From the IMG/VR virus record IMGVR_UViG_3300017700_000166, positions 1 through 49,325 of that record: a stretch of DNA of 49,325 nt. One strand, written 5' to 3'. A program made the translations under genes and the position numbers. The notes under the pieces were generated by a model that was given only the letters and a program-made list of their open reading frames with translations, had not been told where the DNA came from and searched no databases. Shown here piece after piece: positions 1-49,325 of the stretch. The number at the start of each line of letters is the position of its first letter. The first letter of the stretch is position 1. The stretch is from a virus (taxonomy: Duplodnaviria; Caudoviricetes).

Positions 1-123
1 AATTCTCTAGAATGCCTTCGACATACTGCGCAGCAAAGTCGCTGCCGCTCCAAGAGAGTTTCATACTGTTCCTCCGTTATTCCGTAGGTTCGTCTGAGGT
101 GGCTCGCTCTGGTCATGCTTGCT
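1..123. repeat. Terminal direct repeat (copy 1); circular-assembly overlap
   Basis: Bases 1-123 are identical to 49203-49325, and genes read across the join. Confidence 0.95.
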
Positions 124-928
124 CGACCTTGGGAGCGCGGACAACCTTAGTGAGAAAGCGGGGTCCAGACGAATACGCATAGGTTTGAAGTCCCGGCCAG
201 CACGTGTCGTGGAACTCGCAGTACGAGCACGCGACTCCAAGCTTTCGATTGCCTGACTTACCATCAGGCTCATCATCGAACTGACGAGGCGGCGGTGAGT
301 TCGACGCAAGCATTGCATTCGTTTCATCCACCCTTTGTGCATAATCAACCTCCGGTAGTTCGTGTGTGTCTAAGCAAAGATGCCCAAGTACTTTATCAAC
401 GGCCAGAAAGTGGCCACGTTTACGGCCAGTAGCTGCACCGTAGCTCCCCAACTGAGACAAGTATCCAAAAGCGTCTTGTTCGGGTTTGAGGCCATCCTCG
501 AACTTCTTAAAAGAATAAGGAGAAGCAGACTTAACGTCCACCAACTCACCATCAACCATGGCGTCAAGATGTCCGAGAACCCCATTGATTTCGACCTCTC
601 GTTGTTCGTCTGTTACCTTGTGACCAGCAAGACGAGCCAGCAGCAGGATAACAGCCTCGGTTATGTCTCCGATTAGGAACTTGACCTTGGTCCATCCGTT
701 AAGCTTCGAGGCTAGCTCTGGTGTATTGATACTGTACCAAAGCTGACGACGACAAGGCTTACCAAGGTTACTCAATCGAAGACGTGGGATGTATTTCCCG
801 GTTACACGTTCTACAACCATATGGCCTAGACTGACACCGAAGTCTTCTGCTAGGCCATGCGGAACAGTTACGTCACCATCGAAGACGTTATAGATGTCGT
901 CTACGAGGGTATCAATTTTCTTATCCAA
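113..928 (-). CDS. PD-(D/E)XK (Cas4/RecB-like) exonuclease
   Basis: LRLSNLGKPC-RQLWY, GHLD..VDVKS and C-terminal CSYCEF..TCW motifs. Probable TTG start at 928 overlapping the upstream stop, rather than the ORF-track start at 1024. Confidence 0.85.
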   Translation of the reverse strand: MDKKIDTLVDDIYNVFDGDVTVPHGLAEDFGVSLGHMVVERVTGKYIPRLRLSNLGKPCRRQLWYSINTPELASKLNGWTKVKFLIGDITEAVILLLARLAGHKVTDEQREVEINGVLGHLDAMVDGELVDVKSASPYSFKKFEDGLKPEQDAFGYLSQLGSYGAATGRKRGHFLAVDKVLGHLCLDTHELPEVDYAQRVDETNAMLASNSPPPRQFDDEPDGKSGNRKLGVACSYCEFHDTCWPGLQTYAYSSGPRFLTKVVRAPKVEQA

Positions 929-1115
929 TAGTGGTGATCGCTGACTTATACAGATCGACTGTCGTCGTGATCTTGCCGTGTTCGGCGTGCTTCGTGACAA
1001 TCGTGACTGTGTTGCTGGCATCACTAAGGGTAAGCTTTACATCCTTACTGGCGACCCATGCGTAAGGCTTACCGTCAATGATGACTTCCAGAAGTTTAAT
1101 CTTGATTTGTTCCAT
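921..1115 (-). CDS. Hypothetical protein (64 aa)
   Basis: Translationally coupled ORF between SSB and exonuclease. Confidence 0.7.
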   Translation of the reverse strand: MEQIKIKLLEVIIDGKPYAWVASKDVKLTLSDASNTVTIVTKHAEHGKITTTVDLYKSAITTIG

Positions 1116-1609
1116 TAGAACACCGGGGGTTCGTCGCCGTCAGCTTCTGGCTTGACGTACTCGACTAGCTCATTAACATGTAGGCTGCTAAGGCGCGCTG
1201 CAAATCCCGGCGAACCCTCATACGTGTAGTCGTAGACCTCAGCCTTGACAGTGCAGATGCTTCCGTTGCCGATTGGAGTGCCCTCAGGTACGCCAGAAAC
1301 CGCAGGCGATCCGAGTTCACCAAGCTTAGGATGGCGCTCGTTTCGCCGGAATGTGACATCTCCCTTGACAGCACTGGACTCCTTACCCTTCTTCTTCGCC
1401 TTCAATCCGGCGATCATAACGTCTTCCTCTGACAGGGCTTGCGTCTTGGTACCAAGAGCGTTGTAACGCTTAGCCTCAGCATCGTCGAGAGTCATGATAA
1501 CCGACCAATTGCCACCGGCATTCGGGGTCTGGAACTTCGTATCGACCTGACCCGGCCAGACCTTTGCCCAACGCACCGGACCCGTAAATTCGTAGTACTT
1601 AGTAGCCAT
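1115..1609 (-). CDS. Single-stranded DNA-binding protein (T7 gp2.5-like)
   Basis: G.V.WAKV N-terminus, IGNGS..TVK.EVY motif, acidic C-tail ending in Phe (DGDEPPVF), replication context. Confidence 0.8.
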   Translation of the reverse strand: MATKYYEFTGPVRWAKVWPGQVDTKFQTPNAGGNWSVIMTLDDAEAKRYNALGTKTQALSEEDVMIAGLKAKKKGKESSAVKGDVTFRRNERHPKLGELGSPAVSGVPEGTPIGNGSICTVKAEVYDYTYEGSPGFAARLSSLHVNELVEYVKPEADGDEPPVF

Positions 1610-1833
1610 TAATTCAAAACCTTCGGTTCAATAGTCTGGAACTCAGCGTCGCCCTTGACTTCCTTGACAAGCTCAGGGTCTGCGTCTGAAATACTAATAA
1701 TCTTAAGATCGGGGACTTCGGAGAACGTCTCTAGGACACCCTGCGTAGCCTGCTCGTTGGACTCGGCTTTAACCATAACCGAGGCGCTTTCCGTGTAAGT
1801 CAACTCAACAATCTTGAAGTTGTCATTTTCCAC
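1609..1833 (-). CDS. Hypothetical protein (74 aa)
   Basis: GTG start abutting the HNH stop; TAATG-coupled to SSB. Confidence 0.7.
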   Translation of the reverse strand: MENDNFKIVELTYTESASVMVKAESNEQATQGVLETFSEVPDLKIISISDADPELVKEVKGDAEFQTIEPKVLN

Positions 1834-2142
1834 TTAGTGATGTTTCCTTATCTCGTAGCCGTAGTTACGCAAGAACTCTATTGATTGTTGGATACGGTCT
1901 TCCAGCCGGACACCGGGTGGTTGAGGACGACACCAAAGCTCAAGGTTCTCTATTCGATTGTCAGCGCGGTCACCATTCATATGATGAACGTATTCAGACT
2001 TAAGTAGTTCTCGGCCTAGATGTCGTTCCATAATCAGACGGTGTTGCGCCATCTGGCCACCTCTTGGATTAGGAACAACAATGTAACCGTATCTGTTAAT
2101 GCAACCCGTTCCTTTGGGTCTGCGTTTCTTAGGCAGTATCAA
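1834..2142 (-). CDS. HNH homing endonuclease
   Basis: HRLIMERHLGR.L...EYVHHMNGDRADNRIENLEL motif; TTG start overlaps the polymerase stop. Confidence 0.9.
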   Translation of the reverse strand: MILPKKRRPKGTGCINRYGYIVVPNPRGGQMAQHRLIMERHLGRELLKSEYVHHMNGDRADNRIENLELWCRPQPPGVRLEDRIQQSIEFLRNYGYEIRKHH

Positions 2143-4388
2143 TGTGTGTCAAGCCAGTTGCGGCCAATGGCAATACCACCATGACCAGAGAGAACGGAAC
2201 CCGCCATTGGGCACCGTAGGGAGAGTTCTTCTCCCGCCTGTCGGATGGCGTCGGCTTGCGTTTCCCCTACGATCAAGCCCGCGTCATACGAAGGAACTTC
2301 TGTCTGCCATTCGTCATGCACGAAGTTAACGATCTTAAATGGGACACCCATCGAGATCAGCTTCGGATACCAAATACGCATGGCATGTTTCATCACGGTG
2401 ACTTCACCGTTCTGAAGGTAGCCAGCGAGACAGAAATGTTGTTTAGAGTTAAAGTCTTCGCCTTTGATCTTAACCCATCGTCCGTCAAACCCTTGGAAGT
2501 AGCCTCGCCTAGCATCCTCAGGAATGATATTCTTCTTTACGTGTTTGAGGCCCGGGTAGAACTCGATGAAATTAGATACGGCTTCGGATGCACTATCGTA
2601 AGAGCACTCAAGAATTTGTGCCACTTTGCCGACTCCTGCTCCGAGAAGCCAAGCGTAAATGAAAGTCTTTGCGATATTGCGGCTGCCACATGCGGAACCA
2701 AGCGCGATTTTGTTAAGACTGTGCGGGTCAGTACCATCTTCCTTCTTGCCGGTTAGGAGGGATTGGGTGAACTTTTCATCGTCGATGTAGTGCGCAAGCA
2801 CTCGGAGCTGAATGCTCTCTGCATCGACCCCGACGAGGAAACTTCCTTCGGGACTTGACCACATACTTCGCATCTCAGCTCCAAAGAGGGAGTCTTCGCG
2901 AGCAATGTTGCCAGTATTGGGATTGGTGTGAGACATCCGGCCCGACCAAGCACCAATTCCGTTAAATGATCCATGTATCCTCTGCGTCTGGGAGTTGTAG
3001 GAGTTGATCCATTCAGTCAAAGTAGAACGACGTGAACCCAACATGATCCGGTGGGCCAGCGTCTTGGCGGCTTGCGTTAGCGAGATACTCCTTCGCAAGC
3101 TCTCCGTATTTTTCAGACCACTCCAGCCGAGTATTGCATCCGGTGCAGAGCAATCCACGAACGTTTCCGTTGGTGTGGCAGTGATCGACCACAAGTGCAG
3201 TTGCTGTTCGACAAATGTCGCAGCATCCGTTCCGTTCGGTAACCATTCGCTCATAGTCTTCGATAGAAAGGTTATACTTTCGGCGTAATTGTCGGTCTTT
3301 AGAAGCTCGGGGATTGGCGTGGTAAGTCTCTCGACTCCGACGTCTTCCAGCTTCCTTCTCGCGAGCGTAACGATCGCGGTGGTACTGCCTCCGCTGTTCG
3401 GAAGTTTTATAAGGCACTTATTTAACCAGAGTTCTTGAGGTTCAGTCGAAGGAAGAGTGTTCAAATTCTCTTCTGAAACAGTCCACCCTGTGATGGCGAA
3501 CTTTGCGATCTTTTCTTTGTCTTTATCGCGTATGGCCTTTATGTGGCCCTTAGTCTTTTCCGTGGGCTTCCAGCCTGCCTCGTTTAGTCGTTCGACAATT
3601 TGCGAAGTACTAGCTGGATTGAACGGTTCGTAAGATATAATCGTGAACGGACCGCCATTGAAATCGGTGAGGTCGGAGTCCGTCCATCTAAAATCATTTC
3701 GATTGAATGTTCCAAATTTCGTAAGTCTTGGAGTAACCTCTCGGACACAACGGACCTTAGGAGGGAACGCAGAGATAAGGTGGTCATCCAGTCCTTCTAG
3801 TTCAATACCAATAGTATACCATAGTTCTTTGGCTTTGTCAAGCTCAAAATGAAAACCATTTTCGTGTAGCTCTTGGCATCGTTCAGCAATGAAGTGTTCG
3901 ACCTCAATCGAGGATTTCCACTTAGGTGCGTTGACATACTTCTCGAACTTCTTCCAAAGAGCGTAATTAATCTCGACATCGGAACGGCACCGAACGACCA
4001 TGTCTTCTGTAAAGACACTCCAGTCTTCGATGTCCGCGTGTTCCTTCTTGATACCTAGGCGTTCACCCCACGCCTCTAGCGAATGCCCGCCAGCAATATT
4101 GAAATCAAGAAGACGGGAAAGGACAAGAGTATCAATTTTCCTAGAGTGCTTAGTGCGTTCCACCCAAGGCTGCACCAAGCGCCCAAGCTGAACAAGATCA
4201 TACCCGAGTATGTAGTGCCCAATCCAACAATCAACAGTGTCAGCAAAGCGAAGTAAGGGTCCCGGATCAATATTACATCTACGAAATTCATGGACTTCTC
4301 CAGTATGAACGTCCTTGGCTACAAGACAGTAAATCTCCGTAGGGGTGAGACCGTTGGCTTCAATGTCAAATACTACAGTTTTACCCAT
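2139..4388 (-). CDS. DNA polymerase, family A (T7-like), with a 121-aa insertion in the thumb region
   Basis: ExoI FDIEANG, ExoIII RCRSDV, motif A DAESIQLR, motif B AKTFIYAWLLG, motif C VHDEWQ. Confidence 0.95.
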   Translation of the reverse strand: MGKTVVFDIEANGLTPTEIYCLVAKDVHTGEVHEFRRCNIDPGPLLRFADTVDCWIGHYILGYDLVQLGRLVQPWVERTKHSRKIDTLVLSRLLDFNIAGGHSLEAWGERLGIKKEHADIEDWSVFTEDMVVRCRSDVEINYALWKKFEKYVNAPKWKSSIEVEHFIAERCQELHENGFHFELDKAKELWYTIGIELEGLDDHLISAFPPKVRCVREVTPRLTKFGTFNRNDFRWTDSDLTDFNGGPFTIISYEPFNPASTSQIVERLNEAGWKPTEKTKGHIKAIRDKDKEKIAKFAITGWTVSEENLNTLPSTEPQELWLNKCLIKLPNSGGSTTAIVTLARRKLEDVGVERLTTPIPELLKTDNYAESITFLSKTMSEWLPNGTDAATFVEQQLHLWSITATPTETFVDCSAPDAILGWSGLKNTESLRRSISLTQAAKTLAHRIMLGSRRSTLTEWINSYNSQTQRIHGSFNGIGAWSGRMSHTNPNTGNIAREDSLFGAEMRSMWSSPEGSFLVGVDAESIQLRVLAHYIDDEKFTQSLLTGKKEDGTDPHSLNKIALGSACGSRNIAKTFIYAWLLGAGVGKVAQILECSYDSASEAVSNFIEFYPGLKHVKKNIIPEDARRGYFQGFDGRWVKIKGEDFNSKQHFCLAGYLQNGEVTVMKHAMRIWYPKLISMGVPFKIVNFVHDEWQTEVPSYDAGLIVGETQADAIRQAGEELSLRCPMAGSVLSGHGGIAIGRNWLDTH
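3013..3417 (-). mobile_element. Endonuclease VII-family (putative homing) nuclease nested out of frame within the polymerase gene
   Basis: LRRKYNLSIEDY..M...NGCCDIC...LVVDHCHTNGNVRGLLCTGCN; GTG start; spans almost exactly the polymerase insertion. Confidence 0.88.
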
Positions 4389-4391
4389 TGG

Positions 4392-4562
4392 TCATGGCGT
4401 TACCTTTTTTAGATACTCGTTACTGGTCCGGTAAATATTCCAAGCGTTCGAAGCCTCTCGGTAATCACGCTCAGCACGGATAAGCTCACTTTCTGCCCGT
4501 CGATACGCAACTTGCGCGTTGGCTAGTCTATCCGAGGCGGCACGAACATCGCTTTCCGACAT
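4392..4562 (-). CDS. Small coiled-coil hypothetical protein (56 aa)
   Basis: Translated by hand: MSESDVRAASDRLANAQ...KKVTP; AGGAG upstream. Confidence 0.65.
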   Translation of the reverse strand: MSESDVRAASDRLANAQVAYRRAESELIRAERDYREASNAWNIYRTSNEYLKKVTP

Positions 4563-4861
4563 CACACACTCCTGATGTATTTTTTGACTAGGTCTTTGCG
4601 CTCGTGCTCAAGGAGATTGATAAGGATTTGGTTGGCTGGTTCCTGTTCGAGGAACACCCGCAACTGGCAAATCTCATTACTAATTTCCTTGAGCCGATCT
4701 TCTACGAGAAACCCTTCGACGGGATCAATCAGGTACGTTTTCCTTGCAATACAGTCGGTCTTGGGTGTTGGTGTACGCTGTCTGTCTCTGGCGAGCCTCA
4801 ACCCTTTCGCCGTGCGCTTTCTGCTCAGCCGCTCGCCGCTCTTTAATGAGTAGATCGACAT
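4562..4861 (-). CDS. Hypothetical protein (true start probably near 4730)
   Basis: ORF track; the 5' part overlaps another short ORF in a different frame. Confidence 0.45.
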   Translation of the reverse strand: MSIYSLKSGERLSRKRTAKGLRLARDRQRTPTPKTDCIARKTYLIDPVEGFLVEDRLKEISNEICQLRVFLEQEPANQILINLLEHERKDLVKKYIRSV

Positions 4862-4875
4862 GAGCTTTCATACCG

Positions 4876-5001
4876 TCAGGCATCCATCTTCTCCCGGAGC
4901 TTGTTGCGGAACTCTTCTTCGTCGGTCATCTTAGGTCGGTTCAGGTAGATCATGAAAATACCGAAGACCAGCAGTGCAAAACCAATCGTAAATCCGTTCA
5001 T
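4876..5001 (-). CDS. Small membrane protein (41 aa)
   Basis: MNGFTIGFALLVFGIFMIYL hydrophobic N-terminus; AGGAG RBS. Confidence 0.6.
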   Translation of the reverse strand: MNGFTIGFALLVFGIFMIYLNRPKMTDEEEFRNKLREKMDA

Positions 5002-5014
5002 TTGTGTCTCCTAG

Positions 5015-5260
5015 TCAGAAAGGAACTGAGTCGTTCATGTCGTCGTGTGCAGGAGGCTCGTAAGCCCCGTACATCTGGTTCAACCAGTCGTAAGCGTAGA
5101 AGGCAAGGGCTTGCCGTCCCGTACCTTTGTTGTACATGACATTGATCCCGGCAGGGGTACACCCTACGATCTCGCCGGGGCCTTTGTTCATGAAGCTATC
5201 GGGGACAGAGATCATGCCTCCGACAGCCAAGGACTCGCGAGAGAAGACCATTATTCGCAC
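5015..5260 (-). CDS. Hypothetical protein with acidic DSVPF C-terminus
   Basis: ORF track; co-oriented with neighbours. Confidence 0.6.
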   Translation of the reverse strand: MRIMVFSRESLAVGGMISVPDSFMNKGPGEIVGCTPAGINVMYNKGTGRQALAFYAYDWLNQMYGAYEPPAHDDMNDSVPF

Positions 5261-5315
5261 CCATCATCCATTAACCAAACAAACCAAACCAAACCAAGTA
5301 CACCGATGATCTCGA

Positions 5316-5537
5316 TCAAGCAGCCCGTGCCTTAGGCTCGAACATCGGCCACTTACCATGGCTGTGGTCCCACACATACTTCGGGACATCGTTCTTCGGC
5401 TCGCCGTAGTCGTCCACGAGGATGACATGGTAGGCGTTGCACTTCTCGACAGGCCACCAGATGTGACCCATGATGATTACGTTATCATTACCAGAACGAC
5501 GAAACTCACCCGCGTTATAAGGGACTTGGTCTTTCAT
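5316..5537 (-). CDS. Small protein, divergent member of paralog array
   Basis: Y.AG...VIIMG....AYHV pattern. Confidence 0.65.
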   Translation of the reverse strand: MKDQVPYNAGEFRRSGNDNVIIMGHIWWPVEKCNAYHVILVDDYGEPKNDVPKYVWDHSHGKWPMFEPKARAA

Positions 5538-5710
5538 GAAATCTTCCTACAAAAGGCGGGGTTTAGATCTTTTTCGAGGCCGTCAGTGCGAATACCCACA
5601 TAGTGTGCAACCCCACTGTAAATCGTGTATCCGTAGATCGTGTAAATACCCCATGAACCACCGGAGTATTTCACTGTGTCTCCGATGTCATACTTTAGAT
5701 GACGCGACAT
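5534..5710 (-). CDS. Small protein, paralog array (58 aa)
   Basis: Translated by hand: MSRHLKYDIGDTVKY...IYGYTIY...HYV; GGAG RBS; ATGA overlap. Confidence 0.7.
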   Translation of the reverse strand: MSRHLKYDIGDTVKYSGGSWGIYTIYGYTIYSGVAHYVGIRTDGLEKDLNPAFCRKIS

Positions 5711-5877
5711 CCGTCTGCTCCTTGTTCGATCTCTGTGCCGTCCTCAGCTAGACAGACGTAGTAGAGACGGGATTTGTAGTAGACGTACCCCATCACAGTA
5801 ACAGGCTCCTTACGGATTTTGAATGGGTCTGCCTTGTCCTCCCAATAGCCTTGGACGACTGTTCCAATGTCAAGCAT
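5695..5877 (-). CDS. Small protein, paralog array
   Basis: DIGTVV...VMGYVYY...YYV. Confidence 0.7.
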   Translation of the reverse strand: MLDIGTVVQGYWEDKADPFKIRKEPVTVMGYVYYKSRLYYVCLAEDGTEIEQGADGCRVI

Positions 5878-6076
5878 TGCAGACCTCAACCGATCCTAAA
5901 CAGACTTCAGTAGGTTCACCGAACGGCTCGCCCTTGTCATCCAAATTCATCACGAGGTAGTACGCCTCCGTATTAAAGTACGTCATCCCAACAACGATCA
6001 TTTTATGACGGTTATAACCGTTCTGGTAAACCGTACCGCTCGGTAGTGGTTTGTCGTCTTCGACATGAACTAGCAT
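5870..6076 (-). CDS. Small protein, paralog array
   Basis: SGTVY...IVVGMTYF...YYLVM. Confidence 0.75.
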   Translation of the reverse strand: MLVHVEDDKPLPSGTVYQNGYNRHKMIVVGMTYFNTEAYYLVMNLDDKGEPFGEPTEVCLGSVEVCNA

Positions 6077-6267
6077 ACACGAGCCTCCGCGGTCAGACTA
6101 GGACCCCATTCACGCGTACTGCCTGAGAGAACACCGTCAGTGATTTGCATCACTAAGTGATACGGACGACCCTCGAAGTACGTCATACCGACGACCATGT
6201 GCTCCCGGCCGAACAGGGCTAGGACAGTCCCGGATGCATAGGTGACATCCTTCCAGCTACTCGACAT
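6070..6267 (-). CDS. Small protein, paralog array
   Basis: ASGTVL...MVVGMTYF..PYHLVM; start moved to ATG 6267 (GGGAG RBS). Confidence 0.75.
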   Translation of the reverse strand: MSSSWKDVTYASGTVLALFGREHMVVGMTYFEGRPYHLVMQITDGVLSGSTREWGPSLTAEARVC

Positions 6268-6454
6268 GGTATTCTCCCATTGAGAAGCACCCCTCCTCGA
6301 CCGTCTTACCGTAGACATTCCCGCTTTTGCTATACCGCATAAGCAGCGTATAGGGAGCAGAGTCATAGTACGTAACCCCGACCACCATCCATCTAGAATT
6401 GTCATCTATTTGTCTCACTATTGTTCCAGCGGGGTAGGGGTCAGGGTAGGCCAT
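6257..6454 (-). CDS. Small protein, paralog array
   Basis: YPAGTIV...MVVGVTYY..PYTLLM. Confidence 0.75.
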   Translation of the reverse strand: MAYPDPYPAGTIVRQIDDNSRWMVVGVTYYDSAPYTLLMRYSKSGNVYGKTVEEGCFSMGEYHVE

Positions 6455-6456
6455 GG

Positions 6457-8049
6457 TTACTCCATAGGCGGTAGGTTTAAGACTTGGTGGCTTTCTTTGA
6501 GCATGAACTCATCGACGTCAAACGTTAGAACACCAGCCGGTCCCGTTCTTCCTGCGTAACGGTTCTTGGCAACTGTGACAAATGTCTTGTTGCGGTCTTC
6601 TTCAAGTTCCGCAAGGAGGTCTCTAGAGAGGTCAATTCGGAGATTAGCGACCTTAGAAATATTTCGCGAGCCACGGGTCTTGCCGTCGTCATTGACATGA
6701 CTAACGCAGAATAGCGTGAAATCAAGGTCATGACACATTGTTGCAAGTTTGGTAGAAAGGTAGTCGAGTGTTCGTCGTTCATCTTCGTTCTCTAGGCCAG
6801 AGACAACCATAGTAAGGTGATCGAGAAAGACATACTTGCAGCCGCAAACAGTAACAAGGAAGCGGATAGTCTCCAGAAGAATGTCTGGATCATCACTGCC
6901 AAAATGGGAATAGATATGCAAGCGATCATCGCGACCAGAAGTAAGTTTGGCGAGAGCACCTTCTATTTCCTCGTGGCTTACATTGCCCGTAGGTAGGTGC
7001 GCAGGAGACTTAAGTTCGATACCAGCCAGACCCTTGAGCTGACGGGACTTGGTTTCTTCCAGATGAATGCATCCAATCGGGACGACCGTAGTTGACAGGA
7101 GATGGTGCTCCAGTCGCCGGATGAATTCGGTCTTTCCAATACCTTCTGGAGCTGTGACGAGGACGAATTCCCCCGTACGAATGCCCATAGTTCGCTCTTG
7201 GAGGGACCCAAATGGATAAGGAATGGAAGGCTTTTCCTTGTCCTCGTCAAGTATTCGTCTAAACTCACTAAGTGAGGAGACAACTCCCTCAGGCATGTAC
7301 CTGCGTGCATTCCACCAGACATTCTTAAACTCCCGGACCTTGTCCTTGGTTAGGTATTCGTTGGCGTCTTTGTACGCGTCCAGTTTGACTTCATAGACTT
7401 TGTTGAAATCGAACAAGCTTGCGATAGATTGAGAAGCTTTCCGTCCTGCTTCGTCGTTGTCGAGCGCAAGGTAAATCCTCTCGAACGAATTGAGATATTC
7501 AAAAACAGATTGACAATCTTTACGCGCGGACGACGCACTACGTACCGAGACAGCAGGGTACGAACTCCCAAGCATTTGAAAGACCGATAAAGCATCGAGT
7601 TCACCTTCCGTAATAGTGATGGACTTACTCGAAGCAGCCGGGAACTTATCTTGTCCAAACAATCCGGGAGCGGACATCGTCCCGGTAGACCAGAAAGCTT
7701 TCTCACTAAGCGAGCGTACCTTCGTACCCCCACCCGGATATTGGTATCCCAACGCTACGGGCTTACCAGTATGGTCGATCTTCGTACCACACTTGTAAAA
7801 CCGCATTGTATCGGCAGAGACACCTCGCCACCCGACATACTCCAAAGTGAAGTTTTCGACATCAGGGGGAGGCGTACTAAATTCGGAATTGTCTGGTAGA
7901 CTGATCTTGTTACCTCTCGTCTTATTACATGAATAGCAGTGACTATGTCCGTCATCGTACTCGGTTAGAGCGTCTGATGACCCACAGTCCGGGCAGGGTA
8001 GGTGTGCCTTAAGAGCGACTGAGCTGATAGTAGTAGTCCTCCATTTCAT
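6457..8049 (-). CDS. T7 gp4-like DNA primase-helicase
   Basis: Zn finger CPDCGSSD..HCYSC, TOPRIM TEGELDA and LDND, Walker A APEGIGKT, FLDHL, RGS, KNR..G.TG. Confidence 0.95.
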   Translation of the reverse strand: MKWRTTTISSVALKAHLPCPDCGSSDALTEYDDGHSHCYSCNKTRGNKISLPDNSEFSTPPPDVENFTLEYVGWRGVSADTMRFYKCGTKIDHTGKPVALGYQYPGGGTKVRSLSEKAFWSTGTMSAPGLFGQDKFPAASSKSITITEGELDALSVFQMLGSSYPAVSVRSASSARKDCQSVFEYLNSFERIYLALDNDEAGRKASQSIASLFDFNKVYEVKLDAYKDANEYLTKDKVREFKNVWWNARRYMPEGVVSSLSEFRRILDEDKEKPSIPYPFGSLQERTMGIRTGEFVLVTAPEGIGKTEFIRRLEHHLLSTTVVPIGCIHLEETKSRQLKGLAGIELKSPAHLPTGNVSHEEIEGALAKLTSGRDDRLHIYSHFGSDDPDILLETIRFLVTVCGCKYVFLDHLTMVVSGLENEDERRTLDYLSTKLATMCHDLDFTLFCVSHVNDDGKTRGSRNISKVANLRIDLSRDLLAELEEDRNKTFVTVAKNRYAGRTGPAGVLTFDVDEFMLKESHQVLNLPPME

Positions 8050-8185
8050 CCATTTTAGTGTATTCTTCCTCTGTTAAGCGAACTTTGTTGCGGATACGTT
8101 CGCCAGTGGCACGTCTACCACATACACTTAAGTACCACTCAAGGTCTTACTTGGTATAGGGATTAACAGAGTATTGGTTAATCAT
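8009..8185 (-). pseudogene. 58-codon frame interrupted by an in-frame TAA at codon 13 (pseudogene or leader peptide)
   Basis: AGGAG RBS + ATG 8185; MINQYSVNPYTK*DLEWYLSVCG...QLSRS*. Confidence 0.4.
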
Positions 8186-8261
8186 CGTGGCCTCTCCTAT
8201 AGTACATAAAGAAGATATATCACCCCGGTGGCGGACGGTGACTAACGGGAATTCTATATGT

Positions 8262-8290
8262 ATTATACAGCACTTCCCGTTAGTTGTCAA
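8262..8290 (-). promoter_or_regulatory. Sigma70 promoter for the replication operon
   Basis: TTGACA-17 nt-TATAAT with upstream A-tracts. Confidence 0.9.
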
Positions 8291-8323
8291 GCTTTATTTT
8301 TGATTATTTATTCTTCAATGATT

Positions 8324-9154
8324 TCAAAGGTATACCATCCGTTCTTTCTTGAACTCTTCATTCAGGCCGAGGAAGTATTCCGCGTAAACGTCTACCGTGT
8401 TGTTTTCCAACCCCGGAGCTGTGTTACCTTCGCAGATAACCGGCTTATCAGAAGGCTGGTGGTACAGGACATCCAATGCCACAAAGTGCATATCGCCGAA
8501 GTGCTTCGCCATAGCGGACCGGGACACAGATACCACGGACGGTGGCACCTTTGACAGGTCGGGGTAGGCTTGGAAGATGAACCCGTTGTCGTGCGAGCGT
8601 ACATCCCATGTCTTAGGCTGGACGGTCTTATCGTCATTCTTCCAGACCTTCCGTTGAACTAGGATGGGTTCAAAGGAGTTCCCGTTGAGGCTGCGAGCCA
8701 TGTGTAGACGGTACTCGTGTGTCTTGGGTTGATGGCGGGTGTAGAGAGGTGCGCTCGGGACAGCGTCCCCCCGTTCAGCGGTCCATACATCAATTCCTCG
8801 TCCACCTGAACCGCGCGTGAGGTTTCGAACAAAGACCTTGCTTCCGGCGTTAACCCATCCAGCAGCTTCTTCCCTGTTCCGTGTCCACGAGAGAAAGTCG
8901 GCATCATGACCTACCTTTTCAAAGAATTTCACCTTGTCGGACATATCGCAGACGTCCTTAGGTGAGTTGATGATCCAGTTGTTTCCCTCGGGGTACTTGA
9001 TCTCCGAGGAACCCCAATTCACGACAAGACACTTCTTGCCCTTCGGCTCGCGTTGCAGGATGTGGCAGATACGGCTGCCCTCGCTGCTGGCGTTGATGAC
9101 TTCCTTGAGACGCTTCGCCGACCGACTCCCAAGCTTGTACGGATGAATGATCAC
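8324..9154 (-). CDS. ATP-grasp ligase (PA11/phiEco32-type)
   Basis: VVNWG, DKVKFF, GSGGRGI loop, EYRLH, ALDV, EGNTAPG. Confidence 0.88.
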   Translation of the reverse strand: MIIHPYKLGSRSAKRLKEVINASSEGSRICHILQREPKGKKCLVVNWGSSEIKYPEGNNWIINSPKDVCDMSDKVKFFEKVGHDADFLSWTRNREEAAGWVNAGSKVFVRNLTRGSGGRGIDVWTAERGDAVPSAPLYTRHQPKTHEYRLHMARSLNGNSFEPILVQRKVWKNDDKTVQPKTWDVRSHDNGFIFQAYPDLSKVPPSVVSVSRSAMAKHFGDMHFVALDVLYHQPSDKPVICEGNTAPGLENNTVDVYAEYFLGLNEEFKKERMVYL

Positions 9155-9282
9155 TGCGGACGCTCCTTCTTGACGAGTTCCATGATCTTATTGAGTATCG
9201 CCGACATGTTGACACCATGTGTATCCATGATGTGATCCCACAAGACGTCTTCGATTTTGCTTTCCAGTTCAGCGTCCGTCAT
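9151..9282 (-). CDS. Small hypothetical protein (43 aa)
   Basis: TAATG coupling to the amidoligase; GGAG RBS. Confidence 0.55.
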   Translation of the reverse strand: MTDAELESKIEDVLWDHIMDTHGVNMSAILNKIMELVKKERPQ

Positions 9283-10298
9283 TAGAACTCCACGTCGTCG
9301 TTGATAACCGGAACCGGCTGAACAGGGAGTGTTCCCCATCCACCAGACTGAGCCGACTGCACAACGTTGGGAGTGGCAAAGAAGGAGCCGCCACCAGTAC
9401 CCGCTGCTACAGTCAGCATATCAGCGTACACTTCTTGCACCGATTTGGTCTTGAAGCCCTTCTTCTTGACCGGCTCAGGTTCCTTCTTGTTGTGCCACTT
9501 CTTGAGAACCTTGGTGAGTTCGTAGGCGTGCTCCGTGCCGAAGTCCACCAGCGAGGTATATCCCGGAACCTTGTAAACGTTGGCACCAAAGATTTTCTGG
9601 GCGTACCACGAAGGGTTCTGGCGGACGTTCTTCCACAGCGTCCGGTAGGTTTTGTCGGACTCAGCACGAGCCATGTCCCGGATAGCGAGCAGCCAGTTGA
9701 CCCAACCGGATACCTGCGTACCGTCGATGCTCATAGGGAAGCAACGAACCTCCAGAGTACCCAGATCGGCGAGACGGCCTGAGTTGAGGGACGAATACTT
9801 GCCACGCTCGTAAGCGAAGCCATAGCTGTCGATCCGTTCAAGGACAAGACACAAAGTGTCAAAACTCTCGATCAGGTCGCCAGTGTCGTACGACGACATG
9901 CAGAAGAGATTGCCGTCGCGCTGGGGACCACACAGGCTCAGGAGCAACGGCTCGAACATGCTGAACACGACGTAGTACCCGAGCATGTCCTCGACCGTCT
10001 CAGGGAGCATGTTGACGTGAACATGGGTCGAACAACGGTAAGTATTCTTTACCGTCGCGTTGTTGTTCTTCATCGTCTGAGCAAGATGATCGACGTACTG
10101 CTTCACCGTGTCAGCCTTGATGGGTTTGGTGATGTACTCCAGTCCGTCCTTGAGGCTGCCCTCGGACTTGACTTGCCAGTGCGTGACATTGCTCGGGAGG
10201 TGGGTGCCTTCGATCTCGATCTCGATACCGACGTCGGCTATTCTTTTGGATCGTTTGAGAACCTCGTGTAGAGGCTTCTTAACAACACTAGCAAACAT
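9282..10298 (-). CDS. Amidoligase (Amidoligase_2 / COOH-NH2 ligase superfamily)
   Basis: GIEIE, EGSL..GLEY, CSTHVHVN, YSSLN, GTLEVR; start set at ATG 10298. Confidence 0.85.
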   Translation of the reverse strand: MFASVVKKPLHEVLKRSKRIADVGIEIEIEGTHLPSNVTHWQVKSEGSLKDGLEYITKPIKADTVKQYVDHLAQTMKNNNATVKNTYRCSTHVHVNMLPETVEDMLGYYVVFSMFEPLLLSLCGPQRDGNLFCMSSYDTGDLIESFDTLCLVLERIDSYGFAYERGKYSSLNSGRLADLGTLEVRCFPMSIDGTQVSGWVNWLLAIRDMARAESDKTYRTLWKNVRQNPSWYAQKIFGANVYKVPGYTSLVDFGTEHAYELTKVLKKWHNKKEPEPVKKKGFKTKSVQEVYADMLTVAAGTGGGSFFATPNVVQSAQSGGWGTLPVQPVPVINDDVEF

Positions 10299-10302
10299 AG
10301 TA

Positions 10303-11178
10303 TCACCCTTGCGGTCGCAGTTCCAGATTGACTTCTTTAGCCGAACGACTAATCCACTGCTGGAGAAGATCGTCCTCATCGTTGACAAGAACATCATTGT
10401 CCTTGATCTTTCCTAGGGCACGCCCACGGTAGCACGCTATGACGCCTTCTTCGGTGCGCTTGACAGCGATGTCGTCAGACAGCCTTGTGACAGGGAGATC
10501 GCCAGAACTAACCAGCGAAGACATAGTCTCGTCCCAACGGCGAAGCTGACGGCTACCAAGCCCACGGACGAGCTTATTGACATCAAGCCCACCCGTATGT
10601 CCCTGCGAAGCCACATCCTTCAGGAGCGTATTGTGCCGGTTGATCCCCTGCTGGTAGACACGGCCGGGGATACGGCACAGCCACCCAGTAGAACCAGCTT
10701 GAGCGTACATAGGCGGGATGGTACGAAGGTCTTGGATGTCGCTGTAACTAATCTGCGACAGATTGCTACCCCCGTTGGTCAGAGCAAGCTGCCAGCCAGC
10801 CCCTTCCTTGTTCTTGATCTTAGCCACCAGAAACGGATGGCCTTTGATCGAGATCACCGTGTTGAGAAGACGCAGTTTGATTTCCGCGTAGGTCTCGTAA
10901 TCGATCTTGAACGGCGACAACTCACGACGACGCAAAGGCTTGGCTTCGATGGCATCGAGATTAAGCTGGTTGTAGGTCCACTCGTTGCCGAAGTAAGGCT
11001 CGCTGTACCAATCCGTGTATAGATGGTTGACGAGTTTGATTTCGTCTTCTTCCGTCCATGCCGGACCCGGCCGATGATCAGAGTTGTACAGGATTTTGTC
11101 AGCACGCCGCTGCTCGAAGTGATGGGCGTACTGGTTTTCTTCAAAGTAAGAACTGCCGGGTTTCTGCAACCACGCCAT
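10303..11178 (-). CDS. Hypothetical protein within the amidoligase cluster
   Basis: 291-aa ORF with AGGAGG RBS between two ligases. Confidence 0.8.
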   Translation of the reverse strand: MAWLQKPGSSYFEENQYAHHFEQRRADKILYNSDHRPGPAWTEEDEIKLVNHLYTDWYSEPYFGNEWTYNQLNLDAIEAKPLRRRELSPFKIDYETYAEIKLRLLNTVISIKGHPFLVAKIKNKEGAGWQLALTNGGSNLSQISYSDIQDLRTIPPMYAQAGSTGWLCRIPGRVYQQGINRHNTLLKDVASQGHTGGLDVNKLVRGLGSRQLRRWDETMSSLVSSGDLPVTRLSDDIAVKRTEEGVIACYRGRALGKIKDNDVLVNDEDDLLQQWISRSAKEVNLELRPQG

Positions 11179-11179
11179 G

Positions 11180-11998
11180 TCAACCTCCTACGGCTTCTTC
11201 CAACGACGGATGAAGCTCACGCCACTTAGTGATACCCTGATCGATGACGTCGCGAGCCAGCCCGTCGAACTCGTCGTCTAGGACACGTCCTTCATTGAGC
11301 AGACGGAGTGCCCGGATAGCGCCTGTGTACACCATCGTTGTATGCTGGACTGACAACAGCCACATCGGGGACAGCGTCCGGTATTCCATCCCGTAAGGCT
11401 TGGGGCGGAATGATCCGGCTTTGCCGTAGAGTTCACGCCGAGTCTTGTCAGTGTCGAAGTCCAGACACGACATACCGATCGTGTAGTCGAGTTGCTTAGC
11501 GACATCAGCGCAGAGGCCAATGTGTGCCATGCTCTCCGGATTGAAATCCGAACCCCAACCGATATGAATATGACCTCCGCTAGTGCGGAAGTTACCAGTC
11601 GCGTCAGGACGTTCGTTCTCCCGAAGTTCATAGGCATTCCAGTCCGGGTTGCAGCCGAGTTCCTTTGCGGTTTCCGGCAGGCTCTCGATGTAAGCCGGGG
11701 TGAAGAACGCCGTGGGACGGACGATCAGGTACATCTCGGGGTCGGCTTCCTTGACGAGCTTCTCCAAGTCCTGCACCACTGCGGTACAATTCTTGACAAA
11801 CTCGAAGCGGGACTTGCTCGGCCGAACGTTTACTTCGAGAGCCATCCCGTCGACCTGTACCGATCCATTGTCGGTGTCGCGGGGCTTGGCCTTGGTGCCG
11901 AACGGAAGCCAGTGGGCAGAGATGATTTCGTCGCGCTTTCCGACGAAGATTTCGGGGTCTGCACCGATAGTGATATTAGCGAGATCAAACTGAGACAT
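11180..11998 (-). CDS. phiEco32-like COOH-NH2 ligase type 2
   Basis: IGADPEIF, VQVDGMALE, LGCNPD, GGHIHIG, RRELYGKAG, GMEYRTLS. Confidence 0.92.
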   Translation of the reverse strand: MSQFDLANITIGADPEIFVGKRDEIISAHWLPFGTKAKPRDTDNGSVQVDGMALEVNVRPSKSRFEFVKNCTAVVQDLEKLVKEADPEMYLIVRPTAFFTPAYIESLPETAKELGCNPDWNAYELRENERPDATGNFRTSGGHIHIGWGSDFNPESMAHIGLCADVAKQLDYTIGMSCLDFDTDKTRRELYGKAGSFRPKPYGMEYRTLSPMWLLSVQHTTMVYTGAIRALRLLNEGRVLDDEFDGLARDVIDQGITKWRELHPSLEEAVGG

Positions 11999-12016
11999 AA
12001 TAAAGCTCCTACTGCC

Positions 12017-13321
12017 TTAACAGGCCATGCCGACCATACGTTGGACATCGAGGTCTTGGATACATCCCTCACAGACGTATTCACCGCGCGTGTCCGTGAA
12101 ACGAACCGGGAAGATTTTTGGGCTCTTTCCCTCAACGAACAACGGCTTCTGCGAACACCATACGCAAGGAGCACCTGAGACCAGATCGACGATCTTTTTC
12201 TTGTCCTTGCACGCGTAGTAATCAAGGTCTGACGTCTCACGACCGAGAAACGTCCCGCTGTTTACAGCAGCCTCCTTCGCCAGCCGTTCACGCTCGGCCT
12301 TGGCTGTGGCAAGCTCTGCATCACGCTTGGAGTTGCTGAACACGAGTGCACAGTTGATCGATGTGACAGGCGTACCTACCGCACGATCCGTACCCGTATT
12401 ACGCTGACGATGTTCAGGAGGAACATAACTAAATCCGGCGTTACCGGGTCTTGTTATGGCGACGCTGGGAACGCTTCCAGAGTTTTGCGTTGCGACGCTC
12501 CTGTTTCGTTCCAAAGGGGTTTGGTTCTCACCCAACCAGCCCTCCCAGTCTGAAGCGTAGGGCGTCGAAGAAGCAAAAGGGGTGCGTTCACACTTTGTGA
12601 TTGTCGCATCCGCAAGGTTTGTCTTGACATCCAGAGGAAACGACCAATGCTCGTTCTTCGGAAGGAAATAGAACTTATGCTTCTCCTTGACGAAGTTAGA
12701 GTACCGGCCCAACGCCATGTGCAGGAAGCCGGCCTCAGAAGCCCACCAGAAGTTGCGGACCGGTGACGACTCCATAATGCTGTTGCGTTCTTCGCAGATA
12801 GCAAGAGGCCGTTCGTTGTTGCGCAGGAAGTTCAGCGTCTGGTTACGCAGATCGATCCAGACGAGGCAGTACGCACCCCAAGACGAGTCAGCAAAGCCCT
12901 GCGGACCTTTCTTGGCGATGGTACGACACACCATCTTGCTGTCGGATGCGTCCTTCGGAACTGACTCGTCGCCGACGTAAGTCATCGTGCCGTTGTGGAC
13001 AAGAATGACGTCCTCGAAGCGGTGAGGGTGGACATTCTCGATCTTCGTGCTGCCCTTCGTGGGCTGGCGAGCATGGCCGATGAGGATATTGGTATCGCCC
13101 TTGACGCACTCGTCGTAGTCTGAGGTCGTAACGAGATGGCCGCTGCTCCACGTCGTCCGCTTGACGCGAATGGCATTGCTGTGGATCACAGACTTCTTGG
13201 GTACGGCAATCATACCGGCCCCTTCGTCGCCGCGCAACTGCGCCAGAACCATAAGGTCCTTGAATTTCTGGAGTTCGCCATAACCGAGATTATGACCCAT
13301 AACTCCGACGATACCGCACAT
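12017..13321 (-). CDS. Class II (Ntn) glutamine amidotransferase with C-terminal Zn-finger-like region
   Basis: MCGIVG catalytic Cys, RG..GAG, GHAR..T, HP, HNGT, DS; C-terminal CxxC...CxxC. Confidence 0.92.
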   Translation of the reverse strand: MCGIVGVMGHNLGYGELQKFKDLMVLAQLRGDEGAGMIAVPKKSVIHSNAIRVKRTTWSSGHLVTTSDYDECVKGDTNILIGHARQPTKGSTKIENVHPHRFEDVILVHNGTMTYVGDESVPKDASDSKMVCRTIAKKGPQGFADSSWGAYCLVWIDLRNQTLNFLRNNERPLAICEERNSIMESSPVRNFWWASEAGFLHMALGRYSNFVKEKHKFYFLPKNEHWSFPLDVKTNLADATITKCERTPFASSTPYASDWEGWLGENQTPLERNRSVATQNSGSVPSVAITRPGNAGFSYVPPEHRQRNTGTDRAVGTPVTSINCALVFSNSKRDAELATAKAERERLAKEAAVNSGTFLGRETSDLDYYACKDKKKIVDLVSGAPCVWCSQKPLFVEGKSPKIFPVRFTDTRGEYVCEGCIQDLDVQRMVGMAC

Positions 13322-13331
13322 ATTCTGCTCC

Positions 13332-13970
13332 TTAGGTCATCATGGCGCGTTTGACACAGTCAAAGAACAAGTCCTTGCACGACTTCAGACCCCACTCAGG
13401 GTGAGGCTGAAAGCACAGGGACTTAGTGGATTTGTAGTAGATGACCTCAGGATCATCTGCGTGGTGCTTAGGCATGATTTCTTCACGCAATCCCGTAGCC
13501 TTGAGAGTGCTTCGGCCACACCATGCCCACACCATAGCGCCCGAACCGGGACGCATCATCTGGTGGTGGTCTGACGTGACAGGGACGTCGTGTACTTCAC
13601 CGTTCTCGTCAATGTAACGAACAGGGTGGGAACAATTATTATGGCGTGTGACATGCTGATAGAGCTTGCCTTTGTTGAGCGCGTTAAGAAGCTGCGCCCC
13701 ACGACAAATCCCAATCAGCATCTTCTTCTTGTTGCGTGCGGCCTCGAAGATACCGGTTTCGACGCGATCACGCTCACGATCTGGAGATTGGGTCATCTTG
13801 TGGACAACCATCTCGCCGTAGATACTCGGCTGAATGTCCGTGCCGCCCGTGAAAATGACAATGTCAGCATCTTTGATGCCCTTTACGGGGATCGCCAATG
13901 CCGACACCATCATGTCGTGGATTGCTACGTCACCGCCGACGATATAAAACCGCCAGCCTTGCAGCATCAC
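13332..13970 (-). CDS. Class I glutamine amidotransferase / peptidase C26-like
   Basis: TGGTDI.P..Y, GICRGAQ nucleophile elbow, S.HHQ, QPHPE. Confidence 0.92.
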   Translation of the reverse strand: MMLQGWRFYIVGGDVAIHDMMVSALAIPVKGIKDADIVIFTGGTDIQPSIYGEMVVHKMTQSPDRERDRVETGIFEAARNKKKMLIGICRGAQLLNALNKGKLYQHVTRHNNCSHPVRYIDENGEVHDVPVTSDHHQMMRPGSGAMVWAWCGRSTLKATGLREEIMPKHHADDPEVIYYKSTKSLCFQPHPEWGLKSCKDLFFDCVKRAMMT

Positions 13971-14905
13971 GCAGCCTGCGACAAGTCAAGAGCAGCGGAC
14001 TGCTCGACACCACGCTTTTGGGTGTACTCGATGACGGCATCCCAATCCGCGAAGGTCAGGTTCTTCATGTCGATCTTACCGGACTCGAAGACCTTCGAGC
14101 TACCGTAGGTGCCGACATTGGAGTCCTTGAACGGCTTGTCCTTGACCGGCGTTGCTGACAGGAAGCGTCCTGCATACGCCGTGGTATCGACGCCGAGGAA
14201 GCCGCCGGTGTACGACTTGATGATGCGTCCGGTGACTTCGCCGTTCTTGATCTCGTTCTCGAAGCCCGACGCAATCAGAACTGCGGTGTGGCGATCAACA
14301 CCACGATCCATCAGATGCAGATAGCGCCACATAACTCGGGCATTCGCGAAGCCGATCCGTGATGCAATCGCGAAGCACCACGTCAGACGTGCGGGGATCA
14401 AAGAAACGTCCGGGAAGATAAAGCACTTCCGGGCCTGCACCGCCTCCGGCGAGGTTTCGAGCATGTGCGGCAACAATTCCTTGAAGGGTCCGGCCGGATC
14501 GAGCAAAGCCTTCAGCCATTCGAGCGACTCCTCATTGTAGTGGCCTGCATCGGCCTGAACGAAGGGATACTTCTTGTTGCAGAGAAGGTCTTCTTCGGTG
14601 GCCTTACGGAAGCGATCACCGGAGTCGAAACCACCATAGCCTTGGAAGACGATGCCGAAGCCGACGACACCACCACCGGAGATTGCATTGGAGATAGCAT
14701 GGTAGCAAACCGTCTCGTACTTGCCGGAGATCGCACCGTCCTTGGTGAAGGCGAAGTACCGAGCAGTCGAGACACCCTTGGACGCAGCCATCAAACCGAT
14801 GGTCTTGTCGATGTCATTAAGTGAGAAATTCGTGGTCAGCGATTTGAACTCGCTGAAAGCCTTGGTCTTAGACGCTGCGGTCGCAGCTTTAGATGCGGTG
14901 GACAT
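13967..14905 (-). CDS. Hypothetical protein in the amidoligase cluster (about 312 aa)
   Basis: GAGGA RBS before ATG 14905; the T/S-rich extension to 15034 is the shadow of another ORF. Confidence 0.75.
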   Translation of the reverse strand: MSTASKAATAASKTKAFSEFKSLTTNFSLNDIDKTIGLMAASKGVSTARYFAFTKDGAISGKYETVCYHAISNAISGGGVVGFGIVFQGYGGFDSGDRFRKATEEDLLCNKKYPFVQADAGHYNEESLEWLKALLDPAGPFKELLPHMLETSPEAVQARKCFIFPDVSLIPARLTWCFAIASRIGFANARVMWRYLHLMDRGVDRHTAVLIASGFENEIKNGEVTGRIIKSYTGGFLGVDTTAYAGRFLSATPVKDKPFKDSNVGTYGSSKVFESGKIDMKNLTFADWDAVIEYTQKRGVEQSAALDLSQAA

Positions 14906-15056
14906 AGTCATCCTCGTTGTGGTTGCGTTGGGTTTTGAGTTCGTAGGCGTCGTCAATCCAGTCTTCACCGACGAGTTCGTCATCGGTGTCATCGTCGATG
15001 GGACACTGGTCTGCGATGTCGCAGTCACAGTCATGGCCGTCTACGTAGCACCTCAA
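14889..15056 (-). CDS. Acidic Cys-rich small protein (55 aa)
   Basis: Translated by hand: MRCYVDGHDCDCDIADQCPIDDDTDDELVGEDWIDDAYELKTQRNHNEDDYVHRI; TTGA overlap with the GGCT stop; GGAG RBS. Confidence 0.65.
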   Translation of the reverse strand: MRCYVDGHDCDCDIADQCPIDDDTDDELVGEDWIDDAYELKTQRNHNEDDYVHRI

Positions 15057-15451
15057 GGACGCCACTCCAGCTCACCATGTTCGTTCACGGTGTCGTAGAC
15101 CGCACCACGACCGGCACCCCAATACCCCGGATTGCCGATGTAGATGTTCGCCGTGTCGATCTGGTCCCCGGCCATGCCTTGCCCCTTCGGGAAGACTACG
15201 CCGACCTCCTTGCGATCGTACATATGGCCCTCGGCTTCGAGCTGATCGAGACGCTTCGACGTATCTTCATCGACGTCGTAGACCTCACCGAACACCGGCA
15301 GCCCGTCGTCAGATGGCGTAATGACAGGGAAGCCCACGCAGCGCATCTTGAAGGTGTCCACCGTGTAAGCCTCCCCGACATACTGCGCAGTAGCGAGAAG
15401 ATGGTGGTTGTTGATACCCTTCTTGAGAGTACCGTAAACGAATACTCTCAT
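15053..15451 (-). CDS. Gamma-glutamylcyclotransferase (AIG2-like)
   Basis: VFVYGTLK.G..NH, V.GEVY, LD.LE..Y.R. Confidence 0.92.
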   Translation of the reverse strand: MRVFVYGTLKKGINNHHLLATAQYVGEAYTVDTFKMRCVGFPVITPSDDGLPVFGEVYDVDEDTSKRLDQLEAEGHMYDRKEVGVVFPKGQGMAGDQIDTANIYIGNPGYWGAGRGAVYDTVNEHGELEWRP

Positions 15452-15813
15452 CGAAACTCACCCTCCGTTACCGATACCGCTACACAAGCCTTGATAGCCA
15501 GTCCAGTTTTTGCTGCACCACGTTTAATCATATCGAGGTCAGCCTGTGTTTTCACAAAGTGACTTCGTCCGTGCTGAGTAATCAGCAGAAAGCCCGTGTG
15601 CTTCACAGGCTCAGGCGGGATGTTGCGGATCATAGGCTCGGAGTCTACTGGCGCATCGCGATAAGTGCCGTTCTCGCGAAACAACCAATACTTCTGTGTC
15701 CAGTTAGGACTCGTGATTTTGACAACGTAGAACTCGCCGTCACGACCGATATACGCCGTAGGGGCATAGCCCTTGTTGTATTCGATCGGTTTTGTCCAAT
15801 CAATCTTTGACAT
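15448..15813 (-). CDS. Hypothetical protein
   Basis: IDWTKP N-terminus; GAGG RBS; ATGA coupling. Confidence 0.75.
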   Translation of the reverse strand: MSKIDWTKPIEYNKGYAPTAYIGRDGEFYVVKITSPNWTQKYWLFRENGTYRDAPVDSEPMIRNIPPEPVKHTGFLLITQHGRSHFVKTQADLDMIKRGAAKTGLAIKACVAVSVTEGEFR

Positions 15814-15820
15814 GACGACC

Positions 15821-16069
15821 TCAGGCTGCGAGAAGTTTGTCGGCGATGGAAATGTGCCGGTGGAACGTGTTCAAAGAGGACTTGACGACCTCCGTGAAGT
15901 CCGGATGAAACAGCCCACGATCATCGAGACAGTGGGTGTATTCGTCATACGACTCCATGGCGAGGCCGTAGTGGTGCTGCGCAGCACCGTTGACACCATG
16001 CGACACCAGCTTCGCACGAGCATAACGCTTGTTGCGAATAGCCCGCGACAACCCAGATTTCATATCCAT
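15821..16069 (-). CDS. Hypothetical early protein
   Basis: GGAG RBS; ORF track. Confidence 0.7.
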   Translation of the reverse strand: MDMKSGLSRAIRNKRYARAKLVSHGVNGAAQHHYGLAMESYDEYTHCLDDRGLFHPDFTEVVKSSLNTFHRHISIADKLLAA

Positions 16070-16121
16070 TGTCTTGCTCCGTTGGGCCTCAGCCCGTTGT
16101 TAATTGACGTCATGACAGGGA

Positions 16122-16283
16122 CTACCCGATGGAGTAAGGGTAAAGTCTACCTGTATCCACACGCAGTATCGTTTTGTCCCAAGACATTACCCAATCCCTC
16201 CACTGCTTAGCGGAAGGTTCGTCGTGAAACGGGCCGAAGTTAGCGACCTCGCCCGATTTATGGTGAATAGTAACAATAAACAT
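16122..16283 (-). CDS. Small early protein (53 aa)
   Basis: GAGGAG RBS; MFIVTIHHKSGEVANFGPF...A.QW. Confidence 0.7.
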   Translation of the reverse strand: MFIVTIHHKSGEVANFGPFHDEPSAKQWRDWVMSWDKTILRVDTGRLYPYSIG

Positions 16284-16305
16284 TGTCTTCTCCTCAGTTA
16301 GTAGT

Positions 16306-16534
16306 TACAGCAGCCATTCCGGGCTTGCACTGTACTTAGCCATTCACGGCCTACTAGAGTTAGGCTATTCGCGTTCCCACGGGGTGCGTTAGCCGCTCTC
16401 AACCAATATCCAAACCCGATACCGTTTTGGAAGCGATACCCGGCTGTCGGTCTGAGTAATGAACCCGTATCCGACACCGCCCTCCGATTGGCCACTAGAC
16501 TTTCGTCACCGTCACTTAGTGAGTTTCCGCCGCA
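16306..16534 (-). ncRNA. Candidate structured RNA or leader
   Basis: Intergenic; several hand-identified stems enclosed by a long-range helix; no recognised family. Confidence 0.35.
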
Positions 16535-16564
16535 GATCGACACAAGAAGCCTCACAACAAACGC

Positions 16565-16610
16565 AAAAAAGCCCCTACCACCGGGGAGCGAGCCGGTAGC
16601 AAGGGCTTTT
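16565..16610 (-). terminator. Intrinsic terminator (possibly bidirectional)
   Basis: AAAAAAGCCC...GGGCTTTT stem with T tracts on both strands. Confidence 0.7.
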
Positions 16611-16654
16611 AGGATCAGGTCTAGTTCCAGCCGAAGATAGAACTTGTGGCCTAA

Positions 16655-16798
16655 TTAAGGAAGAACAACCACCACCAAAGAAGTAAAGCCGGGGTGCTGT
16701 TCAGAGGCAAACAAAGTCAATTCGGACATAGACATAAATTCAATATCTAAGTCTACTTCGTGACCTTGCATATTAACGGTAGAGAGGAAGTAACGCAT
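16655..16798 (-). CDS. Small early protein (47 aa)
   Basis: GAGGTG RBS; MRYFLSTVNMQG... Confidence 0.65.
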   Translation of the reverse strand: MRYFLSTVNMQGHEVDLDIEFMSMSELTLFASEQHPGFTSLVVVVLP

Positions 16799-16799
16799 T

Positions 16800-17141
16800 T
16801 CACACCTCTGAGAAGACCCGGTGACGCCGGGAACGGGAAGGGGTCCGGCTGTAATCGTAGCCGAAAGGCTTGTCATCAGTCTTGGCCTGCCGCGCCGGGA
16901 GCGTAACGATTGGCGTTATGACAGGAGACTTCGGTGCCCATGCGTGGAGCAACCGGTAGCATTCGGAAGCTTCATCACGCTGCATTTCCTCAAGCTCTAG
17001 GGCTTGGCTCTTGAGCAGCGCCATTAAAAGACACCGCGAGGTGAGACGTAGGTGCAAAGGATGGCCAAAAGAACAAACCCCGATGGATAAAGCCAAGGCA
17101 TTGAAACCCCCATTAAGTGAGACAACCCAGATTTTAGGCAA
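16800..17141 (-). CDS. Hypothetical early protein (start uncertain)
   Basis: ORF track; fills the gap between terminators. Confidence 0.45.
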   Translation of the reverse strand: MPKIWVVSLNGGFNALALSIGVCSFGHPLHLRLTSRCLLMALLKSQALELEEMQRDEASECYRLLHAWAPKSPVITPIVTLPARQAKTDDKPFGYDYSRTPSRSRRHRVFSEV

Positions 17142-17143
17142 GC

Positions 17144-17176
17144 GAAAGCCCCCTGAGATTAATCCCAGAGGGCTTA
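17144..17176 (-). terminator. Intrinsic terminator after the 284-aa gene
   Basis: AAGCCCTCTGGGA-TTAA-TCTCAGGGGGCTT hairpin followed by a short T-rich tail. Confidence 0.65.
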
Positions 17177-17230
17177 CCCGTTAGGTTTTGTGTGTCGGGG
17201 AACGGACCCTAACGGGTTGTTCCTTTGACC

Positions 17231-18085
17231 TTACGCAGCGGCCGCTTGATCGGAGGTGACAGGGGCTTCGGTCTTAACAGACCTCTTGCCCATGTCTACC
17301 TTCAGTGCCTTGATGCGTGCCTTGTACGCCGCTTCAATGGCCTTGAGTTCCTTCATGATGGCGTCGGCGTCGGTCATTTGTTCGACGTGCTTAGTGCAGA
17401 GAACGTCGAAGGTCACAACCTTGGAGATGGTATCGACAAGCTTGCTGGCGTTGACCGATCCCAAAACGTCCGGGTTCTTCTCGATGGCCGCGGCCTGACG
17501 CTTCGTGCTCTCCGCCTTCTTTTCGGCGTCGGTCTTGCTGTCCAGCGTTTCGGGCTTCGACGGGTCCGCCTCCTGACCAAGAAAGATCATGAGAACATTC
17601 AACCGGTCAAGGGCGTCGTCAAGCTTGAAACCGTGTTCCGTCTTCTTGCCGACGGTATGCCGCTTGATCCAAGCGGTGACGGCGTTGTGGGCTTTGTCCG
17701 GGGTATCGGCCGCAATCAAAGCCGCCATTTCCATGCCGTAGGAGCATTCCTTGTACATGGACTGCGCAATCTTCATGGCGCACTTCATATACTTCGCCGT
17801 CTGAGTTCCGCCGAGGCCCTTTTTCTTGAGGGCAAGGGCGAATTCATCCTTGATGACGTCCATCTTGACCTTGAGGGCCGTACCGGAGAGGTAGCCGACC
17901 AAAAGGGCCGATGCAATGTAAGTCACCGTGACACTGCCACCCTTCATGACCGCATGAAGAGACTTCGTTGCGGCGTCGCGGGCCTCATTGAATGACAGGG
18001 CCGGGGTTGTGTTGGTCGGGGCTTCGCCAGCCTTGAGCGGGGTGGAAGCGGCGGAAACGTTCGCGGTATGATTGGTCTTGGTCAT
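17231..18085 (-). CDS. Early Ala/Lys-rich hypothetical protein (284 aa)
   Basis: GGAG RBS, own consensus promoter and terminator. Confidence 0.85.
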   Translation of the reverse strand: MTKTNHTANVSAASTPLKAGEAPTNTTPALSFNEARDAATKSLHAVMKGGSVTVTYIASALLVGYLSGTALKVKMDVIKDEFALALKKKGLGGTQTAKYMKCAMKIAQSMYKECSYGMEMAALIAADTPDKAHNAVTAWIKRHTVGKKTEHGFKLDDALDRLNVLMIFLGQEADPSKPETLDSKTDAEKKAESTKRQAAAIEKNPDVLGSVNASKLVDTISKVVTFDVLCTKHVEQMTDADAIMKELKAIEAAYKARIKALKVDMGKRSVKTEAPVTSDQAAAA

Positions 18086-18360
18086 TGTCTTGCTCCATAT
18101 CGTGTGCCGTTAGGTGCCGGCTGCACTTTGTGGCGTTATGCCACTTTTAGACATAGTTCCCCTAACAGTAACCCGGAGGTTTCTGCTGGTCGATTTGCCT
18201 GCCGGTTGGCTTGGCTGTTTCGACAATCCCGACAATAGCAGATTGGTTTCGGTTGTCTAGTCACAGGTTCGTGATAACGAAGAAACTTTTTGGTGGTTAC
18301 GCGCATATATAGAGAGTGACGATTTACGGGTTTCAACACTGTACTAGAATACCATTGCCC

Positions 18361-18389
18361 ATTATAGCACATAACAGGGTAAATGTCAA
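18361..18389 (-). promoter_or_regulatory. Sigma70 early promoter
   Basis: TTGACA-17 nt-TATAAT. Confidence 0.9.
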
Positions 18390-18500
18390 GTAACAATGTC
18401 GTGATTAGACATCACAATAAAGTGATCGTTTTGGACTAGACATTAAGTGTTTGTTAAGGGTTGCCATGCTAATGTCAGGTATCAATCAAAGGGGATACCC

Positions 18501-18683
18501 ATGCTTAGATGGCTGGACATGACAGGTGACGTAATGACTGACCTTGAGATATGGCAGGCGGTGATACCGTATATAATCCTAGGGGTGGTCGTTTGTATTA
18601 GCGCCGGTATATGCGCTTGGATTGATTACGCTAACTTCAAGCGCTGGAAAGAAGACAACCAAGGGCTAGACGACTATGAATGA
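18501..18683 (+). CDS. Small single-pass membrane protein, opposite to the early arm
   Basis: AAGGGGA RBS; hydrophobic VIPYIILGVVVCISAGICAWI; followed by a terminator. Confidence 0.6.
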   Translation: MLRWLDMTGDVMTDLEIWQAVIPYIILGVVVCISAGICAWIDYANFKRWKEDNQGLDDYE

Positions 18684-18720
18684 CGCTGCGAATGCAGCTA
18701 AGTGACAGGGACTAAAACAG

Positions 18721-18768
18721 ACAAAGAAAAGCCCCGGCGGGAATAATCCTACCGGGGTTTCTTTTTGT
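18721..18768. terminator. Bidirectional intrinsic terminator
   Basis: AAAGAAAAGCCCCGG...CCGGGGTTTCTTTTT between convergent genes. Confidence 0.85.
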
Positions 18769-18783
18769 CTGTTGTTTGGGTGG

Positions 18784-18966
18784 CTACTCAGTATCGACGA
18801 CATGTTCTAAGCGTATGATAAGGCGGTACGTCCAAGCGGGACCAGTCAACCCCATGTCCCGGTCCCCTTTCATACGATGGTATGTATCAACCGCAATTGA
18901 TTGGCGAGGATGGCCGAACATGTCCGCCCAAAAGCCATTACCTAGCTTGCGCTGCACAATGAACAT
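18784..18966 (-). CDS. Small early protein (60 aa)
   Basis: MFIVQRKLGNGFW...; AAGGG RBS. Confidence 0.6.
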   Translation of the reverse strand: MFIVQRKLGNGFWADMFGHPRQSIAVDTYHRMKGDRDMGLTGPAWTYRLIIRLEHVVDTE

Positions 18967-19051
18967 GGTCAACCCTTTCGGTACATGACATAGCAGGCAA
19001 TGCCGTTCAGGACAAGCCAACCTGTCAATGAGAAGTAAATGTAAGCAATCA

Positions 19052-19231
19052 TTACCCAATCCTCCGGATAGCTTCAATGCCAGTGACGATATAACCTCGC
19101 AAAGCCCTAGTCTTAGGCTTAGACGGCAACTGCCTTGCCAGATAGAGAGCGCTTTCGAGGTAGGATACGGCGCGATTGTTCTCCCCAGCAATGAGACAAT
19201 CACGAGCGGCGTTGAGGTAGGTGTTGAGCAT
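19052..19231 (-). CDS. Small early helical protein (59 aa)
   Basis: AAGGT RBS; MLNTYLNAARD... Confidence 0.6.
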   Translation of the reverse strand: MLNTYLNAARDCLIAGENNRAVSYLESALYLARQLPSKPKTRALRGYIVTGIEAIRRIG

Positions 19232-19232
19232 T

Positions 19233-19433
19233 TTAGACCTTGTCGCAGTTAAGAGCGGAAACAATAGCACCGTTCGGGCGGATCATGACATGCCAGTTCT
19301 GGTAGTCGAATGAGTACACGGTTTCGCCGCATTCAGCGGACCTGTCAACGAGTATGCCAATTGTGCCGCGCGTCATGAGTGAACGCATAGCTTCCTTAGC
19401 GAAGTAGATGGCGGTAGAGCGAGTGCAGGACAT
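19233..19433 (-). CDS. First early gene, hypothetical (66 aa)
   Basis: GGAGG RBS; immediately downstream of a promoter. Confidence 0.7.
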   Translation of the reverse strand: MSCTRSTAIYFAKEAMRSLMTRGTIGILVDRSAECGETVYSFDYQNWHVMIRPNGAIVSALNCDKV

Positions 19434-19457
19434 GAAAGCCTCCGTTGTGATGGCTAG

Positions 19458-19485
19458 ACAATACGTATGTTCTGGAGGATGTCAA
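19458..19485 (-). promoter_or_regulatory. Probable first early promoter
   Basis: TTGACA-16 nt-TATTGT. Confidence 0.6.
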
Positions 19486-19678
19486 GCCTAGTTTCGATCA
19501 CGGATTGTTACAGACCTTCAAGGATACCGACCTGTAGCCTAGTGTGGATAATAAACCTAGGAATATCAGTGTGTTACCGATATGGGTATATCACTTAGTG
19601 TGTTGCACCGCATCTAAGATCACAATCCCATGAGAACACAGTCCGTTCTGAATGTTCCTCCTGTCACCATTTCCCTGA

Positions 19679-19858
19679 ACTACACTTCGCGGGGCGTCTC
19701 CCATCCAACATGACTACACTTTAAGTCAACTACACTATAAGTATCAATGAACTACACATCATGACGACTACAGTTTAACTACACTTAGTGAGACAGTGCC
19801 CGATCTTGGTTGGAATAGACGTACTACACATTGAATGGCCCGCCTGCCTTTGTGTAGT
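19679..19858. repeat. ACTACAC heptamer array
   Basis: Copies at 19679, 19713, 19729, 19751, 19778 and 19823; variant ACTACAG at 19767; inverted copy at 19852. Confidence 0.85.
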
Positions 19859-19872
19859 AGAGACCCCGTCAA

Positions 19873-19906
19873 GGGGGGGAGGGGGGTGGCTCTAGGGGGT
19901 TGAAGG
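19873..19906 (+). other. G-rich tract near the probable genome terminus
   Basis: GGGGGGGAGGGGGGTGGCTCTAGGGGGTTGAAGG. Confidence 0.6.
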
Positions 19907-20102
19907 CACCTCAAGATTTTCTCACAGAAATTATGGATTCCCATGAAACCAAATCGCGCAGACATTCATTAATAATATCATAGACTTACGAGTATAGTGA
20001 TTCGCGGTGTCTCCATGTAGCGTTTCAGACAGAAATATTCACTTTGTAACCCATTGAAATCACTAGACAATAAAATACTTCATAACCCATGTACGATTTT
20101 AC

Positions 20103-20131
20103 TTGACAAGGTTTTTCAGAAGTGATATAAT
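20103..20131 (+). promoter_or_regulatory. Sigma70 promoter for the structural arm
   Basis: TTGACA-17 nt-TATAAT. Confidence 0.9.
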
Positions 20132-20325
20132 ACTCTTGTTGTTGAGTTCATTTGATCTATTAATCTAATATTTATATATCTTAGATACTTAAGCCTTTGA
20201 TATTATTGAATAATAAATATTCGTCCTTTCCTTTGTCTCCCCTTAAAGCTTCTTGCTGCTAGCTCCGTCCCTAAAGGGACCTAAGGGGCTATATCTTTAT
20301 GTCTCATTCTTTAAGGAGTCTCTAT

Positions 20326-20928
20326 ATGGAGCCAGCCTCGATCCGCACTAAGAACCCCGGAGCTATGTGGGGTATCTCGGGTAAACGTCCCGGTCCTGCT
20401 AAGGAACATCCTACGACCTCAGCCATCCCGAAGAAGTGGGGTTCCAAGACTACGATCTATCTCTCCGACGGTACTGGTCAGGGCAATAACATTGCTGTCT
20501 TTGACACTTGGGTCCAAGGCATCTGTGCCCAGCTTGATCTCTGGCGGACCTCAGCCCACTACAAGAACAAGACCTTCCGGCAGGCCATTACGACTTGGTC
20601 GGGTGGCAATAACGTCCCCTCGTATATCAAGTTCGTTAAAGACCGTGTCCCCGGCATTACTGAGAACACCGTCCTGAACGATCCCTTCTGGTCTGGCCCG
20701 ATGGGCGTCCCCTTCCTTAAAGCTCAGGCTTGGCATGAAGCCGGGAAGAAGTACCCCGCCCCTGATGAAGACTTCGTCAAGGCAAGGGACATCGTCTTCG
20801 GCAAAGCCCCGAAGGTTGTCTCGGCTACACCGATCGTATCCACGACTATCGTCACTCCGGCTCCCGCCGAAGACACGCAGGACAAGACGCTGAAGTCCAA
20901 GTTTTGGGACTGGTTCAAGCGTAACTAA
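20326..20928 (+). CDS. Putative lysozyme-like muralytic protein (endolysin candidate)
   Basis: SIRTKNPGAM resembles the R.NNPG lysozyme-like phage family, with A.F.T...G..A and HE.G; AAGGAG RBS. Confidence 0.5.
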   Translation: MEPASIRTKNPGAMWGISGKRPGPAKEHPTTSAIPKKWGSKTTIYLSDGTGQGNNIAVFDTWVQGICAQLDLWRTSAHYKNKTFRQAITTWSGGNNVPSYIKFVKDRVPGITENTVLNDPFWSGPMGVPFLKAQAWHEAGKKYPAPDEDFVKARDIVFGKAPKVVSATPIVSTTIVTPAPAEDTQDKTLKSKFWDWFKRN

Positions 20929-21440
20929 TGTCCGACCCCTCTAAGTTCCGCATCCATACCGGCCAGCGGAAACTTCGGGGCCTCTTCTTTGAGACTACCT
21001 TGGCTGACAAGACAGGGGTTGTCTACACTCTCAAAGACCGAGACCACGAAGGTTACCCTTCCCTTTATTGTCTTTATATGGAAGCAGACGACCCAACGGA
21101 ATACTCCTTTGCCATTGCAAATTTAGATGGATGGGACCATTGGGAAGTCTTATGTGAATGCCAGTGGTTTAAGCCGTACATCGCTAGATGGCGGCGTGAA
21201 CTGGAAATTCGCTTCAAGGCGAGGTCACTGAAAGCCTTACAGGCTATTGCTGCTGACCCCACCCATAAAGAATACCACCAGACTAATAAGTTTCTTGTTA
21301 CTGGTGGTTGGAAGGAAAAAACCCGTTCGGGTGCTGGTCGCCCCTCCAAAGATGAAATCTCAAAAGCAGCCCGGCAGATCGCAGAGGACTCACGGGACCT
21401 CGATGCTGATCTCCAGCGTGTAACAGGACCTCCAAACTAA
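20928..21440 (+). CDS. Putative terminase small subunit
   Basis: LFFE..YTLK..SLY.LYME..DPTEY.FA..WDHW..L; GRPSK; position upstream of TerL. Confidence 0.6.
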   Translation: MSDPSKFRIHTGQRKLRGLFFETTLADKTGVVYTLKDRDHEGYPSLYCLYMEADDPTEYSFAIANLDGWDHWEVLCECQWFKPYIARWRRELEIRFKARSLKALQAIAADPTHKEYHQTNKFLVTGGWKEKTRSGAGRPSKDEISKAARQIAEDSRDLDADLQRVTGPPN

Positions 21441-21667
21441 TGGCTAACGGTGTCTACAACCCCGACGGCTCTATCCGAACTACAACGGTACCGGGTACGT
21501 CTTGGACTGGATTGTACGCTCCGGATGGTTCTATTAATATCGTCCTCGACTCCGCAGGTAACGGTTTGTATCACACCTGCGGGGCGTGGCGTATCTCGAC
21601 GACCACAGGTGTAGGTGATTACGCACCTGATGGGTCTTACCGACAGTCAGCTCTCCAGCGTCAATAA
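21440..21667 (+). CDS. Hypothetical protein with G.Y(N/A)PDGS repeats
   Basis: Three to four YxPDGS-like repeats. Confidence 0.7.
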   Translation: MANGVYNPDGSIRTTTVPGTSWTGLYAPDGSINIVLDSAGNGLYHTCGAWRISTTTGVGDYAPDGSYRQSALQRQ

Positions 21668-21676
21668 GAAGAAACT

Positions 21677-21841
21677 ATGACCGATCCAGACCAGAAGGAA
21701 GTGATGAAGCAGGCCATTAAGGAATGGATGGATGAACGCTATGCCGACGTTGGCAGGTGGTTTATCAAGTCCCTCCTGATTGCCGGTGTCACCAGCTTTC
21801 TCTGCTGGTACATTGTAGTCCGGGGGTATAAATTCCCTTGA
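21677..21841 (+). CDS. Small membrane protein (54 aa)
   Basis: MTDPDQKEVMKQAIKEWMDE...WFIKSLLIAGVTSFLCWYIVV; TTGA overlap with TerL. Confidence 0.7.
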   Translation: MTDPDQKEVMKQAIKEWMDERYADVGRWFIKSLLIAGVTSFLCWYIVVRGYKFP

Positions 21842-23382
21842 GAACAAAAGCCGATATTATCCGAGAAGCGGCCGAAGGAAGCCTTGAGGCTTTCATTCGT
21901 TTGGTCCATCCGGACCGAGTTATCCCCGGTGTCCACTCTGAACTTATCTCGTGGTTGACCCGGTCAGACCGGAAGCAACACCAGTTAGTCCTTCTACCCC
22001 GAGATCACGGCAAGTCCGCTATCGGTGGTGGTTACAAGGCAGCGTGGGAGATCGTACGCAACCCTGCGGTACGTATCTTGTACATTTCTGCTACGGCGAA
22101 CCTCGCTGTAAAGCAGTTGAAATTCATTAAAGACATTCTGACCTCCCCGGCAGTCAAGAAGTACTGGCCGGACCTGATCCATCCCGACGAAGGCAAGCGG
22201 GAGAAATGGACAGAAACGGAGATCATGGTCGATCACCCCAAGCGTAAAGCGGAGTACATCCGCGATCCTACGATCTGGGCTGCTGGTCTGACTACATCGA
22301 TTACGGGTATGCACGCCGACAAGATCATCCTAGATGACGTCGTCGTAGCAGACAATGCAGACACCGAAGACGGTCGTCGCAAGGTCCTAACCCAGTACTC
22401 GTACCTCGCCTCCATCGCGGGCGCTATCTCAGAGACATTGGCTCTCGGAACGCGATACAATCCCCAAGACCTTTACTACACCCTCCTAGAAGCCAAAGTA
22501 GAAGAGTTCGATGACGAAGGCGATTTGACCTCCGCTGAACCCCTTTACGAAGTCTTCGAGCGACAGGTTGAAGACCGAGGTGACGGAACAGGCGAATTCC
22601 TCTGGCCACGCCAGAAGACGAAGTCCGGCCATGAATTCGGTTTCAACCAGCAAATTCTGGCCCGTAAGAAAGCCCAGTACCTAGACATCGGAGCTTTCTA
22701 CAGCCAATACTACAACGACCCAAACCATGCCAATACTGGTGGTATCCCTCGGGAGACCTTCCAGTACTACGACAAAGTCCATCTTCAACGGGCCTCCGGC
22801 CAGTGGACCTTCATGGGAAAACGGCTGAACGTCTTTGCTAGTATTGACTTTGCTTTCAGCCTCGCCAAGAAAGCGGACTACACAGCCATTGTAGTCGTAG
22901 GTGTCGATGCTCAGCAGAACTATTACGTCCTCGAAATTGTAAGGTTCAAGTCTGACCAGATTTCAGAGTATTTCAAGGAAATCCTTCAACTTCACAGGAA
23001 GTGGGACTTCCGTAAGATGAGGGCGGAAATCACCGCAGCACAAGATGTCATTGTTAAGGACCTTAAGCAAAACTATATTCGGGTACACGGTTTGGCTCTG
23101 TCTATCGACGACTACCGACCCACTCGGAATGAGGGCACGAAAATGGAGCGCATCAACGCCATCCTACGTCCCAAATATGACAACCGGCAGGTCTGGCACT
23201 ACCAAGGCGGTAACTGCCAAGTCCTAGAGGATGAACTAGTTGTGCTGAAGCCACACCACGATGACGTTAAGGACGCTCTGGCTTCTGCCATTGACGTCGC
23301 AGTCCCACCGGCTCAACAGTTTTCTTCCGGGCCTAATTCAGCAACGATTTACACACATAACAAATTCGGTGGAGTTGGATAA
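21838..23382 (+). CDS. terL: Terminase large subunit
   Basis: Walker A PRDHGKS, Walker B IILDD, GTRY, nuclease IDFA..ADYTA and HDDVKDA. Confidence 0.95.
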   Translation: MRTKADIIREAAEGSLEAFIRLVHPDRVIPGVHSELISWLTRSDRKQHQLVLLPRDHGKSAIGGGYKAAWEIVRNPAVRILYISATANLAVKQLKFIKDILTSPAVKKYWPDLIHPDEGKREKWTETEIMVDHPKRKAEYIRDPTIWAAGLTTSITGMHADKIILDDVVVADNADTEDGRRKVLTQYSYLASIAGAISETLALGTRYNPQDLYYTLLEAKVEEFDDEGDLTSAEPLYEVFERQVEDRGDGTGEFLWPRQKTKSGHEFGFNQQILARKKAQYLDIGAFYSQYYNDPNHANTGGIPRETFQYYDKVHLQRASGQWTFMGKRLNVFASIDFAFSLAKKADYTAIVVVGVDAQQNYYVLEIVRFKSDQISEYFKEILQLHRKWDFRKMRAEITAAQDVIVKDLKQNYIRVHGLALSIDDYRPTRNEGTKMERINAILRPKYDNRQVWHYQGGNCQVLEDELVVLKPHHDDVKDALASAIDVAVPPAQQFSSGPNSATIYTHNKFGGVG

Positions 23383-23384
23383 GA

Positions 23385-25205
23385 ATGGCAGGAAAAACCC
23401 TAGTCCTTAGGGACATCTGGTCCCCTGATGGGCTAGGTATGAGCATCGCCAAGAAGTACATGGAATGGCAAATGTTCCGTCAGCCTAAGATTGCTGAATG
23501 GAACGAGCTACGAAATTACATCTTCGCTACCGACACTACGAAGACCTCTAACAACAAGCTCCCTTGGAAGAACAAGACGACTGTTCCCAAGCTGTGCCAG
23601 ATCAGAGATAATCTTCTCGCGAACTACATGGCCAGTATCTTCCCAAAGCGGAAGAACTTGTATTGGGAAGCCGATACCAAGGACAGCAACTCCAAAGAGA
23701 AGCGCGACGCCATCCTGAACTATATGTCATGGGTGGTCGGTCAGGACTCGTTTAAGAACGAAGTCACAAAGCTTATTCTGGACTACATCGACTACGGCAA
23801 CGTCTTCGCGGCTTGCGAGTGGATCGACGAGTCAGTCCAGCTAGACGATAAGACTCAGGTCGGATACGTAGGACCCGGTGTCAAGCGTGTTTCCCCTCTG
23901 GAAATCGTGATGAACCCCATCGCGACTGACTTCCGGCGTAGTCCTAAGATCATTCGCAGCTTGATTACTGTGGGTGAGGTCAAGAAGCTTCTGGAGTCTC
24001 AAAGCACCCCGGAGAACAAAGACCAGTACGACGAACTCTGGGAATACCTCAAGGGTCTCCGTAACACCGCAGCCAGTCTTGGCACGGGTGACCTCAAGAC
24101 TGAGGACGCCTTCCTGTCAATGGACGGCTTCAATAACTACCGAGCCTACCTTGACTCTGGATACTGTGAACTCCTAACCTTCTACGGCGATCTCTACGAC
24201 GCTGAAGCAGACGTTCTGTACGAGAACCATGTCATCACGGTTGTCGATCGTCACAAAGTGATCCTGAAGAAGCCTAATCCGAGTTACTTCGGGTACGCCC
24301 CGATCTTTCATGCGGGATGGCGTAAACGCCAAGACAATCTCTGGGCGATGGGTCCGCTGGACAACCTCGTCGGTCTCCAGTATCGTATTGACCACATCGA
24401 GAACCTCAAAGCTGACGTTTTCGATCTCATCACCTTCCCCCCACTGAAGATCAAAGGCTACGTCTCTGACTTTGAATGGGGTCCGTTCGCTCGCATCAAC
24501 GTCGGTGACGATGGTGACGTCGAGATGATGGCCCCGCCCTTCCAAATCCTGACTGCAAATCAGGAGATCATGACTCTTTCGAGCATGATGGAAGAAATGG
24601 CTGGATCGCCTAAAGAAGCAGCAGGCTTCCGTACCCCCGGTGAGAAGACCGCATACGAAGTCCAACGTCTTGAGAACGCTGCCTCACGTATCTTCCAGAA
24701 CAAGATCAGCCAGTTTGAGGAACAAATACTTGAACCTCTCCTTAACGCAATGCTTGAACTTGCTCGCAGGAACCTCTCCCGTGCAGTCACCATCCCCGTC
24801 TTCAACCCTGAGTTCGACATCACTATTTTCGACACTCTATCGGCTGCTGACATCACAGGAACAGGAAAGATTAAGCCTGTTGCTGCTCGCCATTTTGCAG
24901 AACAAGCTGAAGCAATCCAAAACCTCACCGCCTTCTACAACTCGAAGATGGGAGCAGACCCAGCAGTCCTCGTGCACATCTCAGGACTGGGGTTGGCCAA
25001 ATTTGTAGAGGACAATCTCAACCTGAAAGACTTCGGTCTTGTACAACAGAATATCCGACTTGCTGAGGAAGCTGACTCACGACGTGAGGCTCAGGCTCAT
25101 CAGGAAAAGACTCAGATGGAAGCTACGACACCCTCAGGTCTCACACCAGACGATGTCGACGGCGGTCCGATCCTAGGAGGCGCTGGTGGCCCACCCCCTC
25201 AGTAG
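23385..25205 (+). CDS. Portal protein
   Basis: 606 aa after TerL; PWKNKTT.PKLCQIRDNL, YIDYGN, G.RTPGEKTA.EV. Confidence 0.9.
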   Translation: MAGKTLVLRDIWSPDGLGMSIAKKYMEWQMFRQPKIAEWNELRNYIFATDTTKTSNNKLPWKNKTTVPKLCQIRDNLLANYMASIFPKRKNLYWEADTKDSNSKEKRDAILNYMSWVVGQDSFKNEVTKLILDYIDYGNVFAACEWIDESVQLDDKTQVGYVGPGVKRVSPLEIVMNPIATDFRRSPKIIRSLITVGEVKKLLESQSTPENKDQYDELWEYLKGLRNTAASLGTGDLKTEDAFLSMDGFNNYRAYLDSGYCELLTFYGDLYDAEADVLYENHVITVVDRHKVILKKPNPSYFGYAPIFHAGWRKRQDNLWAMGPLDNLVGLQYRIDHIENLKADVFDLITFPPLKIKGYVSDFEWGPFARINVGDDGDVEMMAPPFQILTANQEIMTLSSMMEEMAGSPKEAAGFRTPGEKTAYEVQRLENAASRIFQNKISQFEEQILEPLLNAMLELARRNLSRAVTIPVFNPEFDITIFDTLSAADITGTGKIKPVAARHFAEQAEAIQNLTAFYNSKMGADPAVLVHISGLGLAKFVEDNLNLKDFGLVQQNIRLAEEADSRREAQAHQEKTQMEATTPSGLTPDDVDGGPILGGAGGPPPQ

Positions 25206-25443
25206 CGCATGGACACGCCATCTTCCCGACCAGAAAGCCCGAGAGGACTTCGCGGTCATCGTCAGAAATTCCACTCTTCTCCTGACCCGCCTAGGTGAAA
25301 TCCTAGAGGAACAGGAGAAGCAGTCGGTAGCTGCTTCTTACTCACAGGACGACTTCAAAGACCCAAATTGGAGTCACAAACAGGCATTCCGTAACGGACG
25401 CCTCTCCATGATTAAGACGCTTAAAGAAATCATTACCATTTAA
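25186..25443 (+). CDS. Small protein between portal and scaffold
   Basis: PNWSHKQAF.NG motif; GGAGG RBS. Confidence 0.75.
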   Translation: MAHPLSSAWTRHLPDQKAREDFAVIVRNSTLLLTRLGEILEEQEKQSVAASYSQDDFKDPNWSHKQAFRNGRLSMIKTLKEIITI

Positions 25444-25453
25444 GGATAGACCA

Positions 25454-26161
25454 TTGTCCCTTTTTAATACTGATACGAACGATCAGACCGTGACGTTCGA
25501 TGCACTTGTCGGCGAAGGCAAGAAGTACAAGACTAACGACGACGCAGCGAAAGCCATCGTCGAAAAGGATAACTTCATTGAACGCCTCAAGGCAGAGCAG
25601 GAAGAATTACGACGTGAGCTACAGACCCGTACGCCCACTGTCGATCGAACTCAGGAAATCCTAGACCGAATGGAAGCCCTGAATAAGCGCGAACCAGTCA
25701 CGCCGACGGAACCTCACCGGGAACCCGAACGGACTGAGTATAAAGGACTGTCTGAAGCTGACATCGACCGAGTCCTGTCACAGCGAGAAGCCAAGGCGAA
25801 AGCCGAAGCCAATATCGCGCGTGTCAAGGAAAAGCTCCTAGAGACTTACGGCGAACAGTACGGACAGGCACTCAAGTCAATCGCAGAGAAGAATGGCCTT
25901 TCGGCTAAAGACCTTGACGATCTGGCAGCTCGAAGCCCTCAGTTGATCTTTAATCTGATCCCTCGGAATACAGGTGAACGGACCTTCGTGCCTCCGGGCA
26001 GCTCCATCCAACCGGACTTCGTTCCGCAGGGTGGCGACGCCAAACCTCGTAGTTATTACGAGAAGATCAAGGCATCCGATCGAGTCAAGTACTTCTCAGC
26101 GGAAGTTCAAAACAAAATGTACAAAGACGCCATGACGCTCAAAGAAGCGTTTGAGGCATAA
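25454..26161 (+). CDS. Capsid scaffolding protein
   Basis: LVGEGKKY, coiled-coil and charged; directly upstream of the MCP. Confidence 0.8.
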   Translation: MSLFNTDTNDQTVTFDALVGEGKKYKTNDDAAKAIVEKDNFIERLKAEQEELRRELQTRTPTVDRTQEILDRMEALNKREPVTPTEPHREPERTEYKGLSEADIDRVLSQREAKAKAEANIARVKEKLLETYGEQYGQALKSIAEKNGLSAKDLDDLAARSPQLIFNLIPRNTGERTFVPPGSSIQPDFVPQGGDAKPRSYYEKIKASDRVKYFSAEVQNKMYKDAMTLKEAFEA

Positions 26162-26170
26162 AGGAAAACA

Positions 26171-27142
26171 ATGTCTGGTTTCGCCTATTACAACAACGAA
26201 CATCTCGTTCGTGCTAACATCTGGTCTACTCAGGTCAAAGAGGTTCTTCTCGAAGAACTGATCGGCATGAAGTACATCGACATGATCTCGGACTTCCCTG
26301 ATGGTGATACCATCAACATTCCGACGATCGGTCAGATGGAAACTCTGGACTTCGCAGAAGGTCAGGCTATCCGTTACACCGGCATGGATACCGGCAACTT
26401 CACGTTCTCGATCAACAAGTACAAGTCTTCGGCGACTTTCATCACCGAGAAGATGAAGCAGGACTCGTTCTACATGAACCGTCTCGTTTCTTCGTTTGTA
26501 CCCAAGATGGCTCGTGCTATCGCTAAGGCGATGGAACTCGATGCCCTCGCGATCGGTCCGAACTCGCAGGTTGCTGCCAGCAACAACTCCATCAACGGTG
26601 CTGCGCATCGCTTCATGGGTTCCGGTACCGTCAACGGTCTCGTCGCTATCTCGCCGAAGGACTTCGCTCTGGCTAAGTTCGCACTTGCCAAGGCTAACGT
26701 GCCGATGACTAACCTCGTCGCCATCGTTGACCCGTCGGTCGGCTACCAGCTTGAGACTCTGACCAATCTCGTGAACGTCTCGAATAACCCCCATTGGGAA
26801 GGCGTGATCGCTACTGGTCTGTCGACTGGTACGCGCTTCGTCAAGAACGTCTACGGCTTTGACGTCTACGAGTCCCAGAACCTGCCGCAGGGTCTCACCG
26901 AGACCATCGCCGGTACTTCCGGTGGCACCGTCACCACGAACGGTGTGGCCAACGTCTTCTTCTCGGCTGCTCCTGACGTTCTGCCCTTCATCGGTGCTGT
27001 TCGCCAGCCCCCGAAGGTCGACTCCGAGTTCAACAAAGACTTGCAGCGTGAAGAGTACGTAACGACCACCCGGTACGATTTCAAGATGTATCGTCCCGAG
27101 AACTTCGTTGCCGTGCTCACTGACGCCACCGCAGTCGCTTAA
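26171..27142 (+). CDS. Major capsid protein
   Basis: 323 aa; IWS..V, FPDGDTINIPTIG, YGFDVY.S, terminal RPE; strong codon bias. Confidence 0.9.
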   Translation: MSGFAYYNNEHLVRANIWSTQVKEVLLEELIGMKYIDMISDFPDGDTINIPTIGQMETLDFAEGQAIRYTGMDTGNFTFSINKYKSSATFITEKMKQDSFYMNRLVSSFVPKMARAIAKAMELDALAIGPNSQVAASNNSINGAAHRFMGSGTVNGLVAISPKDFALAKFALAKANVPMTNLVAIVDPSVGYQLETLTNLVNVSNNPHWEGVIATGLSTGTRFVKNVYGFDVYESQNLPQGLTETIAGTSGGTVTTNGVANVFFSAAPDVLPFIGAVRQPPKVDSEFNKDLQREEYVTTTRYDFKMYRPENFVAVLTDATAVA

Positions 27143-27153
27143 GGAAATATAAT

Positions 27154-27651
27154 ATGCCTGTTTTTTACAACGCTGACGGTCTTCGCGTAAAGTACGGTCC
27201 GTCCGAAGGTGTGGCTGGTGCTGGCGGTGAATATCGCACCCTCGGCCCTAACCGTGAAGAGGAGCTGATTATCAATCTGGCTACTCTTACTAACACGGCG
27301 ACTTACATCGATCAGGATACTTCGGTCGGACGTACTGCGTTCATCGAGAGTGTCGAGATCGAGACACTCGTCACCGCTACCTCTGGTGGTTCTGCCACCC
27401 TCTCGGTCGGTCTTAAGCAGTCCGACCAGACGACCAACATTTCGGATACGGCTCTGGTGAACGCTCTGGCTTTGGCCACGTTCGCTGCGGCTGGCACAAA
27501 GGTGATCCTGACCGTCGGTTCAACCGGCGCTGGTTCCTCGATTGGTGTTAAGTCCACCGTTGTTGGTCTGGCCACTGCGAAGTGGAATACCGCGGCCTTT
27601 ACCGCAGGTAAGATTGCGATCCGTATCCGTTATAACTTCCTGCTCGCGTAA
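27154..27651 (+). CDS. Putative capsid decoration / minor virion protein
   Basis: N.DGL.V.YG start; beta-rich; follows the MCP. Confidence 0.65.
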   Translation: MPVFYNADGLRVKYGPSEGVAGAGGEYRTLGPNREEELIINLATLTNTATYIDQDTSVGRTAFIESVEIETLVTATSGGSATLSVGLKQSDQTTNISDTALVNALALATFAAAGTKVILTVGSTGAGSSIGVKSTVVGLATAKWNTAAFTAGKIAIRIRYNFLLA

Positions 27652-27660
27652 GGGATTATA

Positions 27661-28047
27661 ATGGCTGACGCTCGACTCGGCAAGGAAAATACGCTCGACT
27701 TTAACGGTCTGCGTATTGAAGCCAGCCAGTTGTCGTTGGGTCAAGGTGTTAAAACCGCATCGGCTACGGCTGGTGCGGCTACCCTTAACCAACCCTCTGG
27801 TTCAATCACCTCGGAAAGTTTGTCTACAGCAGCTGCTGGTACGTACACTCTCGTGCTTACCAATACTACCGCAAATGTTGGCGACATCGTTCAATCGACT
27901 GTTAACGGCGGTACCAATACTGGTGGCCAGCCTGTTGTCGCTAGTGCAGTAGCTACTGCTAATACTATTACCTTTAAGGTTTACAATCTCGGTGCTGCTG
28001 CTTTCAACGGCACGGTGGTTGTCGGCTATAACCTAATCAAGGCTTGA
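27661..28047 (+). CDS. Putative virion structural protein
   Basis: A/T/G-rich, beta-strand-like. Confidence 0.6.
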   Translation: MADARLGKENTLDFNGLRIEASQLSLGQGVKTASATAGAATLNQPSGSITSESLSTAAAGTYTLVLTNTTANVGDIVQSTVNGGTNTGGQPVVASAVATANTITFKVYNLGAAAFNGTVVVGYNLIKA

Positions 28048-28048
28048 T

Positions 28049-28819
28049 ATGGCAACGATACATAAAAACCTAACGGGAGCTGATCTCCACGAACCTAAAG
28101 GCGCGGACACGGCTCTGGCTGGGCGTGTTTATGTATCTAATGGTGCTGGCAGTGGTTCTTGGACGGACGCTGCCAGCGTTATTACCAACACGGCCTTTAC
28201 GACTGGCGACGCCAAACTCACTCTGAAGTCCACGGCTGATACCGGCTGGATTTTGTTTGATGACGGCACTATCGGTGACGGTTCTTCCGGCGCAACTACT
28301 CGCGCGAATGCCGACACTCAACCCCTGTTTAATCTTCTGTGGCCTCTAGCGGATTGTGTAATCTCTGGTGGCAAAGGTGCTTCTGCTGCGGCTGACTACG
28401 CTGCGCATAAAGCCATTTCTATTCCCAAGACTCTGGGTCGCGCTCTCGCTATTGCCGGTGCAGGTTCAGGTCTGACGTCCCGCGCGCTAGCTAGTGTACT
28501 AGGTGGTGAAAGTAAAACCCTTGGGTTGACTGATCTACCTCCGGTCAACATCACCGTCACTCCAGCTTCTTACGGCTTTTCGTCTTCGTCTAACCAGTGG
28601 TTGTTCTCTTCTGGTGCGAACGCAGGTGCTCCATCAGGCAATCCTTTGTTTGCCATGACCGCAGCCATCGGAGCAGGAACCGTCACCGGTACTGTTACGG
28701 TTAACCCTGTTATCAACACCGGTGTGGGTACTCCTTACCTTAACCAAACCGGGCAGCCTGCTGCGGCATTCTCTCTGATGCAGCCTACGACCTTCCTGAA
28801 CATCATGGTTAAACTGTAA
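28049..28819 (+). CDS. Fibre protein with tail-collar-like region
   Basis: H..LTGADLHEPKG N-terminus; TGD.K..GW...DG.TIG; G.LGGE; MQPT..LNI.VKL end. Confidence 0.7.
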   Translation: MATIHKNLTGADLHEPKGADTALAGRVYVSNGAGSGSWTDAASVITNTAFTTGDAKLTLKSTADTGWILFDDGTIGDGSSGATTRANADTQPLFNLLWPLADCVISGGKGASAAADYAAHKAISIPKTLGRALAIAGAGSGLTSRALASVLGGESKTLGLTDLPPVNITVTPASYGFSSSSNQWLFSSGANAGAPSGNPLFAMTAAIGAGTVTGTVTVNPVINTGVGTPYLNQTGQPAAAFSLMQPTTFLNIMVKL

Positions 28820-30492
28820 TGAAGCTTTCTCTAACCGATCTCGCTAACCTTCAGAATGAGAATTCTGCTGTTGCGAACATTAACGCTAATAACACAGCGA
28901 TCGAGACCGCGTTAGAGAATACGTTGTCTCGTGACGGTACGGCACCCAACCAAATGGGTGCTAACTTCGACATGAACAGCAATAGGATACTCAACCTTCC
29001 TAAGCCTGTTAACAACGACGAACCACTTCGTCTTCAGGACTTGAGTGACTTCTACGGAACCGGAGTAGTCTCGAACATCCCTCCGGGGGGTAACTCCGGC
29101 GACGTCCTCGCTAAGACCGCTGGTACAGATTACGCCTTCGGCTGGGTCTCTGACTCTAATCTGATCACCGCAGGCACTAATATCGTTAAAGCCGGTACCA
29201 GCCCTGTCACGATCAGTACTACGCTGACTCCGGCATTCACCACCGTTAACGGCTTGACGTTGACTACGTCCACCGGAACGCTCACCATTGCGAACGGCAA
29301 GACGGTCACAGTTAATAATACGCTGACCTTCACCGGAACTGATACATCTACTGCTGACTTCGGTGCTGGTGGTACGGTAGCCTACAAGGGTTCACCACTC
29401 AGTCAGTTCGCCTCGACTACATCCAGCCAGCTTGCTGGCGTTATCTCCGATGAGACTGGATCAGGGGCGCTCGTCTTTGGGACTAGCCCTGTTTTAGTTA
29501 CGCCAAATCTTGGCACGCCTTCGGCGGTTACGCTGACTAACGGTACGGGACTTCCGATCTCTACGGGCGTCTCCGGCTTGGCTACGGGTATCGCCACGTT
29601 CTTGGCTACTCCGACCAGCGCCAACCTGATTGCAGCAGTTACCAACGAAACGGGCACCGGTAGCCTTGTCTTTGGAACTTCTCCTACGCTGACTACACCG
29701 GTCATCGCGAGTATCGTTAATACCGGTACACTAACCCTTCCGACCACTACCGATACGTTGGTGGGTCGCCAAACCACAGACACGCTGACTAACAAGTCCA
29801 TCTCTGGTGCGACTAATACACTTAGTGCAATCGCACTGTCCAGCCACGCCACTCAGGCTGCTTACACGTTCGTAGGCAACAATACTAGCTCGGCTGCTGC
29901 TCCTACGGCAGTTGACATCGCTGCGTTGACGACTAAGGCCAGCCCTGCGGCTGGTGACTACGTCATGATCTCCGATCAGGCAGCCACGGGTGCTTGGAAG
30001 AAGGTCACTGTGTCCTCGCTGGCCTCGGCTGGTTCGGTCGCGAGTATCGCCGGTAACACTGGTGCATTTACACTCGGCACCGGCCTGACTAACGCAGTCA
30101 ACGACATCAGGGTCAGCTTGTCTAGTCTGACTAACAGCCTTGGCGCGGACGTTGCTCTGAGCAATACCGGTCTGTACTTTGACGGGCCTAGTGTGGCGCA
30201 GGGTACGTCTGGAACTTGGTTTGCCTCTGGGTCCATTACGCTGAATGATACTGCTGGCGGCGCTCAGTACCGCGCGAAGCTGTGGGACGGAACTACAATT
30301 ATAGCCAGCACAATCTTCACGTCCGGATCTGCGAGTTTTCGTATCCAGCTCAGTTTGTCAGGCATCATCACATCCCCCGCCGGCAATATCCGCATCTCGG
30401 TGCAGGACGTTTCTTCTACCTCGGGTGTTATCGAATCTAACGTGGTTGGAAACGGCAAAGACAGTGTTCTAACCGCAATAAGGATTGCCTAA
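28819..30492 (+). CDS. Tail fibre protein
   Basis: LSRDGT.PNQM...DMNSNRILNLP anchor; repeated ETG.G.LVFGTSP.L.TP; T/G/A-rich. Confidence 0.8.
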   Translation: MKLSLTDLANLQNENSAVANINANNTAIETALENTLSRDGTAPNQMGANFDMNSNRILNLPKPVNNDEPLRLQDLSDFYGTGVVSNIPPGGNSGDVLAKTAGTDYAFGWVSDSNLITAGTNIVKAGTSPVTISTTLTPAFTTVNGLTLTTSTGTLTIANGKTVTVNNTLTFTGTDTSTADFGAGGTVAYKGSPLSQFASTTSSQLAGVISDETGSGALVFGTSPVLVTPNLGTPSAVTLTNGTGLPISTGVSGLATGIATFLATPTSANLIAAVTNETGTGSLVFGTSPTLTTPVIASIVNTGTLTLPTTTDTLVGRQTTDTLTNKSISGATNTLSAIALSSHATQAAYTFVGNNTSSAAAPTAVDIAALTTKASPAAGDYVMISDQAATGAWKKVTVSSLASAGSVASIAGNTGAFTLGTGLTNAVNDIRVSLSSLTNSLGADVALSNTGLYFDGPSVAQGTSGTWFASGSITLNDTAGGAQYRAKLWDGTTIIASTIFTSGSASFRIQLSLSGIITSPAGNIRISVQDVSSTSGVIESNVVGNGKDSVLTAIRIA

Positions 30493-31250
30493 TGGTTCCC
30501 ACTCTTACGGATTTCGGTGCCGTCGGTGACGATTTTACTATGAACGATGCGGCGTTCGCCGCTTGGATTATCGCTGCCCAAAACGTAGGTGTTGGTTACG
30601 TCCCTCCGGGGACTTTTCGAATATCGGCTCCGGGTATCTTTATTACTCGCCCAGTGCGCATCTACGGAGCCGGAGAGTTCGCTTCTAAAATCAGAACGTG
30701 TGGCACAGGCGGTGTAGCGCAGCTCTTCGCTTGTGTCGGTCCTGCTGGTGGCGGCTCTAGTTTGGTTATTGAAGACCTTGCCATCATCGGCCCGATCAGT
30801 GTGTCTTCAGGGCAGCCTTTTACACTCGTCAATAACTCTCGGGCTATTATTCGCCGTTGTCGTATCGATGCGTGGCCTCGCGGTATCTGGGTCTCAGCAA
30901 GTTACGCCTGCATCTTCGAGCAGTGTACCTTTACTAACCTTCGGGGGGCAGGCATCAGCTTTAACTCCGATGACTCCGCTAACGGGTCTACCATCCGAGA
31001 GAACTCCTTCTTCGCCTGCGGTAACCTCGAAGGCGGCTACGCCATTGACGTTCCGAGCATGGGTTACGAAGGTACTATTAGCGTGCTAGGCAACGACATT
31101 GAAGGTTGCTGGAGTGCCATGCGCTTCCAGAACTGTTCCAAGGGCAAGATCAACGGCAATTGGATGGAGTGGCAAAACGCTTACGACATCACCACCCACA
31201 ACTGCGGGTCGTACCCTGAGTTCGACACTACAGGAAACTTTATCATATGA
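30492..31250 (+). CDS. Right-handed beta-helix protein (pectate-lyase-like tailspike or depolymerase)
   Basis: DFGAVGD...D.AAF, Y.PPGTF, I.GAG, repeated I..N/C.F. Confidence 0.75.
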   Translation: MVPTLTDFGAVGDDFTMNDAAFAAWIIAAQNVGVGYVPPGTFRISAPGIFITRPVRIYGAGEFASKIRTCGTGGVAQLFACVGPAGGGSSLVIEDLAIIGPISVSSGQPFTLVNNSRAIIRRCRIDAWPRGIWVSASYACIFEQCTFTNLRGAGISFNSDDSANGSTIRENSFFACGNLEGGYAIDVPSMGYEGTISVLGNDIEGCWSAMRFQNCSKGKINGNWMEWQNAYDITTHNCGSYPEFDTTGNFII

Positions 31251-31501
31251 ACTGGCTTACTAAACTCAAACGAGAATGGAAGACCTTCAGTCTGGCTGTT
31301 CTTACTACGGCCGTGGGTGCGTGGGATGTCGCTAGTACGTCCGGGTACGATCTTTCTCCGATTGTGCCTGAGCAATACCGTCCCTACGCCGTCCCTGCGA
31401 TTGGTATCTCTTTCCTTCTGCTCCGGCGGTACACAGATCGCAAGACTGTAACCGAAGTCGTAGAAACCAAGACCATCGAAAAGACTGACACCGATGCTTA
31501 A
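31247..31501 (+). CDS. Membrane protein, holin candidate
   Basis: Two hydrophobic segments, LR..T motif, charged C-tail. Confidence 0.55.
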   Translation: MNWLTKLKREWKTFSLAVLTTAVGAWDVASTSGYDLSPIVPEQYRPYAVPAIGISFLLLRRYTDRKTVTEVVETKTIEKTDTDA

Positions 31502-31874
31502 CTTTATTCTGAGTTCGATCCCGATCATCGGTAAGATTATCGATGCTTACTCGGCATACGCTCAGAAGAAGGAAGACGTTGCCCTTGAGAAGTACAAAGT
31601 AGACGGGCGGGTCGATAGCGATCTTATCCTCGCCCACGTCTCCATTATCCAAGCCCAGCGAGACCTACTGAAGAACCAGTGGCTTGTTGCTCTGCAAGTT
31701 GGCTTCGGTGTTCCGCTGATGATCTACTACGGTAAGTGCGTTCTTTGGGACGCTACTTTCGGTTGGGGTCACACCGATCCGCTTTGGGGTGACATCTCTA
31801 AATACAGCCTCTGGATTGTCGGTTTCCTTTTTCTGCACTCTACCATCTCTGATTGGGGACGAAAGACTAAATGA
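31494..31874 (+). CDS. Membrane protein, 3TM holin-like
   Basis: N-terminal amphipathic helix, two C-terminal TM segments, basic tail. Confidence 0.55.
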
Positions 31875-32644
31875 TTAGATACTCCCTGCTGGACGTTGTC
31901 CAGAAGACTTTGTCTAGCATGGACTCTGACGAAGTCAACTCCATTCTGGATACTACCGAGAGCCTTCAGGTGGCTACCTGCGCTGAGATCGTCTACAATG
32001 ACTTGATCCAGACGGCAGACCTACCTGAGCAGTACCGGCTTTTCAGTCTTACACCTACGACCGACCCGATCTATCCGATCGTTATGTACCGCCCCCTCAG
32101 CTTTGAGTCTGTGGATTGGATTAAGTACAAACGATCTTTAGCAGACACATCAGACGGTAAACTCTATTGGACGCTGCTTCATCCTATTCTCTTTGATGAG
32201 TTCTTGAAGCGGCAGGACGGTATGAGTCTCGACGACCCTAACGTGGCTGAAATGGACCTTGTCCTTCCGAGTACAACGCTTCAAATCCTGTACTACACGG
32301 ACCGCAGCCCCGATTACTACACCACTTTCGACGATAACACCATTCTCTTCAACTCCATCGACAAAGGTGTTGACGATACTCTCCAGTCCAGCAAGACGCT
32401 GTGCTACGGTCAATACTCGACACAGTTCCTGAACATCGATAGTTTCACTCCTACGTTCGACAGCCAAGTCCACATGCTCTGGCTGCACGAGACTAAAGCA
32501 CTGGCTTCGGCCGAGATGCGGCAGGTCAATAACATCAAGGCGGAGAAGGCCGCTCGCAAGACTTGGATCAAACTCCAAGACGATAAGCAGGCTATTAACA
32601 CCGGCAGCTACTACAAGAAGCTTCCCAACTACGGTAGAAAATAA
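31871..32644 (+). CDS. Tail adaptor (tubular protein A-like)
   Basis: [36 protein letters not shown]. Confidence 0.8.
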
Positions 32645-32898
32645 TGCACAACTTTGAAGTACGGCCCAGCAATGTCCGGGTTATCGAGCTTGAGAACGGC
32701 AACAAGCTGAATATGACCCGTAATGATCCTTACGGTTTCATTACTTTCAGTCTTGAAAGGGGCCAGCTTCCGGACAATCTTAAGGACGCTAGTTTCACAG
32801 AATGGCACATCGCTGAGGTTGCCGCTAAGAAGTACATCCTAGAACGCCAATCCGTGGTCGCTGAGATCAAAGAAAAGCCCACCAAGAAAGCTTCGTAA
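32644..32898 (+). CDS. Hypothetical protein
   Basis: PYGF...G.LP..L...FT motif; coupled. Confidence 0.7.
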   Translation: MHNFEVRPSNVRVIELENGNKLNMTRNDPYGFITFSLERGQLPDNLKDASFTEWHIAEVAAKKYILERQSVVAEIKEKPTKKAS

Positions 32899-35034
32899 AT
32901 GCCCCGTAACGCAAGTTCAGCAATTGAGAATAGCTTTATTGGTGGCTTCGTTACGCAGGCTACTGCCCTTAACTTTCCTGAAAATGCTATCTTCGATCAA
33001 GACAACATCGTTGTCTCCGAGCGAGCCATCGTCCAACGCCGGAACGGTTTTGACTACGAGAACAACTTCGTAGAGTTCACCGCTAGCAATACCGAAAAAG
33101 CCCAAGGTACTTATTACTGGAAGAACGCTGGTGGCAACGGTGACGTCAACCTTGTCGTCCACCAAGACGGTGGCGTTCTTTATTTCTACAATACGTCGGT
33201 CGGTCTTAGCCTTAGCGCTGGTAAGTCTGCCAACTCCGTGGCTTTGAGTTCCTTTCAGGCTTCTGGTTCTACCGCCGACAACCTCGACCAGAACGAATGC
33301 CAGTTCTCGGCTGGTCTGGGCTATCTTTTTGTTGTCCATCCTTATTGTGATCCGTTTTACGTCCGGTATAACATCGCCGACGGAACTTTCTCGTCGAGCA
33401 TCATTACGTTCCAAATCCGTGATCTAGTTGGCATCGAAGAAGCTTCGCTAGTCGACAACCGCCCGACGTCACTTAGTGATGTTCATAAGTACAACCTATT
33501 CAACCAAGGCTGGGACTCGTCGAAGATTACGGTGATGCACACCGCTCTGTCTACGACCTACCCTAGCAACGCCGATGTCTGGTGGATTTTCAAAGACAGC
33601 TCAGACGTCTTCGCTCCGTCTACCACCCTAGCTAATAACTCCCGAGGGTCTAGTCCTGCTCCAAAAGGGTTCTTTCGTATCAACCCTTGGAACACGGCCC
33701 GTGCAGCTACGGCTTTAGCGCAGGCTGGTGTTACAGTTTCCTTGTCCGGGGCTGACGAAACGTCGGGCATCCTGCGACCGAGCGTCACCGAGTTCCATGC
33801 TGGGCGTGTCTTCTACACTGGTGTGAACGTCACCGGCTACAACTCTCGGATTTACTTTTCTAAGATCGTACAGAAGCCCGCTGACTTTGGTCTGTGTATG
33901 ACCGACAACGATCAGACCTCTGAGACGTTGTTTGACTTCCTTCCGAGTGATGGCGGCATCATCGCAATCCCTCAGGCTGGAACGATCTTCCGGTTGGTCT
34001 CACTAGGCCCTACTCTTTTGGTCTTCGGCGCTAATGGCGTCTGGGCTATCTCTGGTAGCACCGGCGTAGGCTTCTCGGCTACGGATTACACTGTGGCTTC
34101 CGTCTCAGACGCACGTAGCATCTCAGGGACTAGCTTTGTTAACGCAGCAGGTGCTGTCGCATGGTGGAACAACACCGGCATCAACATTTGCCAGAGCGAC
34201 AAGAACGGTTTGTCTGTCGTGTCTATGACGGACGAAAAGATCAAAGATTACTACCTAGAACTTCCGAGTTTGGGTCGTCGCTTCGCGAGAGGTACGTACA
34301 ACCCTAGGACTCACGTCATCCAGTGGTTGTTCCGAAAAGAACCTGCCGCAGGTATCACTGAGACGTACACCTTCGACACTGTCTTGAACTTTAATACGCT
34401 GATCGGGGCCTTCTATACTTGGAGTATCCCGGAGACAGCCGTTGATGTACAAAGCATCGTTACGCTCGAAGGCTCAGGTAGTCTCGTAGGCTCTGACAAC
34501 ATCGTCGACAACACTGCTACTCAGGTCGTGGATAACCTCGGTAATAACCTAATTACGTACGGCTTCACCCAGACAACTGTTACTACGACTACGAAGTTCC
34601 TTCTCTACTCAGGGGGTAAGTTCTCCTTCGGAGAGTGCTTTAACGTTGCGTACAAAGATTGGACCCAGAAGATCGAGGGCGGCAGCGATTACTCGTCCTT
34701 CTTCACTACTGGTTACAAGATCAAGACGCAGGGTGAACGTCGTTTCCAGACTAACTACATCTTCATCTTTACCGACCTAGAAGACGGCCTGAACAGCTAT
34801 ACGTTCCAAGCCCTCTGGAACTACGGCAATTCAGGTAACACAGGTGAATGGACTGCAAAGCAGACTATTAACCAAACAGTGACCCACGCGGAGACAAACT
34901 ATGACGCTTCCAGACGACGACTTAAAGTCAGAGGCTCAGGAACTTCCCTACAGTTCAAGTTTCTTTCCGTCTCAGGATTGCCCTTCAACATCGTTGGATG
35001 GTCCACCTACGACACAGCGAACGCCTCAGCATAG
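32899..35034 (+). CDS. Tail nozzle (tubular protein B-like)
   Basis: N.FIGG..T.AT.LNFPE, F..GRVFY.G, DGG.I.IP, K.RGSG..LQ, GW. Confidence 0.85.
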   Translation: MPRNASSAIENSFIGGFVTQATALNFPENAIFDQDNIVVSERAIVQRRNGFDYENNFVEFTASNTEKAQGTYYWKNAGGNGDVNLVVHQDGGVLYFYNTSVGLSLSAGKSANSVALSSFQASGSTADNLDQNECQFSAGLGYLFVVHPYCDPFYVRYNIADGTFSSSIITFQIRDLVGIEEASLVDNRPTSLSDVHKYNLFNQGWDSSKITVMHTALSTTYPSNADVWWIFKDSSDVFAPSTTLANNSRGSSPAPKGFFRINPWNTARAATALAQAGVTVSLSGADETSGILRPSVTEFHAGRVFYTGVNVTGYNSRIYFSKIVQKPADFGLCMTDNDQTSETLFDFLPSDGGIIAIPQAGTIFRLVSLGPTLLVFGANGVWAISGSTGVGFSATDYTVASVSDARSISGTSFVNAAGAVAWWNNTGINICQSDKNGLSVVSMTDEKIKDYYLELPSLGRRFARGTYNPRTHVIQWLFRKEPAAGITETYTFDTVLNFNTLIGAFYTWSIPETAVDVQSIVTLEGSGSLVGSDNIVDNTATQVVDNLGNNLITYGFTQTTVTTTTKFLLYSGGKFSFGECFNVAYKDWTQKIEGGSDYSSFFTTGYKIKTQGERRFQTNYIFIFTDLEDGLNSYTFQALWNYGNSGNTGEWTAKQTINQTVTHAETNYDASRRRLKVRGSGTSLQFKFLSVSGLPFNIVGWSTYDTANASA

Positions 35035-35446
35035 TATCGAGGACGTCTTCCGTGTCGAAGCAGAGATGCTTAAGATGCCTCAGGTTGAACTCCCGGTTAA
35101 ACATATCTTCTCTCCGGGAGTCTACGCCAGAGAATTAACGATTTACGCGGGCTGCGTCCTAACCGGGGCAGTCCACAAGTACGAGCAATTGAACATCCTT
35201 TCCTCCGGCACAATGAGGCTGCTTACAGATGACGGTTTCAAAGACATCTCCGCGCCCTTTACTTGTGTCTCCCCCGCAGGGACTAAGAGGATTGCTCTTG
35301 CAATTACTGATTGCGTTTGGACTACTATACTTGCTACTTCTGACACAGATGTGGAGAGCATTGAGAAACACTTTGTCTGCAAGACAGAACAGGAATACAT
35401 AGAATGGCATTCGCAGTCTCATCTGTTATCGCCGCCGTCGGTGTAG
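34901..35446 (+). CDS. Cupin-like phage protein
   Basis: H.FSPGVYARE..I.AG..LTG.VHK, SPAGTKR; GGAG RBS before 34901. Confidence 0.7.
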   Translation: MTLPDDDLKSEAQELPYSSSFFPSQDCPSTSLDGPPTTQRTPQHSIEDVFRVEAEMLKMPQVELPVKHIFSPGVYARELTIYAGCVLTGAVHKYEQLNILSSGTMRLLTDDGFKDISAPFTCVSPAGTKRIALAITDCVWTTILATSDTDVESIEKHFVCKTEQEYIEWHSQSHLLSPPSV

Positions 35447-36213
35447 GTGTAGCGGCTTATGGCACCTACTCCAGCATCTCGGCCCAAAAGGATGCAGCCG
35501 AACAGAACGCACAAGCCGCAGCCAAGCAGGGCGAGATCGCTCAGCTTCAAGCTGGCAACGTAGACATCCAGAAGCAGCAGCTCAATCTTAGTACTCAACA
35601 GCAGCAGCTTCAGATCGAAACCCAGAAGTCGGTTATCGCGCAACAGGCGCAAGCAGACGAGCTTCGCAATCAGGCTAGTATCCTAGACGCGACCCGCAAA
35701 CGCCGAGACGTCATCAGGCAGGGTATTGTAGCCAACGCTACATCCTTGACTAACGCGACCAACCAAGGCGCTGCCGGTCCCGGTAGTACTGCTTTGGCTC
35801 AGTCCGCTAACGATATCTCAGGCCAGTCTGGTGTGAACCTCACCGGTATTAACCAGAACCTTGAGCTTGGTCAAAAGCTCTTCGCAATTAACAAGAACAT
35901 CTCTAGCATCTACCTGAACGCTCAGGACCAGAACGCTTCGTACGTCGCACAAGGCAAAGCCCTTCAGGACAGCGTCCTAGACACACAGAAGCAGATTTAT
36001 AGTCTCGGCGGAGAGATCAGCCAGAATTATAGTAACGCTGCAACCTCCGCAGGTAATGCTGCCATCGGGGCAGGACTGACCAGCCTCGGTACTTCAGTTG
36101 CTAACGCCTACCCAACACTGAACCGTATCACTAACTACTTCGGGGCTAGTAGCTCCAGTAGCGGTAACAACTACGGTTATACAGCCAGTACATACGGTAA
36201 CGGACAGACTTAA
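35404..36213 (+). CDS. Internal virion (ejection) protein
   Basis: Hydrophobic G/A N-terminus, Q/A-rich coiled coil. Confidence 0.75.
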   Translation: MAFAVSSVIAAVGVGVAAYGTYSSISAQKDAAEQNAQAAAKQGEIAQLQAGNVDIQKQQLNLSTQQQQLQIETQKSVIAQQAQADELRNQASILDATRKRRDVIRQGIVANATSLTNATNQGAAGPGSTALAQSANDISGQSGVNLTGINQNLELGQKLFAINKNISSIYLNAQDQNASYVAQGKALQDSVLDTQKQIYSLGGEISQNYSNAATSAGNAAIGAGLTSLGTSVANAYPTLNRITNYFGASSSSSGNNYGYTASTYGNGQT

Positions 36214-39200
36214 TGAATGAATTTGCATACGGCGATGCGGCCCCTGAGACTGAAGACAATGGTCTCAGCTATGGTGAACCGAACGTAGCAGCGGCTCTGC
36301 CTGAGCCTATCCTCGATCAGAGGGCTGCCCGCGCTGACTTCGCGCTTGGAGACAAGTCCCCCGGCCATCAGGCTCTGAAGGATAGTTTTCGCTCCGGCAA
36401 CGAGGGTGTAGTACGCCAGCAGGCTGCTGCAAACGCCGATGCAGAGTTCCGTCAGGACAAGCTGAACGTCATCAAGGAAGTTGCTACGAAAGGCCCTGTC
36501 ACTGACAAAGAAGTCAACGGGCTGATGGCTCTGGGTACGACCCCTGAGGCCAATCCGAGCACTGTCTTCGAGGACAAGTTCGCTAAGAACATCGTTAACT
36601 TCGGTGTCGTCGGCGATCCGGCTAAGAACCTCGTCTTCCAGACGGCGTTTGACACCCATCCCGAGGAGACCCAGACCGGTATCACTGCCGCTAAGGGCGT
36701 TGTCTCCCGTAAGAACCAAGCCGTATCGATCCTCGAAGAAGCCAAGGCTGCTTACACTAACGTGCCTTGGGTCAATACCTCCGAGGAAGGCAAGAACCAG
36801 CAGGACAAGCTGGGTGACCTTTTCACGTCCGTTCTGTCTGGCGGTATCGCTACCTACGTCAATCAGCGTAACCTCCTGAACGACACCCGAAGCAACGCCA
36901 TCCTTCCGGGCAGCAACAAGCTCGAACAAATCCAGTATCTTTACCTTCTGCCTCACTCTGAGTTTAAGCCCGCTTTGATGGCTGCTGCTGGTCCCGGATC
37001 GGACCTCTGGAAGAAGTCTCCCGGCGACGCCATGAACTTCATCGAGAGTGCCGTCCAGTTCAGTACGTCAGACAGCTACGTAGATAACGTCTTTGGCGTC
37101 GTCAACGTTGCTTCGGTTCTCCCGGTTGGTACGGCCATTAAACTGGCTACGAGCTTCCGTGGGGGCAAGTCCGTCGCTGCGGGTGTCCAGTCCTTGGACA
37201 AGGCCCTAGCCGAGGCGCAGAGCGTCCTAGGGGCGTCTTCAGTACCTCCGGTGACTCCGGGTGCCCGCGCTACCCAGACCGCTCTGGACGTACTCTCTGA
37301 GAGTCCTGTGCCTGAGCAGAAGTTCTACGTTCCTAGCGCAGCTCTGTCTAAAGAGACGTACGTAGGTAGCAAGAACGCTGGCGAGACTGTTCCCCGTGAT
37401 GTCCGTACCGAGGTCGTAAATGGCAAGCCTAAAGTATATACTGACGACGGTATCGAAGTGGGTCTGTCGACCACGCCTGAGGTTGGCACTGTTCCGGTTA
37501 TCGTTGATAAGCCAACGGTACACGACCAGTTCACTACGAAGCAGGGAACGTTCAAGTACGCCGATGGCAAAGTCGAGTCGTTCCAAGACAGTCCCGTCAA
37601 CGGACTGAAGACTGTCTACACCGACAAAGCTGGATCACAGAAGCTTTCGCAGGCTCTTGACCCGGACAAGAACTTTACGATCCTTTCGGATGAAAAGGGT
37701 TACTTCGTAGGCGATCTCGACAAGGGCGGCAAGATGGTCCCCGGCAGTCGTGTCAAAGCCAAAGACACCCCGGCTGAGGGTTTGTACCCCGTCCATATCT
37801 CCGAAGGCAACGACCCTGTTAAGCTCGAACACTTTGGCGATCGGATCACCCGTGTCGAACGTGTCGAACAGCAGAACGTCCGCTTCGGCGACAAAATAGT
37901 TGCCCGAGAGGAAATGGAGAGCCGTGTAGCACTAGCTGATATTGTGAAGTCCCAAGCTGAGACGCATCCCGTGGATGTCCTCGCCAAGATGGGCCGTCAT
38001 GAAGAAGCCGCTACCGTGGCTGCCCAGACCAATCTGGCTAACCGTTTTGAACAGGTTGTTCAGTCCGGTGATGTCGAAGCCATCCGTAGGAATGTCCCTT
38101 CGTTGGCGTCCCCTCAGACCTTCTTCCATAACGCCTCAAGCTTGACTCGCGAGCGTGCTCAGCGATTAGCAGACGAGGCAGTGCGTGTATCGTCTGAGCT
38201 GGGCGCTGCGATTACCGATCCCACCCGTGTCGAGCGTCTCACCAAAGAGTCCTACGACCGGGCACTCAAGATCGCTAAGCAGAGTGTCAAAGATCGTTAC
38301 AACCGCGCCTCCGATGCTATCCTCGATCAGGAGAACCATTGGGACGCTGCTACCAATACTTATTTCGTTGAGACTAAGTTCGGTAAGAAGGACGGTACTC
38401 TCTTCGATAGTTCGGTTCAGGCTGAGCACTACAAGACGTTCCAGTACCGAATGGGTTCCTCTGCTGAGGTCCGCCAAGAAGGTAATCAGTTCTACATCTC
38501 CCATGTCCAGCACGCAGACGAAACCAAAGCTGCTGTCCGGGATGGTTTGATCGTAGCTGAGAATGAAACCCCTCGTGGGTTCTGGAATACTCTCGTCAAC
38601 ACCATTACCGGCAAGGTTCTGTCTCCGTTGACGTCGGGTGGAAGCATCCGAAGCTCTGCTTATACGACTAGCGAGTTTGCCCGTAACAACCGTGTCGTGG
38701 CTACCCATAGCCCGGCCATAATGAAGAAGGCAATCGAAGACACCGCTAAGGACATTGAAGCCCTTGGTGGTAAGTTCACTACTAATGAGCGTCACGAACT
38801 CCAGCAGATACTCGAACATAACCGTGACTTCATGGAGCCTACCGGCGAACGTGGCCAGTTCTACAAGTCAGCCTTTGAATTTGAAACTGCCTTCAATGCC
38901 AAGTTCGGTAAGATGCCTACCGAGAAGCAGATCGTTGCGTACGATCAGTTTACTCGATTGTCTGATCTGGATTGGGTTCTCCGTGAGCTGGATTGGCATC
39001 GTGACAAAGTCCGTCAGGGTATCCGTAACTACCGTCTGCCTTACAAAGGCACGGACGAACTCGGTATGCCTTCGACTGCCAAGACTGATTGGTTCGACGC
39101 TAAGAAGGTCGACAACTTCGATCCTGTTAATACGCAGGACGCTAACGTCTACATTCTCGCTGAGAACAAGTTTACTACGAAGTTCAAGCTGAAGAACCCT

Positions 39201-41813
39201 ACCGTCGATGAAGTCTCGATCAATGAAAAGATCAAGTCCGGCGAGTACCAAATCCTTCAGATCGCTAATCCCGGCGGCAAGCCTTTGAAGCAGGCCACTG
39301 GTATCAACGACAATATCCACTTTGTGGTTACTAACAAGTACGACGATCAGGCTTTGAAGTGGGGCACTAACTCGGAGTATCGTCCGGGCGGCCATGTCAT
39401 CTACCAAGACCAGCAGTTCATGAAGCAGCCTCAGATCGGTCCGGGAACCCTCGGCCGTGAGACGCACTTCGGGGATACGACTATCAAGTCTTTCCCTAAC
39501 ACTCGTGAAGGGCAGGCTTGGGTTGACAAGTACAATACGGCACGAATGCTTCTTAAGAACGGTGACGAAGCCGGTCTGAAGGCTTACATCGATGCCGGAC
39601 ATCTCCCTGAGACGCTGCCTGAGTTCAAGCAGTTGTTCACGGGTGGCGGAGCTAACCTTTCGGTTGACCATCCGTTCGTGCTGACTTCGACTGGCCGCAA
39701 TACCTTCGAGTCTTCTGAGGAATTGGCTCGCCAGTACCCCGGTCTAAAGGATACGTTCTCCAGCTACGATCTGACCCAGACCCAAGACAGTAAGTTCTTG
39801 GCTGAGCGGAACAAGCAGTTGAACACCATCGCCAACAAAGGCACCGAAGAGAACCCTATTTACGCTAACGTTCCTAGTCGACTGCTCGATCCTTATACTG
39901 CGTTGCAGAAGGGTGTCGCTCAGGTCGTCCGGGCACGTTGGATGGGGGACTACAAACTCCAAGCCGCTGAGTCGTGGATACAGGAGTTCGGTCTGCTCTT
40001 CGACCAGAGCAAGCTCCCGCTTGATAAGCTTCGCCAGAACCCCGTGTACTGGTTGAGCCATGCCGAGGGAAATCTCATGACTGCGGCTGCTAAGACAAAT
40101 CCTGAGTTGTATCAGGCTGCGTTGACTAGTCGCCGCAACATCCTCCAGTTCATTGGTGCCCGCGACGAAGTAGGCGCCATCATGGAGGGTCTTGAGAAGA
40201 AGATTATCTCTGGTATCGAGAGCATTGCTGGTGGTAAGATTGCCACGAAGGCTGAAGAGACTTGGCTTCCGATGATTAAGGAGGCTCCTGCCTACGCTCG
40301 GGCTGGCGCGTTCCACAGTATTATTGGTATGTTCAATCCTGTTCAGCTATTCCAGCAGGCTCAGGGTCTAACCCATGTCCTTTCCCTGTCTCCGCTCAAC
40401 GGACTCAAGGGTACAACGGCCTCGGCTCTGGCTCGTATCTACCGTTACACCGAGGACGAGAAAATCCTTGGCAGTATGGCAGACAAAGCCGCTGCGATGG
40501 GTTGGAACCGTGACCACTTCATGGAAGCTTGGTCTGCTTGGAAGAACTCAGGCACCCATATCATCGGCGGTGAAGTCTCGCTGCTGTCTGACGTTGGTGA
40601 TCCTAAGATCTTCACTGGCGCAGGCAAGTCCTTCTTGGACAAAGGCCAGATGTTCTTCAAGGCTGGTGAGTCGATCGTCCGTGATACGAGTTACTTCACG
40701 GCTTACGCTGACTGGCGTGCGGCCAATCCTACGGCAGTCCTTGATAACCGAGCCATGGGTGACATCGCACGTCGCTTTGACACTCTCGGTATGAACATGA
40801 CCCGTGCGTCTAATGCGTCGTACAACGAAGGTATGTTGTCTCCTGTTACCCAGTTCTGGACTTGGAACGCTCGTTTCACTGAACAGATGATCGGCAAGCA
40901 GTTGACCATGGGTGAGAAAGCCCGTGCCTTTGCGATGTACTCGACGATGTACGGTGTTCCTGCTACGCTCGGCGGTATCACGTTTGGCGTTGTCCCGTAT
41001 GCTAACTACGGAGACATCAGACAGTACGCCCTGACCAACAGTATCAACGTCTCAGATAAGTTCTACAAGGTCTTCTCTGAGGGTCTTCCGGCTATGATTA
41101 CTAATGCGATCACCGGGCGTGATACTGACTTCCAGAGGTTTGCTCCGAACGCTACTCAGTTGTCGGACATCATCCAAGGCAAGAAGGGCGCTCTAGAAGT
41201 CCTAGGCGGTGCCTCGGGCGGCTTCGTCGCTAAGGTCTACGCGAGCACCCAACCGTTTACGGCTTACGCCATGGACGCTCTCAAGGGCGATGCTCCCTAC
41301 CCGTTGAAAATGAACGACTGGTTGGGGTTGGCTGAGAACCTCTCGGGCTTCAACAACATGGAACGCATGGTCATCGGTCTTAATACTGGTAAGTTCATCA
41401 GTAAGACTGAGATGGTACAGACGGATGTTGATACGTTCGACTCTGTGATGCTGAGCCTAGGTCTTAATCCCAAGTCAGTAGGAGACACCTACCAGAAGCT
41501 GGACTACATGAAAGCCCTTAAGACTACCCAAGACAAAGCTGAGAAGCTGATCCTTGAGCAGTACAAGCTGGGCTTTGCAGCGGCTGGGCGAGGTGACTAC
41601 CAGTCCATGACGGATTACATGACCCGCGTCAAAACGTTGAGTGTTGGTGCTAACTTCACCAAGGCACGAGAAGTAGACATCTTCAAGAAGGCTACCGGCA
41701 ATAACGACTCTCTGGTCGATAGTGTCGAAAAGAACTTCGCGAAGAACCTGCCGCAACTCCAGAGTGTACCCGCTATGAAGCAGTACCTTGATATGAAACA
41801 GAAGGCTAAATAA
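36213..41813 (+). CDS. Large internal virion (ejection) protein, 1866 aa
   Basis: Size, position, C-terminal ..QF...RF.E and hydrophobic segments. Confidence 0.8.
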   Translation: MNEFAYGDAAPETEDNGLSYGEPNVAAALPEPILDQRAARADFALGDKSPGHQALKDSFRSGNEGVVRQQAAANADAEFRQDKLNVIKEVATKGPVTDKEVNGLMALGTTPEANPSTVFEDKFAKNIVNFGVVGDPAKNLVFQTAFDTHPEETQTGITAAKGVVSRKNQAVSILEEAKAAYTNVPWVNTSEEGKNQQDKLGDLFTSVLSGGIATYVNQRNLLNDTRSNAILPGSNKLEQIQYLYLLPHSEFKPALMAAAGPGSDLWKKSPGDAMNFIESAVQFSTSDSYVDNVFGVVNVASVLPVGTAIKLATSFRGGKSVAAGVQSLDKALAEAQSVLGASSVPPVTPGARATQTALDVLSESPVPEQKFYVPSAALSKETYVGSKNAGETVPRDVRTEVVNGKPKVYTDDGIEVGLSTTPEVGTVPVIVDKPTVHDQFTTKQGTFKYADGKVESFQDSPVNGLKTVYTDKAGSQKLSQALDPDKNFTILSDEKGYFVGDLDKGGKMVPGSRVKAKDTPAEGLYPVHISEGNDPVKLEHFGDRITRVERVEQQNVRFGDKIVAREEMESRVALADIVKSQAETHPVDVLAKMGRHEEAATVAAQTNLANRFEQVVQSGDVEAIRRNVPSLASPQTFFHNASSLTRERAQRLADEAVRVSSELGAAITDPTRVERLTKESYDRALKIAKQSVKDRYNRASDAILDQENHWDAATNTYFVETKFGKKDGTLFDSSVQAEHYKTFQYRMGSSAEVRQEGNQFYISHVQHADETKAAVRDGLIVAENETPRGFWNTLVNTITGKVLSPLTSGGSIRSSAYTTSEFARNNRVVATHSPAIMKKAIEDTAKDIEALGGKFTTNERHELQQILEHNRDFMEPTGERGQFYKSAFEFETAFNAKFGKMPTEKQIVAYDQFTRLSDLDWVLRELDWHRDKVRQGIRNYRLPYKGTDELGMPSTAKTDWFDAKKVDNFDPVNTQDANVYILAENKFTTKFKLKNPTVDEVSINEKIKSGEYQILQIANPGGKPLKQATGINDNIHFVVTNKYDDQALKWGTNSEYRPGGHVIYQDQQFMKQPQIGPGTLGRETHFGDTTIKSFPNTREGQAWVDKYNTARMLLKNGDEAGLKAYIDAGHLPETLPEFKQLFTGGGANLSVDHPFVLTSTGRNTFESSEELARQYPGLKDTFSSYDLTQTQDSKFLAERNKQLNTIANKGTEENPIYANVPSRLLDPYTALQKGVAQVVRARWMGDYKLQAAESWIQEFGLLFDQSKLPLDKLRQNPVYWLSHAEGNLMTAAAKTNPELYQAALTSRRNILQFIGARDEVGAIMEGLEKKIISGIESIAGGKIATKAEETWLPMIKEAPAYARAGAFHSIIGMFNPVQLFQQAQGLTHVLSLSPLNGLKGTTASALARIYRYTEDEKILGSMADKAAAMGWNRDHFMEAWSAWKNSGTHIIGGEVSLLSDVGDPKIFTGAGKSFLDKGQMFFKAGESIVRDTSYFTAYADWRAANPTAVLDNRAMGDIARRFDTLGMNMTRASNASYNEGMLSPVTQFWTWNARFTEQMIGKQLTMGEKARAFAMYSTMYGVPATLGGITFGVVPYANYGDIRQYALTNSINVSDKFYKVFSEGLPAMITNAITGRDTDFQRFAPNATQLSDIIQGKKGALEVLGGASGGFVAKVYASTQPFTAYAMDALKGDAPYPLKMNDWLGLAENLSGFNNMERMVIGLNTGKFISKTEMVQTDVDTFDSVMLSLGLNPKSVGDTYQKLDYMKALKTTQDKAEKLILEQYKLGFAAAGRGDYQSMTDYMTRVKTLSVGANFTKAREVDIFKKATGNNDSLVDSVEKNFAKNLPQLQSVPAMKQYLDMKQKAK

Positions 41814-43888
41814 TGGCTGTTAATAGTCTTAATCCCGGCGTCCAGAAGACTAACGACCCTACGTACCTTGGGAGTTCTCAGGGTACGGACCGGGCAAGTC
41901 TCCAGCCTCTGGCTAGTGTTCCGGACTTGTCTACGAAGACGATTACCCCGGACTTCAAGCCTAATACGACTACCGGTACTGCAATCAAAGGCTTAGGTGA
42001 TTTAGGCTCCGCGGCCCTGTCACTCACCGATGCTGTGATCCAGCAAAAAGCCACAGATACCCTCCGTAAGGGTATTGACGACATCAGAGATGGTTTCGGT
42101 GTGGCTCAGGCTGCTGACCAGTCGTCGGGTATTGCTCGGGCTGTTGGCGCTGGTGGTGCTGAAGGTGTCTCCCTTCAGACTGCTGACGCCTCAGCCAACC
42201 AGCCCATCGCGATTAACCGCTTAGGCAACCGTGTCGAGGGGCTGACTGAGAGTTATAAGCAAGGCGGTCTAAGCAACTCCGCTTACTACGCCAAGCTCGA
42301 AGCCTACGTCCGTGAGGTTAAAGCTCAGTTCCCCGGCTACGGCGAGATCATTGACCAGAAGGTCAGTAACATCGTCGGCACCACCCCGGCTAACGCCCTC
42401 AGGCAGTCTCTGCTTCAGGATGTCACTGCTCTTCAGACGAAGGTCGCCGGACAAAACGATAAGTGGACGGCGTACGAGAACAATAACGCCCAGTACATCT
42501 TCAAGCAGTGGCCGAACTACGAGGCAGACAAAGCCAATGGTCGTGCCCCCGATCAGGCTACCGTCCGTCAGGTTGTTGGTCGTATGCAGGCTCGGGATTA
42601 CACTTATAAGTCTGACGACGCAGCTATTGCTAACCAGACTGCTAACATTGGTCTGGCTCGGCAGAACTCCGAGAGCACTGTAGTCCAACGGGCTGCGGAT
42701 CTTGCTAGTTCACTTAGTGTTGCGACGACCAATACGATGGGTCTGAAGTCTCCGCAGGACTTCCAGCAGTTGTTTCAGGATGTCGCCTCAGGCACCCGTA
42801 AGCCGCTTTCTCCCGAAGAAAAGGCTCAGGTCACGGCTAGCTTCGCTGTTATGAAGCAGCAGTACGGCATTCAGTTCGACAAGATGGTCAACTCCCCTCT
42901 GACTGAGGGATCGACTATGACCCATGCTGCGTTGATTGCAGACCCGAACAAAATCACGGCTATCCGCACCAAGGGCATGCAGCATATTGCAGACCTTGAA
43001 GACGGATTAGTCAACGAGAAGTACGGCCTCCTAGCTGCTACTGCGAACTTTAACAAAGCCTCAGACGAAGCTGCTGAGAACTCGCTGATCCGTAGCGACA
43101 AGAACGCTGCGCTGATTGGTGCTGCTCGTAAGAAGCTTGGAGATCAGGGGCTGCTCACCCTGTATACTCAGTCTCCGCAGATGATTAGCTCTAGCCTTGA
43201 GGGTCTCCGTCAGGCCGGTTGGGTGGACATGACCTCAGACGGTACGGCTGTTAAGACCACTCTGGACAAGCTCAAGAAGGAGTCGAACAACGATGGCAGT
43301 CTGATTAAGACCCATCTCAACGACGCCAAGTCCGCTATTGTCAATCCAGAGAAGTTCGACGATCCGACGAGCGCTAAGAAGGCTGTGAATTATTTGTTTG
43401 GGGAGGGTAACCGAACCCTTATCGATGGGTTCCAGAGCAAGACGCAGGTTGCTGTCTTCACTGATCTGGGTAGTCCGACTGTTACCAAAGCCATCTCTAA
43501 GATGGACAAGGAGTCTCAGACTAAGTACACGACCTTCATGGAAGATGGCTTTGCCTCGGTCTTCAACAACCAAGCCGATAACATCAACCAGACGGCTGAG
43601 AATTACAAGATCAATGGCAATCTCAAGCTTGTCTACGATCCTGATAAAATTGCGTTCAGGTACGAGTCAGGTTCTGGAGGTGCCGCAGGGATTACTCAGG
43701 CCGCTAACTCGAAGCTCCAAGGGTTCAATACCGCGCTTGGAACTATGAAGGACGTCTGGGCCTTGAGTAAGAAAGACTCACTTAGTGAGGTCTACCGGCT
43801 GCTCCCGGTCGTGGGTGTCGAAGGAGGTTCACCCCTCTTCAAGGCAGTCCAAGACCAGTATATGGCCAAGAATAAACCAGCGAACTAA
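41813..43888 (+). CDS. Internal virion protein, 691 aa
   Basis: Helical and A/Q-rich; last gene of the structural arm. Confidence 0.75.
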   Translation: MAVNSLNPGVQKTNDPTYLGSSQGTDRASLQPLASVPDLSTKTITPDFKPNTTTGTAIKGLGDLGSAALSLTDAVIQQKATDTLRKGIDDIRDGFGVAQAADQSSGIARAVGAGGAEGVSLQTADASANQPIAINRLGNRVEGLTESYKQGGLSNSAYYAKLEAYVREVKAQFPGYGEIIDQKVSNIVGTTPANALRQSLLQDVTALQTKVAGQNDKWTAYENNNAQYIFKQWPNYEADKANGRAPDQATVRQVVGRMQARDYTYKSDDAAIANQTANIGLARQNSESTVVQRAADLASSLSVATTNTMGLKSPQDFQQLFQDVASGTRKPLSPEEKAQVTASFAVMKQQYGIQFDKMVNSPLTEGSTMTHAALIADPNKITAIRTKGMQHIADLEDGLVNEKYGLLAATANFNKASDEAAENSLIRSDKNAALIGAARKKLGDQGLLTLYTQSPQMISSSLEGLRQAGWVDMTSDGTAVKTTLDKLKKESNNDGSLIKTHLNDAKSAIVNPEKFDDPTSAKKAVNYLFGEGNRTLIDGFQSKTQVAVFTDLGSPTVTKAISKMDKESQTKYTTFMEDGFASVFNNQADNINQTAENYKINGNLKLVYDPDKIAFRYESGSGGAAGITQAANSKLQGFNTALGTMKDVWALSKKDSLSEVYRLLPVVGVEGGSPLFKAVQDQYMAKNKPAN

Positions 43889-43892
43889 ACAG

Positions 43893-43945
43893 AAAAAGCC
43901 CCTTGTAAGAAGACCGGATTGGTCCTCCTGCAAGGGGCTTTTCTT
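43893..43945. terminator. Bidirectional terminator at the convergence of the two arms
   Basis: AAAAAGCCCCTTG...CAAGGGGCTTTTCTT. Confidence 0.9.
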
Positions 43946-44159
43946 ATAGGTGGTCACTCAGAGCTACTAGGACTGCCTCCCAATGCTCTTTCTTGTCGTA
44001 TACGACTTTCAACTCCTGATCTCGCAGGAGTATCTCAATCGTGTAATACTCTTCTCGGTAGCTAGACAACCCACGGTAATGCTTTCTCAGAAAGTGGATA
44101 TGCAACAATCCGTGGAAGTACAGCTTGAAGACGTCACTGTCTTCATTGACCGTAATCAT
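43944..44159 (-). CDS. Hypothetical protein
   Basis: ORF track; ends at the terminator. Confidence 0.7.
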   Translation of the reverse strand: MITVNEDSDVFKLYFHGLLHIHFLRKHYRGLSSYREEYYTIEILLRDQELKVVYDKKEHWEAVLVALSDHL

Positions 44160-44225
44160 GGGTATGCTGGCTTGTAGTACTTCATGTGAGTGTCATTGCA
44201 GACATCGTAGAGGTCGTCCCAGCCG

Positions 44226-44675
44226 TTACTTAGGTCTGTCGTCGGTACCTTTACCTCGGGACTCAAAGGCAATGAGGAAGAAGACATTGGTCGCGACGTG
44301 CCACAAGTGGGAATATCCAGTATCAGCATCATACGTTTCACCCGACCACCACGCTGCGAGGTGACGGTGGATCGCAGAGAACGGACGACTCCAATCCATT
44401 CCTTGCTCCCAGTTTCGGGCAGCATACTTTTTAGCTCCGTAGGCAAGGACTTGAGCAACTGCCGCCGGGCCTTCAGGGGGAATGAGATCGTAACGGGTTT
44501 TACCTTCATCGTACTTAACTCCCTGCTTAGTCAGATCATCGCCCGGTCGGAGACTCTCGGTAATAGTCAACACCGGAATGGGTTCATTAGGCTCGATAGA
44601 ACCTTTAATAGTCATAGCCAGATCGGCTAGTTGTTCGGCTGCGGAATCAATAAGACTAGGCATAAATGATTTCAT
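44226..44675 (-). CDS. dATP/dGTP diphosphohydrolase-like protein (DUF5664)
   Basis: GVKYD.GK.RYDLIP, YGAKKYA.RNW, RHL.AW..GE..D..TG..HL.H. Confidence 0.85.
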   Translation of the reverse strand: MKSFMPSLIDSAAEQLADLAMTIKGSIEPNEPIPVLTITESLRPGDDLTKQGVKYDEGKTRYDLIPPEGPAAVAQVLAYGAKKYAARNWEQGMDWSRPFSAIHRHLAAWWSGETYDADTGYSHLWHVATNVFFLIAFESRGKGTDDRPK

Positions 44676-45018
44676 ACTCCGGATAACGGGCTTGAATGGA
44701 AATAGCTACGGCGTGCTCGCCTCTTGCGCCAGCGGACTTCTCCCAGCCGGGCAGCATGTAGATGGCGTCAGCCTCGATGACCTTGGTGACATCCCAGAGG
44801 TAGGCGGCTCGGAAGTCCCAACCAGACTGCATAAGCTTCTGATCGTCTCCAGTTGAAAAAGACGCATCTGCTGTGACGTTAGCTTCGTTGTCCTTGGACG
44901 CCGGATTGAAGACAGTATCGAAGCCCAAAGTCTTGGCATACTCTGCCGCAGCAAAGAACGCCGGGAAGTTAAACTCAGGATAACCGGACATAGGACCGGC
45001 AATGTAAATCTTAGCCAT
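44656..45018 (-). CDS. DUF4406 / nucleoside deoxyribosyltransferase-like protein
   Basis: KIYIAGPMSG..EFNFPAF, NPA, DAIYMLPGWEKS.GA..E. Confidence 0.85.
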   Translation of the reverse strand: MAKIYIAGPMSGYPEFNFPAFFAAAEYAKTLGFDTVFNPASKDNEANVTADASFSTGDDQKLMQSGWDFRAAYLWDVTKVIEADAIYMLPGWEKSAGARGEHAVAISIQARYPEYEIIYA

Positions 45019-45267
45019 TCAGTAGACGTCTCCGTTCTCGGCAATCTTCTTGTCTTCGTAGGGAACTGCTACACGACGGTAGAACTCAAGCTTAGCGCCT
45101 TCGAGGGCGCCTACGATGTCGTTGATGGCTTGGTAGTTCGCGCCGTTATCTTTGAAGTAGTCCCGAAGATACAACGTAATACAGTAGTTCAACTCACCCG
45201 GTGTTTTCGGGTAATCTGTGTACGTAACACCTAGTTGGGTTCGTTGCTCTGGTTTGATATACGGCAT
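45019..45267 (-). CDS. Phage protein with MPYIK...GELNY motifs
   Basis: GELNY.IT, GALE.AKLEFYRR...PYED.K..ENGDV. Confidence 0.8.
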   Translation of the reverse strand: MPYIKPEQRTQLGVTYTDYPKTPGELNYCITLYLRDYFKDNGANYQAINDIVGALEGAKLEFYRRVAVPYEDKKIAENGDVY

Positions 45268-45692
45268 TAACGAAAAGCCTCCAATCCAAGCAGCATGTCT
45301 TCGTCTGACGTAAATACATCCGTAGCGAACTGGTGCATCACATCGTATCGCTCAGGTACTGCGTCAAAGAGAATGAAGCCCGGTTTACCAGTGCCAACGA
45401 AGTATCCAAGCTCCAGATGGCCACTTTTGCCTGCGGGCATAACCAGTACAGCCAAATCGCAGCGATCCAGATGATGCTTGTCAAACTGAAAAACATGGCG
45501 AGCAGCATAGCCGTAAAGTGCGTCTTTGTGCTGGCGACCACGTAGGTTCTCGTAGTCTCTCCACTTGTCGTCTGCTTCATGTCCTGCTCCGTACCAGTCA
45601 TCGAAGGCGTCCCATCCGTGTGCCCTCAGGAGGTTTCCAACCTGAGGGATTTTGTCGTTACGGAGACTACCAATGAGGTAGACTGACTTCAT
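45267..45692 (-). CDS. Nucleoside 2-deoxyribosyltransferase-like protein
   Basis: VYL.GS.RN, D...L..CD..VLV.PAGKSGHLELGY..G.GKP. Confidence 0.8.
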   Translation of the reverse strand: MKSVYLIGSLRNDKIPQVGNLLRAHGWDAFDDWYGAGHEADDKWRDYENLRGRQHKDALYGYAARHVFQFDKHHLDRCDLAVLVMPAGKSGHLELGYFVGTGKPGFILFDAVPERYDVMHQFATDVFTSDEDMLLGLEAFR

Positions 45693-45808
45693 TAGAACTT
45701 GCTCTTGACCCAGCCAATCGCGGCTGTGAAGTAAGCGTTAACGTACTGGAAGTTCTGGTAGTAGTACGTACCACCGACACCAATGATTACACCTAGAATT
45801 AAATTCAT
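45692..45808 (-). CDS. Small membrane protein (38 aa)
   Basis: MNLILGVIIGVGGTYYY...; coupled at both ends. Confidence 0.6.
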   Translation of the reverse strand: MNLILGVIIGVGGTYYYQNFQYVNAYFTAAIGWVKSKF

Positions 45809-46176
45809 TTTAGTCCCTTCTGAATAAACGGCAATAGCGCTGGATTAGCGATAAAGAGAGACACCAAGCCTGCGGAGATATTTTGGACAGCGTCTTCTTC
45901 TTTAGGTTTGTCTGGAAGACGACGTGATGTCCAGACAGCATGTAGGACTTCGTGGATGAACGTCTCGGTGACGTGTCTTAGGCTACTCCGGTTTACCATA
46001 GAGACTTCGATGACGTGTTTACCTGAGTGACACAGACCCCACGCTTCGTCTTCTGTATTAGGAACGAAGATACGCTCTTTGGTAAACCGAATAATCCAAG
46101 GCAGGCCGTCGATGTACAGTACCTCAGGTGCTGAGTTTAACCACCTAGCCCAGCGGTTCGCCTCTGCGTATGTCAT
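45805..46176 (-). CDS. HEXXH zincin-like metallopeptidase
   Basis: WGLC...I.V, TFIHEVLHA, EE..V. Confidence 0.7.
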   Translation of the reverse strand: MTYAEANRWARWLNSAPEVLYIDGLPWIIRFTKERIFVPNTEDEAWGLCHSGKHVIEVSMVNRSSLRHVTETFIHEVLHAVWTSRRLPDKPKEEDAVQNISAGLVSLFIANPALLPFIQKGLK

Positions 46177-46487
46177 TTACGTTTGGGCTGCTTCTTGCGG
46201 TTTGTCTCACGAGAGACGACACGGAGGTTAGACTTGGAGTTGTCATCAGAGCCGTTCTTACCGCCAAGAAACTTCTTATGATCTACTTCCTTGCCGTCGC
46301 CCTTGTGGACACGCCCTTCCTTCTCCATCATGGCACGAGCCTTGTTACGGGCTACGCGGTCCTTGACGTTCTCGGGGCGCTTCTGCCACTCGCCTTCCTT
46401 CTTGTAGTCTCGCTCTGGGTGCTTCTTCTTATAATTATCCGGCCACCTAGGTATGCTCGCCTCCTGTTGTTGCCCATCTCCGTCCAT
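46173..46487 (-). CDS. HNH-family protein (resident type); possible ATA start at 46454
   Basis: RDYKKE, R.ARNKAR, GDGKEVDH, SNLRVVS..TNR. Confidence 0.8.
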   Translation of the reverse strand: MDGDGQQQEASIPRWPDNYKKKHPERDYKKEGEWQKRPENVKDRVARNKARAMMEKEGRVHKGDGKEVDHKKFLGGKNGSDDNSKSNLRVVSRETNRKKQPKRK

Positions 46488-46914
46488 TACGGATACGGTT
46501 TATTGTTGTTTGATGAACGCCAAAATGTGCTGCGAGGCTCTTATCGCTGTCCACGCAGTTACGTATATCGTTTACATTAGCAGGTGTCAGTTTAGGGTGT
46601 GTGACCCAACGATGCCTACCTTTATTCATTTTATCCGAAACATTATCGTTGTTAGTACCCGACCAGAGGTGCGCCGGATTGACGCACGACGGGTTATCAC
46701 ACCGATGAAGAATGTGTAGGTTAGTATCAAGTACGCCCTTAAAGAATTGAAACGACGCTCGGTGTGCTCGGACGTTACGAGTTCTCATCCAAAGACGACC
46801 GTACCCGTCCTTGTCTAAACCCTCAGTCCAGTCCCAACACCCTCCTGCCCGAAATTCTATCCGGCTTAGAAAACGATCAAAAAGATCATTCTCAGAAGGT
46901 ATCGGACGGGGCAT
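46447..46914 (-). CDS. HNH homing endonuclease with C-terminal HTH
   Basis: CWDW.G..DGYG, AHR.S, LHRCDNP.CVNP.HL..GT..DN, LA..FGV...TI..I. Confidence 0.9.
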   Translation of the reverse strand: MPRPIPSENDLFDRFLSRIEFRAGGCWDWTEGLDKDGYGRLWMRTRNVRAHRASFQFFKGVLDTNLHILHRCDNPSCVNPAHLWSGTNNDNVSDKMNKGRHRWVTHPKLTPANVNDIRNCVDSDKSLAAHFGVHQTTINRIRNGRRWATTGGEHT

Positions 46915-47258
46915 TAGGCACCAACCTTGCCGAGGAAGCCATTAATCAACTCCATCGGAGCAGGGCCGACAGCCCCGAGGACGCACTCACCGTCGTGGAT
47001 TGCTACCATACCGTTCTCGCCGACCTCAGCGAGACTGAACGTATAAGGCTCAGCTACCGGCGGAGGACCACGCTTAGCGATCACAGCAGAGATTTCACCG
47101 GGATCAAGCGGCTTTACAGTACCTCCTGCCTTACCGACATTCTCAGTTAGTGTGGTAAGCTCACCTACGCAGTCAGTACGATCGGCAGCCATAGCCGGGG
47201 TGAAGACGAGCATCGCGCCGGTCACGGCCATCATCAGCTTCTTCATAAAGTTAGTCAT
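46914..47258 (-). CDS. Putative secreted protein
   Basis: Signal peptide MKKLMMAVTGAMLVFTPAMA; two Cys in the mature part. Confidence 0.7.
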   Translation of the reverse strand: MTNFMKKLMMAVTGAMLVFTPAMAADRTDCVGELTTLTENVGKAGGTVKPLDPGEISAVIAKRGPPPVAEPYTFSLAEVGENGMVAIHDGECVLGAVGPAPMELINGFLGKVGA

Positions 47259-47412
47259 TCACAGTCTCCACGTTGACGTTCAGTCCCTTAGGGACCTTAT
47301 AGAAAGAAGTCACTTCCTGATTATCGTCGAGCACAGACAACGCCCGTAGATGGCTCGTCAGGGCTTCGAGGACTCGGTCTTTACTTACGACGTAGCGTTT
47401 ACTCTCCGACAA
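47251..47412 (-). CDS. Small hypothetical protein (53 aa)
   Basis: GGAGG RBS + TTG; MSESKRYVVSKDRVLEAL... Confidence 0.6.
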   Translation of the reverse strand: MSESKRYVVSKDRVLEALTSHLRALSVLDDNQEVTSFYKVPKGLNVNVETVND

Positions 47413-47791
47413 CAATCACCTCCACGCCCGCCTTGCGGGCAATATCCACCATCATTGCAGTTCCTTTACCGCCGGGAAAGGCGATAACAAGGTCAGGTTT
47501 ACCTTCGTCGAGCATCGTTTTGTTGCGTATGTAACCGGCACGCTTACCGTACTGGTTCCAATCAGCCTTAAACTCTGTGTTGTTCACACCAGCTTTATTT
47601 GCGAACATTCCAGCAAATGTGTCTGCGCCTTTAGCGCCACCGTGGATAATGTGCAAACCACTCATAGGCTTCGTATTAAACCAAATATCTTTCAGTGTAT
47701 CGAAGACTCGCTGTCCGTCTTTGTAGTCCCTGCCGCCGCAGACAAGGACGCGAAATTCGTAACCCCTCTCAGTCAGGTTACACAGGTACAT
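47399..47791 (-). CDS. SLOG-superfamily (YspA/DUF2493-like) protein
   Basis: RVLVCGGRDY, IHGGAKGAD, AG.IRN..ML, AFPGGKGT..M. Confidence 0.88.
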   Translation of the reverse strand: MYLCNLTERGYEFRVLVCGGRDYKDGQRVFDTLKDIWFNTKPMSGLHIIHGGAKGADTFAGMFANKAGVNNTEFKADWNQYGKRAGYIRNKTMLDEGKPDLVIAFPGGKGTAMMVDIARKAGVEVIVVGE

Positions 47792-47927
47792 TGTCGAAAC
47801 TCAAAGCCCCGTATTGTACGAGGTACTCAAGGGCTTCCTCCGGAGGGAGGTCATCAAACTCAAGGAGTTCTTCTACGGAGTAAATCTCAAGCAACCGCTT
47901 GATGAACTCCAAATTACTTCGATCCAT
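47778..47927 (-). CDS. Small acidic protein (49 aa)
   Basis: MDRSNLEFIKRLLEIYSVEELLE... Confidence 0.6.
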   Translation of the reverse strand: MDRSNLEFIKRLLEIYSVEELLEFDDLPPEEALEYLVQYGALSFDNVPV

Positions 47928-47968
47928 TAATTAATTCCAATACCCGTGTAATGATTGAGCGGTAAAGC

Positions 47969-48736
47969 TCACGATCCATAGATTTCTTTGAGGGAGTTGA
48001 TGCTGATCCACTGGAGATCGTAGCCGCCTTGTCCATCGACAAACCTTTTAATAACAATACCACGGTTCCAGAGCTTACCGCACTCTCCTGCCCAAGGGTT
48101 TGTGTAATCCTGATAACACCCAACTACTGTACCGATAACAGGCTTACCAGCCAAATTAACATGCACACTAGTATCGAATAGATGGCTATGCCCGCACGTA
48201 GCCGAGGAGAACTTCTTAGTAGCGATAGCATAACCAGCGTGAATACCACCCAAGGGACGACCAGCAATCCCGCCCACAAAATAGTGTGCATAGCTGATAC
48301 CGTCGATTGTAATGACACCGGGCGTACCTCCGTCGTAATCGACTACAGTGTCGTACCACTCTTTGAGCTGGAGGTCTTTGAGGGAGATTGTACCATCGAG
48401 TTCCGGAGAAAGATCAATAGCACGACTAATCCGATGCTCATGATTACCAATGAGGAAAACACTATATGGGAGCTTTCGTTTGAGTTTCTTAATCGGGGCG
48501 AACATACGCTCTTGGAAGTCAAGATGGGCGTTAATGTCGTCTTTGTAGTTCCTTCCCTGAAAACTCCGTTTACCTTTGTCGTAAGTGCTCAGGGAAGCAA
48601 GGTCGGCTGAGTCGCCGATATGGACGAGGACATCTGGCTTGACATCTGCGATAAGCTCACCCAACCAGTCAGCCCTGTCATTGTGGTAGTCGGGGTGGGC
48701 ATGGGAGTCCGGTACGATTAGGTGGGTTCTATTCAT
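47969..48736 (-). CDS. Calcineurin-like metallophosphoesterase
   Basis: D.H, GD..D, GNHE, H, GHSH motifs. Confidence 0.9.
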   Translation of the reverse strand: MNRTHLIVPDSHAHPDYHNDRADWLGELIADVKPDVLVHIGDSADLASLSTYDKGKRSFQGRNYKDDINAHLDFQERMFAPIKKLKRKLPYSVFLIGNHEHRISRAIDLSPELDGTISLKDLQLKEWYDTVVDYDGGTPGVITIDGISYAHYFVGGIAGRPLGGIHAGYAIATKKFSSATCGHSHLFDTSVHVNLAGKPVIGTVVGCYQDYTNPWAGECGKLWNRGIVIKRFVDGQGGYDLQWISINSLKEIYGS

Positions 48737-49040
48737 TCGGGTTGTTCACGATCTCCGCAGGTTCGTACTTGGCGTGTGCCTTAACGAACATTGTACGTAT
48801 ATAAGGAAGTAACTTCGGGACGATACGACGGAACAACGGACCCTCAGCGACTTCGGCTGTCAAGCCGATCTGAGAAACACGGGTAGCCCCTCCAATGTAA
48901 GCATGGAACTGCCACTCCCACTTCTTCTCGAATTTGTCATACCGACGGATTACTTCGAACTTCTTACCGAACGTTTCGTGGTACCACGCTTGCGCTTTAC
49001 TGATTTCTTCTTCGACTTGGACTTCGGGGGTACTAGCCAT
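48729..49040 (-). CDS. Hypothetical protein
   Basis: ORF track; overlaps neighbours. Confidence 0.6.
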   Translation of the reverse strand: MASTPEVQVEEEISKAQAWYHETFGKKFEVIRRYDKFEKKWEWQFHAYIGGATRVSQIGLTAEVAEGPLFRRIVPKLLPYIRTMFVKAHAKYEPAEIVNNPNE

Positions 49041-49318
49041 CCTGTGTACGGTCCTCTGAGATACTCTGCTGCTGCTGATAAAAGCTCAACGCCCCCGAGT
49101 TCTCGTCTATGCCTGCCAATAATTCTTCGGTTACAGTTTGTACAGAGCAGGCCCCTGATTTCTCCCGAATGATGGTCATGGTCAACGGATAGTCTGACTT
49201 TAAATTCTCTAGAATGCCTTCGACATACTGCGCAGCAAAGTCGCTGCCGCTCCAAGAGAGTTTCATACTGTTCCTCCGTTATTCCGTAGGTTCGTCTGAG
49301 GTGGCTCGCTCTGGTCAT
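48950..49318 (-). CDS. Endonuclease VII-family nuclease (free-standing)
   Basis: YGITEEQY, CAVC, VDHDH..GEIRGLLCTNCN; ATGA-coupled to the exonuclease across the circular join. Confidence 0.9.
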   Translation of the reverse strand: MTRASHLRRTYGITEEQYETLLERQRLCCAVCRRHSREFKVRLSVDHDHHSGEIRGLLCTNCNRRIIGRHRRELGGVELLSAAAEYLRGPYTGWLVPPKSKSKKKSVKRKRGTTKRSVRSSK

Positions 49319-49325
49319 GCTTGCT
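49203..49325. repeat. Terminal direct repeat (copy 2)
   Basis: Identical to 1-123. Confidence 0.95.

Follow-up and report, generated by a model that had tools for sequence, protein, structure and literature searches.

Introns and inteins are the textbook ways in which homing endonucleases spare the essential genes that they occupy. An endonuclease can also sit inside or beside an essential phage gene with neither of them, as in mobE/nrdA of Aeh1, where the gene is split, and in T4 gene 60, where a stop-containing gap is skipped. Closest to the locus described here are the ShiLan domain and Pacc40 gp60, reported as hidden insertions with an out-of-frame HNH nuclease (Arsenault, Gosselin and Gogarten 2025, PMC11855218). 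Overprinted nucleases have also been found within inteins. For example, actinobacteriophage inteins can carry an EndoVII-like endonuclease in frame 3 (Gosselin et al., bioRxiv 10.1101/2025.01.02.630785), and a cyanobacterial dnaX intein has a comparable overprinted layout (10.64898/2026.09.14.751524). A further point of reference is the DHHRN family of homing endonucleases, which includes F-CphI and is defined by the catalytic residues D, H, H, R and N together with zinc motifs; as described in PMC6083498, its members include intron-encoded enzymes in genes for the DNA polymerases of phages Berlin, YpP-G and LUZ24.

The stretch of DNA analysed (the window, 49,325 nucleotides) is a complete phage genome of 49.3 kb with terminal repeats. 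Positions 2139 to 4388 of its minus strand encode a T7-like family A DNA polymerase (PolA) of 749 residues including the insert, with motifs A, B and C intact in sequence. The reading frame matches Pfam DNA_pol_A (E = 5e-30), T7 DNA polymerase is the best match of its predicted fold (E = 5e-29), and no second polymerase was found among the 31 ORFs of the window that were scanned. The nearest PolA proteins, at 36-41% identity, are those of Roseobacter and Lentibacter podoviruses, which we take to be members of the Zobellviridae. Two other features of the genome can be mentioned here: an HNH endonuclease gene, another likely mobile nuclease, adjoins and overlaps the polA stop codon (1834-2142, minus strand), and a phiEco32-like cluster (8324-13970, minus strand) encodes an ATP-grasp ligase, an amidoligase, a COOH.NH2 ligase and two glutamine amidotransferases.

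Within the polymerase gene lies an insertion element which, in the register shared by its family, follows the residues TLP and precedes AA (3072-3449, minus strand). The TLP and SRxxTL motifs are 138 aa apart in the window PolA and 17 aa apart in three insert-free proteins, so the net insert is 121 aa, which agrees with the extra 363 nt counted in a first-pass annotation. The closest relatives align to residues 2-317 and 440-749 (62-78% identity). The 121-aa stretch itself, read in the polymerase frame, has no match in Pfam, PHROG or NCBIfam, and a tblastn search with it in 50,697 annotated phage records found none either. Alignment to T7 polymerase (with the region names that we assume for that enzyme) puts the site in the thumb, C-terminal to the thioredoxin-binding-loop region; the first-pass annotation had the thumb right, but its tip-loop position is corrected to one between the 'DEVLEGV' segment and the 'QAAIDLIKEY' helix, immediately ahead of the long thumb helix.

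The ends of the element keep a common register in same-site inserts. On the 5' side this reads TLP, seven residues, Trp, three residues and a Cys containing the nuclease start, and on the 3' side Ile-Ser, three residues and then the host helix. The span across the site, measured in 11 other carriers, is 138 aa in 4 of them, as it is in the window, and 130-153 aa in the rest. The register of the family suggests that the element starts about four codons before the CAAG junction discussed below (at ~3449), where it may have replaced a 5-residue xxAPx loop. The 5' linker, STEPQELWLNK (3417-3449, minus strand), is read in the polymerase frame only and is predicted to form a short helix; its Trp codon, four codons before the nuclease start, is kept (W in 9 of 15 same-site carriers). 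At the 3' end (3072-3107, minus strand), the polymerase-frame reading is a predicted extension of the following thumb helix. In the case of two carriers, P0016 (the same as L285) and P0018, the host motif TLPxxAP has been rebuilt in the polymerase frame at this end of the insert.

The hidden gene is an Endonuclease VII/DHHRN-type ORF of 134 aa with a GTG start (3013-3417, minus strand). It occupies the third frame, +2 (= -1) relative to PolA on the same strand, and its last 20 codons overlap the resumed polymerase sequence. It matches Pfam Endonuclease_7 (E = 1.2e-15) and aligns to T4 EndoVII 1e7d (E = 2.6e-8), so that the ORFs and Pfam together bear out the earlier reading of an EndoVII gene in a shifted frame inside a PolA insertion whose host frame stays open. 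The catalytic core (3133-3222, minus strand) consists of C66, C69, D78, H79, H81, R87, C91, C94 and N95, all invariant in 5/5 aligned overprinted nucleases; the DHHRN residues and both flanking CX2C motifs, with all four zinc cysteines, are thus kept. A separate EndoVII gene, likely a resolvase, lies at 48950-49318 (minus strand) after an exonuclease gene, in a position conserved in relatives, which makes the hidden gene a second EndoVII copy. It is this separate gene, rather than the hidden one, that has the conserved, vertically inherited, single-gene character of a resolvase.

The layout is that of the ShiLan type: an in-frame, stop-free insertion with a nuclease ORF in the third frame, no detectable intron or intein and a patchy distribution. 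The likeness extends to details, since ShiLan and gp60, as described, also start their nuclease at a GTG some 18-20 nt in, have no clear ribosome-binding site and carry an insert that is proposed, from sequence alone, to be kept as a loop (PMC11855218). The uniqueness implied by the first-pass annotation was therefore overstated. However, the window element falls outside the ShiLan sequence family while working like a ShiLan insertion: that family has an HNH nuclease in a DNA methylase which its authors call non-essential, whereas here an EndoVII/DHHRN enzyme lies in a replicative PolA.

At the window site (site A), the insert is absent from all 80 related viral PolA loci (2 of which end short of the site), and the nearest insert-free relatives are 75-78% identical in the polymerase domain. 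The insertion-free alleles expected from a PolA alignment were thus found, and with insert-free sisters the segment is not a conserved domain carried by all homologous polymerases. The same layout occurs about 25 residues downstream (site B) in 4 of the 80 loci. Scanning metagenomes gave two further same-site carriers (L183 and L224) and one partial carrier at site B, and a scan with a nuclease profile gave one carrier with the insert before motif A (site C, L091) and two nucleases inside terminase inteins. A shadow profile, made from the polymerase-frame reading of seven inserts and searched in 1.84 billion representatives, returned 33 matches. The best 17 of these were all PolA (12 at the window site, 3 at site B only, 1 at site C and 1 at a fourth thumb site); the other 16 matches were weak and mostly to short proteins, in addition to an intein-bearing terminase and a helicase. 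One PolA of 849 aa, P0010, has shadow-frame inserts at both site A and site B. A DNA-pattern scan found 47 loci, among them 5 PolA carriers (4 distinct) and 3 that are open without a PolA host; further searches added two site-B proteins and one more carrier protein, and a scan with P0009 gave no locus.

After deduplication, these searches amount to 30 distinct PolA carriers at four sites, 16 at the window site and 14 at the three others. The nuclease frame was read in DNA for 12 of the 30 and was the same relative to the host in 12/12; for the other 18 it was inferred from the protein profile. The 5' linker of the insert is similar to the host sequence EWIN of site B, a hint that the element may have taken some flanking sequence along in a move between the sites, whichever direction that took. 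A phage helicase, P0038, has an insert of ~180 aa that gives a weak shadow-profile match (E = 3e-4) and no intein match and is absent in 80/80 relatives; judged by its sequence, this is a possible second host gene.

How surprising is an open host frame? For a stop to appear there, a Leu, Ile, Val or Met codon of the nuclease has to be followed by a suitable base. With the nuclease protein kept fixed, the chance that the window frame is open is 0.13 by synonymous resampling and 0.12 by codon shuffling, because only 11 codon junctions can make a stop; the figure of 0.3% proposed initially was too low. The significance of the open frame comes from the family and not from the single case. The 11 inserts that are complete at the DNA level contain no stop, against an expectation of 28.3, although this joint figure is overstated because carriers share ancestry and are not statistically independent. 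Free-standing EndoVII genes read in the same frame have a mean of 4.6 stops and are open in 1 of 39 GC3-matched genes and 5 of 100 overall. Two PolA-anchored scans that took no account of frame found 7 distinct non-self EndoVII inserts inside PolA, all 7 of them open. The search for more out-of-frame EndoVII ORFs and for stop depletion that the first-pass annotation had called for therefore gave a positive answer.

These figures also bear on whether the locus might be a frame left open by chance in an inactive polymerase allele, or an artefact of assembly. The single-case probability of about 13% is not small, and the insert region, while intact on one contig with no joints, was found in only one public run, which may be the source of the sequence, so that the real argument against a chimera lies in the independent carriers. 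With 30 distinct carriers, intact polymerase motifs, a complete genome with terminal repeats and no other polymerase among the 31 ORFs scanned, we find this explanation scarcely credible.

Beyond being open, the host frame is likely also tuned by selection, in that the synonymous codons used for the nuclease leave the loop neutral in charge when it is read in the polymerase frame. An Arg or Gly codon of the nuclease that ends in GA is read as Asp or Glu in the host frame; such codons account for 148 of 231 in the inserts and 223 of 653 in matched free-standing genes, and the host-frame net charge per residue is 0.008 against 0.097. Even in a resampling that already forbids stops, 97 host-frame Asp and Glu residues are expected where 144 are seen, and a net charge of +63 is expected where +10 is seen; 3 of 11 inserts lack the effect. 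At four-fold sites, third-position identity is 0.61 compared with 0.30-0.39. Once stop-prone codons are left out it is 0.56, against 0.37 in matched and 0.46-0.49 in closer free-standing pairs, so the excess is smaller with stricter controls. Third positions are nevertheless the most variable in 15/15 pairs, which means that the nuclease frame dominates and the host frame is the weaker constraint. Charge tuning of this kind would be expected of a translated and retained loop on a DNA-binding enzyme and is not needed by an intron or a bypassed gap.

Structure prediction is consistent with such a loop. When AlphaFold was given mostly insert-free homologues, the mean pLDDT was 86.6 and the insert scored 45-63; with 15 carriers, pLDDT fell below 50 over residues 326-425 with the exception of one residue. 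The model thus has a confident polymerase core and an unstructured insert. The insert ends are predicted to be helical, with a short helix at 316-324 and an extension of the thumb helix at 428-439; the predicted thumb helix is continuous over 428-463, with a pLDDT of 87 at residues 431-440. The thumb also likely tolerates disruption, since PolA is split there into two genes, with small unrelated ORFs between them, in 4 of 80 relatives (L055, L058, L067 and L076). In L067 the split lies at ~3840-4310, and in L076 a primase-helicase lies between the PolA halves.

An alternative is that the insert is removed from the RNA, by a minimal or trans-assisted intron, or is skipped by the ribosome in a bypass like that of T4 gene 60. 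What speaks for it is a CAAG direct repeat, matching CAA-G sites that flank an exact 363-nt stretch in the window copy. The repeat is real, as the first-pass annotation had it, but the weight put on it was too great: it is absent from the junctions of five other same-site DNA loci, no conserved junction repeat was found among the same-site loci, and a role as target duplication or hop site was rejected, leaving it incidental. A bypass of the gene 60 type pairs a take-off codon, which is followed by a stop, with a matching landing codon; here the matched CAA codons occur in the window only, and no stop follows the supposed take-off codon. As for an intron, only ~30 nt lie outside the nuclease ORF, too little for a ribozyme core, as had been argued, and structured non-coding flanks are lacking. 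Rfam gave two chance-level matches in window positions 1500-5000, both outside the insert, and none in 10 carrier loci, and the RNA of the insert folds no better than its shuffles (z = -0.54), which also holds for the start regions. Since an open, charge-tuned host frame would not be needed either, we regard removal from RNA and bypass as very unlikely.

Loss at the protein level is harder to set aside, because it requires the open frame just as much. The insert could be translated and then removed by non-canonical splicing, or its loop cut by proteolysis, leaving a ligated or two-chain polymerase. The thumb-split relatives indicate that two chains are likely tolerated, a site-B insert (L072) happens to run from Cys to Asn-Thr, and related nucleases lie out of frame inside true terminase inteins (L102, L150 and P0035). 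On the other hand, no Hint or intein match was found for the window insert, nor by Pfam in 17 carrier polymerases, in a scan that detects the P0035 intein. The window insert does not have the Cys or Ser first, His-Asn last and Cys, Ser or Thr next that mark an intein; junction residues vary at the site, the residue after the insert being mostly Ala, and no folded domain is predicted within it. These observations bear on splicing; protein-level loss as a whole, proteolysis included, is unlikely in our estimate, and the suggestion of removal by an unrecognised mechanism found no support in any intron, intein or RNA-structure signal. We therefore return to a loop that is translated and retained.

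Signals for expression of the nuclease are modest. Shine-Dalgarno pairing at the GTG is -2.7 kcal/mol, no better than the background of out-of-frame starts (median -3.3). The start codon has the same register in 4 of 6 same-site loci and lies four codons closer in a fifth. Immediately ahead of the window GTG the nuclease frame has a stop codon; of the 6 same-site loci, 3 have a stop immediately ahead of the nuclease start. The loci are divided on whether the conserved Trp codon might serve as a Shine-Dalgarno core, with -5.7 to -7.3 kcal/mol in 5 of 11 and background values in the other 6, window included. A strong, near-consensus sigma-70-like promoter inside polA (3813-3841, minus strand; TTGACA-17-TATACT with extended -10) lies ~400 nt upstream of the nuclease start. 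It has the same position in the insert-free loci L001, L004 and L006 (11-12 of 12 matches) and, going by its motif, could be the source of the nuclease transcript without being part of the element. Only four sites in the whole window have at least 11 promoter matches, and many loci of another clade have a similar sigma-70 promoter near PolA codon 300. There is no slippery heptamer in 3001-3500, which, together with the stops ahead of the nuclease start in 3 of the 6 loci, led us to reject a fusion of PolA and nuclease by -1 frameshifting.

Mobility was assessed on trees built with FastTree. In a nuclease tree of 95 columns with modest support, the nucleases of six same-site loci group as a single clade (SH 91), separate from that of the conserved resolvase-like genes; the same tree does not resolve the site-B nucleases as a clade. 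On a tree of 127 PolA proteins, the 15 same-site hosts require 13 changes (shuffled mean 14.4), of which 9 are forced by strongly supported branches, and the sister of the window PolA is insert-free. In these sequences, one nuclease clade is scattered over the PolA tree as homing would give. The element is optional, has insertion-free cognate alleles and recurs at the same site in hosts that are not a clade. The flanks yielded no co-conversion tract: relatives are too distant, and shared flank residues are common in insert-free alleles as well; co-conversion based on a shared 'SRRSTL' was dropped for the latter reason.

The nuclease might instead be a passenger in a permissive loop, or a domesticated enzyme serving in recombination, host DNA breakdown or competitor exclusion. 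The EndoVII motif also serves resolvases and restriction enzymes, as noted in PMC6083498, and the translation signal in the window copy is weak. However, a conserved EndoVII is already present elsewhere in the genome, distant polymerase lineages with insert-free sisters have nucleases of a single clade at exactly the same site, and the distance across that site is identical in the window and several other carriers. A passenger or domesticated enzyme appears unlikely, and homing is the preferred reading.

Compared with the overprinted inteins, the window element has the nuclease class of the actinobacteriophage examples and the relative frame of both those and dnaX, with the host frame open in all of them (10.1101/2025.01.02.630785; 10.64898/2026.09.14.751524). 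In those inteins self-splicing removes the shadow peptide, whereas the window insert has no splicing domain. The nuclease shares the CX2C - DHxH - R - CX2C - N motif and a phage DNA polymerase host gene with the F-CphI/DHHRN enzymes, which are described as free-standing or in group I introns (PMC6083498); the window nuclease has no intron. With respect to ShiLan and gp60 as reported, the PolA family adds four sites, a double carrier and a measured selection on the host frame. In the main texts of openly available papers, no report was found of a phage DNA polymerase with an out-of-frame nuclease and neither intron nor intein. Unlike Aeh1 mobE/nrdA and T4 gene 60, the window has a continuous host frame.

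We consider it probable that the locus is a homing nuclease gene in an essential polymerase gene, read through without splicing as a disordered loop on a helical stalk. The proposal of a mobile nuclease that leaves its host gene unharmed through dual coding and a tolerated loop is thereby upheld, by insertion-free alleles, 30 carriers, stop depletion and codon selection. In outline, a likely homing EndoVII-type gene lies within the polymerase gene in a shifted frame, and the likely polymerase product is a single chain of 749 residues with the insert as a predicted disordered, unspliced thumb loop. The nuclease would be made at a low level by internal initiation at its GTG and, during co-infection, would cut insertion-free polA alleles near the site, after which repair of the cut allele would transfer a copy of the element. 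The other frame would be kept open by selection on the essential host, with its charge near-neutral and its ends helical so that the thumb can fold. We also lean, if only slightly, towards a wider reading, a splicing-free third way for homing nucleases in essential genes. Here the shadow frame would be an evolved adaptor, a helical stalk with a charge-neutral flexible loop and in some copies a rebuilt host motif, which lets one EndoVII lineage colonise several surface loops of replicative polymerases, even two at once, invisible to annotation.

Provided that the polymerase is functional while carrying the loop, dual coding by itself suffices even in a replicative enzyme, and the methylase case of 2025 is no exception that depends on a dispensable host. 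The carrier family is a natural series for studying how selection shapes a new reading frame, with stops removed and charge neutralised via the synonymous sites of another gene. The carriers also map four loops of T7-like polymerases that likely tolerate ~100-135 extra residues. Finally, long 'variable insertions' in phage proteins can hide genes missed by annotation, and a shadow-frame profile finds them.
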